NCBI GenBank assembly: GCA_964534625.1
Contig: CAZHRF010000012.1
Span: forward strand, 8,501-72,500
From: an uncultured archaeon
Lineage (GTDB): Archaea; Asgardarchaeota; Heimdallarchaeia; Heimdallarchaeales; Heimdallarchaeaceae
DNA: 64,000 bases
Reading direction: 5' to 3'
Shown here: piece after piece, positions 1-64,000 of the stretch
How positions within the stretch are numbered: the stretch's first letter is position 1
Layout: the number at the start of each line of letters is the position of its first letter
Translations under genes and position numbers: made by a program
The notes under the pieces: generated by a model
The model's input: the letters and a program-made list of their open reading frames with translations, nothing else
Database searches by the model: none
Told to the model about the DNA's origin: nothing

Positions 1-1
1 A

Positions 2-454
2 ATGCGCGAACTAGAGTTTCTAGAATTACAAAATAAACCAGATATATTAATCAATCTCAAATCCATTTGTCATGAGATTGCTGACACTTACAAAAATTAT
101 GACGTTGAAATAGAAATCTCCGGTGAAGCAACAATATTAGCAGACCACGCATTAGCTTCGGTGATTGATAATTTAATAAATAATGCAGTAAAGCATTCGG
201 GAACAAAAAAAATAGAGTGCATACTTTCTGAAAATAAAAAACAAGCTGAAATCACCATAAAGGACTATGGGATAGGTTTACCCGAAAACATAAGACAAAA
301 ACTAGAAAAAAGGGAAAATAAGGTTAAAATAAAAAAACCTTCTGGTTTGGGCTTATTAATTGTTCGAAGCACAATAAAGAGGTATAATGGCAAGATAGTA
401 GTAAAAACTAATAAACCAAAAGGAACTATTATAAAAATAATGATACCTAAATAA
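2..454 (+). CDS. Sensor histidine kinase, C-terminal HATPase_c domain (5' part probably lies outside the window)
   Basis: N box NLINNAVKHS, G1 box DYGIG, G2 box SGLGLLIV, terminal GTIIKIMIP; no His phospho-acceptor segment inside the window. Confidence 0.85.
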   Translation: MRELEFLELQNKPDILINLKSICHEIADTYKNYDVEIEISGEATILADHALASVIDNLINNAVKHSGTKKIECILSENKKQAEITIKDYGIGLPENIRQKLEKRENKVKIKKPSGLGLLIVRSTIKRYNGKIVVKTNKPKGTIIKIMIPK

Positions 455-522
455 AATGCGCTTAGAACGATATATTCAGGATCTTAAACGATTTATTTTT
501 CTATGAAAAAATATTCTTAAAA

Positions 523-546
523 TAATACTTATTAACTCAAATATTA
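523..546. promoter_or_regulatory. Possible NikR autoregulatory operator overlapping the nikR TATA box
   Basis: Inverted repeat TAATA-N14-TATTA (523-527, 542-546) brackets TTATTAA about 30 bp upstream of the nikR ATG; the AT-rich context limits significance. Confidence 0.3.
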
Positions 547-560
547 CAGTTTAATATAAG

Positions 561-983
561 ATGGCTAAAGAAGATAAAGAGCTTGTTGTTAGAACGGGTA
601 TATCATTTGACACTAAACTACTAGAAGAATTTGATACATGGTTTAAAAAAGAGGGATTCCCAAACCGCAGCGAGGCGTTAAGGTATATTGTTCGTCAAAA
701 ATTGTCTGAAGAAAAAATTAAGCATAATCCAGATGAACAAATCATTGGAACATTATCCTACATTTTTGATCATCATGTCCATAATAGTTCTTATGAACTT
801 ACAAGCATTCAACACAACCATCAAGATTTGATTGTTTCAACTATGCATGTCCACGTTAGTCATGAATTGTGTTTGGAAACAATATTACTCAAAGGAAAAG
901 TAAAAGATGTACAAAAGTTTACCAACGAACTTCTCACTTTTAAGGGCGTTTTAACAGGTAAGCTATACATTGCAACGATATGA
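561..983 (+). CDS. nikR: Nickel-responsive transcriptional regulator NikR
   Basis: N-terminal ribbon-helix-helix (RTGISFD...NRSEALR); C-terminal metal-binding domain with FDHH and STMHVHVSHELCLE. Confidence 0.95.
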   Translation: MAKEDKELVVRTGISFDTKLLEEFDTWFKKEGFPNRSEALRYIVRQKLSEEKIKHNPDEQIIGTLSYIFDHHVHNSSYELTSIQHNHQDLIVSTMHVHVSHELCLETILLKGKVKDVQKFTNELLTFKGVLTGKLYIATI

Positions 984-1074
984 ACTGGCAAATAGTCCAT
1001 TTTTAGAATTAAGATTATTTACATTTAAACTAGGAATTATTGTCAGTAGAAAAAATGATAAAAATAAAAAATTA

Positions 1075-1542
1075 TTAATACTTGGGAGTAACTTCATCAA
1101 TTAAATCTGCCCACGCATCATCCCATGGGTCTATTGTCTCTTTTTCGACAACAAGAGTATAGATTCTTTTTAACAATGCATGGTGTTTTCTTTCATCTGC
1201 ATAAATTGCCTTAACTACAAATTGCTCTTTTTCATCTTCTATCTCATCCATAAAAGATTCATATGTTTCTATTGCTTGTTTTTCTAGCTCTATATGCTCT
1301 TCTATGGCTTTTTTAATTTTATCACGATCTTCAACTTGTATAAATGGCGTGACATCAGAATTAAGAGTAATTAAGGCTTTCAGTAAGATTTGATGTTTTT
1401 GTGAATCAATAGCTATACCACGTATAAGCTCTTGAACCATTTCGTTCTTAAGCGTTTTAACTGAAGCTTCTGCAGCGTCAATTATATCTTGTTCTAACTT
1501 CTTTTGTTTCTCATAAAAGGCTATTTTGTCTTTGCTTTCCAT
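1075..1542 (-). CDS. Ferritin-like / rubrerythrin-family four-helix di-iron protein
   Basis: Duplicated E...(D/E)xxH ligand pattern (LEQ...DSQKH; LEK...DERKH); SD-like GGTGA upstream. Confidence 0.75.
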   Translation of the reverse strand: MESKDKIAFYEKQKKLEQDIIDAAEASVKTLKNEMVQELIRGIAIDSQKHQILLKALITLNSDVTPFIQVEDRDKIKKAIEEHIELEKQAIETYESFMDEIEDEKEQFVVKAIYADERKHHALLKRIYTLVVEKETIDPWDDAWADLIDEVTPKY

Positions 1543-1596
1543 AGGTTTTCACCTTTACTTAGTAACAATAATAATATTCTTCTTTACTCTTTCGAA

Positions 1597-1620
1597 TTAA
1601 CAAATCTTTTAACAAATCTT
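1597..1620. repeat. 12-bp tandem duplication TTAACAAATCTT x2
   Basis: Exact copies at 1597-1608 and 1609-1620, upstream of the ferritin-like gene. Confidence 0.8.
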
Positions 1621-1634
1621 GAAACAAGAAAGAG

Positions 1635-2684
1635 TTAGGTTAAATATCCCTTGGTAGGCATCATCTCATACTTTAACAAGATTGATTCAACTTTCCTTAA
1701 ATCAGTTGGCGAAAGCTGTACACCAGAATGTAAAAATGGTGAGGGATATATATCCCATGCTTTACCATACGCATTAATATGATCAATAAGTTTATTGGAA
1801 TTGGTAAATACATTTCCTTCTTTAATAGTGGAAGCTAGTTTAAATACATCATTAGCTATATTAGTTAAAGATGATGATACCTTGCTGGCCTGATCTATAC
1901 TACCTTGCTCGAACAATTTTACTAGACGATGTAATTGTTTTGGAAAGGAATTACCAGTACTAAGCAAATATCCATAATATTTTACCTTCCCTATGTAGTT
2001 AATATAATCACCTTCAGCTCCTCTCAATAAAACTAGATTATTATAGTCATATGTATTAGACGCACGCATAATTTTATCGTATCCGCTTGAGTCTTTTACC
2101 ATATAGAAATTAGCGTATGTAGAGCTTAATTTTTCTATAAGTTGAGGCGACATCTCATTTTCTGTAATCTGTGGTAATTGATAAAGTACGGTAGGATAAT
2201 TAAGATCTAACACTGTCTTCAAAGCATGTTTTATTTCTTCCTGATTAAGATCACTCCCTTTTGGGGGACAAACAACTAAACCTTTGAATGGACTGACAGT
2301 AGAAGGAGATAACCTCATGTCTATTCCTAATTGGCTTAAATAATCACAAGTATACTCTAAAAGCTTTTTAACCGCGGTTGTTTTCGTTTTAAGTAATCCA
2401 ATTAAAATGTTAAGATCTAATTCTTTGCTCATATCTTCGAAGACAAAAGATAACAACGCTTTATACTCATCAAAAGTTAGTTCCCAACCATCACCAGTAC
2501 TACCAGGTATAAGATAAGAGTTGATATAAGGATACATGTATTTAATATGCGCTTTCATCCGAGTAAAATTAATTGAACCATCTGATTTATAATGAGTAAG
2601 AGGGGGACACCACAGTTTAGGTATACCATCAGGAAAGAGAGTATCAATCAAATTTATTCTTTGTTCTTTTATTTTCATAAGCAA
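1635..2684 (-). CDS. Dihydrodipicolinate synthase-like (DapA/NanA family) class I aldolase
   Basis: PGSTGDG (GxTGE-like) motif, LYQLPQIT, Schiff-base KDSSG. Confidence 0.8.
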   Translation of the reverse strand: MLMKIKEQRINLIDTLFPDGIPKLWCPPLTHYKSDGSINFTRMKAHIKYMYPYINSYLIPGSTGDGWELTFDEYKALLSFVFEDMSKELDLNILIGLLKTKTTAVKKLLEYTCDYLSQLGIDMRLSPSTVSPFKGLVVCPPKGSDLNQEEIKHALKTVLDLNYPTVLYQLPQITENEMSPQLIEKLSSTYANFYMVKDSSGYDKIMRASNTYDYNNLVLLRGAEGDYINYIGKVKYYGYLLSTGNSFPKQLHRLVKLFEQGSIDQASKVSSSLTNIANDVFKLASTIKEGNVFTNSNKLIDHINAYGKAWDIYPSPFLHSGVQLSPTDLRKVESILLKYEMMPTKGYLT

Positions 2685-2704
2685 TTAGTTAGTGTACTTT
2701 CCCT

Positions 2705-3967
2705 TTAATATTTTTTCTCATTAATTGAGAGCAATAAAGTTGGTGTACTTGCTAGAAGCCTAGCTGCACATAATATAAATAGAAATGAAGATAAAGCAAT
2801 TTCAAAACTTAGCATGGGTGTTATTTGTTCAAAGACAAACCCACTAATAAATGAACCAGAAAAAGTGCATATCCCCATAAGCATATTATATGTACCAGCA
2901 TAGGTACCTCTCATATCTGCTCGGGGAGCCAAATGTAAAATTTCTGAATTCAGAGAGATACCTATAAAGCCATTGGCTATTCCAGCTATTGTATTACTTA
3001 CAATAATCATATGCCAACTAGTAACCAATGCCAATATAGCTGGAACAGATGAAATCAGCATAAAACCAAAAAAGAGGGAAAATTTGCGGCCTAACTTATC
3101 AGCTATTAAACCAGCAAACCATTGAGAGAGGAGTAAACCACTAGTATGGGAAAGAGATAATATGGCAATTTGGAGAGTAGTAGGGGCAACTCCGTATACT
3201 ACATAGGGATACAAGGGCCAAAGAAAACTCATTACAAGCCACCAAATCATAGTGGATTTGACAAATTTTCTGTATTCGTTATCCTTGAAGGGGGTAAAAA
3301 AACTATATTTGTCTTTAGATAGCTTACTTAATTTTGGAGGTTCTTTCAAGAAAAAGAATATTAATGAAGTAAGACCAAAGAGTATTGAAGATATTAATAA
3401 AGCAATTCTGTATTTTAGTAGATTGGGGATTGAAAATAAGTCTATAATAGCACCTCCTATCAATAATAAAACAGATGACGAAAAAGAGCCTATCATAGCT
3501 ACTTGACTAATAAATTTAGTTCGCGTATGTTCTGTACTTAGATCACCATGCAATGCGTTCCATACAGGTATGGCTGCACTAAAACTAAGAGCCAGAAAAC
3601 CTACGATCACCAAATAGCAAATAAGCGAATTTAGTGTACTTAGTATAAATACACTTATACTAATACTAAGAAAGCTTCCTATAAGGATCAACCTTCGCCC
3701 TACAAGATCGGATACTCGCCCCCATAATCCTTGAAGTATTGACTGCCCCAAGTTAGTTATAGAAGTTATAAATGAAAGCATAAGTGGTGTGGCACCCAAC
3801 CCTATAACTAACAAATTGGCAAAATTGTGGTAGAAGTTAAAGGCGGCACTATTTGGAATAGCAGCTAATTTGAGTATTTTTTTCCCCTTTTTTTTCACGT
3901 TATTTTCTGCTGTTTCCATATCTTCTTCTTCGATGGTTTTGATTTCCTCCTCACTTTCTATATTCAT
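2705..3967 (-). CDS. MFS transporter
   Basis: About 12 hydrophobic helices; MFS motif A twice (GRVSDLVGRR, GLIADKLGRK). Confidence 0.9.
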   Translation of the reverse strand: MNIESEEEIKTIEEEDMETAENNVKKKGKKILKLAAIPNSAAFNFYHNFANLLVIGLGATPLMLSFITSITNLGQSILQGLWGRVSDLVGRRLILIGSFLSISISVFILSTLNSLICYLVIVGFLALSFSAAIPVWNALHGDLSTEHTRTKFISQVAMIGSFSSSVLLLIGGAIIDLFSIPNLLKYRIALLISSILFGLTSLIFFFLKEPPKLSKLSKDKYSFFTPFKDNEYRKFVKSTMIWWLVMSFLWPLYPYVVYGVAPTTLQIAILSLSHTSGLLLSQWFAGLIADKLGRKFSLFFGFMLISSVPAILALVTSWHMIIVSNTIAGIANGFIGISLNSEILHLAPRADMRGTYAGTYNMLMGICTFSGSFISGFVFEQITPMLSFEIALSSFLFILCAARLLASTPTLLLSINEKKY

Positions 3968-4111
3968 GAGTGTTCTTCCAGCAAGCTTGTTTAAAAAATT
4001 ATTTTTAAAGGATAAAAATATTTTTGTGTGTTATTTAAGTGGCTCTTTTTTTCTTAAAAATCTTAATACTAAAGAATCCAAATATCACATTTTACATATA
4101 AGAAAGTGTGA

Positions 4112-5056
4112 TCAAGGTTCAGCATCTTGAAAGCTTAGTTTCTTTACATCTAGGAAACCTCTGAGAACCAAATTTGCTAAAGCAGACATACAATCGGGGA
4201 GCGTGTACTCATTGTTTACCTTCTCAATAATATCTACAAATATGCTTAATACTGTTAATTTAGTATTTTCCAGAGATAATTTCATAATTCGATTGTACAT
4301 GATTCTATCCATGTACAATAATTCAGATATCATTTCATCCCACTTGTCCTTATTTACAATTGTATCTGCTTGTTCCTTTTTTGAAGTTGGGAGAGCATAA
4401 CTAGAATTAATTAGGATCCCTAGTTCGGCTATTTTTTGTAATGTGGGTTCCTCATTGATGCGATAAGATAGATAATCGACAATATAACTCAATAAACCGT
4501 CATCAAGAATAACGCAACTTTCTAATAAATCTGATGCTTTCATCAGCCATTTTTGTACATATTCCAAATTAGTCAAATTAGGCGTTACTTTGGCCTCCAT
4601 TTCGATAAAACCCATGGATGAAACAGCGTTTAATTCATTTCCATTGTCTTTAGTAGTTTGAAAACTAAAGACAGTTTGACGTAACTTATCTTTAATTTCT
4701 AGACTGAATAAATAAGATTTCTCAAAAAGCTCACTGGGAATAATAGGTTGAGTAACCAACTCAATAGTTTTTTTAGGGATAGGAATACCTAGGGGAGATT
4801 CACAGTTAGCAGTAGCGGTTTGTTTTGAGAGAGGCTCAACGGGATACTGCGACCGTACAACTAAGTTGTGATCCACATAAAGAATATTAGCTTTATATAC
4901 CCTATCTAAACATATATGGACATCAACAAGTTCTGCATATCCACTTGATCCAATTTCAGGAGAAACAACGTCAGGTAAAAACATTTGTCTCTCAGAATCA
5001 CAACAATTACAAGTATACTCAATCTTCTTGTATTTGTTAGTGGGTTTTGACATCAT
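4112..5056 (-). CDS. Hypothetical protein with N-terminal Cys/His putative Zn-binding domain and possible C-terminal winged helix
   Basis: CNCC...HIC...LYVDHNLVVRSQ at the N-terminus; C-terminal ALANLVLRGFLDV resembles a wHTH recognition helix and wing. Confidence 0.5.
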   Translation of the reverse strand: MMSKPTNKYKKIEYTCNCCDSERQMFLPDVVSPEIGSSGYAELVDVHICLDRVYKANILYVDHNLVVRSQYPVEPLSKQTATANCESPLGIPIPKKTIELVTQPIIPSELFEKSYLFSLEIKDKLRQTVFSFQTTKDNGNELNAVSSMGFIEMEAKVTPNLTNLEYVQKWLMKASDLLESCVILDDGLLSYIVDYLSYRINEEPTLQKIAELGILINSSYALPTSKKEQADTIVNKDKWDEMISELLYMDRIMYNRIMKLSLENTKLTVLSIFVDIIEKVNNEYTLPDCMSALANLVLRGFLDVKKLSFQDAEP

Positions 5057-5264
5057 TATGTATATCTTTCAAAAGTTGTATAAAAATTATTAGTAATACT
5101 GATGCATAATTCATAAGTCTATGTTTTAAAAGGAGGCAAAAGAAATATAGATATCATTCCCATATTTTTGTGCTTGTTTTCTTCCTTGACTTTATTTTGG
5201 TGGTTTTTTGGATTTTTCTTGATTTTAATGAAGATAATTATTTCCCACTTTTTGATAATATGCT

Positions 5265-6788
5265 CTAATGAAGAAAACATCTTGTCCCCGACCATACAAG
5301 TGCAATATCGTGTTTATTTGCTTCTTTAATTGATTCATTATCTCTAATCGATCCTCCTGGGGCAATAATAGCTGTTATCCCTAAATTTGCAGCATGTTCA
5401 ACACAATCTCCAAAGGGGAAAAAAGCATCAGAACCGAGAACAGCACCTTTCGCTCTATCACCAGCACGTTCTCCCGCTAATTTAACAGCACCTATTCGGC
5501 TGGTTTGTCCCATTCCGATTCCTAATGTTCTTGTGCCCTTTGATATAACCGCAGAATTCGATTTCACGTATTTTAATACTTTCCATGCCCACAATAAGTC
5601 CTTGATTTCTTCTTTTGTAGGTTTACGATCTGAAACAAATTCAAGATCCTCCTTTGTCAGTATCTTCTTATCTGTATCTTGAACCAAGACACCATTGGCT
5701 ACCAATCTAACTGAGAGATCAGGTAATGTTGTTCGTTTATTTAATTTTAATAACATAATTCGTTCTTTTTGGGTTAAGATTTCAAATGCTTCAGGTTCAT
5801 AAGCAGGAGCAATCATTACATCAACAAACATAGCGTGTAATTTTTCTGCTAGGCCAAGAGTGATTGGACGATTGAAACCCATTGCAGCACCAAAGGCAGA
5901 TAATTGATCAGTGTTAAATGCATGATCAAAGGCAGTTTCAATATCATTAGCAGATGCCACACCACAAGGAGAAGTGTGTTTAATAAGTGCAGCAGTAGGG
6001 TGTGAAGAATGTTCAGAGAGGATATTTAAAGCTGCCATTAAATCTACAATATTATTAAAAGACACCTCACGTCCATGAAGTTGCTCATAAAAAGGTTCTT
6101 TACCTTCAAGAAGATAGTAAGCCCCTTGTTGATGCCAATTTTCACCATATCTTAGGCTTACTGGTTTATGGGCGGTTAAATTAAATCTTGGACCAAAGAA
6201 CTGCCCGGTCTTCTCCAAAAGATAATTTCCAATATGGGTATCATAACTTGCTGACACTGCAAAGGCTTTTTGGGCAAGTTTTAATCGAGTATCAGAAGAC
6301 ACACCAACAGAAAGTTGTTTGAGAACTAAGGAATAATCAGAAGGATCTACAATAACAATAACATTTTGGAAATTCTTTGCAGCAGCTCGAATTAAAGTAC
6401 TACCACCAATATCAATATTCTCTATTGCATCATCAAAAGTGTGATCTTTAGAGATAACAGTATAGAAAGGATATAAGTTACAAGCAACTAATCCAACACG
6501 TTGAATATAATGTTCTTGTAATTGATCTTGATGGGATTTAATATTACGAGCTAATATTCCGCCATGAATTTTAGGATGGAGAGTTTTCACGCGACCATCA
6601 AGAATTTCAGGAAAATGGGTAATATCCTCAATTGAAGAGATTACCACATTGGCATTAGAAAGATAGGTGGCAGTACCGCCAGAACAGACAATATCATACA
6701 TACTGGAAATTTCTTTAGCAAATTCAACTATTCCAGTTTTATCATAAACACTAATAATCGCTATAGGTTTGGATTTGTTTTTAGGCAT
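5265..6788 (-). CDS. purH: Bifunctional AICAR formyltransferase / IMP cyclohydrolase
   Basis: ISVYDKTG, GRVKTLHPKIHGGIL, IENIDIGG, LRYGEN, KSNS, SDAFFPF, PGGSIRD. Confidence 0.97.
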   Translation of the reverse strand: MPKNKSKPIAIISVYDKTGIVEFAKEISSMYDIVCSGGTATYLSNANVVISSIEDITHFPEILDGRVKTLHPKIHGGILARNIKSHQDQLQEHYIQRVGLVACNLYPFYTVISKDHTFDDAIENIDIGGSTLIRAAAKNFQNVIVIVDPSDYSLVLKQLSVGVSSDTRLKLAQKAFAVSASYDTHIGNYLLEKTGQFFGPRFNLTAHKPVSLRYGENWHQQGAYYLLEGKEPFYEQLHGREVSFNNIVDLMAALNILSEHSSHPTAALIKHTSPCGVASANDIETAFDHAFNTDQLSAFGAAMGFNRPITLGLAEKLHAMFVDVMIAPAYEPEAFEILTQKERIMLLKLNKRTTLPDLSVRLVANGVLVQDTDKKILTKEDLEFVSDRKPTKEEIKDLLWAWKVLKYVKSNSAVISKGTRTLGIGMGQTSRIGAVKLAGERAGDRAKGAVLGSDAFFPFGDCVEHAANLGITAIIAPGGSIRDNESIKEANKHDIALVWSGTRCFLH

Positions 6789-6934
6789 GCAACCTAAAAA
6801 AAAGAATTTTGAATATTATTAAATATTTCTAAAATCAAGATTTATAGCTAAAGTACAATTAAGTGACGAGAATAATAGCTGCAAACCATGGCTATCAAGT
6901 TTAGAATGAATAAAAAAAGTATTTATACGTATCT

Positions 6935-7372
6935 GTGATAAGATTTAGGCGTGGAAAAAAAATGAAAAAATTTCATGTTCAATCGTTTTTGTTTTGGTTT
7001 GTTTTATTAATTATAGCCATTATTAATGCTATAATAAGAGAAGTGACATATAAACCCCTATTAGAACCACATATTGGAGTTTGGGCACATCAAATTAGTT
7101 CTTTAACAGCTATAATGCTATTTTTTATCGCGATATTTCTGTTTTTAAAAAACACAAAAGAAGATTTCACAAAGAAAGATGTAATTTTAGCGGGTATATT
7201 ATGGATAATCCTCACATTAATTTTTGAAACTTTAATGAATTTTTACAGAAAACTTACGACACAAGAAATATTAGAAACCTATTACTTCTGGAGAGGGGAA
7301 ACTTGGATTTTTGTTCTTCTATCCTTAATAGTCTCACCATTAATTTGTTATCACCTATTAAAAAAACAATAA
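6935..7372 (+). CDS. Four-helix membrane protein of unknown function (likely start at 6962)
   Basis: Four hydrophobic segments; AIINAIIRE and AHQISS motifs. Confidence 0.6.
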   Translation: MIRFRRGKKMKKFHVQSFLFWFVLLIIAIINAIIREVTYKPLLEPHIGVWAHQISSLTAIMLFFIAIFLFLKNTKEDFTKKDVILAGILWIILTLIFETLMNFYRKLTTQEILETYYFWRGETWIFVLLSLIVSPLICYHLLKKQ

Positions 7373-7794
7373 TCATTTCCTTTATTCTCTTTTTGTGTTC
7401 ATAAACATATTTTAAAGTTAAAGGAGATGAAATTAAAACGAGTATAACAACTGCGATAGTGAAATATTATTTTATTATCTTCTACTTGAAAACCCAGTTC
7501 TTTAAGTAGAGGTATTTCATAGTAAATTAATTCCTTAGTGCATAGGAACAAAAAGAATGGATACTTACAGGTTTTGATGTAGAACGTTTTAAGATACAGC
7601 TGAACTTTTGGATCTGTTATCAAACATTTTTCCAGTGGAAATTTATCTACACTCTTCTAATAAGGAGCCACTTACAAAAAGTAATACTTACAAAAAGAAT
7701 TTTTGTGATATATTTACGTTCAGCTAGAGCGACATAAAGGGTAAAAATTCCTTAAAAACAAAAGATTGATTAACAAATTTATTTTAATAATCAT

Positions 7795-8394
7795 ATGATA
7801 CAAAATATAATAATAATCAGAGATAATGGTTTACCTTTATTTGGTCGTTCTTTAATGTGTCATATTGGCATGAAATGTATCGATTTAAGCAAAGATAGTA
7901 CGATGCAAGATGAAACCGTCTTACAATCTGCTCTTTTTAGTGCCACATTAACTTATGACCAAGCTAAACCCTTAACTTTTCATGAATTTGATTTTCAACA
8001 ATCAAAAATAATTAGTTTTCCTAAAGAAACTATAACCTCTGTCTTGTCGGTTGATCCTTCTGACGATAGTGATATCTATAAAAATCGGTTACGATTAATC
8101 ACGGAACTTTTTGAACAGGAATACAGTTCAACACTTGAAGATCCATCTCTTCCGGTAAGTGCTTTTTCTGAATTTGAACAAACTTTAGCTGATGAAGGTT
8201 TACTAGAAAGTGGTGAAAGATTTAGATCAAACTGTATTAATTGTGAATGGGACAAAGCTTGTCCGTTTCGAATTGTTTCTAAATCACCTACCATGAGTTT
8301 AAAAGAAAGATTGGTATCCATACCAAATTTAAATATCATGAAAAAAATGTGGTTAATGATGAAAGGGATGTTTAAACCAAAATATCTGAATTAA
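7795..8394 (+). CDS. Longin/roadblock-like domain protein with a C-terminal Cys cluster
   Basis: IIIIRDNGLPLF...LQSALFSA longin-type N-terminus, followed by CINCEWDKACPF. Confidence 0.55.
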   Translation: MIQNIIIIRDNGLPLFGRSLMCHIGMKCIDLSKDSTMQDETVLQSALFSATLTYDQAKPLTFHEFDFQQSKIISFPKETITSVLSVDPSDDSDIYKNRLRLITELFEQEYSSTLEDPSLPVSAFSEFEQTLADEGLLESGERFRSNCINCEWDKACPFRIVSKSPTMSLKERLVSIPNLNIMKKMWLMMKGMFKPKYLN

Positions 8395-8409
8395 AATTGG
8401 TAGATAATT

Positions 8410-9378
8410 TTACCTTTCGATTTTTTTTTTCAACCATGGCACGGTAAGATTAGCTTCTGCCTCAATTTTCCACTTCTTTATAACCCTCAGCTGATCCTCA
8501 AAAAAAACAAGCGTAATTTTTTCCAATCCAGCTATACGCCCTAAGTGCCTTATAGCTTTGATATGCATTTCAGTTACAACAGGAGAAGTATTGTTTCCTG
8601 AATTGGTTAACCAAATAAACGCCATTCCAGTATGAAAGATAGGGTGATGATTTATAACTCCAATAATCGCTTCATTGCCTTCTTCATCCTTAATTTTTTT
8701 GGTAATTTTTTTTTGTTCAAAAAATTCATTTAAAAACGTCGTGTGCAATAAAATCCAATTTTTACTCGGCGATGCAATCCAGCCTATTTTTAAATCCCAA
8801 GTGTTTTCTAATTTTTTAGAAGAAGCAAGCCAATTAAATGCTTCACAACTTTTCGCAGTATCTATAGTTAGTTCATATTTATCTTTCCACTGTTTAAATC
8901 CAATATGTTGATAAAACCTTCCTGAGGGTCCCTCCAATTCTTCAGGATAAACAAATAAACTTTTACACCCTTTATTTTTAGCAAGTTGTTCTACATGCGC
9001 AAGTAGTTTTTTAGCAACACCTTTTCTCCTTTTTTCAGGATGTACTAGTAAAAGATCTAGGTATCCGTGTTTCCCAAGTAACGGACTATCACCAATTATA
9101 AATGCTGTATATCCTATTACTCGACCATTTTCCATTGCAACATACCATTCTAATGGATTAAATATTTCTCGTTTAAGATCCTCAATATACCGTTCTAAGA
9201 GTATTTTATCCATTGTTGGACCACCATGGAACCATCGTTGTTCATGACTCAGTTCTGAATAATCTTTTGTCTCCCATTCAACCAAAGTGTGATACTCGTA
9301 CCATTGTTTGACAGAAGCTACTTCCACTTCTACAAGGCCAGCAATTGTTTTTAGAGACAATGGTTCTATAGTTATCAT
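8410..9378 (-). CDS. GNAT family N-acetyltransferase
   Basis: Motif A LLVHPEKRRKGVAKKLL; FYQHIGF. Confidence 0.85.
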   Translation of the reverse strand: MITIEPLSLKTIAGLVEVEVASVKQWYEYHTLVEWETKDYSELSHEQRWFHGGPTMDKILLERYIEDLKREIFNPLEWYVAMENGRVIGYTAFIIGDSPLLGKHGYLDLLLVHPEKRRKGVAKKLLAHVEQLAKNKGCKSLFVYPEELEGPSGRFYQHIGFKQWKDKYELTIDTAKSCEAFNWLASSKKLENTWDLKIGWIASPSKNWILLHTTFLNEFFEQKKITKKIKDEEGNEAIIGVINHHPIFHTGMAFIWLTNSGNNTSPVVTEMHIKAIRHLGRIAGLEKITLVFFEDQLRVIKKWKIEAEANLTVPWLKKKIER

Positions 9379-9504
9379 TATATCATTCCATTTAGAAATA
9401 TCTAGAAGAGAATGGGAAGAGCATCTACAAAAGGTCTTTCTTTTCGAACAAACAAGAAAATAAATGGTTAGCTTTATTTATTTATTTGATTATTTCTTTT
9501 TAGG

Positions 9505-9753
9505 TTGCGATATAATTTGTTTGATTATGATCAAAAAGTATTACTTGGAATTATTTCTCTTATAATTTTACAAATAAGTCTAAATATTTTCGCTACTTAC
9601 AGATGGAAAATACAAAAAAAAATTCATCCTTCTGTATCTAAATGGTGGTGGCTACTTATAATCTGGTTTGTTAATGTGTTTGGAGCTCTAGCTTTTTTAA
9701 TATTTGGAGATATTTCTGGAAAAGAGGTTTTGAACAATGGTTCTTGGGATTAA
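9505..9753 (+). CDS. Small membrane protein, PLDc N-terminal (YxlE-like) domain
   Basis: Two TM helices with KWWWLLIIWFVNVFGALAFLIFG; overlaps the ABC ATPase start. Confidence 0.7.
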   Translation: MRYNLFDYDQKVLLGIISLIILQISLNIFATYRWKIQKKIHPSVSKWWWLLIIWFVNVFGALAFLIFGDISGKEVLNNGSWD

Positions 9754-10657
9754 AGTAAATCATTTGAGCAAGGGTTTTAATGGTTTTACTGCCCTACATG
9801 ATATATCTATCGAGATAAATCAAAGTGGACTTTATGGTTTAATTGGTCCTAATGGTGCAGGAAAGACTACCCTTTTCAAATGCATTACGGGGTTGTTGAA
9901 CCCTACTAAAGGTCATGTTTTAATTGATGATCAAGAAGTTCAACCTAAACATTTATCTCATCGTTTAAAAATTGGGTTTCTTCCTGAAGATGCTGGTTTA
10001 TATGATAGACTTACCGCAAGGGATTTCCTTCATGTTATTGCGGCTATGTCAGACATAAACAAAAACAAAAGAGGAAAAAGAGTTAAAGAGGTGGTCGAAT
10101 ATGTAGGTATCACCTACTCACCGAATTCTATAATTAAATTTCTTTCTACTGGTCAACGTCGCTTGCTGCTGATTGCGAGTGTTTTATTACACGATCCTGA
10201 GATAATCATACTTGATGAAAGTTTAAATGGTCTTGATCCTATCAATCGAGACAAAATTAGTTATCTTATGAAGAGGATTGCTTCTGAAAAAATAGTCTTT
10301 TTCTCAAGCCATGTTCTTTCAGACATTTGGCGTCTATGTGAGAGAATATTTGTTTTGAGTAAAGGCCGATTAGTTAAAGCTGATACTCCGGACAATATTG
10401 TTTCGGAATTTAGTGAAAACGCTTTTTATTTTGCTGTTCCAAAAAATGTGGAAAAAATTGAAAAGTTTTTGGCTTCATCACCAGGAATTCTTAGTACTGA
10501 AACAAAGGGAAACAAAGTTATTATTTCTCTTGAAGATCGATCAGCATTCAAGCAACTGCTTCTTAAAACGATTGAACACTATGATGTTGAGGCCTTTGGT
10601 CCTTTTATACCTGATTTAGACGATTTGTTTGTTAGGTTGGTGAGAGTAAATGAGTAA
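9737..10657 (+). CDS. ABC-2 type exporter, ATP-binding subunit
   Basis: Walker A GPNGAGKTT, signature LSTGQ, Walker B IILDE, H-loop SSH. Confidence 0.95.
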   Translation: MVLGIKVNHLSKGFNGFTALHDISIEINQSGLYGLIGPNGAGKTTLFKCITGLLNPTKGHVLIDDQEVQPKHLSHRLKIGFLPEDAGLYDRLTARDFLHVIAAMSDINKNKRGKRVKEVVEYVGITYSPNSIIKFLSTGQRRLLLIASVLLHDPEIIILDESLNGLDPINRDKISYLMKRIASEKIVFFSSHVLSDIWRLCERIFVLSKGRLVKADTPDNIVSEFSENAFYFAVPKNVEKIEKFLASSPGILSTETKGNKVIISLEDRSAFKQLLLKTIEHYDVEAFGPFIPDLDDLFVRLVRVNE

Positions 10658-11423
10658 GTTTATTTCAGTTCCTACGAAAGGTTTAATATTCAAAGAATGG
10701 TTATATGCTAAAACTAAAATCGTTCCGATTATTATTGGTTTTTCACTTTTTTCTATTTTTACCGTACTTATGCTTGAAGCTCTCCCTTACTTGGTAGATT
10801 TGCCACCCGAAATTTTTCCAGAGTTTGATGGAGATGCGATGATGCAAAGTAACATTAGTAATGGTAACTCTATTTTTAGCATCATTGCTGTAATTTTATG
10901 TGCTGATGCTATCGCAGGAGAAAGAGAAAAAAACACCTTAGTGCTTATACAAACAAAACCCATCAAAATATCGACTATAATTATTGTCAAAGCATTAATT
11001 AGATATAGTCTTGTTGCAATAGGAACAATAATTAGTTCTGTTATAGTTTATTTGGTTATCAGTATAATGAAAGACGTTCCTACATTAAACACCTTTCTTC
11101 TCTCCATCTTTTTGCTATTGATCACCTTGTTCTCCTATGTGTGCCTGGGTATGTTAATTTCGACATTTACACGAACCCAATTATCGGCAGGAGGAATATC
11201 CATAGGAATTGTATTCTTTATAACAACTTTAAGCAGTTTTTTCATCCAAGAAAAGGTTTTACCATACAATGCTTTTCAATTAGCTAGCAACATATTTCTT
11301 CAAGATTTTGATATGGTAGTAATAGTGTTAAATTGTTTGTTTCTCTCTGTTTTAGGGTGGATCTTTCTTTTGATTGCAATAATTAAATATTATTCAGAAC
11401 AAGAACCCACAAGAAAGAGATAA
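10650..11423 (+). CDS. ABC-2 type exporter, permease subunit
   Basis: Six TM helices; IAGEREKNTL...TKPI motif; overlaps the ATPase stop. Confidence 0.9.
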   Translation: MSKFISVPTKGLIFKEWLYAKTKIVPIIIGFSLFSIFTVLMLEALPYLVDLPPEIFPEFDGDAMMQSNISNGNSIFSIIAVILCADAIAGEREKNTLVLIQTKPIKISTIIIVKALIRYSLVAIGTIISSVIVYLVISIMKDVPTLNTFLLSIFLLLITLFSYVCLGMLISTFTRTQLSAGGISIGIVFFITTLSSFFIQEKVLPYNAFQLASNIFLQDFDMVVIVLNCLFLSVLGWIFLLIAIIKYYSEQEPTRKR

Positions 11424-11509
11424 ATGTTTTATTCCCCACATTTTTCTAATATCATTAGCTATAGTATAATTTGCGATACACTTAAATCTAATACGCTATA
11501 ATTGCATTA

Positions 11510-12154
11510 ATGGAAACAATGAATGTTGAACTTATTGGTATGATTTCTTCTCTTATAGCGATGTCTATGACTATTATTTTTGCTTTTGCTTTGGTTTTGG
11601 GTTTTTTTTATCCTACTCTCTCCAGTATTATTTCCTTTACTGTTTGTTTCATACTTGCTCTTGCTTTTGTAATTATGATTGTCTGTATCGACTTCATTAC
11701 TCCGGTATATAAACAACTTTGGAGCCGTATTGGCATCGTTTTTGCGTGTATATATGTTGTTTTTATCACATTGACCTACTACACCCAGCTAGCTTTGTTT
11801 TTTAATCCACCCAGTGTTTCATCTGATATACTCAACCTATTAGATTATCAAAAACCAAATTCGTGGATGTTTGTGATTAACATGCTAGGATATGGATTTA
11901 TGACTCTTTCTACTCTTTTTACAGCTTTTGTTTTTGGAAAGAGTAACATAGAAAAATGGCTGAAAAGAATATTCGTATTTCATGGTATTTTTTTCGTTCC
12001 CACAATAGTTTTTCCTTTATTGCCATTAGAAGCATCAGTTGAAGAAAGTGCACTTTTTGGTAGTTTAGCGCTTATTCTCTGGTGTTTGGTATTTGTACCA
12101 TTAGCAGGATTAGTAACGTGGTATTTTAAGGAAAAAACAAGAAAACGAGATTAG
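11510..12154 (+). CDS. Multi-pass membrane protein of unknown function
   Basis: About six TM segments; LGYGFMTLSTLF. Confidence 0.6.
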   Translation: METMNVELIGMISSLIAMSMTIIFAFALVLGFFYPTLSSIISFTVCFILALAFVIMIVCIDFITPVYKQLWSRIGIVFACIYVVFITLTYYTQLALFFNPPSVSSDILNLLDYQKPNSWMFVINMLGYGFMTLSTLFTAFVFGKSNIEKWLKRIFVFHGIFFVPTIVFPLLPLEASVEESALFGSLALILWCLVFVPLAGLVTWYFKEKTRKRD

Positions 12155-12169
12155 ATATTCAAAAACAAC

Positions 12170-13072
12170 TCAAACAGTTTTATTTAACTCTTTTTCACTC
12201 TTATTGTAAAAAGTTTTATCCAATACAAACCACATTGCAAGTACATCATCAATATTATATTGTAGAAGTTTTTCTTCAAGTTCTTTAGACATTCCCCCTC
12301 TCCTTTGAAATTGCATGTATAAACTAGCTGCTAAAAATCCATCAATATCCTTTTCATCATATTTATATCCCAGATAGGCTGAAACATCTTTCAATCCCAG
12401 ACTAGAGATGGGAAAAGCATAACAATTTCTAACCTCAGATAGACAATCAACAATTTGAAATTTTTTTAAAGTTTCACGGATTCCCCCATCCATCTTTTCT
12501 AGCACTCTAAAATCAAAGCTGCTCCAACTCCCTAAAACGGGTTTATCGATATACATGTAGATCTCATTTAACCACTTACTAAATTCATCAATAATATGTT
12601 TTGTTTCTTTTTTAGTAGGAGCATACCACTGCTTTACCGTTCCATCAGATAGAACAGCACAGATAACCCACACAAATGATGCTTGTAAATCCGTTTCAAT
12701 ATCTATCAAAACCAGTTGCTCTCTCGAGGGGAATGATTTCTCAACTGTTAATGGAATGATTCTTTGTTCTATTAATGCTTTTGCTTTAACTATGAGTTTA
12801 TTGGCAGAAACATCGCTAAAACCACCTATAACGGTTAAATCAGCTATTGAAGCGCTTGCAATGTCATATACTGTACTAAACCCAGCGCATTTTAGTAATT
12901 GAGCTTTTTTCGGACCTATTCCATGTATTTTATGTAATCTGCACTCTTTCTTCAAATATTCCAACCAATTAAAGCAGTTAATTGTAATAAACATATATAG
13001 GTATATGAAGCTGTTCTTTGTATCAAATAAATAAAAACGATGAAATATTAAAGTAAAAAGTATCAAAAACAT
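12170..13072 (-). CDS. Helix-hairpin-helix plus RNase H-like DEDD exonuclease (YprB/RNase_H_2-like); true start probably downstream of 13072
   Basis: HhH IHGIGPKKA and IGGFSDVSA; ExoI DIETD, ExoII SSFDF, LGLKDV, ExoIII YNIDDV. Confidence 0.8.
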   Translation of the reverse strand: MFLILFTLIFHRFYLFDTKNSFIYLYMFITINCFNWLEYLKKECRLHKIHGIGPKKAQLLKCAGFSTVYDIASASIADLTVIGGFSDVSANKLIVKAKALIEQRIIPLTVEKSFPSREQLVLIDIETDLQASFVWVICAVLSDGTVKQWYAPTKKETKHIIDEFSKWLNEIYMYIDKPVLGSWSSFDFRVLEKMDGGIRETLKKFQIVDCLSEVRNCYAFPISSLGLKDVSAYLGYKYDEKDIDGFLAASLYMQFQRRGGMSKELEEKLLQYNIDDVLAMWFVLDKTFYNKSEKELNKTV

Positions 13073-13190
13073 TTAGGGAATTTTGCTATTTTCTTCCTGA
13101 TTATATTCTCACCCCGAGATCAAAAAAAGGTAATAACTGATGAATAAACTAGAATATGTTTTTATTTGCATTGGTTTTTATATATTATTA

Positions 13191-14939
13191 ATGAGTAAAG
13201 AAAATTATCCAGTAGCTCTTCAAAAAATAGTTGACGCGGCCCAAAATTTATTTGAACTAGCTAATAAATCAAAAAATCTAACTGTGGAAGATAAAGAATT
13301 TAACGTTCTTCTCAAACAGACCATAACCAATGTTGGAATTTCTACAAATAGCATTATTGAGGACCCCACATTAGATCACTCATTGTGTTATAATGCAATT
13401 AATAAAACCATTTACAAAATTAAACAGACTATCAATTTAATTCCCCAAAAGTCATTAGAATCAAAAATAAATATTCTTTCAATTTTTTCACTTTCTATGT
13501 TTTTAATTAATACTCTTTTTTATTATGCTGATGAAAAAACTCATTTCAATACCATTTGTCTTCTATTATCAGAATTACTCACGACTAGCAGTTTATTTGT
13601 GGAAGATAGAACCTTTCTTGATGAGTTCAAAACTATAAAAAGGAACAAATTTATAGTGTATCAACAATTTTGCGAATCAATTGTCCTGTTAATAGAAAAT
13701 GTTATACTAAAAACGCCGACCATAGCGGAAGAAGATTTCATCTTGTGGTGTAGTATAGCCACAGATGTTATAAATGATTACTGGAAGATTATCAAAGATG
13801 TCAATTATGATATAGCAGCAGAAAAGGATTTGATTACAGGTTATTGCGAGAAAAACGTCCAAAAAAATTACTTATCCATATATATACACGTCTCAGCGTT
13901 ACTTAACATGGTTACACTCATTCAAACTATTGCTGAAGCTTATTATTTCAAAATCTCAAATCAACCAAAACTTATTCACGTTTTTGGAAAGAATGTACAT
14001 CAAAATTTTATACACTTTATAGCAAATATTGAAAATAAGATTCATGAATGGCTTACTGGTATTGAAGAAGATTATACAAAAGGTGTTATTCCAGAAGAAA
14101 ATAAACCAGAAAATGACATAAATTTTGTTACTTCAAAACTTGGCCATAAACTCATTTTATTCATGAAAAAATATATCGAACAGATTTTTGCTTGTTTCTC
14201 ACCAGTAGAATCAGAAAGTCGATCTAGGAATATTCATTGTTTAACAGAGCTTATCCAAGTCGGCGAAGATTTTTTGTTTTTTTCCGAGAAAGTTTTCCAA
14301 TCTAAAGAAAATATTATTAAAACACCTTATGGAGGTATTTATATTGCCATATTACAGAAAATAGCTGCTCTATCTCAATTATTGGCTATAGACATTAACA
14401 ATACTCAACCAATTCAAAACATCTTAGACAAATATGGCACCGTATTTAATATTCTACCAACATCAAAATTCCCTAAATTGTTTATTACAAGAATTATTCT
14501 TGATATAACAGTAAGCATAATAGAAGCAAATGAAAAGCATCTACAGGAAATTGTAAAATTGATTAAGAAAGCCAAATCGGAACTTACATCAATTCATGTT
14601 TTTGAACATTTGACTTTAAGTTCATTAGAATATGTTTTAAGACTAAATGAGGGAGTTTATGATGATTCTGAACTTAATTCAGACATTGTTAGGGACAAAG
14701 AATTATTAAATACATTTGTACCGCATTTAGAAGAAAAATATAATCAACTAATAAATATATTATTCAGACGAACTAATAACAAGATTATCAAGGATTATGA
14801 AATAATCCCTTATGATTATCATACTTGGTTTTTCCCACCATTTCAAAAACTCCAGAGAATAAAAACAAGATACCCAGATATTCACTTTGAATCATTCAAT
14901 TTTTTACCAAAAAGAAATAAAATAGTTGAAGAGCATTAA
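13191..14939 (+). CDS. Hypothetical all-helical protein, paralogue 1 of a tandem family
   Basis: Aligns along its length with 15316..17067 (IIEDxxLDHxLCY, SKLGHK, ELIQVGEDFL, WFFPPF); start placed at MSKENYP by alignment (ORF track gives 13140). Confidence 0.7.
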   Translation: MSKENYPVALQKIVDAAQNLFELANKSKNLTVEDKEFNVLLKQTITNVGISTNSIIEDPTLDHSLCYNAINKTIYKIKQTINLIPQKSLESKINILSIFSLSMFLINTLFYYADEKTHFNTICLLLSELLTTSSLFVEDRTFLDEFKTIKRNKFIVYQQFCESIVLLIENVILKTPTIAEEDFILWCSIATDVINDYWKIIKDVNYDIAAEKDLITGYCEKNVQKNYLSIYIHVSALLNMVTLIQTIAEAYYFKISNQPKLIHVFGKNVHQNFIHFIANIENKIHEWLTGIEEDYTKGVIPEENKPENDINFVTSKLGHKLILFMKKYIEQIFACFSPVESESRSRNIHCLTELIQVGEDFLFFSEKVFQSKENIIKTPYGGIYIAILQKIAALSQLLAIDINNTQPIQNILDKYGTVFNILPTSKFPKLFITRIILDITVSIIEANEKHLQEIVKLIKKAKSELTSIHVFEHLTLSSLEYVLRLNEGVYDDSELNSDIVRDKELLNTFVPHLEEKYNQLINILFRRTNNKIIKDYEIIPYDYHTWFFPPFQKLQRIKTRYPDIHFESFNFLPKRNKIVEEH

Positions 14940-15046
14940 GAGCATGATTAATATAAGCTCTATCATTTTTAATACACAAGCTTCGAGTCAAGTAGAAAAA
15001 ATTTAATTCAGATATCTTTATATCTCTTTTTCTATTCATCAAAAGC

Positions 15047-15244
15047 ATGAAGGGAAAAAAATATCCTAAAGTTTTGCAAAACTTTAAAAATGAAACCGAA
15101 GAATTGTTAGATTTGGACTATAGAACAAAGAAACACAATTTAACTGGAACAAGACTCGACATACTTTTTACAAACAGAATTACAGCTGTAGGGGTAGCTA
15201 TGAACCATATTATCGAGGATGCATCACTTGATCATTCCTTATGA
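15047..15244 (+). pseudogene. Truncated N-terminal copy of the tandem family gene
   Basis: 65 aa clearly homologous to the N-terminus of 15316..17067; TTA TGA CTAT versus TTA TGC TAT suggests a 1-nt insertion created the stop, and homology ends just after. Confidence 0.75.
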
Positions 15245-15315
15245 CTATCTAGTTTTAGTACAAGATACAATAACATGTCAGATAACTTTATTATCCCAAC
15301 TCTTCTTTTTAGTGT

Positions 15316-17067
15316 ATGAAAGATAAAGGGTATCCTAAGGTTTTGCAGCATCTTATATATGAGACAGAGGAATTACTTAATCTAGCAAAGCGGACAAAAA
15401 AGAATAACCTAACTGGTAAAAGGCTGGACATAATTCTCACAAACAGGATAGGATCAGTGGGAACAGCAGTTAATACTATCATCGAAGATTCATCGCTTGA
15501 TCACGCCTTATGCTATGAGGTTATTAATGATGCCACATACAAAATTAAGGATGCCATTAATATTCTACCACTTGATTCATTAGGTTCCATGAATAATGTA
15601 CTTTCAATTTACTCCCTTTCAATGTTTTTAATTAACAATTTGATTTACTTTTCAGATAATGATGTGGAAAAATTAAATACTATTTCTCTTTTGCTTTCAG
15701 AATTACTCATAACTAATAGTGTTGTTTTGGGAGAAAGAGAAATCTTTAATGAGTTTAAAATACCAAATAAAGAGAAATTTACTGCATATCAAAGATTTTG
15801 TCAATCTATATGTACCCTAATACAAAACGCATTCAATTCAGTTCCTGCTATTTCAGAAAAAGATTTACTTCTATGGAGTGAGATAGCAACTTCTTTTTCT
15901 GCAGATTATCTTTCTCTTATCAAAAATCTTAGCTATGAGATGATAGCTGAAAAGAACACCTTTACTAATCAGTATACAAAAAAAGCTGAACTAGTTTATT
16001 TATCACTTTACATAAATATTTCGGCATTATTAAACATTGTAGCAGTTCTCCAGTACATTGTCGAATTGTATTACAATAAACTAAATATCCATCCAAACCT
16101 CACAAAATTTTTTAGTAACAATGTAGATGAACACTTTAACACTATTATAGCAGCTATTGAAAAAAAGATTCGGAAATGGCTTACTAAGACTGAAGAAGAT
16201 TATAAAAAAGGTATTATTCCAATTGTCGATGATCCAGAAAAAAATATGAATTTCGTAATTTCAAAACTGGGGCACAAATTTATTGTTTTTCTTAAGACCT
16301 TTAATCATTGCATCTCTAAATACTTCTCTGAGCAAAAGAGGGGAGATCCTAGAATATTAGAGAGGTATTTAACTGAGATCATCCAAGTTGGGGAAGATTT
16401 TTTAGATTCTGCAGAAAACATTTTCAAATCTAAAGTAAATATCATCAACTCCCCCTATGGGGGAACATATCTCGCAATATTTCAGAGAGTGATATCTATA
16501 CACTACCTATTAACGATTAGTAAAAAAAGTACAGACCCTATCGAACACATTTTGGACAAATATGGCATTATATTCTCATCTGTACCTTTTGGTAGAGAGC
16601 CCAGTCTTTTTGTTACTAAAATCATTCTCCAAATCACAAAATACATTGAAGAAAGAAATATGATCCAATTAGAACAGTGTCTAGAATCGATAGCTGCAGC
16701 CAGAAAAGAACTGGATTTAACTAGTTTTTATGAGGGGTTAACTTTAGGGTTATTAGATTATCTACTACAGATTACTTTACAGAAAATCGATAATTCAACA
16801 TTAAAGAAAGAACTACAGACTCTGAAAGAACAACACATTTCTTCATATCTACCTCACTTAGAACAGAAATATGACACTATAACAAAGGTCTTACTCGCAG
16901 AGGAGAGAGAGGATCTAGTGTTAGAATCCAATTTAATCCCTTATGACCAAAATTCTTGGTTCTTTCCACCCTTTAACGAATTAGATACTATTAAAGAACA
17001 GTATCAAACTATTGATTTTAAAGCGTTTAACTTCTTAGCAAAGTTTAACAAAGTTGTGGAAAAGTAA
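15316..17067 (+). CDS. Hypothetical all-helical protein, paralogue 2 of a tandem family
   Basis: Full-length similarity to 13191..14939; no recognisable catalytic motif. Confidence 0.7.
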   Translation: MKDKGYPKVLQHLIYETEELLNLAKRTKKNNLTGKRLDIILTNRIGSVGTAVNTIIEDSSLDHALCYEVINDATYKIKDAINILPLDSLGSMNNVLSIYSLSMFLINNLIYFSDNDVEKLNTISLLLSELLITNSVVLGEREIFNEFKIPNKEKFTAYQRFCQSICTLIQNAFNSVPAISEKDLLLWSEIATSFSADYLSLIKNLSYEMIAEKNTFTNQYTKKAELVYLSLYINISALLNIVAVLQYIVELYYNKLNIHPNLTKFFSNNVDEHFNTIIAAIEKKIRKWLTKTEEDYKKGIIPIVDDPEKNMNFVISKLGHKFIVFLKTFNHCISKYFSEQKRGDPRILERYLTEIIQVGEDFLDSAENIFKSKVNIINSPYGGTYLAIFQRVISIHYLLTISKKSTDPIEHILDKYGIIFSSVPFGREPSLFVTKIILQITKYIEERNMIQLEQCLESIAAARKELDLTSFYEGLTLGLLDYLLQITLQKIDNSTLKKELQTLKEQHISSYLPHLEQKYDTITKVLLAEEREDLVLESNLIPYDQNSWFFPPFNELDTIKEQYQTIDFKAFNFLAKFNKVVEK

Positions 17068-17178
17068 ATTAAATATAATGATACTACAACTTTACTACTT
17101 TCCAGCAAAGTGGACGAAACTTTAAGGTCTATTGGATTATAGAAGTCTGAGAATACATTGCATATGAGGATACCCCTA

Positions 17179-20298
<3,120 letters not shown>

Positions 20299-20449
20299 TC
20301 AAAACTAATATGAGATTATTATAAACTCTTACGCTCAGAATAGTTTTAAGATTTACTTTATCTGAAATATAGAATTACCTCAATTGATGCGCATGTTCAA
20401 CACAATCTCCAATAAATCAGTTTTAAAGAAAAAATGAGGAAATTATTCA

Positions 20450-21445
20450 TTACATGAATTGAAGAGATCCCTCGTGTATCTCGTTTTTTTCCGATTTTGT
20501 TAAATTGAATGTTAAAGATTCTGCATTCTTTTCCACATGAGAGTGGTTGGACGCACCTGGAATAGCAACTACGATACCATCGTGGTAGCTCGTCAACCAA
20601 TTTAAAGAGACTGCAGCTATACTTACATTATATTTATCTGCAATTTGTTCAAGAGTACTGATAAGTTTTTTACTTCTCTGTATCTTTTTCTTGGTAACAA
20701 CAAATGTTTTCCTTATCCATTTTAAAGCATCAAAGGAAGATGGATCTTTGTGATATTTACCTGTTAGTATACCTTGTTCTAATGGTGAATAGGCAATTAT
20801 TTTTATCCCTAATTCTCTTGCGATCTCCATGACCCCATTTTTTTCTATTCTTCTATCTAACAGAGAGTACTTCATCTGATTGGTAACTAAGGGGAGGTCA
20901 AAGTTTTGTAATGCGTCATAAGCTTTTCGCATTTTTTTTGCTCCAAAATTACTTACACCAACAGAGCGTATTTTACCTCCTTCTACTAATTTTGCCATTG
21001 CTTCTATTTGATTTTTAATTGGCGAAAGGGATAGCGGATTATGAATCTGGTGAATATCTATTGAATATCCATCTAAAGCGGTTAATCTATCATCTATTGT
21101 TTTTAGAATGTTTCTTGCTAATCTAAATACTGGGTTCCACTTATCTGCTATTACGACATCGTTATCAGAAACATTTGTTGCTTTCAATGCTTTTGCTAAA
21201 TTTTCTTCAGACTTACCTCCTCCATATGCTTCTGCTGTGTCAAACCAATTTATTCCTGATTTAATCGCCGTACGAACAATTTCTTGCATAGTATTTATAG
21301 GAAGACTTGGCCAATAAAAACCCGCAAGTCCTCCACTACCACCAGAGAATTGCCATACCCCCAACCCAATGGGAGTGAGAGAAATATTTACATCAGTTAA
21401 TTCTACATGTTTTAACGTATTTGACATGATATCATCACCTAACAT
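20450..21445 (-). CDS. Aldo/keto reductase (likely start at 21427, after GGTGA)
   Basis: FDTAEAYG, GKIRSVGVSNF, AYSPLEQGILTGK, AIPGA. Confidence 0.92.
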   Translation of the reverse strand: MLGDDIMSNTLKHVELTDVNISLTPIGLGVWQFSGGSGGLAGFYWPSLPINTMQEIVRTAIKSGINWFDTAEAYGGGKSEENLAKALKATNVSDNDVVIADKWNPVFRLARNILKTIDDRLTALDGYSIDIHQIHNPLSLSPIKNQIEAMAKLVEGGKIRSVGVSNFGAKKMRKAYDALQNFDLPLVTNQMKYSLLDRRIEKNGVMEIARELGIKIIAYSPLEQGILTGKYHKDPSSFDALKWIRKTFVVTKKKIQRSKKLISTLEQIADKYNVSIAAVSLNWLTSYHDGIVVAIPGASNHSHVEKNAESLTFNLTKSEKNEIHEGSLQFM

Positions 21446-21642
21446 TAAATATAATCTTAATATCAGTTATGTTTAATCAATATAAGACAAGTCAATATTA
21501 ACTTTCAGTTTTTCCAAATTAAAGTAAGTAATGTATTTTAGTCGATGGTATTTTAACTCATTCTTAAAAAGGCTGTTATAAAAAGCAAGTTGCACTTAAA
21601 AAAGATATATAAAAGGGGGTTAAAATCACATTAGATTATTTT

Positions 21643-22539
21643 TCAAGGTTTATTTATTTTGATTTGTTCTAAGGCTTGTTTTATGGTTTTTAATTGAGAT
21701 TCATATAGCTCTTTTTTCAATGTGGCTTTTAATTTGTTTAATGTATGTTTGCTTTCGATAAAATATTGTTCAGCTTTTTTCAAATTTCCTGTATCTTGAA
21801 ATTTCTTAGCTATGACTTGACAATTAGTAAAATGTGTTTTTTTCGCTTCTATGCTTCCAATATGTTTGTCTTTTATTGTCAAACGTTTAAAGTTTTCAAC
21901 GTAATCTAGATTCTCTTCTAAGAGTTTGGTATTCGTCAATAAATCTGTATGGCCAGTAATTATATATTTGGTATCGAAATTGAAATAGCTCTTGAGTGTT
22001 TCAGCATATTCATTTAGTCTCAGAGAATTGATGTAAGGCAAAGGACATTCAATATTATCTCCAACAAATAAAGTTTTATCCAATCGGTCATATACCGAAG
22101 CAGAATCCTCAGTATGCCCAGGAGTAAAATGGATTTCTATCTCCTCTTCCCTAAACACCAATGAATCAGAAAATAATAAAGTGGGGTAAACAAGGTAAAC
22201 ATTACCTTGCTGATGTTGAGCGTATTTTTCTAAAAACGCCTTTCCTTCAGTATTTAATCGGTCTATACTGCGTTTATGAGCGATTATCAACTGTTTTTTA
22301 AAAGACGGATGACAATTGCCCCAAATATGATCATAATCCGCATGTGAATTGAAAATCAGTATATTCTTGTTATTTATTTCATGTCCCAAGTATTCTAATA
22401 GTGCATTGATCGGATCAGGTCCTAGAAAAGTATCACAAAAAAAGATATTCTGAACACCTTTTATCACATAAAGAGTTGTAAAATAAGGATCTTCAAAAGT
22501 TACAAGCAGCCCCCTTGTTCCTACCTCTTTAACTTTCAT
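21643..22539 (-). CDS. Metallo-beta-lactamase fold hydrolase
   Basis: SHADYDH, TPGHT, FVGD, TGH. Confidence 0.85.
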   Translation of the reverse strand: MKVKEVGTRGLLVTFEDPYFTTLYVIKGVQNIFFCDTFLGPDPINALLEYLGHEINNKNILIFNSHADYDHIWGNCHPSFKKQLIIAHKRSIDRLNTEGKAFLEKYAQHQQGNVYLVYPTLLFSDSLVFREEEIEIHFTPGHTEDSASVYDRLDKTLFVGDNIECPLPYINSLRLNEYAETLKSYFNFDTKYIITGHTDLLTNTKLLEENLDYVENFKRLTIKDKHIGSIEAKKTHFTNCQVIAKKFQDTGNLKKAEQYFIESKHTLNKLKATLKKELYESQLKTIKQALEQIKINKP

Positions 22540-22673
22540 TCATATCATTCTAAGCAAGTATATTAAAGACATAAACCTTCCGAATCAAAGGAAAAATTTC
22601 ATCTTGTGTTTGATATGAAACCTATTTAATGAGCAATAAACTCTTATAGAACATAGATAAGACAGATATAAAG

Positions 22674-23648
22674 ATGATTTGGAAAGAATGCAAAAATATA
22701 GATTCGTTTAAAGAATTTTATAAAAAAAGTACTCATATATCTTTTTCAGATTTTACAGCTAAATTCTCCAAAATATCAAATGCCCATATTTTAACATGTT
22801 TTGATAACAATAAGAAGGTGCTATGTACTACTGTTTTTTCACATTTTTCCAAATCAATTTTGGAGCATCATTGGAGTATTTTTGCTGTAATTGATGCCCT
22901 ATCTATAGGGATTATTTTTAAAAGTTTGAAACAATGGTGCAAAAAACACAAAATTCGAGCGATCATTTACTCTCCCTTCAAAGATATTAACTTTATTAAT
23001 ATTAACTTAGATCTTTTAAAAAATCAATTATTAACTTTCAAAAGAATTGCTATGAACTTATCTTTTGAAGATTATATGGAAATAATCTTACAAAAAAATA
23101 TCCAATTATCTCCTTGTTCTATTGATTTTTTGGAATTTAATCAAGAAATCGCTCTTAAAAAATTACCTGGAAAAAAATTTTATGTTAAATCTATTCCTTC
23201 ACTTTCGAAAGAAAAATTTGTTAATCTCCAACACAAAACTTATTCTGCTGTTAAATTCGATGATAATGTAAAGATACTTTCGAATTTATTTTTTGAATAT
23301 AATCAAACAATGATAAACAATTTATTCTCAGACTTTTATGATCCAATAGACCTTACCATCTCTTTTGCTATCGTAAATAGCGCTAAAAAACTTGTTGCTT
23401 ATGTTCTCTGCCTGCAAATAAGACAAGATAAAGGGTTTATTATTGATTTAAATGTTAATCCTGATTATCAAGGCTTTGGTATTGGTTCACTATTATTAAA
23501 AAATGTTATCGTCAAATATTTTGAGGAAAGAAATTGTCGCTCTATTTCATTGGCTGTTACACTTGCGAACAAAAAGGCTATAAATTTATATAAAAATTAT
23601 GGATTCCAAAAAATTGACCAAGGAGAGGAAGGGTTACTATTAATTTGA
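22674..23648 (+). CDS. GNAT family acetyltransferase (C-terminal GNAT domain)
   Basis: LNVNPDYQGFGIGSLLL; NKKAINLYKNYGF. Confidence 0.85.
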   Translation: MIWKECKNIDSFKEFYKKSTHISFSDFTAKFSKISNAHILTCFDNNKKVLCTTVFSHFSKSILEHHWSIFAVIDALSIGIIFKSLKQWCKKHKIRAIIYSPFKDINFININLDLLKNQLLTFKRIAMNLSFEDYMEIILQKNIQLSPCSIDFLEFNQEIALKKLPGKKFYVKSIPSLSKEKFVNLQHKTYSAVKFDDNVKILSNLFFEYNQTMINNLFSDFYDPIDLTISFAIVNSAKKLVAYVLCLQIRQDKGFIIDLNVNPDYQGFGIGSLLLKNVIVKYFEERNCRSISLAVTLANKKAINLYKNYGFQKIDQGEEGLLLI

Positions 23649-23728
23649 TTTTTAATCTATATTTCCTAAAAAAAGATATAAAGTCCTTTTACTATTCATT
23701 TTTAAGGTAAACACATTAACAGTCAAAG

Positions 23729-24577
23729 GTGATTAGGTTCATGCTACAATTACGCCCTTTAACTCTCGACGATATTGATTTTGCTTTTCAATTGATTTCA
23801 AGAGAGAATTGGACTACTACCAAATCTCAACTTGAAGATTTAATCATTTATAAAGGGAATAATAGCTACATTTTAGAAAAAGATACAAAGAGCATAGGGA
23901 TGATCTTCTGCATTAGCTACCCCGATTTTTCTTTTATTGGCAATTTCATTGTACTTTTAGAATATAGGGGGAGAGGGTTTGGAACATTCCTATTTAAAGA
24001 ACTGTTAAAAAGACTTGATGCACAAAATGTAAAAACAATAATGCTTGATGGCGTCCCAAAAGCTTTCAATTTCTATAGAAGATACGGATTTAATGCTATT
24101 TGTAAGTCTTTGCGTTTACAAGGAAAAATCGACATACCCATTGACGACAGTAACATACGGCTAATGAAACTAAAAGATCTAGAAGATGTAAATAAGCTAG
24201 ATAGAATTCATTTTGGGACAGATAGATTGTTTTTACTAAAGCAACAATTAATGAAGCATCCCAATTATGCTAAAGTAATGAAAACAAAAGACGGTAAATT
24301 ACAAGGATATATTATGGCTATTCCAAGGGGTGATCATATTTTTGTTGGCCCTTATATAATAAATCCAAGAGAAACAACACCAGAAAAATTGCTATTCTCT
24401 CTCCCTAAAGATATAAATTCAGCAAAAATTGGAGTCTTAGAAAATAATCCTTTTGCCAATAAGCTTTGTTACCAATTCGGATTCAAAATTACTCACTTTT
24501 CTACGAGAATGCAACGGGGAAGGCACATCATTCAAGGGGAAGGAATGCTTGGTATTGCAGGACCAGATAGAGGATGA
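23729..24577 (+). CDS. Tandem GNAT acetyltransferase (YitH-like; likely start at 23741)
   Basis: YRGRGFGTFLF, FYRRYGF, second domain with FGTDR and VGP. Confidence 0.85.
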   Translation: MIRFMLQLRPLTLDDIDFAFQLISRENWTTTKSQLEDLIIYKGNNSYILEKDTKSIGMIFCISYPDFSFIGNFIVLLEYRGRGFGTFLFKELLKRLDAQNVKTIMLDGVPKAFNFYRRYGFNAICKSLRLQGKIDIPIDDSNIRLMKLKDLEDVNKLDRIHFGTDRLFLLKQQLMKHPNYAKVMKTKDGKLQGYIMAIPRGDHIFVGPYIINPRETTPEKLLFSLPKDINSAKIGVLENNPFANKLCYQFGFKITHFSTRMQRGRHIIQGEGMLGIAGPDRG

Positions 24578-24670
24578 GATTCAGACACATACAAATGTGT
24601 TTTATACTATTTTGATAGTATTACTCTGAATTTTTTCCCTTATTTTAGTTCGTTGCATCAATAATAACCA

Positions 24671-25933
24671 TTGTTTCAGTTGAATCTTTATAAACAAGCT
24701 ATCAAAGTTCACCAATTAGAGCATAGTAGGATGATAAAAATGAAAGATAAAACATGGCTAATTGTAAAAGAAGAGCCTATGGCAGGATATACTCTAACAA
24801 ATATTTTTAGGATCTTATGGGATAATAAGTTTAAAGTCTACCCTAAATACTGGTTGAGATTTTTGTATGCATTTTTATTGAGTATTATAACTTGGCCACT
24901 TAGATTGGTCGAATACTTGAGATTCCATAGAAAAATAAAGAAGACAGAAATTGAACAAGATCCCGTTTTTGTTATTGGTCACTATAGAACAGGTACTACA
25001 TATCTCATGACACTTTTAGCTCATGATAAGTCTAAAGGATATGTTTCTAATATTGAAGGATATTGTCCTAATTTCTTTTTGGCATTTCCTAAATTTACAA
25101 AATGGTTAATTGACGCTTCATTACCAGAACAGAGACCAATGGATAATGTGATAATGGGTGCAGAGGAGCCAACAGAAGAAGAGTATTCAATAGGCGCTTT
25201 TACGAAATATGGATATTACACTGGTTTCATCTTTCCAAGAAATTTTGATCTTTATACAAAATATTTAACTTTCGAGGGAATGCCTAAGGATTTGAAAAAA
25301 TGGAAAAAAGCTTATTATTATTTCGTCCAGAAAATGACCTTGAAATATGAAGGAAAGCAAATGATCTTTAAAAACCCTACAAACAGTTATCGAATAAGAC
25401 ATATACTCGATATGTTTCCGGAGGCTAAATTCATACATACCTACAGGAATCCCTATAAAGTTTTCAAATCTACAGTTAAATTCTTTGATGAAGTGTTTGC
25501 TATCTATACTTTACAACCTTGGGATAAAGATAAGATGGAATTAGATATTTTGCGTAATTATAGGCTGCTTTATGAGCACCTAGAACGAGATTTATCTCTC
25601 ATACCTGAAAACAGGATTGTCCATGTTAAGTATGAAGATTTTGTTGAACAACCAATGGAAACAATTGAAAAAATATACAAGACACTAAATTTAGATAATT
25701 TTGAAGAATATAAAACAGATTTCCAGAAATATGTTGATTCACAAAAGGGGTATAAACCAAATAAGCATCATATATCGGATGAGGTTATTCTAAAGGTAAA
25801 TCAATTTTGGACAGATATGCGACAAAAATATGGATATGAAAAGCTAGTACCAGAAGACAATAAAACAAAATTAGAAGAGATTTTTGAAACGCAATTACCA
25901 AAAAAAAGGGAGATTTCAATAGGTGCAGGTTAA
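24671..25933 (+). CDS. PAPS-dependent sulfotransferase (bacterial-type)
   Basis: 5'-PSB motif GHYRTGTTYL, KNP, 3'-PB motif YRNPYKVFKS, VKYEDFV. Confidence 0.88.
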   Translation: MFQLNLYKQAIKVHQLEHSRMIKMKDKTWLIVKEEPMAGYTLTNIFRILWDNKFKVYPKYWLRFLYAFLLSIITWPLRLVEYLRFHRKIKKTEIEQDPVFVIGHYRTGTTYLMTLLAHDKSKGYVSNIEGYCPNFFLAFPKFTKWLIDASLPEQRPMDNVIMGAEEPTEEEYSIGAFTKYGYYTGFIFPRNFDLYTKYLTFEGMPKDLKKWKKAYYYFVQKMTLKYEGKQMIFKNPTNSYRIRHILDMFPEAKFIHTYRNPYKVFKSTVKFFDEVFAIYTLQPWDKDKMELDILRNYRLLYEHLERDLSLIPENRIVHVKYEDFVEQPMETIEKIYKTLNLDNFEEYKTDFQKYVDSQKGYKPNKHHISDEVILKVNQFWTDMRQKYGYEKLVPEDNKTKLEEIFETQLPKKREISIGAG

Positions 25934-26051
25934 TTTGGTTAATTGCTTTGAATTTTTCTTCCTTTTTCATATTTTATATTGCATATAATATGTAGCAATC
26001 TAGGATCTACATACATACACATCCTTTTTTTCTCATTTATCCTTATAAAAA

Positions 26052-26077
26052 TGTATAAACAATCTGTATAAACAATC
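26052..26077. repeat. 13-bp tandem duplication TGTATAAACAATC x2
   Basis: Exact copies at 26052-26064 and 26065-26077, upstream of the MFS gene. Confidence 0.8.
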
Positions 26078-26154
26078 TAACTTATATTTCGGTTGAATTT
26101 TTTATCGCTCGTTACAAAAAAAACTTTATTAATGAAAAGTAGAAAAAGTAAAAT

Positions 26155-27453
26155 ATGCCAAGTGTTAGAAGTTCTTCACCCATATTAGCTTTAGTGTTCA
26201 TTATTTTTGGTCACTTTTTGAATCATTTCTATGCTTACGTCTTTGGAGCTGCAATGTTCGTTATCCGGGCTGATATAGCTATGAGTAATCAACAAATTGG
26301 TTTATTAGCTACAATACAGATGAGCACATTTGCTTTGTTCACTTTTGCTGTTGGTATAATTGGGGATAAATGGGTACCGAGTAAGAAGCTGTTTGTTCCG
26401 CTAGGTGTGTTTTTAATGGCATTACATCTTGTAGTTGCCGCTAATGCTCAAAGTTTTGTATCTCTCGTTCTTGTGGCGGTTATTGTAGGGTTTGGATCTG
26501 CATTTTATCATCCTGTTGCCTATTCAATGATAGCCGAGCTATATGAGGACAAGAAGGGGATTTCAATGGCATTAAATGCGGCATTAGGAATGATTGGAAC
26601 AGCATTAACACCTGGATTAGTTGGGACATTTAATAGGTTAATTGGCTGGCGGAAATTCTTCCTGTTTTTTGGATTGGGAGCTGTCGGAATCTCGCTTATT
26701 TTATTTTATTGTTTCAATAGATTTTTCAATTACAAAATTACAAAGAAAGAACATGAATTGGTTGAACAAAGAGAGGATATGACAAATGGTCAAAGGGTCA
26801 GTCATTGGTTTAGAACAGAACTAATTATGATTTTAACTTTACTGGTTGTTATTTGTTTGCTATACAGTTCTTTTCGCTCTGGTTTATACAAAATTATTAC
26901 GCAATTTCTTTCAATCATTTTTGTTGATTACTTGAATTATAATATTTTCCAAGCAGGATGGATTTCTTCAATTATGTTAATAATAGGAGGTTTAACAGCT
27001 ATTGGTGGGGGGTTCCTCAGTGATAAATATCCAACGAGTTTGACGATGGTAATTTCATTATTGGGTAGTGCAGTATCTATTTTATTTATTTGGCTTTTAG
27101 GGGGTATACTCCCCGGTTTCTGGATAATTGGCCTTTTCTTTTTGTTTGTAGCTTTTTTACATTTTTCTTCAGCAGCGTCAACAAAGTATGTAGCAGAAAG
27201 TGTTCCTAAACATTCAAGGTCTACAGCACTAGGGTTCTTATTTGCAATCCCCAGTAGTATAGCGGGTGTCTTCCCTTGGCTTTTCGGGTTGATTTTAGAC
27301 AAGACCACGTTTGAAGTTTCTTTTCTATATTTATTCTCTATTGCTGCAATAGCAACCCTTTTAGCATTTGTTTTATTAGTTAAGGACATAAAAAGAGGTA
27401 AATTTGGTTTTGTAAATGAGGAAGAGAAAAAATTACAATTAAAGTATATTTGA
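26155..27453 (+). CDS. MFS transporter (FsR-like)
   Basis: About 12 TM helices; GIIGDK, GSAFYHPVA, GGFLSDKY. Confidence 0.88.
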   Translation: MPSVRSSSPILALVFIIFGHFLNHFYAYVFGAAMFVIRADIAMSNQQIGLLATIQMSTFALFTFAVGIIGDKWVPSKKLFVPLGVFLMALHLVVAANAQSFVSLVLVAVIVGFGSAFYHPVAYSMIAELYEDKKGISMALNAALGMIGTALTPGLVGTFNRLIGWRKFFLFFGLGAVGISLILFYCFNRFFNYKITKKEHELVEQREDMTNGQRVSHWFRTELIMILTLLVVICLLYSSFRSGLYKIITQFLSIIFVDYLNYNIFQAGWISSIMLIIGGLTAIGGGFLSDKYPTSLTMVISLLGSAVSILFIWLLGGILPGFWIIGLFFLFVAFLHFSSAASTKYVAESVPKHSRSTALGFLFAIPSSIAGVFPWLFGLILDKTTFEVSFLYLFSIAAIATLLAFVLLVKDIKRGKFGFVNEEEKKLQLKYI

Positions 27454-27508
27454 TCTACTTCATTTCTTTAAACACTAAATTTTAAAATAGGTTTTATTTT
27501 GATGAGTT

Positions 27509-28060
27509 ATGTCAAAAACTTCTAAAAGCCTAATCTGGGAACAAGTAGAAAAAAAGAAAATATTCGAGAACCCATTTATTACGATTAGAAATGATATAGC
27601 CAAACGTCCCGATAATAAGAAAGTTGAATATGCTGTAGTTGAACATAAAGATTTTATCTGCTCACTTTGTATAAACACTAAAAATGAAATTGTCCTAGTA
27701 AAGCAATTTCGCTATCCTTGGGATACCATAAGTTTGGAGAATCCTTCAGGTTTAATTAACAAAAATGAAACAGCAATTGAAGCTGCTAAAAGAGAGATCT
27801 TAGAAGAAACGGGATATATTACCGAACATATTATTCAGTTAGGAAAAAAATATCACCCAGTAGGTTTTGGTAGTGGTTGGGGGTATCTTTTTCTCAGTCG
27901 AGTTAAGGATCATACACATCAAATCCTTGATGATAATGAATTTATCGTCATAAAAACAATGACCATTACTGATTTTAATGGACTAATAGAAACTGGAGAA
28001 ATCATCCATGGAGCAACAATCTTTTGCTGGTTAGCTGCGAAAGCCAAAGGTTATGTATGA
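27509..28060 (+). CDS. NUDIX hydrolase (ADP-ribose pyrophosphatase-like)
   Basis: VKQFRYP; Nudix box GLINKNETAIEAAKREILEETGY. Confidence 0.9.
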   Translation: MSKTSKSLIWEQVEKKKIFENPFITIRNDIAKRPDNKKVEYAVVEHKDFICSLCINTKNEIVLVKQFRYPWDTISLENPSGLINKNETAIEAAKREILEETGYITEHIIQLGKKYHPVGFGSGWGYLFLSRVKDHTHQILDDNEFIVIKTMTITDFNGLIETGEIIHGATIFCWLAAKAKGYV

Positions 28061-28148
28061 ACTAAGTTGAAATTTTTCTCTCTCTTCTTTCTTTATAAAT
28101 TTGTGTCATACTCTATTTTCATTATTAAGGTAAGTTTTTAATGTAAGT

Positions 28149-29114
28149 GTGTGTTTATTTTATACAATGCAAGAAAACGATGAAGCTGTTCTTGAGAGAC
28201 AAACTTTGATTGGCAAATTCCTCGATAGATTAAACTATCGACCTCTCCGTTCTCTTTACACAAAAATGAACAACTTACTGCAGATAATAGATCGTTTTCT
28301 TAGTACTGAAGAGGGAAACCTTTCTTCTCTTCGTTCTGCTCTTCTTTCACATCTCTCTTTACTATCTAGAACTTTTTACCAGACAACAATCGTTGGTCAT
28401 TTACGTGATGGAGAATCGGATTCAGTTAATGATTTCAAGAATGAGGTAGAGAGAGCTTTTGTGAAAGGGGTCCAAGAAAGACAAATCATTGTTGAAAGAA
28501 TTGAACAAATAATTAACAGATCAGATGATTTCACAAAACTAAAGGAGCAATTGAATAATAAATGGCAAGAAATATATTACAAAATCTCTCCTGAGACTTC
28601 TTCAGAAAAAAATATTCGCCAAGATTTAGAATTAGTACTTGAAAAAAATGAAGAATATATAATGAAATTTCAACCACAAAATCTTGATGATGAATTTATT
28701 AACACTCAAAGCAAATTAATGAAAAAAACAACAGAACTCTCGTTTTCAGCAGCAGATTTGGGAGATAAAATTCAAATGATTTTACACGAATTATTAGAAT
28801 TAAGTATCAATCCTCTTGTTTCGGTTTTTGAAGATGAAGTTATAAGTGCAGCAAAGATCATTAGCCAATTAAGGTATGAGAGAAAATCAGAAGATAAAGG
28901 ATTAGCTGATGATGAAATGGCGAAATTGTGCGATGTATTGTCTTGGGGACTTGATGATTTAACCAGTTTTGATGATCTGATAAATATTGGAAAACAGTTA
29001 AGAAACGAATATGCAGCTCTCTTGTCCGATTTCCTCGTTTACCTTGTAGATATAGATTTGGGAATACAAGAAATAGAATCAATGAGTTTAGAGAAACTTC
29101 AACAAAGTTCCTAA
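28149..29114 (+). CDS. Hypothetical acidic helical/coiled-coil protein
   Basis: Long open frame rich in E/L/K with heptad-like patterning; no motif recognised. Confidence 0.55.
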   Translation: MCLFYTMQENDEAVLERQTLIGKFLDRLNYRPLRSLYTKMNNLLQIIDRFLSTEEGNLSSLRSALLSHLSLLSRTFYQTTIVGHLRDGESDSVNDFKNEVERAFVKGVQERQIIVERIEQIINRSDDFTKLKEQLNNKWQEIYYKISPETSSEKNIRQDLELVLEKNEEYIMKFQPQNLDDEFINTQSKLMKKTTELSFSAADLGDKIQMILHELLELSINPLVSVFEDEVISAAKIISQLRYERKSEDKGLADDEMAKLCDVLSWGLDDLTSFDDLINIGKQLRNEYAALLSDFLVYLVDIDLGIQEIESMSLEKLQQSS

Positions 29115-29117
29115 ACC

Positions 29118-30026
29118 CTACGAATTTATAAAACCCACTAAATGCTTCAAATTTTCTTTAACTATATTGTAATTGGGATCAATAGCTAAAGCTTTTTTAT
29201 AACATTTTATGGCTTTTGTTTTGTTTCCTTTGTTAGCAAAAATGGCACCCAAGTTTGCCCAAGCAGTTTTTAGCACCGAATTAAGTGATAAAGCAGTAAT
29301 ATAGTTATCAATTGCTTTTTCATCTTGATTCAACTTGACGTTTAAATTACCTATTTTCAACCAGATTATTGGATTTTTACCATCTTTTACTGAAGCTTTT
29401 TCATATCGCGTCATGGCTTCCGAGTAGTAACCATATGACTCATATACTTTTCCCAAAGTCAATAAAGTAAGAACTGTTGGTTTAATTTTTTCAGACTTTT
29501 TCAGATAAATAATAGCGTCTTCAATTCTACCCAGTTCAGCTAAAATTGTTCCCAAGTTGTAAAGCAATATATAATTATCGGTTTCGATTTTAGTAGCCTT
29601 TTCAAGTAGTTTTAATGCTTCAACATTTTTTCCTTCTAAACTTAAAATCCTACTTAAATTGTTCAGGGCGCCTATATTTGAGGGATTTTTGAGTAATATC
29701 CTTCTATAACACAACTCGCTATCTCTGTATTTTTTTAGATTAAAATGGCAATTCCCAGTATTTAATAATGCATCAATGTTGTATTCATTATTTGTTAATA
29801 CAATTTTATAAACATTTAATGCCTTGTGATAGTCTTTCTTTTGCATATGTTTATATGCCTTGAAAAGCAAGTCATCGATATCAATATTATTATGCTCCTC
29901 TTGATTGTTAGTTTGTTCTTTCTTAATAGTTGGTTTTTCCTTAAAAACTGTCACTATTGAATTTGATTCGTTCTTTTGAGAAACAGCCATATGTCCTCTC
30001 ATACTATTATGTGACAAATTGTTCAT
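29118..30026 (-). CDS. Tetratricopeptide repeat protein
   Basis: About seven TPR units (e.g. AWANLGAIFANKGNKTKAIKCYKKALAIDP). Confidence 0.9.
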   Translation of the reverse strand: MNNLSHNSMRGHMAVSQKNESNSIVTVFKEKPTIKKEQTNNQEEHNNIDIDDLLFKAYKHMQKKDYHKALNVYKIVLTNNEYNIDALLNTGNCHFNLKKYRDSELCYRRILLKNPSNIGALNNLSRILSLEGKNVEALKLLEKATKIETDNYILLYNLGTILAELGRIEDAIIYLKKSEKIKPTVLTLLTLGKVYESYGYYSEAMTRYEKASVKDGKNPIIWLKIGNLNVKLNQDEKAIDNYITALSLNSVLKTAWANLGAIFANKGNKTKAIKCYKKALAIDPNYNIVKENLKHLVGFINS

Positions 30027-30154
30027 ACTGGTATCCCTAAAAATAGTTATTCAAAACCTACTTGAATGCTGATAATACGTAGATATTTTCCTTGTTAAAA
30101 CAAATTTCTACATAAACGAAATAGTCAAAACAAAGGAGTTTTATACTAACAAGA

Positions 30155-30655
30155 ATGTTTCTACACATGAGTTATGATTTATTTTTATCAAGAGATTATT
30201 TTGTTTTTGCTTGTGCCCATTTCGTGATAGGTGAAAATTTCTTTGAACCTCTTCATGGTCATAACTATAAGATTAAAGTCAATGTTTTTGGTGAACAAGG
30301 AACTGATAATATGGTGTTAGATTTTCATGATATCAAGGAAGTTGTAAAGCCAATAGTTGATGAACTTGATCACCATGTTCTTTTACCTGCTAGTAACAAA
30401 CATATAAAAATTATCGAAAAAGGAGAACAAATAATCTTCAAAGTTCCGAGATTAAATAAAGAGTATGAATTTCCTAAAGAAGATGTAATTATTTTGCCTA
30501 TTGAAAACACAACCGTTGAAGAGATGAGCCATTATTTTATTAAGATGTTACAGGGAAATAATGCAATCTATCGCAAAAATATTGATAAGATAACAATTAC
30601 CGTAACAGAGTATGAAGGACAAGGAGTCACTTGTGAACTCATTCCAAGTGATTAA
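30155..30655 (+). CDS. 6-pyruvoyl-tetrahydropterin synthase family protein, PTPS-III-type motif
   Basis: FACAH...EPLHGHNY (Glu, not Cys, before HGH), MVLDF, LDH, TTVE. Confidence 0.85.
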   Translation: MFLHMSYDLFLSRDYFVFACAHFVIGENFFEPLHGHNYKIKVNVFGEQGTDNMVLDFHDIKEVVKPIVDELDHHVLLPASNKHIKIIEKGEQIIFKVPRLNKEYEFPKEDVIILPIENTTVEEMSHYFIKMLQGNNAIYRKNIDKITITVTEYEGQGVTCELIPSD

Positions 30656-31385
30656 TTGGTATATTTAGTTGATTTGTCCAATTAATAACTGATTTTGCGA
30701 TATCGAACTTTTTGAGTTTCATATCATATTTCTTCTTTGTTAATCTATTTTTAGAATATTTTCCAATTGTTTTCCCAAAAGTAAAACCGTATAACCAGAT
30801 TTCTGAACAATTCATATTACAGCTGAAGCAGACTGCCCTATCCCCATCTGTAAATCCAAAAAAATTATATGAATGGTCCAATGGTTTTGTTTGGGTTGTT
30901 AAAATATATTTTGTTCCATAAATATGGGGTAAAAAACGCTCTAGACGAGATTTATTATCCCCATGTACATGTACTAATAAATATGCGCCTTCTTTCATAG
31001 CTGTAATCTGATCTTCTACAGTTCCATCAAGATCCGTGATAATAATATCAGGGAGGATGTTTTTTTCCAATAAAAATGTAGTAGCTCCATCTACAGCTAT
31101 AATAATTTGTTTGTCAGACTTTTTAAAATGAAGAATATTTTCAGATAAAGAGGGTCCTGGGGCAAAAATATGAGATGAACGACCTTTTAATATGTGATGA
31201 AGCTCGTTTACAGTTATTTTACTTGGATAAACATTAACTATTGATTTTAACGCACCATAATCTTTTTTGGAGTCAATTTGTAAATAAGTGCATATTGTAG
31301 GATACCAATAATCTAACCATGATTCTAATGAAAAAGGAGTTTTTTCTAATGGGTGAAATATGCTTGCAGAAGTGTCAAAAATCAT
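30639..31385 (-). CDS. mptE: 6-hydroxymethyl-7,8-dihydropterin pyrophosphokinase, archaeal MptE type
   Basis: PGPSL, AVDGA, ITDLDG, HVHGDN, FGFTDGDRA, KLKKF. Confidence 0.9.
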   Translation of the reverse strand: MIFDTSASIFHPLEKTPFSLESWLDYWYPTICTYLQIDSKKDYGALKSIVNVYPSKITVNELHHILKGRSSHIFAPGPSLSENILHFKKSDKQIIIAVDGATTFLLEKNILPDIIITDLDGTVEDQITAMKEGAYLLVHVHGDNKSRLERFLPHIYGTKYILTTQTKPLDHSYNFFGFTDGDRAVCFSCNMNCSEIWLYGFTFGKTIGKYSKNRLTKKKYDMKLKKFDIAKSVINWTNQLNIPINHLE

Positions 31386-31563
31386 TAATTATTATAAATA
31401 TAAAATCTTTATAATTTTGTTGTTGTCACTTTAATCCACTTTATACATTATACAAACTAACTAGTGATGTCTCGTATGTTTTTTAGACATCCTTAATTGC
31501 TTGCATAGTTCAACCATTTTGTTATAAAAATATATTAATAAGTATTTACAAATACTGTTTTTT

Positions 31564-33780
31564 ATGCAAGTCCTTTGTATCAAGATCAAAAGGTTCTCCC
31601 TTATAACAATATTACTTACAGTCTTCATATTATTCTCTTTTTCATTTATGATTAATCTTCCTCAGGCTACAGAAGAAGAACTTAATAATACTTTCTCAGC
31701 TAGAATATACAAAAAACCCTACTTTAATTATATCCCAGATAGAGATCGAACAATCTATATTGGAAACGGTTTTAGATATGAAACTGCACCCGTGGTTGTG
31801 GATTTTGACAATGATAATTCATTTGAATATGTAGCATTATCAACTTACAGAAATGAAACAGTAGGTCACCAAATAACATTATTAAGGGACAATGTTATAT
31901 TACAAGGATGGCCAATAAACGTACCGTTTTCCGTTGATGAAATTGTAGGAAAAATGGATCATGCAGTTCATGGTCAAGCATTGATTATAAGAACATACAA
32001 CCTTTCGGAGAACACAACCTACTTCCGTGCATTAGCAAAGAATGGGACTTTTATTAAAAATCATCTAATTTCAATTGAAGGGGCTTTCTTATCTGAAACA
32101 ATTTTTACAGATATTAATAACGATTCTCATAAAGAGTTTGTCATAGCTGGAAATATACGTAATACAAATTCAAGTCATGTATATATTATCGATACTGATG
32201 GCTCAATAATTCACAACTGGCCACAAATAATTGTAAATGACAGTTTATCTACTGCTCCCGTTTTAGATGATATAACTAATGATGGAGAATTGGAAATTAT
32301 CCTCAACTCCGAACAAGGTAAAATTTATGCTTGGCATTTGAATGGTTCCTTACTTGAAGGTTACCCTCTTAAAATTGACATGGAAAAAACTTCCGCACCA
32401 GATGGTTTTAGGGCGGTGCCTACTATTGTTGATGCGGATAATGATGGAATTAAAGAGTTGTTTACTGCATCCGTTTTTGGTACCTTGTATGGAATTAAAT
32501 TAGATCCATCCATTTCCAAGACATGGAGCTACCCTCTAAATATGTCAGTATATGGGATATCACAAGGAACAGCTTATGATCTAAATCGTGACGGTATTCA
32601 TGAAATAATACAACCAGGAACAGGAGGAATTGCTGTTTTTAATTTTGATTCAACCAAAGGGTTCAAAGTAAAGTTTTCATTAAGGCATACAGTAGAAAGT
32701 GTTTCCGTGGGTCCAGCCATTGCTGATATAGATAGAGACAACTCTGTCGATTTAATTTTTACTTATCCAACCCAACTTAGGGTGCTAGATAATAATGGTA
32801 CCGAAATGAGAGAGGAAAGAAGAGAGATTTCAGCTACATATCAAAGACAGATTCAACCATTAATATTTGATATAGATAACGACGGACAGATAGAGATTCT
32901 ACATATTAGTTCTGATGGAGTGATATCCATCCTTGAAACGGAAGATTTTGGCTTTTTACCGTGGATTTATAAGACGGGATCAGTTTTTCATAGACCAGAT
33001 CTTGATTCAGATGGAGATGGATTATTTGATTATGAAGAAATCAAATTGGGTACAGATCCCAACAATCCAGATACAGATGGTGATGGGATAAGCGATGGGT
33101 TAGAGGTCAATCAATATTTTTTGAATCCATTAAAAAAGGATGCAGATACGGATACTGACAGCGATGAATTAACCAATATCAAAGAGGTGGACATTTATAA
33201 AACAAATCCATTAAACCCTGACTCCGACTTCGATGGAATAACAGACGGCGATGAGGCGCTAATTTATCAAACAGATCCTAATAATCCAGATACAGATGGA
33301 GATGGGATACCTGATGGCTATGAGATATTCTACAATGATGTCCTAGATCCAAATGATCCAACTGATGCAAGAGAGGATCCCGATGGTGATGGTCTAACAA
33401 ACTTAGAGGAGTACATCTGGGATACAGATCCCAACAATCCAGATACAGATGGAGATGGTATGCCTGACGGATGGGAAGCAAAACATAATCTTGATCCTAC
33501 TAACCCTGCTGATGCAAATGAGGATCCCGATGGTGACGGTTTAACTAATTTGGAGGAGCATATGTATGGTACAGACCCTAATAATCCAGATACTGATGGC
33601 GATGGTTACACCGACTACGAAGAAATAAAAGCAGGTTCCGACCCAAATGACCCCAATTCCATACCAGATGATACTAAATTATTGACATGGTCAAGAGGAT
33701 TTATGGTTTTATCACTCATTCCTGTATTCATAGTTTTTCTTAATAAGAAAAAGACAAAGTATAAATCACGTATAGAGTGA
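31564..33780 (+). CDS. Secreted surface protein with FG-GAP/VCBS-like repeats, thrombospondin type 3-like Ca-binding repeats and a C-terminal membrane anchor
   Basis: N-terminal signal; repeated DxDxDGxxE(I/L) and GWP units; multiple [15 protein letters not shown] repeats; C-terminal hydrophobic helix followed by KKK. Confidence 0.85.
33001..33660 (+). repeat. Intragenic tandem TSP3-like repeats
   Basis: 30-bp exact DNA repeat TACAGATCCCAACAATCCAGATACAGATGG at 33051 and 33423, with variants near 33271 and 33570. Confidence 0.85.
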
Positions 33781-33784
33781 TATG

Positions 33785-34237
33785 TTAATTGAGCATGAAG
33801 AAATTAAATACAAAAGGGGTAATGAAGGCAGAAATAAAAAGATAAAGTGCTAGCTTGAATAAAGGATGCGCTTCCTTCAGTCTCTCCCATTGACTTCCTT
33901 GTCTACTCATTATGAATATAGGATTTTCTTCCACTATAGTGAAACCAAAAAAGAGGAGTATAAACACAGATAAAAAAATCAGAAAGACTGCGTAACTACT
34001 TCGTTTAATTTCATTCTCTACATAGGTATACATGGCAAGTAAATATATAATGCCCATAATGATTGGATAATATATGATGGAACTACAAGGGATCAAGAAG
34101 AGTTTATGAACAATCTCTTTTACTAAACTGACTTCAAACTGATATGCACACCGTCTACAAGCATATATTCTACCATAAAGGTCTTTCCGACGAAATACAC
34201 GCTTTGAATCGCAATATGGACATCTCATTGAAATCAA
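33785..34237 (-). CDS. Zn-ribbon plus three-TM membrane protein
   Basis: CPYC...CRRC at the N-terminus, then three hydrophobic helices. Confidence 0.6.
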   Translation of the reverse strand: MISMRCPYCDSKRVFRRKDLYGRIYACRRCAYQFEVSLVKEIVHKLFLIPCSSIIYYPIIMGIIYLLAMYTYVENEIKRSSYAVFLIFLSVFILLFFGFTIVEENPIFIMSRQGSQWERLKEAHPLFKLALYLFISAFITPFVFNFFMLN

Positions 34238-34342
34238 GAGTATATTAGCAGAAGTAATTATAAAGTCTATTAAACACCTAAAAAGTTATATGCAAAGCCA
34301 ACATTTCAACAACTATAAAAAGTTGTACTATTCTTTTTTGGT

Positions 34343-34681
34343 ATGAAGCATTATAAAATATGTGTACATGTCCCTGAAAGGATTCTTGAGCAGCTCATGG
34401 ATAGAATAAATCAGACTATGAAACCACTCTATGATAATTATGATTATGTTTTTAATTATTATAAAGTTAAAGGTACATGGAGACCGCTTGAAGGAGCTAA
34501 TCCTTACGATGGACAGATAGATGAAATAAGTAAAAATTCCGAAATAAAATTAGAAGTTACTGTAAGAGAATCAGATTTATCAAAGGTTTTAAGTAAAATT
34601 AAAGAGCTTCATCCGTATGAAACCCCTGTAATTGAAGTGTATTTAGTTCAACTATATACAGATATAATAAAAGAAGATTAA
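34343..34681 (+). CDS. Stand-alone YqfO/Nif3 PII-like (CutA-like) domain protein
   Basis: GTWRPLEGANPYDG...EIKLE...HPYETPVIEV. Confidence 0.8.
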   Translation: MKHYKICVHVPERILEQLMDRINQTMKPLYDNYDYVFNYYKVKGTWRPLEGANPYDGQIDEISKNSEIKLEVTVRESDLSKVLSKIKELHPYETPVIEVYLVQLYTDIIKED

Positions 34682-34806
34682 AAATAGTGTATTTTATATT
34701 GAGCTTGCACAAATATTATTGTAGGCTGTTACCCAGTTTCTATTACAGAGATAATTTTTTTGTCAAAGTCTAAAATTAATATACTAGTGATGCTTATGTT
34801 CTAATC

Positions 34807-35592
34807 ATGAATTGGAGTTTAATATTAATTGGTACAGTAGCTTCTTTATTAGCTGGATTAACCACTTCCCTAGGTGCACTTCCAGTATTTTGGAGAAAAG
34901 AAATTAGTGATAAAACATTGGACATTCTATTAGGATTCGCAGCTGGTGTTATGCTTGCTGCATCAAATTTTAGTTTAATAGTTCCAGCTCTCGAATTAGA
35001 GAAAGGAGGCGGAATAGAAATTGTCACCCTAGGTTTCTTAGTTGGAGCTCTTTTTATTCATTTAATGGATAGATGGGCACCACATAAACATTTCCTGAGT
35101 GGGAAAACTGAGGGTATGGTTTCAAAAAAATTAGCAGCAACATGGTTATTTGTAATAGCGATTGCCATACATAATTTTCCTGAAGGGTTGGCAGTTGGAG
35201 TCAGTTTTGGCAGTGGTGAAATGACGACTGGTTTAATTGTTGCTATTGCAATTGGTTTACAAAATATTCCTGAAGGAACAGCTGTAGCAATGCCACTCGT
35301 AAGAGAAAATTATTCTAGGCGTAAAGCTTTTGGGATAGCAACTCTAACGGGTATAGTTGAGCCAATTGGTGCATTAATTGGGGTAACAGCGGTAACACTC
35401 GCTAGTTCAATACTAGGATTTGGGATGTCTTTTGCTGCAGGTGCAATGGTTTTTGTTGTAGTAGATGAAATAATACCAGAACTATATGGAAAAAAGCATG
35501 CAAGACAAGCAACTTTTGGGATAATAATTGGTTTTGCAATTATGATGTTCCTCGATAACTTCATTGAACCGTTTCTAGAAAAATTTTTTTAA
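34807..35592 (+). CDS. ZIP (GufA/ZupT) family divalent metal transporter
   Basis: GFAAGVML, HNFPEG, LQNIPEG, AAGAMVFVVVDEIIPE. Confidence 0.92.
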   Translation: MNWSLILIGTVASLLAGLTTSLGALPVFWRKEISDKTLDILLGFAAGVMLAASNFSLIVPALELEKGGGIEIVTLGFLVGALFIHLMDRWAPHKHFLSGKTEGMVSKKLAATWLFVIAIAIHNFPEGLAVGVSFGSGEMTTGLIVAIAIGLQNIPEGTAVAMPLVRENYSRRKAFGIATLTGIVEPIGALIGVTAVTLASSILGFGMSFAAGAMVFVVVDEIIPELYGKKHARQATFGIIIGFAIMMFLDNFIEPFLEKFF

Positions 35593-35731
35593 AAAATCCA
35601 ATTAATAAAAATTCAAAATGGAGATAAAATCGCTTTTCTTTTTTTGAATGACTATTTTTTTATGTCCCTTTCTTGATTATCTCACAAAAACCAACATCCA
35701 ATGTAAAAAGACAAATGGTTCAAGAGGGAAA

Positions 35732-36589
35732 CTACAATTTAAAACACTTATCCAACTTAACCAACTTAAGAGTAACGTCCCATAAATCTTTTTGAAGGGA
35801 GGGATTATAAGCATTTTTTGAAGCGCAAGTGATTGTATTATTTTGGAAATATCGTCCTGATATTTTATCATAACTAGGATCTTTTAATATTGATACTATT
35901 TCTTCCGCACTAGTTGAAGGTTTTCTCATAAAACAACCAAAGAAAAAATACAATAGTTTTATCCATAAAGCTCTTTTACCAAAATTTGTTTTCATAATTC
36001 CAGGAGCAACAGCATTAATTGTTATGTCTGTATTTCTTAATCGTTCAGCCAATTCGAATGTAAAGAATATATTGGCAAGTTTAGAGTTCGTATATGCTTG
36101 CCAATCAGTAAATTTTTTTTCTCCATGTAAATCGTTAATGTTTATTCTACCCTCTGCATGCTCTTCACACGTGATATTGATTATTTTTGCCTTTTTAGCT
36201 TTTTTTAATTGAGGTATCAATAACAGGGTAAGAAGGAATGGTCCTATATAGTTGGTTGTAAATATTTTTTCAAGTTTTTCTTCGGTATATTCTTTTTTAG
36301 GTATATACATACCCGCATTATTAATCAGAACATCAACTTTATTATATTTACTTTTAAATGATCTTGAAAAATTTTTAATTGAGGATAAAGAGGACAAATC
36401 AATTAACATTAGATGTACATTTTCATTGTTAGTTTTTTTAATAATGTCTTTTCTACCTTCTTCTCCACGTTTTTCATTTCTACACAGCATAATGACCCTT
36501 GCATTGTTACTAGCAAGTTTAAGACAAAGTGCCTTACCTAATCCTGAATTAGCACCAGTAACAATACATGTTTTCTTATCGAGTAGCAA
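35732..36589 (-). CDS. Short-chain dehydrogenase/reductase (retinol dehydrogenase-like)
   Basis: TGANSGLG, INNAG, catalytic YTNSK. Confidence 0.9.
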   Translation of the reverse strand: MLLDKKTCIVTGANSGLGKALCLKLASNNARVIMLCRNEKRGEEGRKDIIKKTNNENVHLMLIDLSSLSSIKNFSRSFKSKYNKVDVLINNAGMYIPKKEYTEEKLEKIFTTNYIGPFLLTLLLIPQLKKAKKAKIINITCEEHAEGRININDLHGEKKFTDWQAYTNSKLANIFFTFELAERLRNTDITINAVAPGIMKTNFGKRALWIKLLYFFFGCFMRKPSTSAEEIVSILKDPSYDKISGRYFQNNTITCASKNAYNPSLQKDLWDVTLKLVKLDKCFKL

Positions 36590-37271
36590 TTCAATTCCAA
36601 CTATAATAGAAAAAATACTAATCTTAATATTTCTTTAGTTTGAGAACAAAACAATCTATTATATGGCATAGAAATAATAAAAAGAATCAGAAATCACAAA
36701 TTTTGAGTTCCTCAGAATTAAAAATACAAAACAGCTATAAATACAAGTTCATAAAGAACGATTTTTTAACTTACATGACAAATATATTAGCTGACACCTA
36801 GAAAATCAAAATATGCCCTTTTAGTGTTGGTGAAATAATGTTTTGTGATACCGCATTTAATAATAATTATTGAATATGAATAAGTGATGTTATAAGAATA
36901 TTGTCTCTATATTCACTTCTCCTAGCCAAAATCAAGAGAAATATAAAATTGTTGATTTTATCTCAAGAGTAATCTTGCACGTCTTTTCTGGTCACTTTTT
37001 GGATACTTTTTGTCAGTAGTTTAATGTAGTGTGACCAGTACTAAGTACATTTTGGTGAAACAAAAGGCTTAGAAAATATAGCTTTATTCAGAGAAAAGGC
37101 CATGTTAGAAGCAGAAGAAGACCAACACAACCAAATTTTAAATCAAAATACAACTAAAATAGACAAAAATAGTAGGATAGCCCCAATTTCTGTTACTACT
37201 GATTAGCATCGTCAATGATCCTTTTTTATTTAGTTTTCATCGGTACGACTTTTTCATTTCTTTATTTGTAC

Positions 37272-37333
37272 CTTCTTAAATATTTAAGAAGATAAAAGGG
37301 TTATAAAGTCCAAGTGAAAAGGATTATAAAGTC
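37272..37333 (+). promoter_or_regulatory. Perfect 20-bp palindrome followed by a duplicated BRE/TATA-like unit upstream of the ketosynthase gene
   Basis: CTTCTTAAATATTTAAGAAG (37272-37291) is its own reverse complement; AAAAGG(G/A)TTATAAAGTC at 37294-37310 and 37317-37333. Confidence 0.6.
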
Positions 37334-37417
37334 TCACTATTATACTCTTCTGCCTTTAAGATACGTTCTTAGAACTATCTTAGTGGAAGAAACTAGTGTG
37401 AATTTAGGCGAGTACAA

Positions 37418-39082
37418 GTGACAGAGAATCAATTTATTAAAATAAGTATCACTGGAGTAGGTATTGGTTTACCAGGTAGAGAGCGGAATGTGTTTAGTGA
37501 TGACAATTTTGATGCTATTTTTTCTGGTAAGAATTTAATTGACAAAATACCTTCAAATCTCTTGAAATCCATTGCAGATAAAAATATCTACCAGGTCAAG
37601 AAAAACAATGGAGCCAGATATAAAGATTTTTTGACTAAAGAATCTCAACTTATTAAATTAGCAGCTCAACTTGGAAAGTTTGATTTACATGAACATTATG
37701 GTATAAATAAGTCTCTTCTAGAGGTGTTAGACAATTCATTTAAAATTGCTATTGGTGCGGGATATGAAGCGTTGAGAGATGCAAAAATTCCTCTCATACC
37801 TCAACATGAAGTATCTAATAATGGAAATAAAATAATATCAGGATGGATCTTACCAAAGGATTTTCAAGACAGTACAGGAATTATTTTTGGTTCTGCATTT
37901 CCTGCATTTACTAATTTAATTCAGGAAGTCACACAGTACGTAAAAACAAAAACTCAGAATGAAATCATTAAAAAACAACAAACACTACTTAACAAAATTA
38001 AAAACATTATTCCTGATCCTCAACAAAGAAAAAAAATTGAACAAATATTTACAGAAGAACTTTCAGAATATACTAGAAGTGAGTATGAATTTAATCGTAA
38101 ATTTCTGTTGAAAGTACTTTTATTAGCCAACTCTCAATTTGCTCAACTAATCCAAGCTAGAGGCCCAAATACCCATGTTAATGTTGCTTGTACATCCACT
38201 ACTCAAGCTATTGCAATTGCTGAAGATTGGATAAAAATGGGGCGGTGTGAAAGAGTTATTATTATTGGTGGCGATGATCCAACTAATGAACATACTTTAG
38301 AATGGATAGGGTCGGGTTTCTTATCTTTAGGTGCAGCAACAACGGAATATGAGGTAGAAAAGGCAGCTTTACCATTTGACAAAAAAAGGGACGGATTGAT
38401 CCTTGGGGCGGGTTCTATCGCGTTTGTGGTTGAAAAACAACATAATGCCATAAGAAGAGGTGTTGAACCTATAGTTTACGTACTTGGGACACGTTTACTA
38501 AATTCAGCATATCATGGTACACGAATGAAAAAAGAGCATCTTAAAAAAGAAATGGAGCATTTCATAGCGGAGATCGAAAATAGATATCAACTAGACAGAT
38601 CTACAATAGCTGATTCTCTTTTATATATAGCACATGAAACATATACACCAAAGAAAGGATGTGCAACAGAGGCAGAATTAGGAACACTATCAACTACATT
38701 TAAAGAACATACAAACAAAATACTCATCTCTAATACGAAAGGTATGACAGGACATATGATGGGTGTGTGCTTAGAAGATGCAATGGCAGTGAAAGCTTTA
38801 CAACTAGGAAAAATACCGCCAGTGGTGAACCTCACAGAAATAGAAGAAAAATACAAAGATTTGAATTTTTCACAAGGTGAAGAAAAACAATTACAATATG
38901 CACTAAGATTAGCTGCGGGTTTTGGTTCACAAGCTTCATTCGTTCTTTTTAAAGCGAATGAAAAGAAACAAAGAATAAATAAGGCGAAATATGCCCAGTG
39001 GTTACAAGAGTTAGGAGGAAACGAAAGCGAACTATTTATTGATGGGCGAGTGCTTAAAATAAAAACAAAACCCCATAAATGA
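37418..39082 (+). CDS. Stand-alone beta-ketoacyl synthase (type I PKS/FAS-like KS domain)
   Basis: Catalytic triad Cys (NVACTSTT), His (AHETYT), His (KGMTGHMMG); GLILGAG; AAGFGSQ. Confidence 0.85.
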   Translation: MTENQFIKISITGVGIGLPGRERNVFSDDNFDAIFSGKNLIDKIPSNLLKSIADKNIYQVKKNNGARYKDFLTKESQLIKLAAQLGKFDLHEHYGINKSLLEVLDNSFKIAIGAGYEALRDAKIPLIPQHEVSNNGNKIISGWILPKDFQDSTGIIFGSAFPAFTNLIQEVTQYVKTKTQNEIIKKQQTLLNKIKNIIPDPQQRKKIEQIFTEELSEYTRSEYEFNRKFLLKVLLLANSQFAQLIQARGPNTHVNVACTSTTQAIAIAEDWIKMGRCERVIIIGGDDPTNEHTLEWIGSGFLSLGAATTEYEVEKAALPFDKKRDGLILGAGSIAFVVEKQHNAIRRGVEPIVYVLGTRLLNSAYHGTRMKKEHLKKEMEHFIAEIENRYQLDRSTIADSLLYIAHETYTPKKGCATEAELGTLSTTFKEHTNKILISNTKGMTGHMMGVCLEDAMAVKALQLGKIPPVVNLTEIEEKYKDLNFSQGEEKQLQYALRLAAGFGSQASFVLFKANEKKQRINKAKYAQWLQELGGNESELFIDGRVLKIKTKPHK

Positions 39083-39245
39083 ATATTAAAAAAAAAATCA
39101 TGAACTTCAAAGTTCATCTCAGTGAACATTTTTTACGCTGTTTTAATCATGCTTAGCTGTCATATATTTCTCACGTAAGATGAACTCTAAGGTCTATGAA
39201 AAAAATAAAATTACTTTAAAAAAATAGCAAGTGAAGAAGTGCTTG

Positions 39246-41192
39246 TTAAACACCAAATGATTTATCAGCCATCTCTTCAAGCTTTAACCTTGTTTTAGCA
39301 TTAATCATTTGGCTCAACCTAATCGAAGTTAATAAATCATTCCAAAGACTTGAACTAGCTATATCGTTAGCAAAATCATCTAGTTTTTTACTAGCGCTAT
39401 ATGAAGAGCCTGTAAAAACATAACAAAATAGCAAAGGTTCAATGTTTTTAAAAAGCAGCAAATAATCTTGATGCTCAATTCTTTTTATCACTCCATCAGT
39501 TGAAAAAACCTCTCTTAAGATATTATTTATGGCTGATAAGAACCCTGTTATTAACAAATCATCTATCTTTTGTGAGCTTCTATTTTCAAATTGTAACGAA
39601 AATTTGGGAATGCCATTAATATCTAGAATTAATAGCATTACGGGATCATCTTTTTCAATGGTTTCTAACTCAAAAGTTGCCCTTGTGATCATGTTATACA
39701 CTAAATTATCAACTTGGGATGCGTCTATTCTTTCTTTTAGACTAGTATTCTCTTTTATCAACTCCTTCCAGTTTTTCAATTGTCGCAATAATTGATCATG
39801 TTCATCTGAAATCTTTTGTGCTAAATTTTCCAATTTTTGCTCCTCAGCAATTGATTGAGCATTATATAATAAGTCTCGTGCTCGACTTACGTTGCCTTTT
39901 ACTAACGATAATCTGGCTTTTAACCATAGTGTTTCAGCGAGTAAAGAACTAGATAATTGTCCTTCAGCTATTTTTTGTAATTTGTTTATTACTACACTCA
40001 ATTCATTTAAGATCATTTGGTCTTCGGTTATTCTTAATTCATAAAGAAGAATTTCAGAGAGGTTCAACATCGCATGAATATTTATTTCATTATACACGCT
40101 ATTCTCTTTGATTATGGTTTCCAATATTTCTTGCGCTTTACCTAATGTTTTAAGTCGTTTAGTAGCCTTTAGAATTATCGATTGAGAGAGTAAAGTATAA
40201 TAAAAAATCATAGTACCTTTTTTGCTTGCACTCACTTTTTCAGACAGTTCTAGATATTTTTTGGCTTCGTCAATTTCATCTCGAATTAGATGAATACTTA
40301 TTAGGTAATAAATGCTTTCTGCCATTATATATCTGAAATTAATTTGTTTAGCGTAATCTAAGCTTTTTTCGAAATAATCATAACTCAAGTTAAGACTGTT
40401 TTTGCTATAATGAACGATACCCACGTTATTGTATGTCACAGCTATTCCATATAAGTTTCCTAGTTGTTGATATATCATAAGGGCATCATTATAATGCTGG
40501 AGAGCTTTACCAAATAACCCTTGTAATCTATAAATCTCTCCTAAAGAAGATCCATATCTGGAAAGTACAAGAATGTTACCTGTTTTTTGGCCTAATTTAT
40601 AGCTTAGATTTAAGGTTTTTACAGCATTTTGTAAATCGCCTTTATACATCTCTATCCTTGCTTTCATAAACAATGCATAAGAAAGCAAATTCTCATCAGT
40701 ATCTTTTTCAAGTAAATTAAGACAAGAGTTAATGATAGTCGTAGCCTTTGTTAAATCTAAATAGGAATAGATTGAGCTTTTATTGAGTAATATTTTACTT
40801 TTTATTTTTGAGTAATCTGGTGCATTAATTGACAACTCTTCCATTTCTTTTTCTACATCAGCTAATAAAACTAAGCTCTCTTCTATCCGCCCTAGGTGCC
40901 ACAAATTTTCAATTAGGATATTTCTCAATTGTAGTTTTTGCGAAAGATGTAAAATATCCTTTCCAAGCACTAACGCACTGTTTGCAAAGTATATGCTTTT
41001 TTCAAAAAAACCCAAGTTAACGAGGATTTTAGATTTATAATAAAAACACTCAATTCTATCTTCTTTTGTTGAATTAGAACAATTGAGCAACTCATCTAGT
41101 ATAGACAAAGCTTCATTATATTTAAAATCTGCCATTAATTTTCTTATTTGCTTATTTTTCGTATTACGTATGAACAGTTTCCACCTCTTCAA
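39246..41192 (-). CDS. TPR repeat protein with C-terminal longin/roadblock-like domain
   Basis: MalT-like TPRs (GIAVTYNNVGIVH); C-terminal LLILDINGIP...LITGFLSAINNIL...LFCYVF. Confidence 0.75.
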   Translation of the reverse strand: MKRWKLFIRNTKNKQIRKLMADFKYNEALSILDELLNCSNSTKEDRIECFYYKSKILVNLGFFEKSIYFANSALVLGKDILHLSQKLQLRNILIENLWHLGRIEESLVLLADVEKEMEELSINAPDYSKIKSKILLNKSSIYSYLDLTKATTIINSCLNLLEKDTDENLLSYALFMKARIEMYKGDLQNAVKTLNLSYKLGQKTGNILVLSRYGSSLGEIYRLQGLFGKALQHYNDALMIYQQLGNLYGIAVTYNNVGIVHYSKNSLNLSYDYFEKSLDYAKQINFRYIMAESIYYLISIHLIRDEIDEAKKYLELSEKVSASKKGTMIFYYTLLSQSIILKATKRLKTLGKAQEILETIIKENSVYNEINIHAMLNLSEILLYELRITEDQMILNELSVVINKLQKIAEGQLSSSLLAETLWLKARLSLVKGNVSRARDLLYNAQSIAEEQKLENLAQKISDEHDQLLRQLKNWKELIKENTSLKERIDASQVDNLVYNMITRATFELETIEKDDPVMLLILDINGIPKFSLQFENRSSQKIDDLLITGFLSAINNILREVFSTDGVIKRIEHQDYLLLFKNIEPLLFCYVFTGSSYSASKKLDDFANDIASSSLWNDLLTSIRLSQMINAKTRLKLEEMADKSFGV

Positions 41193-41260
41193 CGAGATAA
41201 TATTATAAAATCAGTTACCCATATAAATGATTCTAAATTCTTGAATTGGTTTCACATTAA

Positions 41261-41613
41261 TCTTCTAAGAACCCTAAAACAGCACTTTCGCCCTATGGGT
41301 CATCTACGACCCATGTCGGGTGTGGAGGAAAGATTCAACGTTCTCAAGGACAGTACGATAGTGCCCCCTGTAAAAAATGCTCTAAACGGGTGAATACCCA
41401 CTATAATGCGGCCTTGTGGTTAGAAGCCCAATACCTTTGCCAGCACGCTTCCAACAAAAACCTCACCTCCCGTTCACCTTCCATCCTTCCATTACTAGGT
41501 CTCTCCCATCCTCCAACAACATAATGTTCACTTTCCCCTGTTCGCTCCCCAGGGGTCCGATTTGTGGAAAATACAACTTTTCACAAGTTCATAGGGATGC
41601 GCATGCACTTCAC
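41261..41613 (+). mobile_element. tnpB: Non-autonomous IS200/IS605- or IS607-type remnant: 3' end of tnpB (Zn ribbon plus RuvC-III) and structured right end
   Basis: Open frame 41261-41524 without ATG reads SPYGSSTTHVGCGG...PCKKCSKRVNTHYNAALWL; GC content visibly above the flanks; hairpins at 41535-41555 and 41562-41586. Confidence 0.65.
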
Positions 41614-41697
41614 TCTCGTAAAAAGAATACTTTACATTTGTTTTTTTCCGATTGATTTTTACTAAATTTGAGTATAATTTGTTGAATATGTTATGTT

Positions 41698-42594
41698 TCA
41701 ATCTTTTTGTAATTTTGCGTAATGTAACAAAGGTTCTCCTTTAAAGGTAAATTTTTCTGGAACTATGCTTATCACTCTTGAATCTTCCGGAATAAATAAC
41801 TCAATTTCATTATTCATCATACCAAATATATCACTCTTTTTTGCAAATTTTCCTGATGATGTTAAAGGTGAAAAAAACCCAGTACTTGGACTATTAATCT
41901 GTTCAATTTCGTGTACAAATTGTACTGATTTGTTACTTTTTCCTTGAATACTTTCTTTGCTAATTATTTGTAACTCTTTAAGTCCAAATAAAATCGTTTC
42001 TTGTACCTCTTTCACTACATATAACGGACAATAACCTGATGGACCACCCCCCTCTATCTCAATAATAAAACCGGGGATATTTTTATTAGAGCATTCAATA
42101 AACAATTGTCCTTTCGTGCCATGTGATTGTACACAAACATCTAAAGGAAAATTGTTCACAAAAGCTTTTGAATGTGAATGATTTTTATGTAAAGCGAGAC
42201 CATAAGTTGAACCATCACGACCGCAACAATGCAAATCTATAACATAATCAACATTTTTAGCTATATTCCATACTTCAAAAGCTATTCTTTCAGTAATAGT
42301 TCCGTCTTCCTTACCTGGGAAAACGCGGTTCATATCTTTCTTGTCAATAGACCCACGCTCTCTTGACATAAAAGCTAGTGGGTTTACTATTGGTATAACT
42401 TGCACAGAACCACTAATATTCATTTCTTCAAATAATCGAATAAGATTAAATGCAATATAGATAGATGTGGGTTCGTCACCATGTATTCCTGCAGTAATCA
42501 GGATTTTTGGGTTTCCTTCTCCAAAAGACCAAACTTTTGGCTTTACAGAGGTACTTTCTGTTAATATCCTTTTAAGCAGTTTAATATTCTTCAC
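41698..42594 (-). CDS. Succinylglutamate desuccinylase/aspartoacylase family (M14-like) protein
   Basis: AGIHGDE, DMNRVFPG, IDLH, IEIEGG. Confidence 0.88.
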   Translation of the reverse strand: MKNIKLLKRILTESTSVKPKVWSFGEGNPKILITAGIHGDEPTSIYIAFNLIRLFEEMNISGSVQVIPIVNPLAFMSRERGSIDKKDMNRVFPGKEDGTITERIAFEVWNIAKNVDYVIDLHCCGRDGSTYGLALHKNHSHSKAFVNNFPLDVCVQSHGTKGQLFIECSNKNIPGFIIEIEGGGPSGYCPLYVVKEVQETILFGLKELQIISKESIQGKSNKSVQFVHEIEQINSPSTGFFSPLTSSGKFAKKSDIFGMMNNEIELFIPEDSRVISIVPEKFTFKGEPLLHYAKLQKD

Positions 42595-42856
42595 AATTAT
42601 TTTAGCAATAATATCGGTTTATATGTGTTTCTAGTTAAAGACATTCATCAATGTGATGGTTTGTTTCACCTTGATACATTCAGTCCTTTGCACATGTTTC
42701 ATGTTCTTCTAGTTTTTTATTACTTTTTCCTTTTTCTTAAACTCTTTTTGTAAAAATCTTACTACTAATCTAGTCTAGATTATTTTTATCAACATTGACA
42801 CGTATCTAAAAATATATTAAAAGAGAGATAATAGTATAATCGAAGGTAGTATTTAT

Positions 42857-43933
42857 TTGTCATATGAAAACTTTGATACAACAGATGTAATAAATGCTTT
42901 AGGAAAGCTTGGGGAAAAGATGGGCGAACAGCAAACTCAAATTGCCATTCTTTGGGATATTGAAAATGTTTTACCTAGTGCTGATTCTCTTTTCATTGAA
43001 GGACTTTTAGATTATGCCAATAACCTCGGACGTGTATCCGTTGCTAAATGTTTTGCTGATTGGTCTAAGCGTAATGTTGCTAAATTAGCTCCTCATTTAA
43101 GTTATAACAATTTCGAACTAATTCATATCCCCAAAAGCCGTAAGAACTCAGCTGACATGGTACTAATAACACATGGACTTGAACTAGCAATAAAATACCC
43201 CCATATAGGCCTTTTCATTATATTAACTGGTGATGCTGATTTCAGACCACTAATTACTTCATTTAAACGCAATGGAAAATATATCTACATTATTTGTGAT
43301 CGAAAAACTGCATCCGAAGAATTACTTACGCTTGCTGATAATTTTACTGACTATAGGAGTCTATTGCCTGCAAGTGACTCATTCGAGACAGAAGTTTCTA
43401 TTTCAATGAAACAAAGGCATAAAAAACAACAAGAACCAAGAAAACAAGACTTAGAACTAGCATATGATTTGTTAGAAGAAGCAATCGAGAAAATGGAAAG
43501 CGAAGATAAAAAACCGGGAATAGGGATCATTAAAGTTAAGATTAAATTAATGAATCCTGATTTTGATGAAAAAAGCTATGGTTTTGATAGTTGGACTGAA
43601 TTTGTAGACAGTGCCATTAAAGAAAGAAATATTTCTGTAAGAGGTAAAGGTGCAGAAAGAATTTTAAGTATTGAACAAAAAACAACAAAAAGAAAAGGAC
43701 TCACTCATCTCTTTAAAAAACTTACAGAAACCTTAAAAGAAATGGATCAAGGGAGTAGAAAACAATATCATAGATATGCTGATGTTGGAAATAAATTATA
43801 TGAGAAAATATCAGTTCAAGAATTGAAAAATAATGGTTTCAAACAATTCAAATCGTTTATACAATCTGCAGAAGCTAGATCCTTAGTTGAAACTAAAGTA
43901 GAAGATTATATAAATTTCGTGAAACGTGCTTAA
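42857..43933 (+). CDS. NYN domain ribonuclease with two LOTUS/OST-HTH domains
   Basis: ILWDIENV, KNSADM, LTGDADF, ADNF; LOTUS-like PDFDEKSYGFDSWTEFV and KNNGFKQFKSFIQ. Confidence 0.85.
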   Translation: MSYENFDTTDVINALGKLGEKMGEQQTQIAILWDIENVLPSADSLFIEGLLDYANNLGRVSVAKCFADWSKRNVAKLAPHLSYNNFELIHIPKSRKNSADMVLITHGLELAIKYPHIGLFIILTGDADFRPLITSFKRNGKYIYIICDRKTASEELLTLADNFTDYRSLLPASDSFETEVSISMKQRHKKQQEPRKQDLELAYDLLEEAIEKMESEDKKPGIGIIKVKIKLMNPDFDEKSYGFDSWTEFVDSAIKERNISVRGKGAERILSIEQKTTKRKGLTHLFKKLTETLKEMDQGSRKQYHRYADVGNKLYEKISVQELKNNGFKQFKSFIQSAEARSLVETKVEDYINFVKRA

Positions 43934-44212
43934 GCACATATAAATAAATAAAATTCAGCTAAGCTCTACAAATGTTTTTTCAATAAGAGATAAGAGATAA
44001 TTGCTTACAACTTTCCCTCTTAAAGTTTTATAGTGTTATTATCATAAAATATGGCTTAGAAGGAGTTAAGTTATCTAGAAAGATTCCATCACAAAGTTTG
44101 AAGGTCTTTATCATAATAATTTAGAAATGTATAGGATAGGCATTAAATCTTGTAAGAATACAGGATCATAATGACAAAAATAGAAAAATAAAAAAAAGGA
44201 AAAAAGGAATGT

Positions 44213-46129
44213 TTATCTCTTTTTCTTTCTGAACAAACAGAAGGATGCTATAGCAGCTATTACTCCAATGAACATGAATGGAGTTGGTAAGGGTGTGTAT
44301 TCAATCCAACCTGCTACTGAGAGCCATTGTAAAGCAGCGTCAATGTCATAACGGTATTTGATAATATCGTTGTAGTACCAGAAATCCTGAATAGGATAAA
44401 TGGGACTATCACTTATCAAGTATTCACCCTCATGCAACACATTGTTAATCTCTTCTCTATCTATAGCATAAGAGATTGCTTTACGTACGGCAACTGCTCT
44501 TGTATATTCCTCATATCCTGGCTCTTCAAGGAAGACAAAGTTATCGGTTCCACCAATGAACGGTCTTCTCATGTTGAATCCTATGAAACTGAAATATCCT
44601 TGTAACATGCTTTGGACTAGAAATCTATCATCTTGTTGCGCCTGTTTTCTCTCTGCAGGGAATGAAGTTAGACCCATAATGTCCAATTTTCCAGCTTTGA
44701 ATTCAGCAAGGGCAGATGTTTGGTCAGGAATTACTCTGATATTAATAGTTTCTATATCTAACGTTTGTACTGTTCCGTCAATTGCTCCTATACCAAACCA
44801 GTATGGAGATGCTTGTAGAACAGTGATAGAGCCTCTTACATAGTAATCAAGCATGTACTTTCCACATCCAAAAGCTGAGGTGCTGTAATAAACCCATGCG
44901 GGTGTACTTTCAATACCCTCATATAATCCTACAAATTCTACTCCACCAGCTGTTTCTACTACGTCAACTGAGGTTGTATCATTTAAGAAGAACTCAGGAA
45001 ATATTCTCCATGACAATCTTGTCCAGAATGGAGCATAAGGTTCAATTTCTTCGGTATCAGGATTACCATCTACGAACATGTGGAAGGAATACTTGTCATC
45101 AGGATCTACATAAATGTCGCTGATCCAATCAACATAAGTGGAGTCTTCACTTACTCCAGGATATCCCCATGCTAAGTAGGTAAACACTGCATCTTTAGCA
45201 GTTACCTCTTGATTGGTTCCATCACTTGTTAAACCAGTTATACCTTCCATTAGAGGAGCTTCAGACAGATCTGTCGAACCGTCACGTCCAGTAACATTGT
45301 AACTAGGGTTCCAGTAAACGCCTTCTCTCATGGTAAATTTATAGTGATCGTCAGCAATTTGTACCCAATCCTCAACTAAACCTGTTTTGAGTGCTTCATA
45401 ATCAGGATTTAATTGAATAATAGGTTCCATTACTAACGATGAGATGTAAGAACTTGAAGCATCATCTTGGAAGAGAGGATTAAGTTCTTTCCAATTGGCA
45501 TCATGAGTGTTAAACTCCTTGTTATTAGTTTGTCCTTCATGTGTACCGTCAAAGCTCATATATGGGAAACAAGCAATTGTACCCCATCGTTGATCATATC
45601 CTTCGAGATTTGCCCATGTAGCAGTATATGCTCTTGGACTGTAGAAGGGTAACAATGGAACGATTTTGTCCATGACTAACTGTTGCCATTCATAGTAATG
45701 TTGTTGTCTCTCGTCTAGATCAAGTATAGTAACACCTTCTTTAAGCATTTGTTCGCTTTGATTACCATAAGGCATCTCGGTATTCATACCATACATGTTT
45801 AGTGAACCATCTTCTCCCATATATGCATATGGATCAGGGTCACCTGCACCACCAACTAATGCTACGAAAGCTAAATCAAAATCTTGAGTAACGAGTAGTG
45901 TTCCTACGAACACAATCCATTCTTCAACCTTGACATTGACTTTTATACCTATTTCAGCTAGATATTGCTGAGTAAAAAGACCATAATCTGGGCGGAAACC
46001 TCCACCATTTGTCTTATAGGTAAGTGTAGCAATAGGTTCTCGCTGGGCACTAGACATCTGTGCGCTATATACTGTGGAAAAAGCTAGGCTTGTAACCACA
46101 AAAAGTGCAATAAATAGTTTTTTATTCAT
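44213..46129 (-). CDS. Family 5 (DppA/OppA/NikA-type) solute-binding protein, circularly permuted, with C-terminal anchor
   Basis: QQYLAEIGIKV, FDLAF, LNPLFQDD, YKFTMREGVYW, GCGKY, VRKAISYAIDR, YDIDAA; signal peptide; TM plus RKKKR. Confidence 0.85.
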   Translation of the reverse strand: MNKKLFIALFVVTSLAFSTVYSAQMSSAQREPIATLTYKTNGGGFRPDYGLFTQQYLAEIGIKVNVKVEEWIVFVGTLLVTQDFDLAFVALVGGAGDPDPYAYMGEDGSLNMYGMNTEMPYGNQSEQMLKEGVTILDLDERQQHYYEWQQLVMDKIVPLLPFYSPRAYTATWANLEGYDQRWGTIACFPYMSFDGTHEGQTNNKEFNTHDANWKELNPLFQDDASSSYISSLVMEPIIQLNPDYEALKTGLVEDWVQIADDHYKFTMREGVYWNPSYNVTGRDGSTDLSEAPLMEGITGLTSDGTNQEVTAKDAVFTYLAWGYPGVSEDSTYVDWISDIYVDPDDKYSFHMFVDGNPDTEEIEPYAPFWTRLSWRIFPEFFLNDTTSVDVVETAGGVEFVGLYEGIESTPAWVYYSTSAFGCGKYMLDYYVRGSITVLQASPYWFGIGAIDGTVQTLDIETINIRVIPDQTSALAEFKAGKLDIMGLTSFPAERKQAQQDDRFLVQSMLQGYFSFIGFNMRRPFIGGTDNFVFLEEPGYEEYTRAVAVRKAISYAIDREEINNVLHEGEYLISDSPIYPIQDFWYYNDIIKYRYDIDAALQWLSVAGWIEYTPLPTPFMFIGVIAAIASFCLFRKKKR

Positions 46130-46151
46130 TTTAGAATCACCTATTGTTATA

Positions 46152-47351
46152 TTATTTTCTCAACCGCTTGATTATCAATGCGGTTGCTAGTCCAAGCATA
46201 GAGACACTTATAAATATACCGAATGTTGAACCAGTGGGCTCAGTTGTTTCTTCCACACCAACATCTATTATTGCAACAACAGATGCCATTTGGACACCGG
46301 GGAAAGCTCCACCATAAGCTTGTCCTAAATCATTGGCTCTGTATCCACTTACTATGAAGTATGCATAATTTCTACCGACCATTAATCCAAATTCGTTACC
46401 TGTATATTCAAGGATATATTCGTCACTAGTTGCATTATAGTTTAGTGTTTTTGCCAAACTACCATCATTTACCCACATGTTGATATCGCCATAACCCATG
46501 GTATCAACGCCTACAAAACTTGCATAGAAACCCCAGACGAGTTCAAGCTCCATATCATTCCATGTGGTATTATATACAACATCCAAAGTTGCACTTGTAC
46601 CATCCTCTACTGATTGTTGAAGATCTTTGAATAGTTTGGGTTCTGCTGCTGGACGAATATCTCTATAAGTCCAAGTAAAGTTATTCATCAATTCTTCAGA
46701 ATCAATCATTTCAGGATTAATGGTAACGGTAGAATCAGAGAAGACATCAGGTGGTAAAACGGCTTTTGATGTTTCACCAACATAAAATCTTATTTCATCT
46801 TTTACCCAATCCCAAATCATATCATCTTTACCAGATAAATCGGTACTATTTGCTCTGTGCTCTCCTGCCATCACAGTTAAGTAATGCCAGCCTATTTCTA
46901 AGTCAATAGGAATGTCTTGATAGGTACTCCCATCGTAAATATCCATATTTGACATACCCAAATCTATGTCGTCAAGGAACACATTGATCGTTCCGCTAAA
47001 GCGAGTGACATTGTCATCTAGACCCAACTGTTCAGGTGTTAATCCATAATCTTGCAATAGCCAATAGTTGCATGCGTAACCATCTAAATGTGAGGCCGCA
47101 CCCAACCAAGCCGTATATGCTACATCATACCAAAACATGAAGGGGATGTCATCGCCAAAACCGAATACTTGGCTGTTTTTTAATATTCTATTGTCAATTC
47201 CAACAAACAGTTCTCCCATTTCTACTGTATTAGGAGGATTGTACTGCAATGTTAAACTGACTTCATTGCTTTTATTTGCATTAGGTAAAGCACTTACTAA
47301 AAATGTGCTTACTACAAATAGAGCAATAAATAATAAACCTTTTCTTTTCAT
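46152..47351 (-). CDS. Secreted acidic surface protein with C-terminal membrane anchor
   Basis: Signal peptide MKRKGLLFIALF; C-terminal TTEPTGSTFG, hydrophobic helix, KRLRK; SD GGTGA. Confidence 0.7.
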   Translation of the reverse strand: MKRKGLLFIALFVVSTFLVSALPNANKSNEVSLTLQYNPPNTVEMGELFVGIDNRILKNSQVFGFGDDIPFMFWYDVAYTAWLGAASHLDGYACNYWLLQDYGLTPEQLGLDDNVTRFSGTINVFLDDIDLGMSNMDIYDGSTYQDIPIDLEIGWHYLTVMAGEHRANSTDLSGKDDMIWDWVKDEIRFYVGETSKAVLPPDVFSDSTVTINPEMIDSEELMNNFTWTYRDIRPAAEPKLFKDLQQSVEDGTSATLDVVYNTTWNDMELELVWGFYASFVGVDTMGYGDINMWVNDGSLAKTLNYNATSDEYILEYTGNEFGLMVGRNYAYFIVSGYRANDLGQAYGGAFPGVQMASVVAIIDVGVEETTEPTGSTFGIFISVSMLGLATALIIKRLRK

Positions 47352-47598
47352 TATTTATTCACCGCTTACATATAACTTTTGTAAGCATTTTAGAAAGGTA
47401 CTAGTAGTATAAAAAGATTATGGCAATCTTCCTTATTTCCCGATACATTGTTTAGAGGGTTATATCAGTAATTAAGTAATACATCCCTCAACAAAAAAAA
47501 CATGAAGTGATAATTTTTTAAAAATCGTAATATCGAAGTATAATTAACTTTAACCTATTTTCCCCTCTCCTCCAGAAAGAAGATACCCAAAAGACCAA

Positions 47599-47848
47599 TT
47601 AGAATGAGTTGTGAGAAAAACTAACAAGATGGACAAGTATTGTCCTATGCGCAGCTGTTTCATCATCGAGAAACCAGTCTGAAGAAACAAATTCAGCAAT
47701 AATAGTTATTGTTGTTATTTGACCTATTTCAAGAATGTGCACGTCCTAAGAGAAGTCACGCTTATGGAGAAAATGTGATTACTCTCCTATTCACTCTTTC
47801 TGACCACCACTTTGTTCATCGTATCCGTTTAGAGTTAGGTAGCACGTC
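47599..47848 (-). mobile_element. Degenerate IS110-family transposase fragment with adjacent non-coding segment
   Basis: Minus frame 47742-47599 reads HILEIGQITTITIIAEF...F......TILVHLV, resembling the IS110 motif (S)IPGIGxxTAxxIIAEI...F...L..(Y/W)xGLVP. Confidence 0.45.
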
Positions 47849-47957
47849 TACAAATCATTAAATCAATGTTTTTAGGTAGTGATAATTCGTTTTCACAACC
47901 TTTTTTTACTACCGTTATTCTACTTTAATTAATATCATTAATACTAAGTGATTCATA

Positions 47958-48719
47958 ATGACCCAACATGAACCTGAACCTAAACGTGCATACAAGATTG
48001 TGATGATAGGTGATGCAGCTGTAGGTAAAACCTCTATCCGAAGAAATTATATGGGAAAATCATTCCGTACAGATTATCTCAAAACAATTGGGGCTGATTT
48101 TACATCTAAACGTGTTACTTACGACAATGAAACCATCCTCCTTACATTATGGGATATGGCTGGACAATCTATTTTTCATGGTATGCGTTCTTCCTTTTAT
48201 CAAGGTTGCAAATGTGCAATAGTTGTTTTTGAAGTCACAGACCGGACAACATTAGCCAATACGCTCAAATGGGCTGAAGAAGCTTCTACATATGCAAAAT
48301 CTTCTCTTCAAGAAATTTACTTAATCGGAAATAAAATTGATCTTGTTAATCAAAGAATAGTTGAACTTCCTGAAATACAGGAATATGCGAAAAAAATCCA
48401 AAAGAAAACGAATCTTCCAGTAACGGTATATCAAACATCTGCACTTACAGGTGAAAACATCCAACAATTATTTTTAACCATGAGCAAAAGACTCATTCAC
48501 GGTGTTGATGCTGAAAAGGTAAGAAAAGACTTATCAATTTCTACAAGATCAAGTGAAGAAATGATAGACACAAAAGAATTTCAATCCCAACACAAAAGTA
48601 AAGAGCAATTACTTTCTGAGCTACCTGCAGTTCTAACCGATATAGAAGATACAATAGACAAACTCCAATCAATTAAGAAGACCATTGATAAGATCCTTAA
48701 CAATACAAATACAAAATAA
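47958..48719 (+). CDS. Rab-like small GTPase with C-terminal helical extension
   Basis: G1 GDAAVGKTS, G2 TIGADF, G3 WDMAGQ, G4 NKID, G5 TSAL. Confidence 0.93.
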   Translation: MTQHEPEPKRAYKIVMIGDAAVGKTSIRRNYMGKSFRTDYLKTIGADFTSKRVTYDNETILLTLWDMAGQSIFHGMRSSFYQGCKCAIVVFEVTDRTTLANTLKWAEEASTYAKSSLQEIYLIGNKIDLVNQRIVELPEIQEYAKKIQKKTNLPVTVYQTSALTGENIQQLFLTMSKRLIHGVDAEKVRKDLSISTRSSEEMIDTKEFQSQHKSKEQLLSELPAVLTDIEDTIDKLQSIKKTIDKILNNTNTK

Positions 48720-48793
48720 CTGTTTTTTGCCTTACTCATTTTAAAGAGTTGAAAATAAAGGCGTTTTATTGAGCATATAGGGACAATTACGTT

Positions 48794-49393
48794 CTAGCTA
48801 GCTATCCAGAGAGTAGATTGAGCTGTTCCCATTTTTTTTGTTAAAACATTATCTTCTGAGTCATATTCAGAATAGATATAATATACTAGTAAATAAAACG
48901 ACTGCCCCTCACTAAGCAAACCCTTTTCTTTTGTTGGATCTTCACATTTCCCAAAAAACTCTACTGGTACAAGTGTATCTTTTAATGTATACCCCCCATA
49001 ATAATCATTCCATAATTGTTGATTTTCATCTTTAGGTTTCACTGACCAAGGTGTAATAGTATCCAATATTTTTCCTGTGGGCAATAATATATCTATATCA
49101 TATATGTAAATAGTTGTATCACCAGATAAACTCAGAGAAAAGTTTATTTGATCATATAAACCTAAACTTTCATCATATAAAACCAATTCATATTCATCTT
49201 CAATAGTTAGTATGATGGATGATCCACCAACAGAAGTAGACTCTTGTAAGTCGATTATATCGACATTTAAGAAAAGTATACCAACTATACTTGAACCTAC
49301 AATTACAAGTGTTAATATTAGTAAAACACTTAAAATAGGAGAAATAGCTCGTCTTTTCTTATGTATGATATTTTTTAGTGACATGGTGATCAA
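48794..49393 (-). CDS. Archaeal type IV pilin/archaellin-like protein
   Basis: Class III signal KKRRA|ISPILSVLLILTLVIVG. Confidence 0.8.
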   Translation of the reverse strand: MITMSLKNIIHKKRRAISPILSVLLILTLVIVGSSIVGILFLNVDIIDLQESTSVGGSSIILTIEDEYELVLYDESLGLYDQINFSLSLSGDTTIYIYDIDILLPTGKILDTITPWSVKPKDENQQLWNDYYGGYTLKDTLVPVEFFGKCEDPTKEKGLLSEGQSFYLLVYYIYSEYDSEDNVLTKKMGTAQSTLWIAS

Positions 49394-49541
49394 TCATTTT
49401 TGTCAGTTATGGTTACTTAGTTCTTGGGATATATATTCTTTATGAAAAAATAATTGTGTCACATTTAGTACATATTTTTCAAATAGAGCAATAAAATATG
49501 CCCTTCATCAACTATCTACATGTGTCATGATATTTAATACT

Positions 49542-51071
49542 TTAGGCTATCATGTTTTTTATAGATTGATAAATAGATGTAAAGATATAGTCTAAGTCTT
49601 CAATAATCATTTTCCATTTACTCTTTTTTTTGAAACTAGCATACATCTTACTGGGTACAAACAGTAAAAAGAGCATAAAAAGTAATAAAAGGTACAATGG
49701 GTGGATATATCTTGGTTTTATAATAATTATCCAACTATAATAATAAAATCCGATAGTTGAGACAAACATAAAAATCGAATAAAAAAGAGCATACACGACT
49801 TTAAGAGTTACTTTATTACTCTTTTCTTTATTTCTTTTTAGTATGACCGTCAAGCTATCATTCACTAAGAGTACGATACTCAACAGTACAAATGGGGAGA
49901 TAAATGCATCATAATATTTATAGATCCCTCTCGAAATAAAGACATGGGTTACAAGGATAACTAAAGTAGTGTAAATGGTAAAAATCTTTTCATTGTGACC
50001 AATTTCTTTGCCATTGAAATAACCCATAAAGAGTATAAAAAGATAGGACAAAATGAAAGGTACCATATATTTATTTAAGCTAAAATATAGTTTGGCTAAT
50101 CCTTCAGCTTCAAGATGGAGAAAACTATTGGCTAAGGTCACTGTAAACCCATTGTATTCCGAACTGTTAGCTAGTACTCCTACGGGTCTTCCTGGTCCCA
50201 AAACTTTTCTTAAATAAGCATAAGGCGTCAATAGCACCCAAGGTATAGAAAATACTAATGTTGTTAAAATAAATGGGACTAAGAATTTTATGAAGGCGTC
50301 CTTCAATGATTCTTTTTTCCATATTATCATAAACCAGCCTATTACTAAAAATAATGGCATTTGTTTTGATAGCCATGCAAATGTTAGAAAGAGTGCAGAT
50401 ACACGATGTTTTGATTTAAGGAATGCCAAATAAGCTAATAATGTAAAAAAGGTCATTTGAGGTATATTAAGATATAATGTATTAACATAAATTATGTTGA
50501 AAGGCATGAAAATATATAGTAAACCTGCAATTAATCCAATTATGTGTTTTACTACTTTTTTATAGTTTATACATTCGAAATTTATTATAATGAGATAGAC
50601 TACAGAAACACATAATGAGTCAAAAAGAATGTGCGTCCACTTAACGGATTCAAAAACTAGCACATCAAGAGCCATGTTTGGATTAAATAATTGTACAAAC
50701 AAAGATGTAAAGTATAAACCATAAATAAAAAACGGTCCATATGCATACCCATTTAATGGACCTTCTCCTCCTGCGTAAGGATTCCAGTTTTGATATTTAA
50801 AGGATCTAAGATATGGTTCATAATAATACCAAGCGTCAATATACGCTTCTACATACCATGTTACATCTTCTCCTTTCAAATTCTTTCCTTGCCAATAAAA
50901 ACCTGAGTAACGTTGATTAAGTATTATACTTATATGATTCTTTAAGAACATTGACACTACGAATAATAATAAACAAAGTGTGATAGTTATGAATATCTCT
51001 CTTACTTTGGAACTTGTGTAGAACTGCTTCAAACTGTTAATTGACAAATATTCTCTACGTAAATCAACCAC
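49542..51071 (-). CDS. Polytopic GT-C fold glycosyltransferase-like membrane protein (GT87/PMT-like)
   Basis: Acidic first external loop (EAYIDAWYYY), NPY...YAYGP, LSKQMP, about 11 TM helices. Confidence 0.6.
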   Translation of the reverse strand: MVDLRREYLSINSLKQFYTSSKVREIFITITLCLLLFVVSMFLKNHISIILNQRYSGFYWQGKNLKGEDVTWYVEAYIDAWYYYEPYLRSFKYQNWNPYAGGEGPLNGYAYGPFFIYGLYFTSLFVQLFNPNMALDVLVFESVKWTHILFDSLCVSVVYLIIINFECINYKKVVKHIIGLIAGLLYIFMPFNIIYVNTLYLNIPQMTFFTLLAYLAFLKSKHRVSALFLTFAWLSKQMPLFLVIGWFMIIWKKESLKDAFIKFLVPFILTTLVFSIPWVLLTPYAYLRKVLGPGRPVGVLANSSEYNGFTVTLANSFLHLEAEGLAKLYFSLNKYMVPFILSYLFILFMGYFNGKEIGHNEKIFTIYTTLVILVTHVFISRGIYKYYDAFISPFVLLSIVLLVNDSLTVILKRNKEKSNKVTLKVVYALFYSIFMFVSTIGFYYYSWIIIIKPRYIHPLYLLLLFMLFLLFVPSKMYASFKKKSKWKMIIEDLDYIFTSIYQSIKNMIA

Positions 51072-51112
51072 CGCTAATCTCTCCTAAATCCATAGTTCTA
51101 TTATTATGATTG

Positions 51113-52018
51113 TTATTCTGGAAGATCCTCTAGCTCTGTTTTAATAACTGTTATCCACTCCTTCACTGAATTAACAAACGCATTAAAAGCCCGCAAAACA
51201 TTTCTACCATTTAAACAGGAGATTAATTCACTCAAACATATTGTACCATATTTTTTACTCCATTCCGCCTCTATAGTAGATAATAATGCCTTTTGATCTT
51301 CAATGTCTTGATTTTCGATCAAATCAATTTTATTTCCTAAGATCATAATGGGAGGACAAATAACGTAAGAATAATGCTCAAGGAACGCCTCTAACCAATT
51401 TTCAATAGAATTAAAGGTATCTATATCAGTAACATCATAAATTAAAATTATCCCAAATGCTGACTTTGCATATAACCATAGCGATGAAGATTCTGGAACC
51501 TCTAGTATTATACTTTCTAACTCGGCATAAAAATTTTTCACTTTTCTATTTATTGAACCAAACAATACGCCAGGAGCGGGTCTATTGGGTGTATCGCCAG
51601 ACAGAGCATATACGAAAGATTGTTTGCCAACTTTTTCATCGCCTAAAATAACAATTCTACCACTGAAAGATTTTGTTATACGAGAAGGTTTTTCCTCACA
51701 TGGTTGAACTTTTATTGAAGAGAGATCGGGTAAATTACCTCCTTCTTGCCAAGCTATTTCAGTATAACTAGGCATAGTCTCCACATACCACTGCCAAAAC
51801 TCGTCTAAAATACATTCAATATTTTCTCTTAGAAGTGAATGAGCAACGTAAACTTTATTGTCTTCTCTAAAGAAACCCCAAGATTCAGGCATATTAAGCA
51901 GAAAAGTTTTGACTTTTTTGGGGTCGATATTAATTTTTTTTGCTATTTCAGTTTCATCAAGTGAGGAATGTGCCAACAAGTAATCATTCATAAATCCGAT
52001 GATTGTTTCTTTGTTCAT
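51113..52018 (-). CDS. Winged-helix plus degenerate Rab-like GTPase fusion
   Basis: N-terminal HTH (ETEIAKKINIDPKKV); GDEKVGKQS, IILIYDVTD, GNKID, ISCL; DxxG absent. Confidence 0.7.
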   Translation of the reverse strand: MNKETIIGFMNDYLLAHSSLDETEIAKKINIDPKKVKTFLLNMPESWGFFREDNKVYVAHSLLRENIECILDEFWQWYVETMPSYTEIAWQEGGNLPDLSSIKVQPCEEKPSRITKSFSGRIVILGDEKVGKQSFVYALSGDTPNRPAPGVLFGSINRKVKNFYAELESIILEVPESSSLWLYAKSAFGIILIYDVTDIDTFNSIENWLEAFLEHYSYVICPPIMILGNKIDLIENQDIEDQKALLSTIEAEWSKKYGTICLSELISCLNGRNVLRAFNAFVNSVKEWITVIKTELEDLPE

Positions 52019-52247
52019 CTAATATCTCCAAGTTCATTTGATCTATCTAGTTATACATTGACCAATGCATAAACCAAAGATGAATGTATTAATTCAATAT
52101 GCTAGTATAAAACAAGAATATATTAATCTTATTTACGGGAACAAAAAAAATGCAAAAATTAATTGCAGTGATTAAGTAACATCTAAATAAGAAAAATGAA
52201 AAAGGATATGGGGTTAAGCAGGACAGAAAAAGAACCAAAAAAAAGAA

Positions 52248-52673
52248 TTATGAGCAGGACTTTGGGGTAGGGATTGTCTGAATTAGTTGATATGTTTTCT
52301 TAGCTGCGTTTATTGAGTCTCTAAGACCATCTATCTCTTCATTAGACAAGCCAACAGTCCTTAATTCCTCAACAAATGCCGACGGGGCAATAGAAAATCT
52401 TTTCATGTTTTCACCCTTTTTTAGAAATGATTCAACCTTCTTCCTTGTTGCATATAAATAAGGTCTATTCTTAAAATGGATCATAGCCTTTCTTATCTCG
52501 CCCCTCACAATCTCAGCATCTTTTTCAGGAATACCTTTTGAATTAGCTTCTAAAAAACCAGTTATTTCAGCAAGAATATCTTTCTCAATATTTTGTGTTT
52601 TAGGGAAGAGACAGTCTAGTGCGATTTCAAGAAGCTCTTCACTCTCCATAGAATTAATACTCATATACATCAA
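52248..52673 (-). CDS. Hypothetical helical protein
   Basis: 141-aa ORF with its own intergenic flanks; no clear motif. Confidence 0.55.
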   Translation of the reverse strand: MMYMSINSMESEELLEIALDCLFPKTQNIEKDILAEITGFLEANSKGIPEKDAEIVRGEIRKAMIHFKNRPYLYATRKKVESFLKKGENMKRFSIAPSAFVEELRTVGLSNEEIDGLRDSINAAKKTYQLIQTIPTPKSCS

Positions 52674-52793
52674 TTATTAGTTCTAAAAGGTACTAAAAAG
52701 AACACATGACATGAGCATATGATGTGAATTAGACCCGGGTATTACAGAGTTTATCGTCTATTAAACAAAAATTTAGTAAACGACAACTAATAT

Positions 52794-55349
52794 TTAGATA
52801 TAGGGGGTATAATTTTGAAAATCATCAATTGGTATAATTTTTACTTTTTCTTCAAATAATATTGAAATTGATTCTATAGCACCAATTTTATTTAATGGTT
52901 TATTTCCATTGCCACATTGCCAACTATAGGTACATCTAGGACACCCGTCTACGGTGTTACATGAACATTTCTTGAGTATTTCTAGTGATCTTGAGAGACC
53001 TATTTTTAGTCTATCATACAATAGTTTTGATAAACCCGAACCACCCTTTGCCCCATCATATACAAAAATCGTTCCACTATCACCCATAGACACACCACCA
53101 ATCTCGGCTGTACCGCCTCCAGTTAACATTGAACTCGATTCAATTAGAACATGTTCAACAGCGTGGAATGTCCCTCCAAGTAATTCTTCCGGAGCTTTTG
53201 ATGGGTATTTTTTCAATATTTTTTCTGGAGAAGGCATTGTAAACATAAAACCTTTGGTTTTAAAAGAATATTCTATAGGATCTATTTGTTCTATTGATTT
53301 TAACTCACTTGTATAAATATCAGATACTTGATAGCCAAATATTGTTTCATTTATTTGCAAATCACAATAACGTACTTCCATTCCAGCTATATCCTTTTTT
53401 TCAAGAATTTCCAGAACATAGGGCATAGCAAAACGCATAGCTGCAGTTTTGTGGGTAACAGGGGATATTTCTTCAAGCAACACCTCACCTGCTGATAATA
53501 AAGGATAATATGTAAATGTCTTTGATTGATAATACCTCCCTCCGTGTAAATATATCGCCCCAGGATGAAGCTCCCGAGCAGCCATAGGCATAGATCGCTC
53601 CCCAATATACTTCTTTTGAGTATTTTTGAGTTTAATTGTATCTCCAATTCCTCTAATTGAATATTTGCTGAGTTTTTTTATGCTTTCTTTTCTATTTTTT
53701 ATTTCTAATTTACCAGTATTGGTCTTTTTTAACAAATTATCATCCAATAATTGTTTAAGGACCGCTGAATAATCGATAAAATTAGCCAGATTTATCGATT
53801 TTTCTACCGCTGCGGCCAATAACTGATAATATGAAACAATTTCATTTTTAGGTTCTACAAAACCTTGTCTAATATCAGTGAAATACGTATCGGGATGAGA
53901 CATATAATAAGTACTGATAGGATCATTATCTCTAAGAATAAGAACACCAATAGATTCTTGACCTTTCCGACCAGCTCGACCTAATCTTTGCACAAAACTT
54001 GTGAAATCAACAATAGATGATACAACCGCATCTACATCACCGATATCGATGCCTAGTTCTAAAGTGGGTGTTGCTATAATACAATCTAACTTCCCGTTTC
54101 TAAACGCTTGTTCCGTTCTTTCACGATATTTTTGTGGTAATCCCGCTCTGTGAACAGCACTTCGTAATTTCATCTTTTTAGTCATTAAATTAACAATTTC
54201 CGTGTTTTTGTGGCTATTCTGAAAACAAAGAGTTTTATAATCTGAATGAACCAACTGTCTCATCACGTCTGCAGTTAGGGTATATTGACTGACAGTTGAT
54301 GGATATAACATGATCAAATATGTAGGAGATTTTCTTGCATCATCAATTTGAATAGTTTCGATAGGCCTATCAAATAATTGTGTTCCAAATTCTTTTGCAT
54401 TTCCTATTGTTGCAGAGGCACCTATAAATTGAAGCGGATAAGAGGTTAATCTATCTAATCTTTTCAATATAAAAAACAAATTAGAACCAAATGCTCCTAC
54501 AGCTACATGGATCTCATCAACAATAATGTATTTTACCGAACGTATAATGCTTCTAAAAACAGGCCGACGTAAATGATAGTGAAGCATGTCAGGATTAGTG
54601 ATCATAATATCGGGGGGATAAGAATAGATCTCTTCTCTTTTAGACACAGGAGTATCGCCATCAAATATTGCACAGGTTATTGACAACTTGTTCCCCATTT
54701 CTTTTACCTTTTTCTGCTGATCTTTAGCAAGAGCTTTGGTGGGGTAGATAATGATAGCTTGAACACCTCTTCGCATTAAAGGATTAGGGTTATCATTCCA
54801 TATACATTGAAGAACTGGGAGCAAAAACGCTTCTGTTTTTCCTGTACCTGTGGGGGCAACAATGATAGTATCCATTCCTTGGATAATTTTTTCAAAAGCT
54901 TCAACTTGAAATGAATACAAAGATGTAAAGCCTTTTTCTTTAAGATATTCATGTAAAGAAGAAGTTAATTCCATGGGGCGTTCAGCAAGAGCAGGAGATT
55001 TAGGAGGCAAATAATTAAAATAGACCAGATCAACATCTTGATTACTAATAATATTTAGAACAGCCTTTGGAATGCTTTCTGGATTAATATCACATTTCGT
55101 AAGTAAGGTTTTCTTTTCTTTGATTGTTTGCGGTGGTGAAAAGACGGGTGACGAACCGGGAACACTAAATCTCGAAGAGTGAATTTTACGTTCTTTGGAG
55201 ACAGTAGAGCGTTTAACCAAGGATTCATATGCTTGAGATTTATTTTCTGAATAAATCTTTTCAGAAAAACCACAGAAGCGACATTGGAATACATAAATAA
55301 AGTCATGCTCGCTTTTATCTAAAGGTTTTCCACAATCAGGACACTTCAC
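52794..55349 (-). CDS. DEAD/DEAH helicase with C-terminal DUF1998 (Hrq1/MrfA/SftH-like)
   Basis: Q motif LYSFQ, APTGTGKT, YPTKALA, DEIH, SAT, TLELGIDIG, QRLGRAGR, HAVEH, YDGAKGGSG, CSC..GCPRC...C. Confidence 0.92.
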   Translation of the reverse strand: MKCPDCGKPLDKSEHDFIYVFQCRFCGFSEKIYSENKSQAYESLVKRSTVSKERKIHSSRFSVPGSSPVFSPPQTIKEKKTLLTKCDINPESIPKAVLNIISNQDVDLVYFNYLPPKSPALAERPMELTSSLHEYLKEKGFTSLYSFQVEAFEKIIQGMDTIIVAPTGTGKTEAFLLPVLQCIWNDNPNPLMRRGVQAIIIYPTKALAKDQQKKVKEMGNKLSITCAIFDGDTPVSKREEIYSYPPDIMITNPDMLHYHLRRPVFRSIIRSVKYIIVDEIHVAVGAFGSNLFFILKRLDRLTSYPLQFIGASATIGNAKEFGTQLFDRPIETIQIDDARKSPTYLIMLYPSTVSQYTLTADVMRQLVHSDYKTLCFQNSHKNTEIVNLMTKKMKLRSAVHRAGLPQKYRERTEQAFRNGKLDCIIATPTLELGIDIGDVDAVVSSIVDFTSFVQRLGRAGRKGQESIGVLILRDNDPISTYYMSHPDTYFTDIRQGFVEPKNEIVSYYQLLAAAVEKSINLANFIDYSAVLKQLLDDNLLKKTNTGKLEIKNRKESIKKLSKYSIRGIGDTIKLKNTQKKYIGERSMPMAARELHPGAIYLHGGRYYQSKTFTYYPLLSAGEVLLEEISPVTHKTAAMRFAMPYVLEILEKKDIAGMEVRYCDLQINETIFGYQVSDIYTSELKSIEQIDPIEYSFKTKGFMFTMPSPEKILKKYPSKAPEELLGGTFHAVEHVLIESSSMLTGGGTAEIGGVSMGDSGTIFVYDGAKGGSGLSKLLYDRLKIGLSRSLEILKKCSCNTVDGCPRCTYSWQCGNGNKPLNKIGAIESISILFEEKVKIIPIDDFQNYTPYI

Positions 55350-55460
55350 AAGAATAATCCTAAGAAATCACTTAATAAATGTGATTAATTATAGAAGAAA
55401 TTAACAGAATACAACAAACTAAAAAAGAAGAAAAATATTTGCCATACAAGTGATATAAAA

Positions 55461-55727
55461 ATGTCTAAACAAAATGTAAGAAAGTGTAAATGGAAAACTG
55501 GTGTAAGTGGGAGATCTCCCGAAGGTCAAGTTAAAAGAATAGAATTTCCTTGTAGATACCCAGATGAGGAACTAACATCCGAATTATGTATGCAGTGTTT
55601 ATTAGGTGACATATTTTCTCTATTCTACACACAAACCATGGGGATGCAAAAATCAATGAACATGCAAGAAGAGATGATGGCTTTCTTGAAAAATTTTACC
55701 TCTGATGATTTTGGGGATATGAGATAA
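55461..55727 (+). CDS. Small Cys-containing hypothetical protein
   Basis: 88 aa, four Cys (C...C...CMQC), Met-rich C-terminal helix; divergent from the helicase. Confidence 0.55.
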   Translation: MSKQNVRKCKWKTGVSGRSPEGQVKRIEFPCRYPDEELTSELCMQCLLGDIFSLFYTQTMGMQKSMNMQEEMMAFLKNFTSDDFGDMR

Positions 55728-55756
55728 CTATTGGTTCAACTGCATGATTGAGTTTC

Positions 55757-58700
55757 TCAATCATATTTTTTCATTAATAATCTCCTCGTAATGCTAATTG
55801 TTGCAACCAATACCACGATTCCAGTTATTAATAAAGAACTGAATATTGGATATATCATTGGTAATGTATCACGAACTATAGTAAAATCTTCCAAATCTGA
55901 TGAAGGTTTAATAATAATCGTCGATGAAAATACTGTCCACCCATAACTACTCTGTGAACTTTCTGTTATTGATTTTATATCAACCCTTAAACATAGGCTA
56001 GGATTGAATACTTCATTCTCTTTATCTGAAGAAAAATCTGTTTCTAGAATTTCATATAATGACACATATTCAACAATCAATGGCGTGATTTCTATATCTT
56101 CTTCATACGTTTTCATTTTTATCTTTATACTAATACTATCATTTGGTAAAAGTTCGTAATTTGATATATACTGCACATGTATGCTTCCATCACTAAGTGT
56201 TGTATTCACAGGTATTATTTGTTCACTATTATTGTTATTCACTCCATTGAACGTACAATACATGTTAAGAATATCTGCAAAATTTAGCTTTGAAAATATT
56301 TGCGATACTGTTACAGAAGTATTTGATTCTCCCTCATTTGTTATAGAATATTCCAGTTTTACTGTATTATCCATTTGTTCAATACCATAAGAAACCCTAA
56401 TTTCAGGTAGAGGAAAACTCGAACCTATTTGTTCTGATACTTGATCAGGTATTAACAACCCTAAGGCTAAGGTTGATGTAACAATATGCTCTGCTTCTCC
56501 TCCGTAAACCCACGTATATGTTTCTTGATCCCAAGGATTTGTGACTTCTATAGGTTCTTGTCCTTCTTCTGAAGTAAAAGATATATACGCCATATAACTG
56601 TTTAAACCTAGATGGCTATTCGCTCGCAATGTAAATGTATAGTTAATCGCATCTCCTGCATCAAGTTGCTCTAGACTTAATGTTTTTATCACTTTACTTT
56701 CTATAGGTTCCCATTTGTAATCAAGTTTTATATTTTTAATATCTATACGTATACCTGTTGCAGTTATTGTCCCACTATTTGCCAATTGAATATTAAAGTT
56801 TACTTGATCGCCAATGGTATACATCGTTTCATTGATAGTTAATTTTGAGTGTATTATAGCTTCATCGTCTGCCAATTGTAAATTCAAACCATTAGTTAAT
56901 CCAAAGTATTCATATCCATTTTCATCTAGATACCTGTACCTACTCCCTATTGAAATGAACTTTTCTATTTCTTTATTGTATTTTGAAAGATATCTCCCTG
57001 TAATATTGTTTTTTGCAAAATTTACTTGCATTAGTGTTTTATAATCGCTCTTGACGGTTCTGAAAACCAAATAATCGTTTTCTTCACTCTTTCTTCCAAA
57101 AAGTGTAAAAACCCCAAATTCATCATTTATTGTGGGTATATTTGATAATGACCATGTAATAGTTTTTGTTTCATTTACTTTAAGACGAGGTATTAGTACT
57201 TCTAAATAGGTCTGATATGTGCCAGCATAATACTCAAAATCTTCCGAATCATATTGGAAGATAGGTTTATTTTCATACACACTGTCAAATACAGTTTGAT
57301 AGGTATAATTTGTTGTTTCGAAGAGTTTTGTAAGTAATTCATCCATATTTTGCTCAAAATTCACAATAAAAGCAGCTAGATCTTCTGTTTGCTCCTCAAT
57401 CCACGGTATTACTGATGTTTCCAACCCTTCCGCAAAGTCACTAGGTAACCCATTTGAGCAGCTCAAACTTACATTGATTGAATCATCTTGTACCAATTCC
57501 ATATTAGATGTACTTTTATCCCACCTGAACAACGTATCATTTGATTTATACCACCCTTCAATGTCTAATATTCTAAACTCACCATCATATTTGTAAGAAT
57601 AAGTATCTGAATCCACATTAATTATTAGTGTTAAATTAGAGGATACATCAGGATCAACATTTATGCCATCTTTCATCACAGTAATTATTTCGTCTTTGGT
57701 AATTAATTGATCCAATTCTTCTGGCATGGGAAACCTAATAGTTGTATTTATTGCATCTTTATCCCCTATATTCTCTGCAGTATATGTCATATTTAGCACC
57801 CCCTCTTCATTTAATAAGCTGTCGGAATAAAAATTATTAACTTGTACTTTCGGGTAATTTTGGATATTTTTTTCTCCTGGGATATAAGATAGGTTTGCAT
57901 CAAAAGCCCCATCTCTTTGAAAACCTGTTGTTTTTAAGACCCATTCAAAATTTCCTGTCAACTGAGCAGCCACATTATCGGGAACTGGTGAAACATTGGT
58001 TATATTACCATAGAAGGGTATTTTCAAAGTGACTTTTGATATAAGAGATGAAGCTTTAGGTACTATTTTTTCTCCTAGTACATTAGATATGGTGAATGTT
58101 TTTTTCTCGATTTCTTGCTCTATTTTTCCAAGTATTGATATAATTGCTGATCGTGATAATTTAGTGGTCTCTCTATTTTTTCCCATAGTAATTGTACAAC
58201 CAAATGCATAAATCATAGAATTATTTTTAATATGTTCATAAAAAACACCCTCTATGTTTCCATCTTCTCTTACAGCATTTGTTGAGAACATATCAGCATA
58301 AGTTTGGAGAGTCTTTGCTTCACTTATACTTCCAATCAACCCGATTATTGTCTTCTCTTGAACAGTAATCTTTTCATTAAACTTGAACAAGTGTATATTA
58401 TAAGCTTCAAAAATATCCTCTTTCACCTCATTTTGTATAGAATCGACAATGCTAGGAGATGTTGAATCAATCTGTATAATAATACTCAATCCATCAGGAA
58501 ACTGCCAAAGAGGATTTTCCCACACATGGGCGTATTCAGATTGTTTTGCCACTACAAGAGTGATTTTATCAACATATCTATATTTTAATGTAGTAAGATC
58601 TAAAGGTAATAAAACGGAACCACCTGTGTGTTCAAGTTTTACAATAGCTGAATCATTTCGACCTAATAAGAAATCAATTTTTTCTTCCTCAAAATTGGTG

Positions 58701-58957
58701 GAATAATTTTCCATTGATAATGTACTTTTTTCAGGCTTTGCTTGAATTGAGAAAGGATAGAGAGAGGGGAAAAGAAGGGAGAAGAATATCAGAATAATAA
58801 TAGTATTTCTTATATTTTCTACTTTTCTTTTTAGAAAAGGCATAAAGGAAGGACACATTTTCTTTTTCCCCTCACTAAATAATATAATTTTCAACTTTGA
58901 TAAAGCTTTTTTTCTAAATTTCTTAAAGTTCGAAGTTCTATTTTTCTCGAATCTCAT
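55757..58957 (-). CDS. Large secreted/surface protein with Ig-like (CARDB-type) domains and C-terminal anchor
   Basis: Hydrophobic signal near residues 52-70; YTAENIGDKDAINT, QLANSGTITAT and YSITNEGES beta-sandwich motifs; C-terminal TM plus RR/KK. Confidence 0.7.
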   Translation of the reverse strand: MRFEKNRTSNFKKFRKKALSKLKIILFSEGKKKMCPSFMPFLKRKVENIRNTIIILIFFSLLFPSLYPFSIQAKPEKSTLSMENYSTNFEEEKIDFLLGRNDSAIVKLEHTGGSVLLPLDLTTLKYRYVDKITLVVAKQSEYAHVWENPLWQFPDGLSIIIQIDSTSPSIVDSIQNEVKEDIFEAYNIHLFKFNEKITVQEKTIIGLIGSISEAKTLQTYADMFSTNAVREDGNIEGVFYEHIKNNSMIYAFGCTITMGKNRETTKLSRSAIISILGKIEQEIEKKTFTISNVLGEKIVPKASSLISKVTLKIPFYGNITNVSPVPDNVAAQLTGNFEWVLKTTGFQRDGAFDANLSYIPGEKNIQNYPKVQVNNFYSDSLLNEEGVLNMTYTAENIGDKDAINTTIRFPMPEELDQLITKDEIITVMKDGINVDPDVSSNLTLIINVDSDTYSYKYDGEFRILDIEGWYKSNDTLFRWDKSTSNMELVQDDSINVSLSCSNGLPSDFAEGLETSVIPWIEEQTEDLAAFIVNFEQNMDELLTKLFETTNYTYQTVFDSVYENKPIFQYDSEDFEYYAGTYQTYLEVLIPRLKVNETKTITWSLSNIPTINDEFGVFTLFGRKSEENDYLVFRTVKSDYKTLMQVNFAKNNITGRYLSKYNKEIEKFISIGSRYRYLDENGYEYFGLTNGLNLQLADDEAIIHSKLTINETMYTIGDQVNFNIQLANSGTITATGIRIDIKNIKLDYKWEPIESKVIKTLSLEQLDAGDAINYTFTLRANSHLGLNSYMAYISFTSEEGQEPIEVTNPWDQETYTWVYGGEAEHIVTSTLALGLLIPDQVSEQIGSSFPLPEIRVSYGIEQMDNTVKLEYSITNEGESNTSVTVSQIFSKLNFADILNMYCTFNGVNNNNSEQIIPVNTTLSDGSIHVQYISNYELLPNDSISIKIKMKTYEEDIEITPLIVEYVSLYEILETDFSSDKENEVFNPSLCLRVDIKSITESSQSSYGWTVFSSTIIIKPSSDLEDFTIVRDTLPMIYPIFSSLLITGIVVLVATISITRRLLMKKYD

Positions 58958-58958
58958 T

Positions 58959-59786
58959 CTAATACCACACTCGACCGTTCATGAATAAGAAAGCCCCTAT
59001 ATTCATTATGTAAACTACCAATAAAGCAATGAACCCCGCTTTTTCTACCCTTAGATCTTTCGTTATTATCAATGCTTCAATCAAGAGCCCGATGTATATT
59101 ATTTGAACAAACACTAAAACAACTATATACCATAATTCTAAGGAAAGCGGATTCTCCAGATATGATGGGTCAATAACAATCCATTGAATTAATGATAATA
59201 AAATTAATGGTAATTGGATTAGCATAATGGATTGTAATAAAGGAAGTTTACTTGTTTTTCTTCTTTGAAAAAATATTCCAATAATTTGACATAAGAAATA
59301 TGACACAAACGTTGATATCACAAATAAAATTGGTGCCATATAGTTTGGTTCAATATGACTTGGAAACAAAAAAATGGGCGCAATTCCAGATAAGTGTGTT
59401 AATAGGACATAACCACTATAGAATAATAGTATAAATCCAAAAAATTTGATAGGTTCATTTTTTATCTGCTTAAAGAGAGATCTTAACAATAAAGTGTGAA
59501 CAAATGAGAAAGGTCCTGTCATCATTAGTCTTGCTGCATTAATATCAATTTCTTCTTCTATTAAATTGAAGGCTTTTTCACCTTTTGGTGTTAAATAATA
59601 TTGTTTCTCAGCGTTCTGTGATAAAAGAGGCCCTAGAGCATCCAAATGATGATATAACGTACCAACCTTCATTCTCGAATAATTTTTTAGCTCAGTGAAT
59701 GACACGATGCCTTTTTCTCCAATAAAACGGATCAAATCGCGCCTACTTTCATTTGCAAGTGCCTTCCACATATCGGCTTCTGACAT
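58959..59786 (-). CDS. ArsR-type winged-helix regulator fused to a five-TM membrane domain
   Basis: KALANESRRDLI...SFTEL...GTLYHHL...YYLTPKG, then five hydrophobic helices. Confidence 0.75.
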   Translation of the reverse strand: MSEADMWKALANESRRDLIRFIGEKGIVSFTELKNYSRMKVGTLYHHLDALGPLLSQNAEKQYYLTPKGEKAFNLIEEEIDINAARLMMTGPFSFVHTLLLRSLFKQIKNEPIKFFGFILLFYSGYVLLTHLSGIAPIFLFPSHIEPNYMAPILFVISTFVSYFLCQIIGIFFQRRKTSKLPLLQSIMLIQLPLILLSLIQWIVIDPSYLENPLSLELWYIVVLVFVQIIYIGLLIEALIITKDLRVEKAGFIALLVVYIMNIGAFLFMNGRVWY

Positions 59787-59865
59787 TTAGTGACCTCTAG
59801 AACTAATTACAAACTAATAATTGTGCCAATTTATATAAGATTTAGCTTGTTATTTATAATTAATG

Positions 59866-61008
59866 CTAATATTCTTTTACCACATTATATAAAGTATCTC
59901 TTTGAACGGGATGTTTTCCAGCATCTTTTATGATTCGTATAAATTCGTCTTCAGATAGATATTCTCCATGTCTAGCACCTGCTGCTTTAGAAATATTTTC
60001 TCTAAATAATGTACCTCCCAAGTCATTCACTCCACAGTTCAATGCTATTTGAGCTGCTTTTGGGCCCATTTTTATCCATGATGCTTGGATATTAGGTATT
60101 TTCTTTTTAAAATATAGTCTAGCTGTGGAGAAAAGGGCCAAATCTTCTAATCCTGTACTCCCCCTTCTAGCCCCATATTTTCTATAAAGATCTGTATTAT
60201 CAGGTATATACTGCAATGGTACAAATTCAGTAAAACCACCAGTTTTATCTTGAATATGTCGTAAAATTGCCAAGTGTTCTGCTTGATCAGAAATCGCCTC
60301 TATATGCCCATACATCATCGTAGAAGAAGATTTTAATCCCACTTTGTGTCCAGTTATTACAATATTTGCCCATTCAGTAGCTTTTATTTTTTGAGGGCAA
60401 ATTACATTTCTAGTTGAATCAACCAATATTTCTGCTGCAGTACCCGGGAAGCTGTCTAAACCATGGTCCTTTAAATCTTGAAATACTTCAACAATACTTT
60501 TTCCCGATAAATTAGCCATATAAGCAACTTCTTGTGGGGAAAATGCATGAATATGAAGGCTCTCGTCTACTTCCCGTACTGTATGTAAAATGCTAATGTA
60601 AAAATCATAAGTCAAGTTTGGGTCTAATCCGCCTTGGATACAAACTTCTTTAACTCCCCGTTCAACTGCATTAATAGTTTCCTGCCTAATATCTGATAAA
60701 TTTAACCGTAAATCATTACGTGTTTTCTTGTATGGATCTTTATGGAAGGCACAAAAAAGACATCCACCTATACAATATGGAGTGAAATTAATATTTTGGT
60801 TGATCACAAAAGAAACATTGTTTCCAACTATTCTCTTCGTCAGGTCATTTGCTTCTCTAATTTGTATTAACAAGTCATTATCTCTTTTATTGAGCAGTTG
60901 CTCTAATTTCAGAATTTGTTCATGATTTTTTTCTCTGAAGTTTTGCAAATTTAGATGGCATTCATATTCAAATTTGTCTAATTTTTTTCTAATCAATATC
61001 TCCCACAT
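59866..61008 (-). CDS. cofH: FO synthase subunit CofH (5-amino-6-ribitylaminouracil:L-tyrosine 4-hydroxyphenyl transferase)
   Basis: NINFT, radical SAM CIGGCLFC, EVCIQGG, HIHAFSP, PGTAAEIL, NIQASW, NDLGGT; adjacent to cofG. Confidence 0.92.
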   Translation of the reverse strand: MWEILIRKKLDKFEYECHLNLQNFREKNHEQILKLEQLLNKRDNDLLIQIREANDLTKRIVGNNVSFVINQNINFTPYCIGGCLFCAFHKDPYKKTRNDLRLNLSDIRQETINAVERGVKEVCIQGGLDPNLTYDFYISILHTVREVDESLHIHAFSPQEVAYMANLSGKSIVEVFQDLKDHGLDSFPGTAAEILVDSTRNVICPQKIKATEWANIVITGHKVGLKSSSTMMYGHIEAISDQAEHLAILRHIQDKTGGFTEFVPLQYIPDNTDLYRKYGARRGSTGLEDLALFSTARLYFKKKIPNIQASWIKMGPKAAQIALNCGVNDLGGTLFRENISKAAGARHGEYLSEDEFIRIIKDAGKHPVQRDTLYNVVKEY

Positions 61009-62059
61009 CCTTTATTATTTTTTTAATTCTTCTTGGTAAATATTTTTCCATTCTAGGATACACAGGTAATCTTTCTTTTAATTCAAGATTTTTTTTTCTC
61101 AATATACACATCAACGCTTTTTCTTTTGGCCATACCTCTGTAGGGTTAATGTGATCTTTAGTCAAAGGAGATATACCCCCCAAATCATTGGAACCATGTT
61201 CAATTGCAGCTAATAATCTATGAGTGTTTAAATTAGGTGGAATTTGAAGACTAACATTTGGTGGAAGGATTAGTCTACCTAAAGATACGACAAGAAGATA
61301 TTCATTGTCGGTTACACCTTTTTTATTCTCAAATTCGGTTCCACAGATAGGATTAAAGTTTTGAATTATCACTTCTTGAATATGATTATATTTTTTTGCA
61401 AGATTCGCGATTACCTGAAGAGATTCTATTCTATCCTTTAAGGTCTCACCAATACCTATTAAGATACCAGTTGTGAAAGGTATCTTCAGTTTTCCAGCAT
61501 TTTTTATTGTCTTTAACCTTTGTTCTGGATTTTTACCAGGGGAATTATAGTGTGCTTTTCCTTTCTTCAATAACTCTTTACTCGTTGTCTCAAGCATTAA
61601 TCCCATGCTTGCATTTACTTTCTTTAGCACTTTTAATTCTTCATAGTCCAATATTCCAAGATTTGAGTGAGGTAATAATTTTCTTTCCAAAGCTAATTCG
61701 CATAATTGTTTCACATAAAAGACAGTAGAACTATATCCTTTATCTTCAAGTATCCTTTTTGCACTTTTATATTTTAATTCCGGTTTTTCACCCATTGTCA
61801 ACAATACTTCTTTACAAGAGAGTTCTTGGGCTTTTGTTAACAAATTCAAATATTCTGTGTGTTCTATCCACGTTTTAGGATTATCAGAGACAAAACCACA
61901 ATATGAGCATTTATTTCTACATTGTCTAGTGACGGGTACAAATATATTTTTTGAAAAACTAATAAAATTACCATAATATTTTTTTCTTAATTCATTTGCT
62001 TTTTCTCTCAATTCATCAGGATCATTTACATATACGTCCATAAAGTCTTGTTCAACCAT
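60989..62059 (-). CDS. cofG: FO synthase subunit CofG
   Basis: SFSKNIFVPVT, CRNKCSYC, GEKPE, SMGLMLE, PFTTGILIGIGE, QIPPNL, DLGGISP, INP. Confidence 0.93.
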   Translation of the reverse strand: MVEQDFMDVYVNDPDELREKANELRKKYYGNFISFSKNIFVPVTRQCRNKCSYCGFVSDNPKTWIEHTEYLNLLTKAQELSCKEVLLTMGEKPELKYKSAKRILEDKGYSSTVFYVKQLCELALERKLLPHSNLGILDYEELKVLKKVNASMGLMLETTSKELLKKGKAHYNSPGKNPEQRLKTIKNAGKLKIPFTTGILIGIGETLKDRIESLQVIANLAKKYNHIQEVIIQNFNPICGTEFENKKGVTDNEYLLVVSLGRLILPPNVSLQIPPNLNTHRLLAAIEHGSNDLGGISPLTKDHINPTEVWPKEKALMCILRKKNLELKERLPVYPRMEKYLPRRIKKIIKDVGDID

Positions 62060-62065
62060 TTTAAA

Positions 62066-62734
62066 TTAGCCTTCCAATGTTAAGGTAAATAAAATCCCCG
62101 GTCCAATTTTTTTAGTGTTTACTATTGTAAATTTTGGGGCATCATCTATTCTTCTATCGACATCAAGATTAAACAGATTTAAACCATTTTTACTTCCTGT
62201 TAAGTAAGGTGCAACATAAAGAAACATTTTATCTACCAAGCGATTTTTTATCAAACTAGTTATTATCGTGCCTCCACCTTCAACTAAAATTTTTCCCATT
62301 GAGTATTTTTTTGCTAATATATCAAATATTTCTCCAAAATTTAATCTTCCACATTCATTTTGTTTAACTTGTTCTATCAAAGCGCCTTTATTTTTAAATC
62401 TCTTTTGTTTTTTCTCATTTACTTTATTACTGCAAAAAATAATTACGGGTGATGTGTCTATATCTTTGAAGATTTTTGCGTTAAGAGGAGTTCTACAAAA
62501 AGAGTCCAAGATTATTCTATTAGGCTGTTTAACCGTCTCAGATAGACGAATTGTCAATAAAGGATTGTCTATTAATATTGTGTTAATTCCTACAAGAACC
62601 CCATTAACAGTTGCCCTTAATTGATGAACACGTTTCCAATCGCTTTTTGATGATAGAGATAGTGATCCTTTATCTGATGCTATTATTCCATTTAATGTAC
62701 TCGCAACATTAATAATGACTTCCGGTCTGTTCAC
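62066..62734 (-). CDS. 2,5-diamino-6-(ribosylamino)-4(3H)-pyrimidinone 5'-phosphate reductase (RibD C-terminal domain only; ArfC/Rib7 type)
   Basis: ASTLNG, VHQLRA, VGINTILIDNPLLT, LVEGG; no N-terminal Zn deaminase domain. Confidence 0.88.
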   Translation of the reverse strand: MNRPEVIINVASTLNGIIASDKGSLSLSSKSDWKRVHQLRATVNGVLVGINTILIDNPLLTIRLSETVKQPNRIILDSFCRTPLNAKIFKDIDTSPVIIFCSNKVNEKKQKRFKNKGALIEQVKQNECGRLNFGEIFDILAKKYSMGKILVEGGGTIITSLIKNRLVDKMFLYVAPYLTGSKNGLNLFNLDVDRRIDDAPKFTIVNTKKIGPGILFTLTLEG

Positions 62735-62738
62735 TATA

Positions 62739-63896
62739 TCATCTTCCTATTATTTTTCCGTTGTACATTTGAAATAGTATATCGTCTGTTTTTGCTCTCA
62801 GAGTAACAGCTTTTATTGCATTATCAACATATCTTGTATTTAAAGTGTCAAGATCAATTGCAATAAAATTTGCCTTAAATCCTTTTGAGATCTGTCCAAT
62901 GTTCTTTTTGAGTATCATACCGGGGGTGACAGTAATAGCTTTTAATACGTCAATAGGATCTAATATAACAGAATATAATAAACGTTGAAGTACTAAGGTA
63001 ACCCTCATCAACTCAAATGGGTCAGGTGATGATGTCATCACATTATCAGTTCCTAGAGCAAATAGTATACCCATCTTCTTTAATTGATTCAAATCTAGAA
63101 ATTTTAATCCATAATAAATACTTGAAAGAGGACAAACAACTATACTTACATTTTTTTTCTTAATCATATCCAGCTCTTCTTCTTCAAGATAGTTTCCATG
63201 AACAATAAAATCTAACTTTAATTTAGTTAAACTAGTTACAAGATCCGATTCACCCATTTCTTCAATATATTTTGAACGAAATGTATCGTCTTCTGAAACA
63301 TGAATTGAAACAATTTTTTGTGGAAACTGGTTCTTTATAACATTTATCGCCTTTGAAATCTCTTGATTTAAACCATACGCATCACATAAACCCATCCCAT
63401 CTCCTTTAAACATTATCTGTTTTATCTCATTTGGATTTTTTGATCTTCCAAGTATTATCTCTTGAATTGGATATTTTTGACTTTTCTCTTTTAGTACCTC
63501 TATTCCTTTCAGACCACCTTCTCTAAAATCCACAAAACTAGTAAAACCGTTTTTCACAAGTAAAGATAGTGAATTTTCTATGCTTGTCAATAATTTGTTT
63601 GTTGGACTATTTGCAAGCATTTGGTGTTTCAATCCTTTTTCCCCAACAACGGCATCTAAAGTATACCCATAGCCTTCTTCTTTAATAATGGCATCGGCTA
63701 CATGGGTATGACAATTAATAAATCCAGGTAAGAGAATCGATCTTTCTGGTAGAATATAATCACATGGAGACTTTTCATTTTCAGCCTCATTATATTCAAT
63801 TTCAGAGATACTATCATTATCAATAGTTATAGTACAATTCTTTTTTAGTGTTAATTTAGGTCCAATTAACGCAAGAGGAGCAAATATATTATACAC
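62739..63896 (-). CDS. Amidohydrolase superfamily metallo-deaminase (ATZ/TRZ-like)
   Basis: PGFINCHTH, DFREGG, HVSE, VHG, LGTDN; first gene of the run ending in cofG and cofH. Confidence 0.85.
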   Translation of the reverse strand: MYNIFAPLALIGPKLTLKKNCTITIDNDSISEIEYNEAENEKSPCDYILPERSILLPGFINCHTHVADAIIKEEGYGYTLDAVVGEKGLKHQMLANSPTNKLLTSIENSLSLLVKNGFTSFVDFREGGLKGIEVLKEKSQKYPIQEIILGRSKNPNEIKQIMFKGDGMGLCDAYGLNQEISKAINVIKNQFPQKIVSIHVSEDDTFRSKYIEEMGESDLVTSLTKLKLDFIVHGNYLEEEELDMIKKKNVSIVVCPLSSIYYGLKFLDLNQLKKMGILFALGTDNVMTSSPDPFELMRVTLVLQRLLYSVILDPIDVLKAITVTPGMILKKNIGQISKGFKANFIAIDLDTLNTRYVDNAIKAVTLRAKTDDILFQMYNGKIIGR

Positions 63897-64000
63897 ATGA
63901 ACTGGTTTCTATTTGACTATTAAATTATTATGGATAAGAAAAAAAACATAAACCTTAGAGTTCATCTCACTAATGTAATACTATTGACATACGGCACTTT

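What the first reader, a model, noticed from the sequence alone, without database searches (positions are those of the whole stretch)
41261..41640. Hidden TnpB 3'-end / omegaRNA mini-element in an intergenic region
Seen: a frame absent from the ORF track (41261-41524, no ATG) encodes SPYGSSTTHVGCGGKIQRSQGQYDSAPCKKCSKRVNTHYNAALWL. This matches the TnpB C-terminus pattern PxxTSxxCxxCG...CxxC...DxNAA, but with His as the first Zn ligand and His at the RuvC-III Asp position. Hairpins follow (CCCCTG/CAGGGG at 41535-41555; a 9-bp stem with one G-U at 41562-41586), along with TTCA(T/C) motifs at 41588 and 41609. A 7-bp stem lies at 41295-41314. Established: TnpB omegaRNAs overlap the 3' end of tnpB and the right end, with the guide taken from flanking DNA. 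Inference: this is an internally deleted element retaining the omegaRNA scaffold, possibly an orphan guide-RNA cassette for a divergent Asgard TnpB with an atypical RuvC-III.
Basis: partly seen in the sequence, partly recalled or inferred. Interest (0 to 1): 0.7.

Follow-up and report, generated by a model that had tools for sequence, protein, structure and literature searches.

The report
Truncated right end of Asgard transposon
This GC-rich intergenic stretch is the last 319 bases of a broken IS607-type jumping gene of Heimdall-group (Asgard) archaea: the tail of its TnpB-like nuclease gene plus the folded guide-RNA-type end. It is an ordinary leftover of a known kind of element, not a working mini-element.

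Summary
In detail: the peptide, both hairpins and the TTCAT motif are at the stated coordinates.

**What it is.** Window 41283-41601 (+) matches 318 of 319 bases of the 3' end of a full-length element on a metagenome contig from a close relative (flanks about 95% identical). That element carries an IS607-type serine-recombinase tnpA, a 638-aa TnpB-like gene and this right end. The fragment therefore holds the last 80 codons of tnpB plus 77 non-coding bases, and it ends sharply at ...GGGATGCG (41601).

**The two His residues are family traits, not decay.** The first zinc ligand and the RuvC-III position are His in every aligned member of this Heimdallarchaeial family of about 640-aa proteins. 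No Asp was seen at RuvC-III in 65 scored representatives. A 2023 survey already catalogued an Asp-to-His RuvC-III change in another TnpB clade, and this scan met the family in other genomes.

**RNA evidence.** The terminal hairpins are conserved as structure across subfamilies, tolerate G-U pairs and fold on the + strand only. This fits an omega-RNA scaffold.

**What is not supported.** I found no left end, no tnpA, no promoter evidence and no cognate TnpB in this genome, and no RNA data exist. Three shorter right-end remnants and one left-side tnpA remnant also lie in the genome. The best reading is an immobile, 5'-truncated solo right end that is probably inert.

The parts
41283..41601 (+). 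5'-truncated fragment (last 319 nt) of an IS607-family element
   Evidence: 318/319 identical to L119 (reverse strand) 2095-2413, the 3' end of a full-length tnpA-tnpB element. Homology stops at 41283 on the left and at 41601 on the right.
41283..41524 (+). Remnant of the tnpB-like ORF: last 80 codons and TAA stop. Zinc-ligand codons are H 41312-41314, C 41321-41323, C 41369-41371 and C 41378-41380. The RuvC-III position is H 41399-41401, followed by NAA at 41405-41413.
   Evidence: Translation. Matches the C-terminus of the 638-aa P0124 with one substitution, R for Q. H/C/C/C and H are invariant in family alignments. H aligns with the RuvC-III Asp of Cas12f/TnpB structures.
41535..41555 (+). 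Hairpin 1 of the right end (6 bp, 9-nt loop)
   Evidence: Predicted fold. 98% of cells are paired in 41 right ends. The closing pair is flipped from C-G to G-C in the 7 window-type sequences, and one outer pair is U-A.
41559..41589 (+). Hairpin 2 of the right end (9-12 bp with G-U pairs)
   Evidence: Predicted fold: z -1.9 on + against -0.4 on -. Relatives have a hairpin of different sequence at the same place. The relatives' helix is 96% paired with compensatory and G-U changes.
41588..41601 (+). Conserved single-stranded 3' tail, TTCAT...ATGCG, and the right-end boundary
   Evidence: TTCAT(N3-6)RTGYG is shared by all subfamilies. Ten copies diverge completely after this point.
41602..41625 (+). 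Flank at the position from which a TnpB guide would be read (CATGCACTTCACTCTC...)
   Evidence: Position relative to the right end by analogy with TnpB omega-RNAs (inference). There is no second match in the genome.
41637..41647 (+). T-rich run (TTTGTTTTTTT), a possible archaeal terminator for any + strand transcript
   Evidence: Read directly from the sequence. Function is inferred, not tested.

Best explanation
Window 41283-41601 is a solo, 5'-truncated right end of an IS607-family insertion sequence of Heimdallarchaeia.

**The intact element.** It has a left end, a serine-recombinase tnpA (MerR HTH plus resolvase domain) and a TnpB-like gene of about 640 aa. That protein has a D-E-H RuvC centre and an H-C-C-C zinc finger. 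The right end folds on the sense strand into two or three hairpins followed by a conserved tail, TTCAT..RTGYG.

**How the intact element most likely works (by analogy with studied TnpB/IS607 systems).** The last roughly 150-300 nt would be transcribed or processed into an omega-RNA. Its guide would be the DNA just beyond the right end. TnpB would use it to cut the empty donor site and restore the element.

**What survives in the window.** Only the last 80 codons of tnpB and the 77-nt non-coding end remain. Without a left end and tnpA the piece cannot move. Without a TnpB of this family in the genome, any RNA made from it has no partner. I therefore read it as a young, inert remnant. It is one of four right-end remnants, alongside one left-side tnpA remnant, of an element family that has died out in this genome.

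**Shown and inferred.** Identity, boundaries, family traits and structure conservation are shown. The omega-RNA role and the inertness are inferred.
For: **Identity of the fragment**
- 318/319 identity to the 3' end of a full-length element on contig L119, which has a resolvase-domain tnpA, a 638-aa ORF and this right end.
- L119's 3' flank is 94.5% identical to G000 contig C6, where the site is uninterrupted. L121's flank is 94.9% identical to C25, also empty.

**Boundaries and copies**
- The sharp right-end boundary is shared by 10 copies with different flanks.
- Exactly four right-end copies are in G000, with nested 5' truncations of about 319, 190, 70 and 56 nt.
- A stop-riddled tnpA remnant with its left end lies on C3.
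- No left end is next to the fragment.

**No partner protein**
- No other match to the family protein exists in G000.
- Contigs of four source samples run unbranched across 41283 but break at the repeated 41546-41601 module.

**Family properties**
- Multi-copy in 38 of 47 genomes of the order (counting G000 itself, whose only match is this fragment), up to 17 matches per genome.
- Some copies have MerR+resolvase tnpA upstream.
- D418, E513, H598, H569, C572 and C588 are invariant in alignments of 12 and 41 sequences; C591 is invariant in the 12-sequence alignment and near-invariant in the 41-sequence one.
- 63 His, 2 Gln and 0 Asp at RuvC-III among the 65 of 150 listed representatives in which the motif could be located.
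- AlphaFold model with pLDDT 86 matches only Cas12f, TnpB, Cas12m and Fanzor folds.

**RNA structure**
- 96% of cells paired, 6 pairs with double changes, 0 of 500 shuffles as good, and G-U pairs tolerated.
- + strand fold z -1.9 against -0.4 on the minus strand.
- The terminal 75 nt or so are better conserved than the coding part among window-type variants.
Against: - No transcript data: no RNA run holds the locus.
- The fragment differs from its parent by 1 in 319 bases while the host flanks differ by about 5%. This could reflect selection rather than youth, though different insertion sites make recent mobility the simpler reading.
- The assembly is 89.8% complete, so a cognate TnpB on an unassembled element or plasmid cannot be excluded outright.
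- The left-end profile comes from a sister subfamily plus one G000 remnant, so a very divergent left end could be missed.
- The parent protein itself does not reach any Pfam TnpB threshold. Its assignment rests on homology to relatives that do, and on fold.
Confidence: 0.85

Rival explanations
1. Functional orphan guide-RNA cassette. The fragment is kept because it is transcribed into an omega-RNA that a TnpB of this family, supplied in trans by another element, plasmid or virus, uses as a guide.
For: - The complete terminal scaffold is intact and almost identical to the parent.
- Hairpins are conserved and strand-specific.
- TATA-like AT-rich boxes lie upstream and a T-run lies about 40 nt downstream of the right end (read by eye).
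- Four right ends survive in G000, and the terminal module is 96-98% identical between two genera.
Against: - No cognate TnpB in the genome or, judging from unbranched contigs, in the source samples.
- The guide-equivalent flank matches nothing else in the genome.
- The other three copies are progressively shorter and more diverged (82-96%), as expected for decay.
- No expression data.
Confidence: 0.1
2. Internally deleted, still mobilisable mini-element with both ends and no genes (MITE/PATE-like).
For: - Gene-less TnpB-scaffold elements of other families are reported as abundant in this same genome by earlier notes of this scan (unchecked).
- By eye there is a weak resemblance at 41166-41181 to the left-end start ACCGT..ACTG.
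Against: - nhmmer with a 12-sequence left-end profile gives no hit in 41100-41300 even at E 100, while it recovers the C3 left end at E 3e-5.
- The sequence left of 41283 has no match to the parent.
- The four copies have different 5' break points and share no upstream sequence.
Confidence: 0.04
3. An independent cellular structured RNA (for example RNase P, SRP or another housekeeping RNA) that happens to look like a TnpB tail.
For: GC-rich island in an AT-rich genome.
Against: - No Rfam family at gathering or E-value thresholds.
- Whole-region fold is not better than shuffles.
- Near-identity to a transposon end.
- The segment is absent from most related genomes.
Confidence: 0.01

Closest known systems
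IS607-family elements with serine-recombinase TnpA, TnpB and a right-end omega-RNA (for example the C. botulinum IStron studied in bioRxiv 10.1101/2023.11.20.567912; ISFba1 TnpB, PDB 8iaz)
   Same: - MerR HTH plus resolvase TnpA upstream of tnpB.
- No inverted repeats.
- Junctions that share only a core di- or trinucleotide with the empty site.
- Conserved left and right ends.
- A structured 3' end abutting a variable flank.
- The fold of the protein matches 8iaz and Cas12f.
   Different: - The protein is about 640 aa rather than about 400.
- RuvC-III is His, not Asp, and the first zinc ligand is His.
- The apparent target is AC(C/G)GT rather than TGGG.
- No match to Rfam RNA families such as RAGATH-18.
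- The window holds only the last 319 nt.
TnpB clades with a rearranged RuvC-III (RIIIr-4; archaeal Ser-6 and RIIIr-6 branches) of Altae-Tran et al. 2023, PMC10691335
   Same: - A conserved Asp-to-His change at RuvC-III.
- Loss of the canonical C4 zinc finger.
- Association with serine recombinases in some branches.
- Predicted by those authors to stay catalytically active.
   Different: - I could not place this family in their tree.
- Here the finger is H-C-C-C rather than absent.
- Their best-described His clade is tied to RHH/MazE genes in Euryarchaeota and Crenarchaeota, not to IS607 elements of Heimdallarchaeia.
Truncated or gene-less TnpB omega-RNA remnants (solo right ends; PATE-like derivatives of IS200/IS605)
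   Same: The right-end scaffold is kept without the nuclease gene. Several such copies occur per genome, and earlier notes of this scan report other families of them in this genome.
   Different: This one has no left end, belongs to an IS607-type family with only four copies here, and still carries 240 nt of tnpB coding sequence.

Membership tests
TnpB/Cas12 superfamily (protein encoded by the parent element) | Split RuvC domain with the catalytic triad Asp-Glu-Asp | tested here: not met
   Asp (GxDINR) and Glu (xLEDL) are invariant. The third position is invariantly His, and is His in 63 and Gln in 2 of 65 representatives. This is a conserved substitution, not loss, and it fits the literature's 'rearranged RuvC-III' category.
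TnpB/Cas12 superfamily (protein encoded by the parent element) | Zinc-ribbon/TNB domain recognised by Pfam PF07282 | tested here: inconclusive
   The window peptide scores 16 bits, below the 26.3 cut-off. The parent P0124 has no hit. Relatives P0002 and P0003 pass at 28.1 and 29.5 bits, and P0124 is homologous to them (BLASTP 3e-63).
TnpB/Cas12 superfamily (protein encoded by the parent element) | TnpB/Cas12f-like fold | tested here: met
   The AlphaFold2 model has pLDDT 86 and pTM 0.78. All top Foldseek PDB matches are Cas12f, TnpB, Cas12m, Cas12g or Fanzor at probability 1.0.
TnpB omega-RNA / right-end RNA | Structured scaffold overlapping the tnpB 3' end and right end, ending at the transposon boundary with the guide read from the flank | tested here: inconclusive
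   Sharp boundary and variable flanks. Conserved, + strand-specific hairpins with compensatory and G-U changes. Synonymous-site constraint in the last 25 codons or so of relatives. No transcript evidence, and no Rfam match.
TnpB omega-RNA / right-end RNA | RNA-guided DNA cleavage by the cognate protein | not testable with these tools
   Needs biochemistry.
IS607 family | Serine-recombinase TnpA (MerR-type HTH plus resolvase catalytic domain) upstream of tnpB | tested here: met
   L119 partial TnpA: Resolvase at 50.4 bits. L059 TnpA: MerR at 45 bits plus Resolvase at 64.8 bits. This holds for the parent and relatives. The window itself has no tnpA.
IS607 family | No terminal inverted repeats or target duplication; ends and target share a short core | tested here: met
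   Two empty sites in G000 (TATACCG|TCATTC and AGAACGG|TAAAAA) compared with occupied junctions (...ATGCG|T...). Left ends start AC(C/T)GT. Only two empty sites were available.
IS607 family | Mobility: several copies at unrelated sites | tested here: met
   Up to 17 matches per genome, in 38 of 47 genomes of the order (the count includes G000 itself). Ten window-type right ends have different flanks.
Mini-element with both ends (MITE/PATE-like) | A left end joined to the right end | tested here: not met
   The left-end profile finds nothing at 41100-41300, and there is no homology left of 41283.

The most novel reading that the evidence does not exclude
Solo right ends such as this one might be retained as stand-alone guide-RNA genes. 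When a D-E-H TnpB arrives on an incoming element, plasmid or virus, it would load these resident RNAs. The resident RNAs would then either titrate the nuclease as a decoy or redirect it. This would amount to a host-side use of transposon guide RNAs in Asgard archaea.
Probability: 0.06. Interest if true: 0.6.

Novelty: new member of a known kind. Interest (0 to 1): 0.3.

Why it matters
The fragment itself is an ordinary transposon remnant and mainly matters for annotation. It explains a GC-rich, folded, ORF-less island without invoking a new RNA.

It also points to a rare subfamily of the Heimdallarchaeial IS607 elements. Only about five proteins of that subfamily turned up in the word-index search of 5.8 billion proteins. 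The large TnpB-like proteins of this family always carry His in place of the third catalytic Asp, and that variant has been catalogued by computation but never tested at the bench.

The parent contig L119 and the two empty sites in this genome give a ready-made set for such a test: protein, right-end scaffold, candidate target motif AC(C/G)GT and guide position.

Tried and rejected
- **Rfam.** The whole window at gathering thresholds and 41100-41750 at E up to 10 gave nothing relevant. ARAGORN found no tRNA or tmRNA.
- **Whole-region folds.** The 401-nt region folds no better than shuffles on either strand. Only the terminal 73 nt stand out.
- **RNA evidence.** No RNA holder is listed for the locus. 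Laying the four DNA runs gave contigs only, so it says nothing on expression.
- **Exact 20-mer scans.** Besides true copies, the scans of genome and metagenome collections returned chance hits in conserved bacterial and Methanoregulaceae genes. I discarded these after reading them.
- **Synteny of the downstream gene.** The gene is not conserved in close relatives, so no ancestral empty site could be found for this locus.
- **The 7-bp stem at 41295-41314.** It is not conserved in L116.
- **A left-end-like string at 41166-41181 seen by eye.** The profile search does not support it.
- **Guide-equivalent flank.** It has no second target in the genome.
- **Not attempted.** I could not place the family in the published TnpB tree. 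I could not measure active-site distances in the model, because no coordinates are accessible.

Full report
**1. The observation**

The intergenic stretch 41193-41697 lies between two minus-strand ORFs. It holds an island of 45-49% GC in a genome of about 30% GC.

The two hairpins are at the stated coordinates: CCCCTG 41535-41540 with CAGGGG 41550-41555, and TTGTGGAAA 41562-41570 with TTTTCACAA 41578-41586. On its own the peptide matches the Pfam TnpB zinc-ribbon model PF07282 only weakly (E 0.014, 16 bits against a cut-off of 26.3). Rfam and ARAGORN find nothing.

**2. What it is**

A BLAST of the region against the window's own genome (G000, 120 contigs, 89.8% complete) finds three further partial copies. 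All end at the base equivalent to window 41601 and all have unrelated flanks beyond it:
- C34:29558-29685
- C16:171-226
- C9:7087-7156

. Profile searches confirm exactly four copies.

A scan of metagenome contigs with a 20-mer invariant in all copies found contig L119. On its reverse strand it carries three things:
- the 3' part of a resolvase-domain gene (Pfam Resolvase, 50.4 bits);
- a 638-aa ORF (P0124) ending ...LSPYGSSTTHVGCGGKIQRSQGQYDSAPCKKCSKQVNTHYNAALWLEAQYLCQ...PPTT;
- the same non-coding tail.

Window 41283-41601 is 318/319 identical to the last 319 nt of that element. Homology stops abruptly at both ends.

L119's downstream flank is 94.5% identical to G000:C6:45384-45658. There the site is uninterrupted, inside an ABC-transporter gene. 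A second metagenome copy (L121) sits next to the homologue of G000:C25:42099, which is also empty in G000. So the parent element lives in a close relative of this organism, at other sites.

Names attached to homologous proteins place the family in Candidatus Heimdallarchaeota / Heimdallarchaeaceae.

**3. The family**

Related genomes of the same taxonomic family hold many copies of a homologous gene. It is found in 38 of 47 genomes of the order (a count that includes G000 itself, whose only match is this fragment), with up to 17 matches per genome, and many copies are cut by contig ends. The complete ORFs are 637-686 codons.

Some copies have an intact or frameshifted upstream gene with a MerR HTH plus a resolvase domain. 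This is the IS607 TnpA architecture.

All copies end sharply at ...AAGTTTCATAACGTG(C/T)G. They begin at a shared left end, AC(C/T)GT..ACTG..AAAACTTA.

The two empty sites in G000 read TATACCG|TCATTC and AGAACGG|TAAAAA, against occupied junctions ...ATGCG|T.... This suggests insertion into AC(C/G)GT with a short shared core and no duplication, as described for IS607 elements (bioRxiv 10.1101/2023.11.20.567912). It rests on only two empty sites.

**4. The two histidines**

In alignments of 12 and 41 family members (25-34% identity to P0124), D418, E513, H598, H569, C572 and C588 are invariant; C591 is invariant in the 12-sequence alignment and near-invariant in the 41-sequence one. In phmmer alignments to solved Cas12f structures, H598 falls on the RuvC-III Asp and H569 on the first zinc Cys.

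A profile search of 1.84 billion representatives finds 562 clusters. Among the 65 of the best 150 in which the motif could be located, RuvC-III is His in 63, Gln in 2 and Asp in none.

An AlphaFold2 model of P0124 (pLDDT 86, pTM 0.78) matches only Cas12f, TnpB, Cas12m, Cas12g and Fanzor structures.

It is not new as a category. Altae-Tran et al. 2023 (PMC10691335) describe conserved Asp-to-His RuvC-III rearrangements (clade RIIIr-4, which also lacks the C4 finger) and archaeal Ser-6 and RIIIr-6 branches, and they predict retained activity. Earlier notes of this scan describe the same D-E-H IS607 TnpB family in other Heimdall genomes. My results agree with them independently.

**5. The right end as RNA**

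Across subfamilies whose proteins are only about 30% identical, the last 70-95 nt keep the same plan:
- a C-rich/G-rich hairpin;
- one or two further hairpins of unrelated sequence;
- an unpaired tail TTCAT(N3-6)RTGYG ending at the boundary.

On an alignment of 41 right ends, 96% of cells in the two tested helices are paired and six pairs show changes on both sides. No shuffle out of 500 does as well, and slid controls drop to 30-59% paired. G-U pairs are common, for example 14 G-U against 13 A-U at one pair, which argues for pairing in RNA of the tnpB-sense strand.

The window's terminal 73 nt fold with z -1.9 on the + strand and -0.4 on the minus strand. Relatives give z -1.8 to -2.4.

Among the three window-type variants, the terminal 75 nt or so are much better conserved than the coding part. 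In the relatives, synonymous codon identity rises in the last 25 codons or so.

All this fits an omega-RNA scaffold of roughly 150-300 nt, which the 319-nt fragment would contain. Short inverted motifs for the recombinase may overlap it. I could not separate the two roles.

**6. Why I call it a dead solo end**

- Left of 41283 there is no homology to the parent.
- A left-end profile that recovers the G000:C3 left end at E 3e-5 gives nothing near the fragment.
- G000 has no other match to either subfamily's protein.
- In the contigs of four DNA runs of the source study, the sequence runs unbranched from 40900 across 41283 to about 41582-41598, and breaks only in the 41546-41601 module shared with C34 and C16. 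A second copy of 41283-41545 in those samples would have branched the graph.
- The other right ends are shorter and more diverged (82-96%).
- C3 holds a stop-riddled tnpA with its left end.

Together these look like the debris of an element family that is extinct in this genome.

The fragment is young. It has 1 difference in 319 nt, against about 5% in the flanks shared with the relative (58 differences in 1123 nt), where about 16 would be expected. Because the insertion sites differ, recent mobility explains this more simply than selection does.

Nothing can be said about transcription, since no RNA holder is listed. AT-rich TATA-like boxes upstream and a T-run at 41637-41647 are compatible with read-through or spurious transcription, but that is inference.

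**7. Verdict**

It is wrong in architecture: this is not an internally deleted mini-element, and the element is IS607-type rather than IS200/IS605-type. 'Orphan guide-RNA cassette' remains unproven and unlikely.

This is a new member of a known kind, of modest interest. Its main value is as a pointer to an untested D-E-H TnpB subfamily for which protein, scaffold, candidate target motif and empty sites are now in hand.

Noticed in passing
Loci L043-L088 (relatives' tnpB-like genes), alignment columns about 231-330, roughly residues 250-350 of P0004: Synonymous-codon identity between copies rises from about 0.5 to 0.67-0.85 in the middle of the ORF. This is stronger than at the 3' end. It may reflect an embedded RNA, an internal promoter or gene conversion. 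It is unexplained.
   Followed up: no
Proteins P0149, P0153, P0157, P0161, P0168, P0171, P0177 and others: Representatives of 1000-1780 aa carry the D-E-H TnpB-like module in their C-terminal half. These may be real fusions or enlarged effectors, or merged gene calls.
   Followed up: no
G000:C3:107000-107512 (minus strand), outside the window: Left end (ACCGTGAACAACTGAGG...) plus a frameshifted, stop-containing IS607-type tnpA that is truncated after about 430 nt. It is the left-side counterpart of the right-end remnants.
   Followed up: partly
G000:C43:2935-2976 and C33:10260-10301: Marginal matches to the left-end profile (E 0.018 and 0.04). They may be further left-end remnants.
   Followed up: no
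G000, 11 places listed: Eleven PF07282 (TnpB zinc-ribbon) matches of other TnpB families. Most sit in short open frames (97-244 aa) and only one frame is 425 aa long. Earlier notes of the scan report many gene-less omega-RNA scaffolds of other families in this genome.
   Followed up: no
window 41135-41192: The 648-aa TPR ORF on the minus strand is listed from a TTG at 41192. An ATG (MADFKYNEAL...) lies 19 codons downstream (coding-strand sense), near 41135. The true intergenic region may therefore be about 57 nt longer than the ORF list suggests.
   Followed up: no
Right-end junctions of 10 window-type and 31 sister-subfamily copies: The first flank base after ...RTGYG is T in most copies (8 of 10, and nearly all of 31). 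Left ends start AC(C/T)GT, and the two empty sites read ACCGT and ACGGT, which are reverse complements of each other. Together these hint at a quasi-palindromic target AC(C/G)GT. The window's own junction has C instead of T.
   Followed up: partly

What the first reader, a model, noticed from the sequence alone, without database searches (positions are those of the whole stretch)
59866..63896. Amidohydrolase heads a RibD-reductase/cofG/cofH operon: candidate for the unassigned archaeal riboflavin/F420 precursor deaminase
Seen: four tightly packed minus-strand genes (gaps of 4 and 6 bp, then an overlap) encode a metallo-deaminase-type amidohydrolase (HxH, HxxE, H, D), a reductase-only RibD lacking the Zn deaminase domain, CofG and CofH. 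Established: CofG/CofH consume 5-amino-6-ribitylaminouracil, whose synthesis needs both reduction and C2 deamination of the diaminopyrimidinone. Archaea generally carry the reductase alone, and to my knowledge the deaminase is not firmly assigned. Inference: 62739..63896 supplies that step through a non-orthologous TIM-barrel fold. The operon also implies that this organism makes deazaflavin (FO/F420).
Basis: partly seen in the sequence, partly recalled or inferred. Interest (0 to 1): 0.75.

Follow-up and report, generated by a model that had tools for sequence, protein, structure and literature searches.

The report
Predicted archaeal F420 precursor deaminase operon
This Asgard archaeon has a four-gene operon for the core of coenzyme F420, and its first gene very probably encodes the apparently never-assayed archaeal deaminase of the shared flavin/F420 precursor, but this protein family was already proposed for that job in 2010 and 2017, so it is a well-supported rediscovery.

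Summary
The four genes are real and as described: amidohydrolase, reductase-only ArfC, CofG, CofH. Relatives place the host in Heimdallarchaeaceae. The amidohydrolase is this genome's best match to M. jannaschii MJ0699, the published, untested 'PyrD' candidate (Osterman 2010; Rodionova 2017). A close relative of MJ0699 is already annotated 'Pyrimidine deaminase archaeal predicted'. So the idea is not new, and this scan has reported it before on other genomes. My tests support it. Among 201 Asgard genomes, all 95 with cofG and 28 of 29 with a lumazine-synthase-family gene carry the orthologue, and 102 carry none of the three. It lies directly upstream of arfC in 90 of 98 carriers. No bifunctional RibD was found. 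In Thaumarchaeota it sits in riboflavin operons without cofGH, which argues against 5'-deoxyadenosine clean-up. One correction: this genome and 19 of 20 family relatives lack ribH, so here the pathway probably serves F420 only. I found no report of an assay, and the protein scores below the curated PRK07213 cut-off. Verdict: new member of a known predicted family, about 0.8 likely to be the deaminase.

The parts
62739..63896 (-). MJ0699/'PyrD'-type metallo-amidohydrolase (385 aa), predicted DARIPP C2 deaminase
   Evidence: PRK07213 240.8 bits, cut-off 294; 30% identity to MJ0699 over 351 aa, E 3e-40; best MJ0699 hit in the genome; AF2 model pLDDT 97 with nucleobase-deaminase fold neighbours
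62066..62734 (-). ArfC/Rib7-type stand-alone pyrimidine reductase (222 aa), no deaminase domain
   Evidence: TIGR00227 158.3 (above cut-off); TIGR01508 156.7 (cut-off 186.45); TIGR00326 matched only at 141-342
60989..62059 (-). CofG, FO synthase subunit (radical SAM)
   Evidence: TIGR03550 398.9 and PRK06245 413.3, both above cut-off; CxxxCxxC motif visible in the sequence
59866..61008 (-). CofH, FO synthase subunit (radical SAM)
   Evidence: TIGR03551 432.8, above cut-off 374.1; overlaps the cofG end by 20 bp if the ATG at 61008 is the start

Best explanation
The operon makes FO, the deazaflavin core of F420. ArfC reduces the ribosyl side chain of 2,5-diamino-6-ribosylamino-4(3H)-pyrimidinone 5'-phosphate to give DARIPP (established for ArfC/Rib7; inferred for this copy). 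The amidohydrolase then deaminates C2 of DARIPP to give ARIPP plus ammonia (inferred). By analogy with cytosine, guanine and adenosine deaminases of this superfamily, one metal is held by H63, H65, H199 and D284, and H233 and E202 serve water activation and proton transfer. The conserved K90, R125 and R151 are candidate phosphate binders (inferred, not tested). An unknown phosphatase frees ribitylaminouracil, CofH and CofG condense it with tyrosine to FO (established chemistry), and CofC, CofD and CofE encoded elsewhere finish F420. In this lineage the trunk feeds F420 only, and riboflavin is probably salvaged. The entry step may be the stand-alone RibA on another contig, but that link is weak.
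For: Orthology to the published candidate MJ0699. Invariant deaminase-type residues. Fold neighbours include adenosine/MTA, isocytosine and guanine deaminases; isocytosine is the 2-amino-4-pyrimidinone core of DARIPP (own chemistry knowledge). Co-occurrence in 201 Asgard genomes: 95 of 95 cofG genomes, 28 of 29 ribH-family genomes, 102 with none of the three; directly upstream of arfC in 90 of 98; all 98 carriers have ArfC. It follows the shared trunk: 69 carriers have cofG without ribH, G024 and G046 have ribH without cofG, and in 46 of 46 loci from Thaumarchaeota, Bathyarchaeia and similar lineages it lies beside rib or cof genes (arfA 44, arfC 41, ribH 40, cofG 3). No bifunctional RibD over cut-off in 201 genomes. 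The genome's two CDA-fold proteins look like a dCMP deaminase and a cytidine deaminase. Single-contig genome G004 has a bacterial-type ribE-ribBA-ribH operon with no ribD, so its only visible reductase and deaminase candidates are ArfC and this protein.
Against: I found no assay or mutant for any family member. The score is below the curated PRK07213 cut-off, and two family-typical residues differ (L257 for R, S259 for N). No clustering with rib or cof genes in 34 Methanobacteriales and 6 Thermoplasmatota loci, and in 7 of 8 Methanococcales loci. A related, probably bacterial branch lies in catabolic clusters without rib or cof genes. G162 has the gene plus arfC but no cofG or ribH; G121 has ribH and arfA but not this gene. 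Related genomes are not independent observations, and I set the orthologue threshold after seeing the scores.
Confidence: 0.8

Rival explanations
1. It is the pathway deaminase but acts on a different intermediate: the unreduced DAROPP (bacterial order) or the dephosphorylated ribityl-pyrimidine.
For: The genome uses a bacterial-type RibA rather than ArfA. Most structural neighbours act on bases or nucleosides, not nucleotides.
Against: The archaeal and fungal route is reduction first. The conserved K90, R125 and R151 would suit a phosphorylated substrate (inference).
Confidence: 0.08
2. It is a housekeeping 5'-deoxyadenosine / SAH / MTA deaminase (DadD/MtaD-like) that removes the radical-SAM by-product of CofG and CofH.
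For: Within 3 kb of cofG in 68 of 98 Asgard carriers. The top Foldseek hits include adenosine/MTA deaminases.
Against: It scores 69 bits on PRK07228 (cut-off 522), while an unlinked paralogue scores 473 and another is MtaD-like. Its constant neighbour is arfC, not cofGH. It sits in rib operons without cofGH and occurs in genomes where cofG was not found (G024, G046). The tree separates it from those paralogues with support 99.
Confidence: 0.05
3. It performs another hydrolytic step of the trunk, such as deformylation (an ArfB substitute) or opening of the guanine ring, alone or in addition to deamination.
For: About 40 genomes of one Lokiarchaeia-like family and single-contig genome G007 have this gene with arfC and cofG but neither ArfA nor RibA. 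The superfamily includes deformylases (own knowledge).
Against: It sits beside both arfA and an arfB-like gene in the same operons, so it does not replace them. HxxE plus H and D is the deaminase-type set. This genome has RibA, which needs no deformylase. The deamination step would be left without any candidate.
Confidence: 0.04
4. It is an unrelated base or nucleoside deaminase carried along in a cofactor gene cluster.
For: Not clustered in methanogens; a related branch lies in catabolic loci.
Against: Near-perfect co-occurrence, and recurring adjacency to different pathway genes (arfA, arfC, ribH, ribA, cofG) in different lineages.
Confidence: 0.03

Closest known systems
'PyrD', the predicted archaeal pyrimidine deaminase: MJ0699 (UniProt Q58110) / HVO_2483; annotated 'Pyrimidine deaminase archaeal predicted' in M. 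lauensis; NCBIfam NF005552 (PRK07213); Osterman et al. 2010 as cited in Rodionova et al. 2017 (PMC5397151); Pfeiffer-type curation in PMC8305020
   Same: Same orthologous group (30% identity to MJ0699, best hit in the genome, same side of the tree), same catalytic residues, same clustering with arfC and other pathway genes, same predicted reaction, equally untested.
   Different: Divergent: below the NF005552 cut-off, with CPLSS in place of CPRxN. It is coupled to cofG-cofH in a lineage without ribH/ribB/ribE and without ArfA, so it probably serves F420 only.
Fungal Rib2 deaminase domain and bacterial RibD/RibG N-terminal deaminase (CDA fold; PMC8256712)
   Same: Same predicted step; for Rib2 the same substrate (DARIPP, after reduction).
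   Different: Unrelated fold: CDA Zn deaminase versus amidohydrolase TIM barrel. A non-orthologous replacement if confirmed.
DadD/MtaD 5'-deoxyadenosine and MTA/SAH deaminases; guanine, 8-oxoguanine and isocytosine deaminases
   Same: Same superfamily, fold (TM-score about 0.85-0.89) and metal/HxxE chemistry.
   Different: Only 13-19% structural sequence identity. Family-specific HxHxxD, K90, DFRE, R151 and TDN motifs. Separate paralogues fill those roles in this genome.

Membership tests
MJ0699/'PyrD' orthologous group | Full-length homology to MJ0699 and best hit in the genome | tested here: met
   30% over 351 aa, E 3e-40; 142.6 bits versus 43 for the next paralogue. The reverse search against the whole M. 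jannaschii proteome was not run.
MJ0699/'PyrD' orthologous group | Groups with MJ0699 apart from the TRZ/ATZ paralogues | tested here: met
   Quick ML tree: the four paralogues of this genome form one side of a branch with SH-aLRT 99; the careful search did not finish.
MJ0699/'PyrD' orthologous group | Clustering and co-occurrence with riboflavin/F420 trunk genes | tested here: met
MJ0699/'PyrD' orthologous group | Metal and catalytic residues HxH, HxxE, H, D | tested here: met
   H63, H65, H199, E202, H233, D284 invariant in 109 of 109.
MJ0699/'PyrD' orthologous group | Deamination of DARIPP | not testable with these tools
   No assay found for any member.
NCBIfam equivalog NF005552 (PRK07213) | Score at or above the curated cut-off of 294 bits | tested here: not met
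   240.8 bits; only 9 of 201 Asgard genomes pass. Not filed as a formal NF005552 member; it is the best model by 159 bits.
DadD/MtaD 5'-deoxyadenosine or MTA/SAH deaminase | Family HMM score (PRK07228, PRK08393, PRK06038, PRK15493) | tested here: not met
   69, 82, 54 and 48 bits against cut-offs of 522-779.
RibD/Rib2 CDA-fold pyrimidine deaminase | dCMP_cyt_deam / Inv-AAD domain | tested here: not met
   Neither gene 1 nor gene 2 hits it; the genome has only dCMP-deaminase-like and cytidine-deaminase proteins and no Inv-AAD hit.
ArfC equivalog TIGR01508 (gene 2) | Score at or above 186.45 bits | tested here: not met
   156.7 bits; the RibD C-terminal domain model TIGR00227 is met. It works like ArfC by domain content and context.
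CofG / CofH (genes 3 and 4) | TIGR03550 and TIGR03551 above cut-off | tested here: met
   398.9 and 432.8 bits.

The most novel reading that the evidence does not exclude
In F420-only Asgard lineages the pyrimidine trunk starts with an unrecognised enzyme. About 40 genomes of one Lokiarchaeia-like family and the single-contig Heimdallarchaeaceae genome G007 carry amidohydrolase-arfC-cofG but neither ArfA nor RibA, and RibA in Asgards does not track the pathway. The missing entry could come from the MptA GTP cyclohydrolase that lies head-to-head with the operon in that family, or from a second activity of this amidohydrolase. The gap itself is seen here; either of these named mechanisms is speculative.
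Probability: 0.12. Interest if true: 0.6.

Novelty: new member of a known kind. Interest (0 to 1): 0.3.

Why it matters
The archaeal pyrimidine deaminase is one of the last unproven steps of riboflavin and F420 synthesis. Confirming it would show a TIM-barrel replacement for the CDA-fold RibD/Rib2 and would correct many 'chlorohydrolase' or 'SAH deaminase' annotations. This locus does not make the test easier, since MJ0699 and HVO_2483 are already the obvious targets. It adds circumstantial support: the gene stays when riboflavin synthesis is lost and when cofG is missing. It also suggests that most Heimdallarchaeaceae make F420 but must take up riboflavin.

Tried and rejected
Solved relatives: none close in the PDB by sequence or fold (best E 1e-8 by phmmer; at most 19% identity by Foldseek), so substrate contacts could not be read off a template. 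HVO_2483 itself was not retrieved; haloarchaeal plasmid homologues show no rib/cof context. RNA runs: no RNA holder was listed, so co-transcription is untested. The M. maripaludis essential-gene paper is not held, and the supplement of Rodionova 2017 is not held. Osterman 2010 is a book chapter that I could not read; it is cited through PMC5397151. RibA as a pathway marker was rejected: it is present in 46 of 56 genomes of a family with no orthologue of this gene, cofG or ribH. No FMN riboswitch or ribD remnant was found at the G004 rib operon. Bacterial-like homologues did not give supporting context. The antisense ORF 62268..62624 (+) lies inside arfC and was treated as a shadow frame. No complex prediction was run because no binding claim is made.
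Full report
Observation. The four ORFs lie on the minus strand at 63896..62739, 62734..62066, 62059..60989 and 61008..59866, with gaps of 4 and 6 bp and a 20-bp overlap. Profile searches give an amidohydrolase (best model PRK07213, 240.8 bits, cut-off 294), a RibD C-terminal domain without a deaminase domain, and CofG and CofH above their cut-offs. The contig ends 104 bp upstream of the first gene. The nearest named homologues are from Candidatus Heimdallarchaeaceae (41-44% identity), so the host is very probably a Heimdall-type Asgard archaeon. A TATA-like stretch lies between cofH and the next gene, which suggests the unit ends at cofH (inference).

Identity of the first gene. I recalled MJ0699 from memory and checked it. 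PMC8305020 lists HVO_2483 and MJ0699 (Q58110) as the predicted missing enzyme and says it needs experimental confirmation. PMC5397151 states that an archaeal pyrimidine deaminase candidate 'PyrD' was proposed from clustering and co-occurrence (Osterman et al. 2010) and remains to be tested. I retrieved MJ0699 as P0405, and a neighbouring cluster holds a M. lauensis protein named 'Pyrimidine deaminase archaeal predicted'. MJ0699 scores 589 bits on PRK07213. The window protein is 30% identical to it over 351 residues and is its best hit in this genome by about 100 bits. A quick ML tree separates the four other TRZ/ATZ/SsnA-like proteins of this genome from all these sequences with support 99. 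In 109 homologues H63, H65, D68, H199, E202, H233, D284 and N285 are invariant, and K90, R125, E126 and R151 nearly so; the window protein departs at L257 (R in 93) and S259 (N in 100). The AlphaFold model (pLDDT 97) matches adenosine/MTA, isocytosine and guanine deaminases and triazine hydrolases at no more than 19% identity. No close solved relative was found.

Synteny. Amidohydrolase-arfC-cofG recurs in 19 of 19 family loci; cofH follows where longer regions were read. In 201 Asgard genomes at least 85% complete I counted 98 orthologues (about 137 bits or more on PRK07213, plus one split gene; the longer paralogues score 119 or less; the threshold was set after seeing the scores). Ninety lie directly upstream of arfC, 68 within 3 kb of cofG and 14 within 3 kb of ribH, with no genome in both of the last two groups. 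Some Asgards have ribB-ribC-ribH-arfA-gene-arfC; a sister family has it beside ribH, or beside arfC and ribA. Outside Asgards, 46 of 46 loci from Thaumarchaeota, Bathyarchaeia and similar lineages carry rib or cof neighbours, while Methanobacteriales (0 of 34), Thermoplasmatota (0 of 6) and most Methanococcales (1 of 8) do not. A probably bacterial side branch lies in catabolic clusters, so family membership alone does not fix function.

Co-occurrence. All 95 cofG genomes and 28 of 29 genomes with a lumazine-synthase-family hit (one of them weak and probably RibC) have the gene; 102 have none of the three. The exceptions are G162 (gene plus arfC only) and G121 (ribH and arfA without the gene). 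Sixty-nine carriers have cofG without ribH, and two have ribH without cofG. The gene therefore follows the shared precursor rather than either branch. These genomes are related and incomplete, so the counts are not independent trials. No genome has a bifunctional RibD above cut-off. This genome's two CDA-fold proteins are stand-alone dCMP-deaminase-like and cytidine-deaminase proteins, and no Rib2-like Inv-AAD domain was found. Single-contig genome G004 has a bacterial-type ribE-ribBA-ribH operon with no ribD before it and only the ArfC hit to the RibD model. That is what one expects if ArfC plus this enzyme already cover both steps (inference).

Pathway in this organism. ribH, ribB, ribE and arfA were not found in this 90%-complete genome, and ribH is missing in 19 of 20 other family members. 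RibA, CofD, two CofE-family genes and the CTP-dependent riboflavin kinase are present; a CofC-like ORF lies two genes after cofD (my reading, not profile-tested). So the operon probably serves F420 only, and riboflavin is probably taken up. F420 genes in Heimdallarchaeota are already reported (PMC8498797).

Mechanism. Shown: gene identities, residues, fold, context, and the absence of other candidates. Established: ArfC/Rib7 reduces before deamination in archaea and fungi, and CofH/CofG use ribitylaminouracil. Inferred: metal-activated water attacks C2 of DARIPP and releases ammonia to give ARIPP (0.8). Rivals are another intermediate of the same trunk (0.08), 5'-deoxyadenosine clean-up (0.05; an unlinked paralogue scores 473 bits on that model against 69 here), another trunk hydrolysis (0.04) and an unrelated deaminase (0.03).

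Open end. RibA does not track the pathway. About 40 genomes of one Lokiarchaeia-like family and G007 lack both RibA and ArfA. In that family an mptA gene lies head-to-head with the operon, but methanopterin-type genes follow cofH there, so plain cofactor clustering can explain it.

Verdict. A real, conserved operon and a probably correct inference, but a rediscovery of a prediction published in 2010 and 2017 and noted repeatedly in this scan. New member of a known, still unproven kind. Interest 0.3.

Noticed in passing
L063-L081, L206:12253-13227, L209:11497-12441 (family f14): GTP cyclohydrolase MptA lies head-to-head directly upstream of the amidohydrolase in every f14 locus read; 40 of 47 f14 operon carriers have neither ArfA nor RibA, so the first step of FO synthesis has no known enzyme there.
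   Followed up: partly
L039:6261-8612 (G004): Bacterial-type ribE-ribBA-ribH operon without ribD and without an Rfam riboswitch; the only riboflavin synthesis genes among 21 genomes of the family, probably acquired horizontally.
   Followed up: partly
G000:C32:22140-22826 (L023) and family f11: Stand-alone RibA is present in 46 of 56 f11 genomes that have no orthologue of this amidohydrolase, no cofG and no ribH, which suggests an orphan role for GTP cyclohydrolase II in Asgards.
   Followed up: no
L002-L018, upstream of the amidohydrolase: In most family members an EF-2-like GTPase gene (start MVRVKNP..., HIDHGK motif) lies head-to-head with the operon; the window's contig ends before this position.
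   Followed up: no
window 58959-59786 and 55757-58957 (-): An HTH (DUF7347-like) plus membrane protein and a 1066-aa probably secreted protein follow cofH; a similar pair follows cofH in G004 (L040).
   Followed up: no
L194, L196, L200: A probably bacterial branch of this family sits among other amidohydrolases, luciferase-like and PrpD-like genes, suggesting a catabolic heterocycle deaminase role.
   Followed up: partly
L034 (G024): G024 has rib genes, this amidohydrolase and two CofE-family genes but no cofG hit: FO uptake, recent loss or an assembly gap.
   Followed up: no
G099:C244, G068:C43, G178:C32, G130:C10, G124:C4, G087:C140: Long ORFs (278-772 aa) in family f11 carry a RibD-like CDA deaminase domain without a reductase domain; function not examined.
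   Followed up: no
window 52794-55349 and 51113-52018 (-): A DEAD/DEAH helicase with a C-terminal Cys cluster (looks Hrq1/MrfA-like, from memory) and a protein with a C-terminal small-GTPase domain.
   Followed up: no
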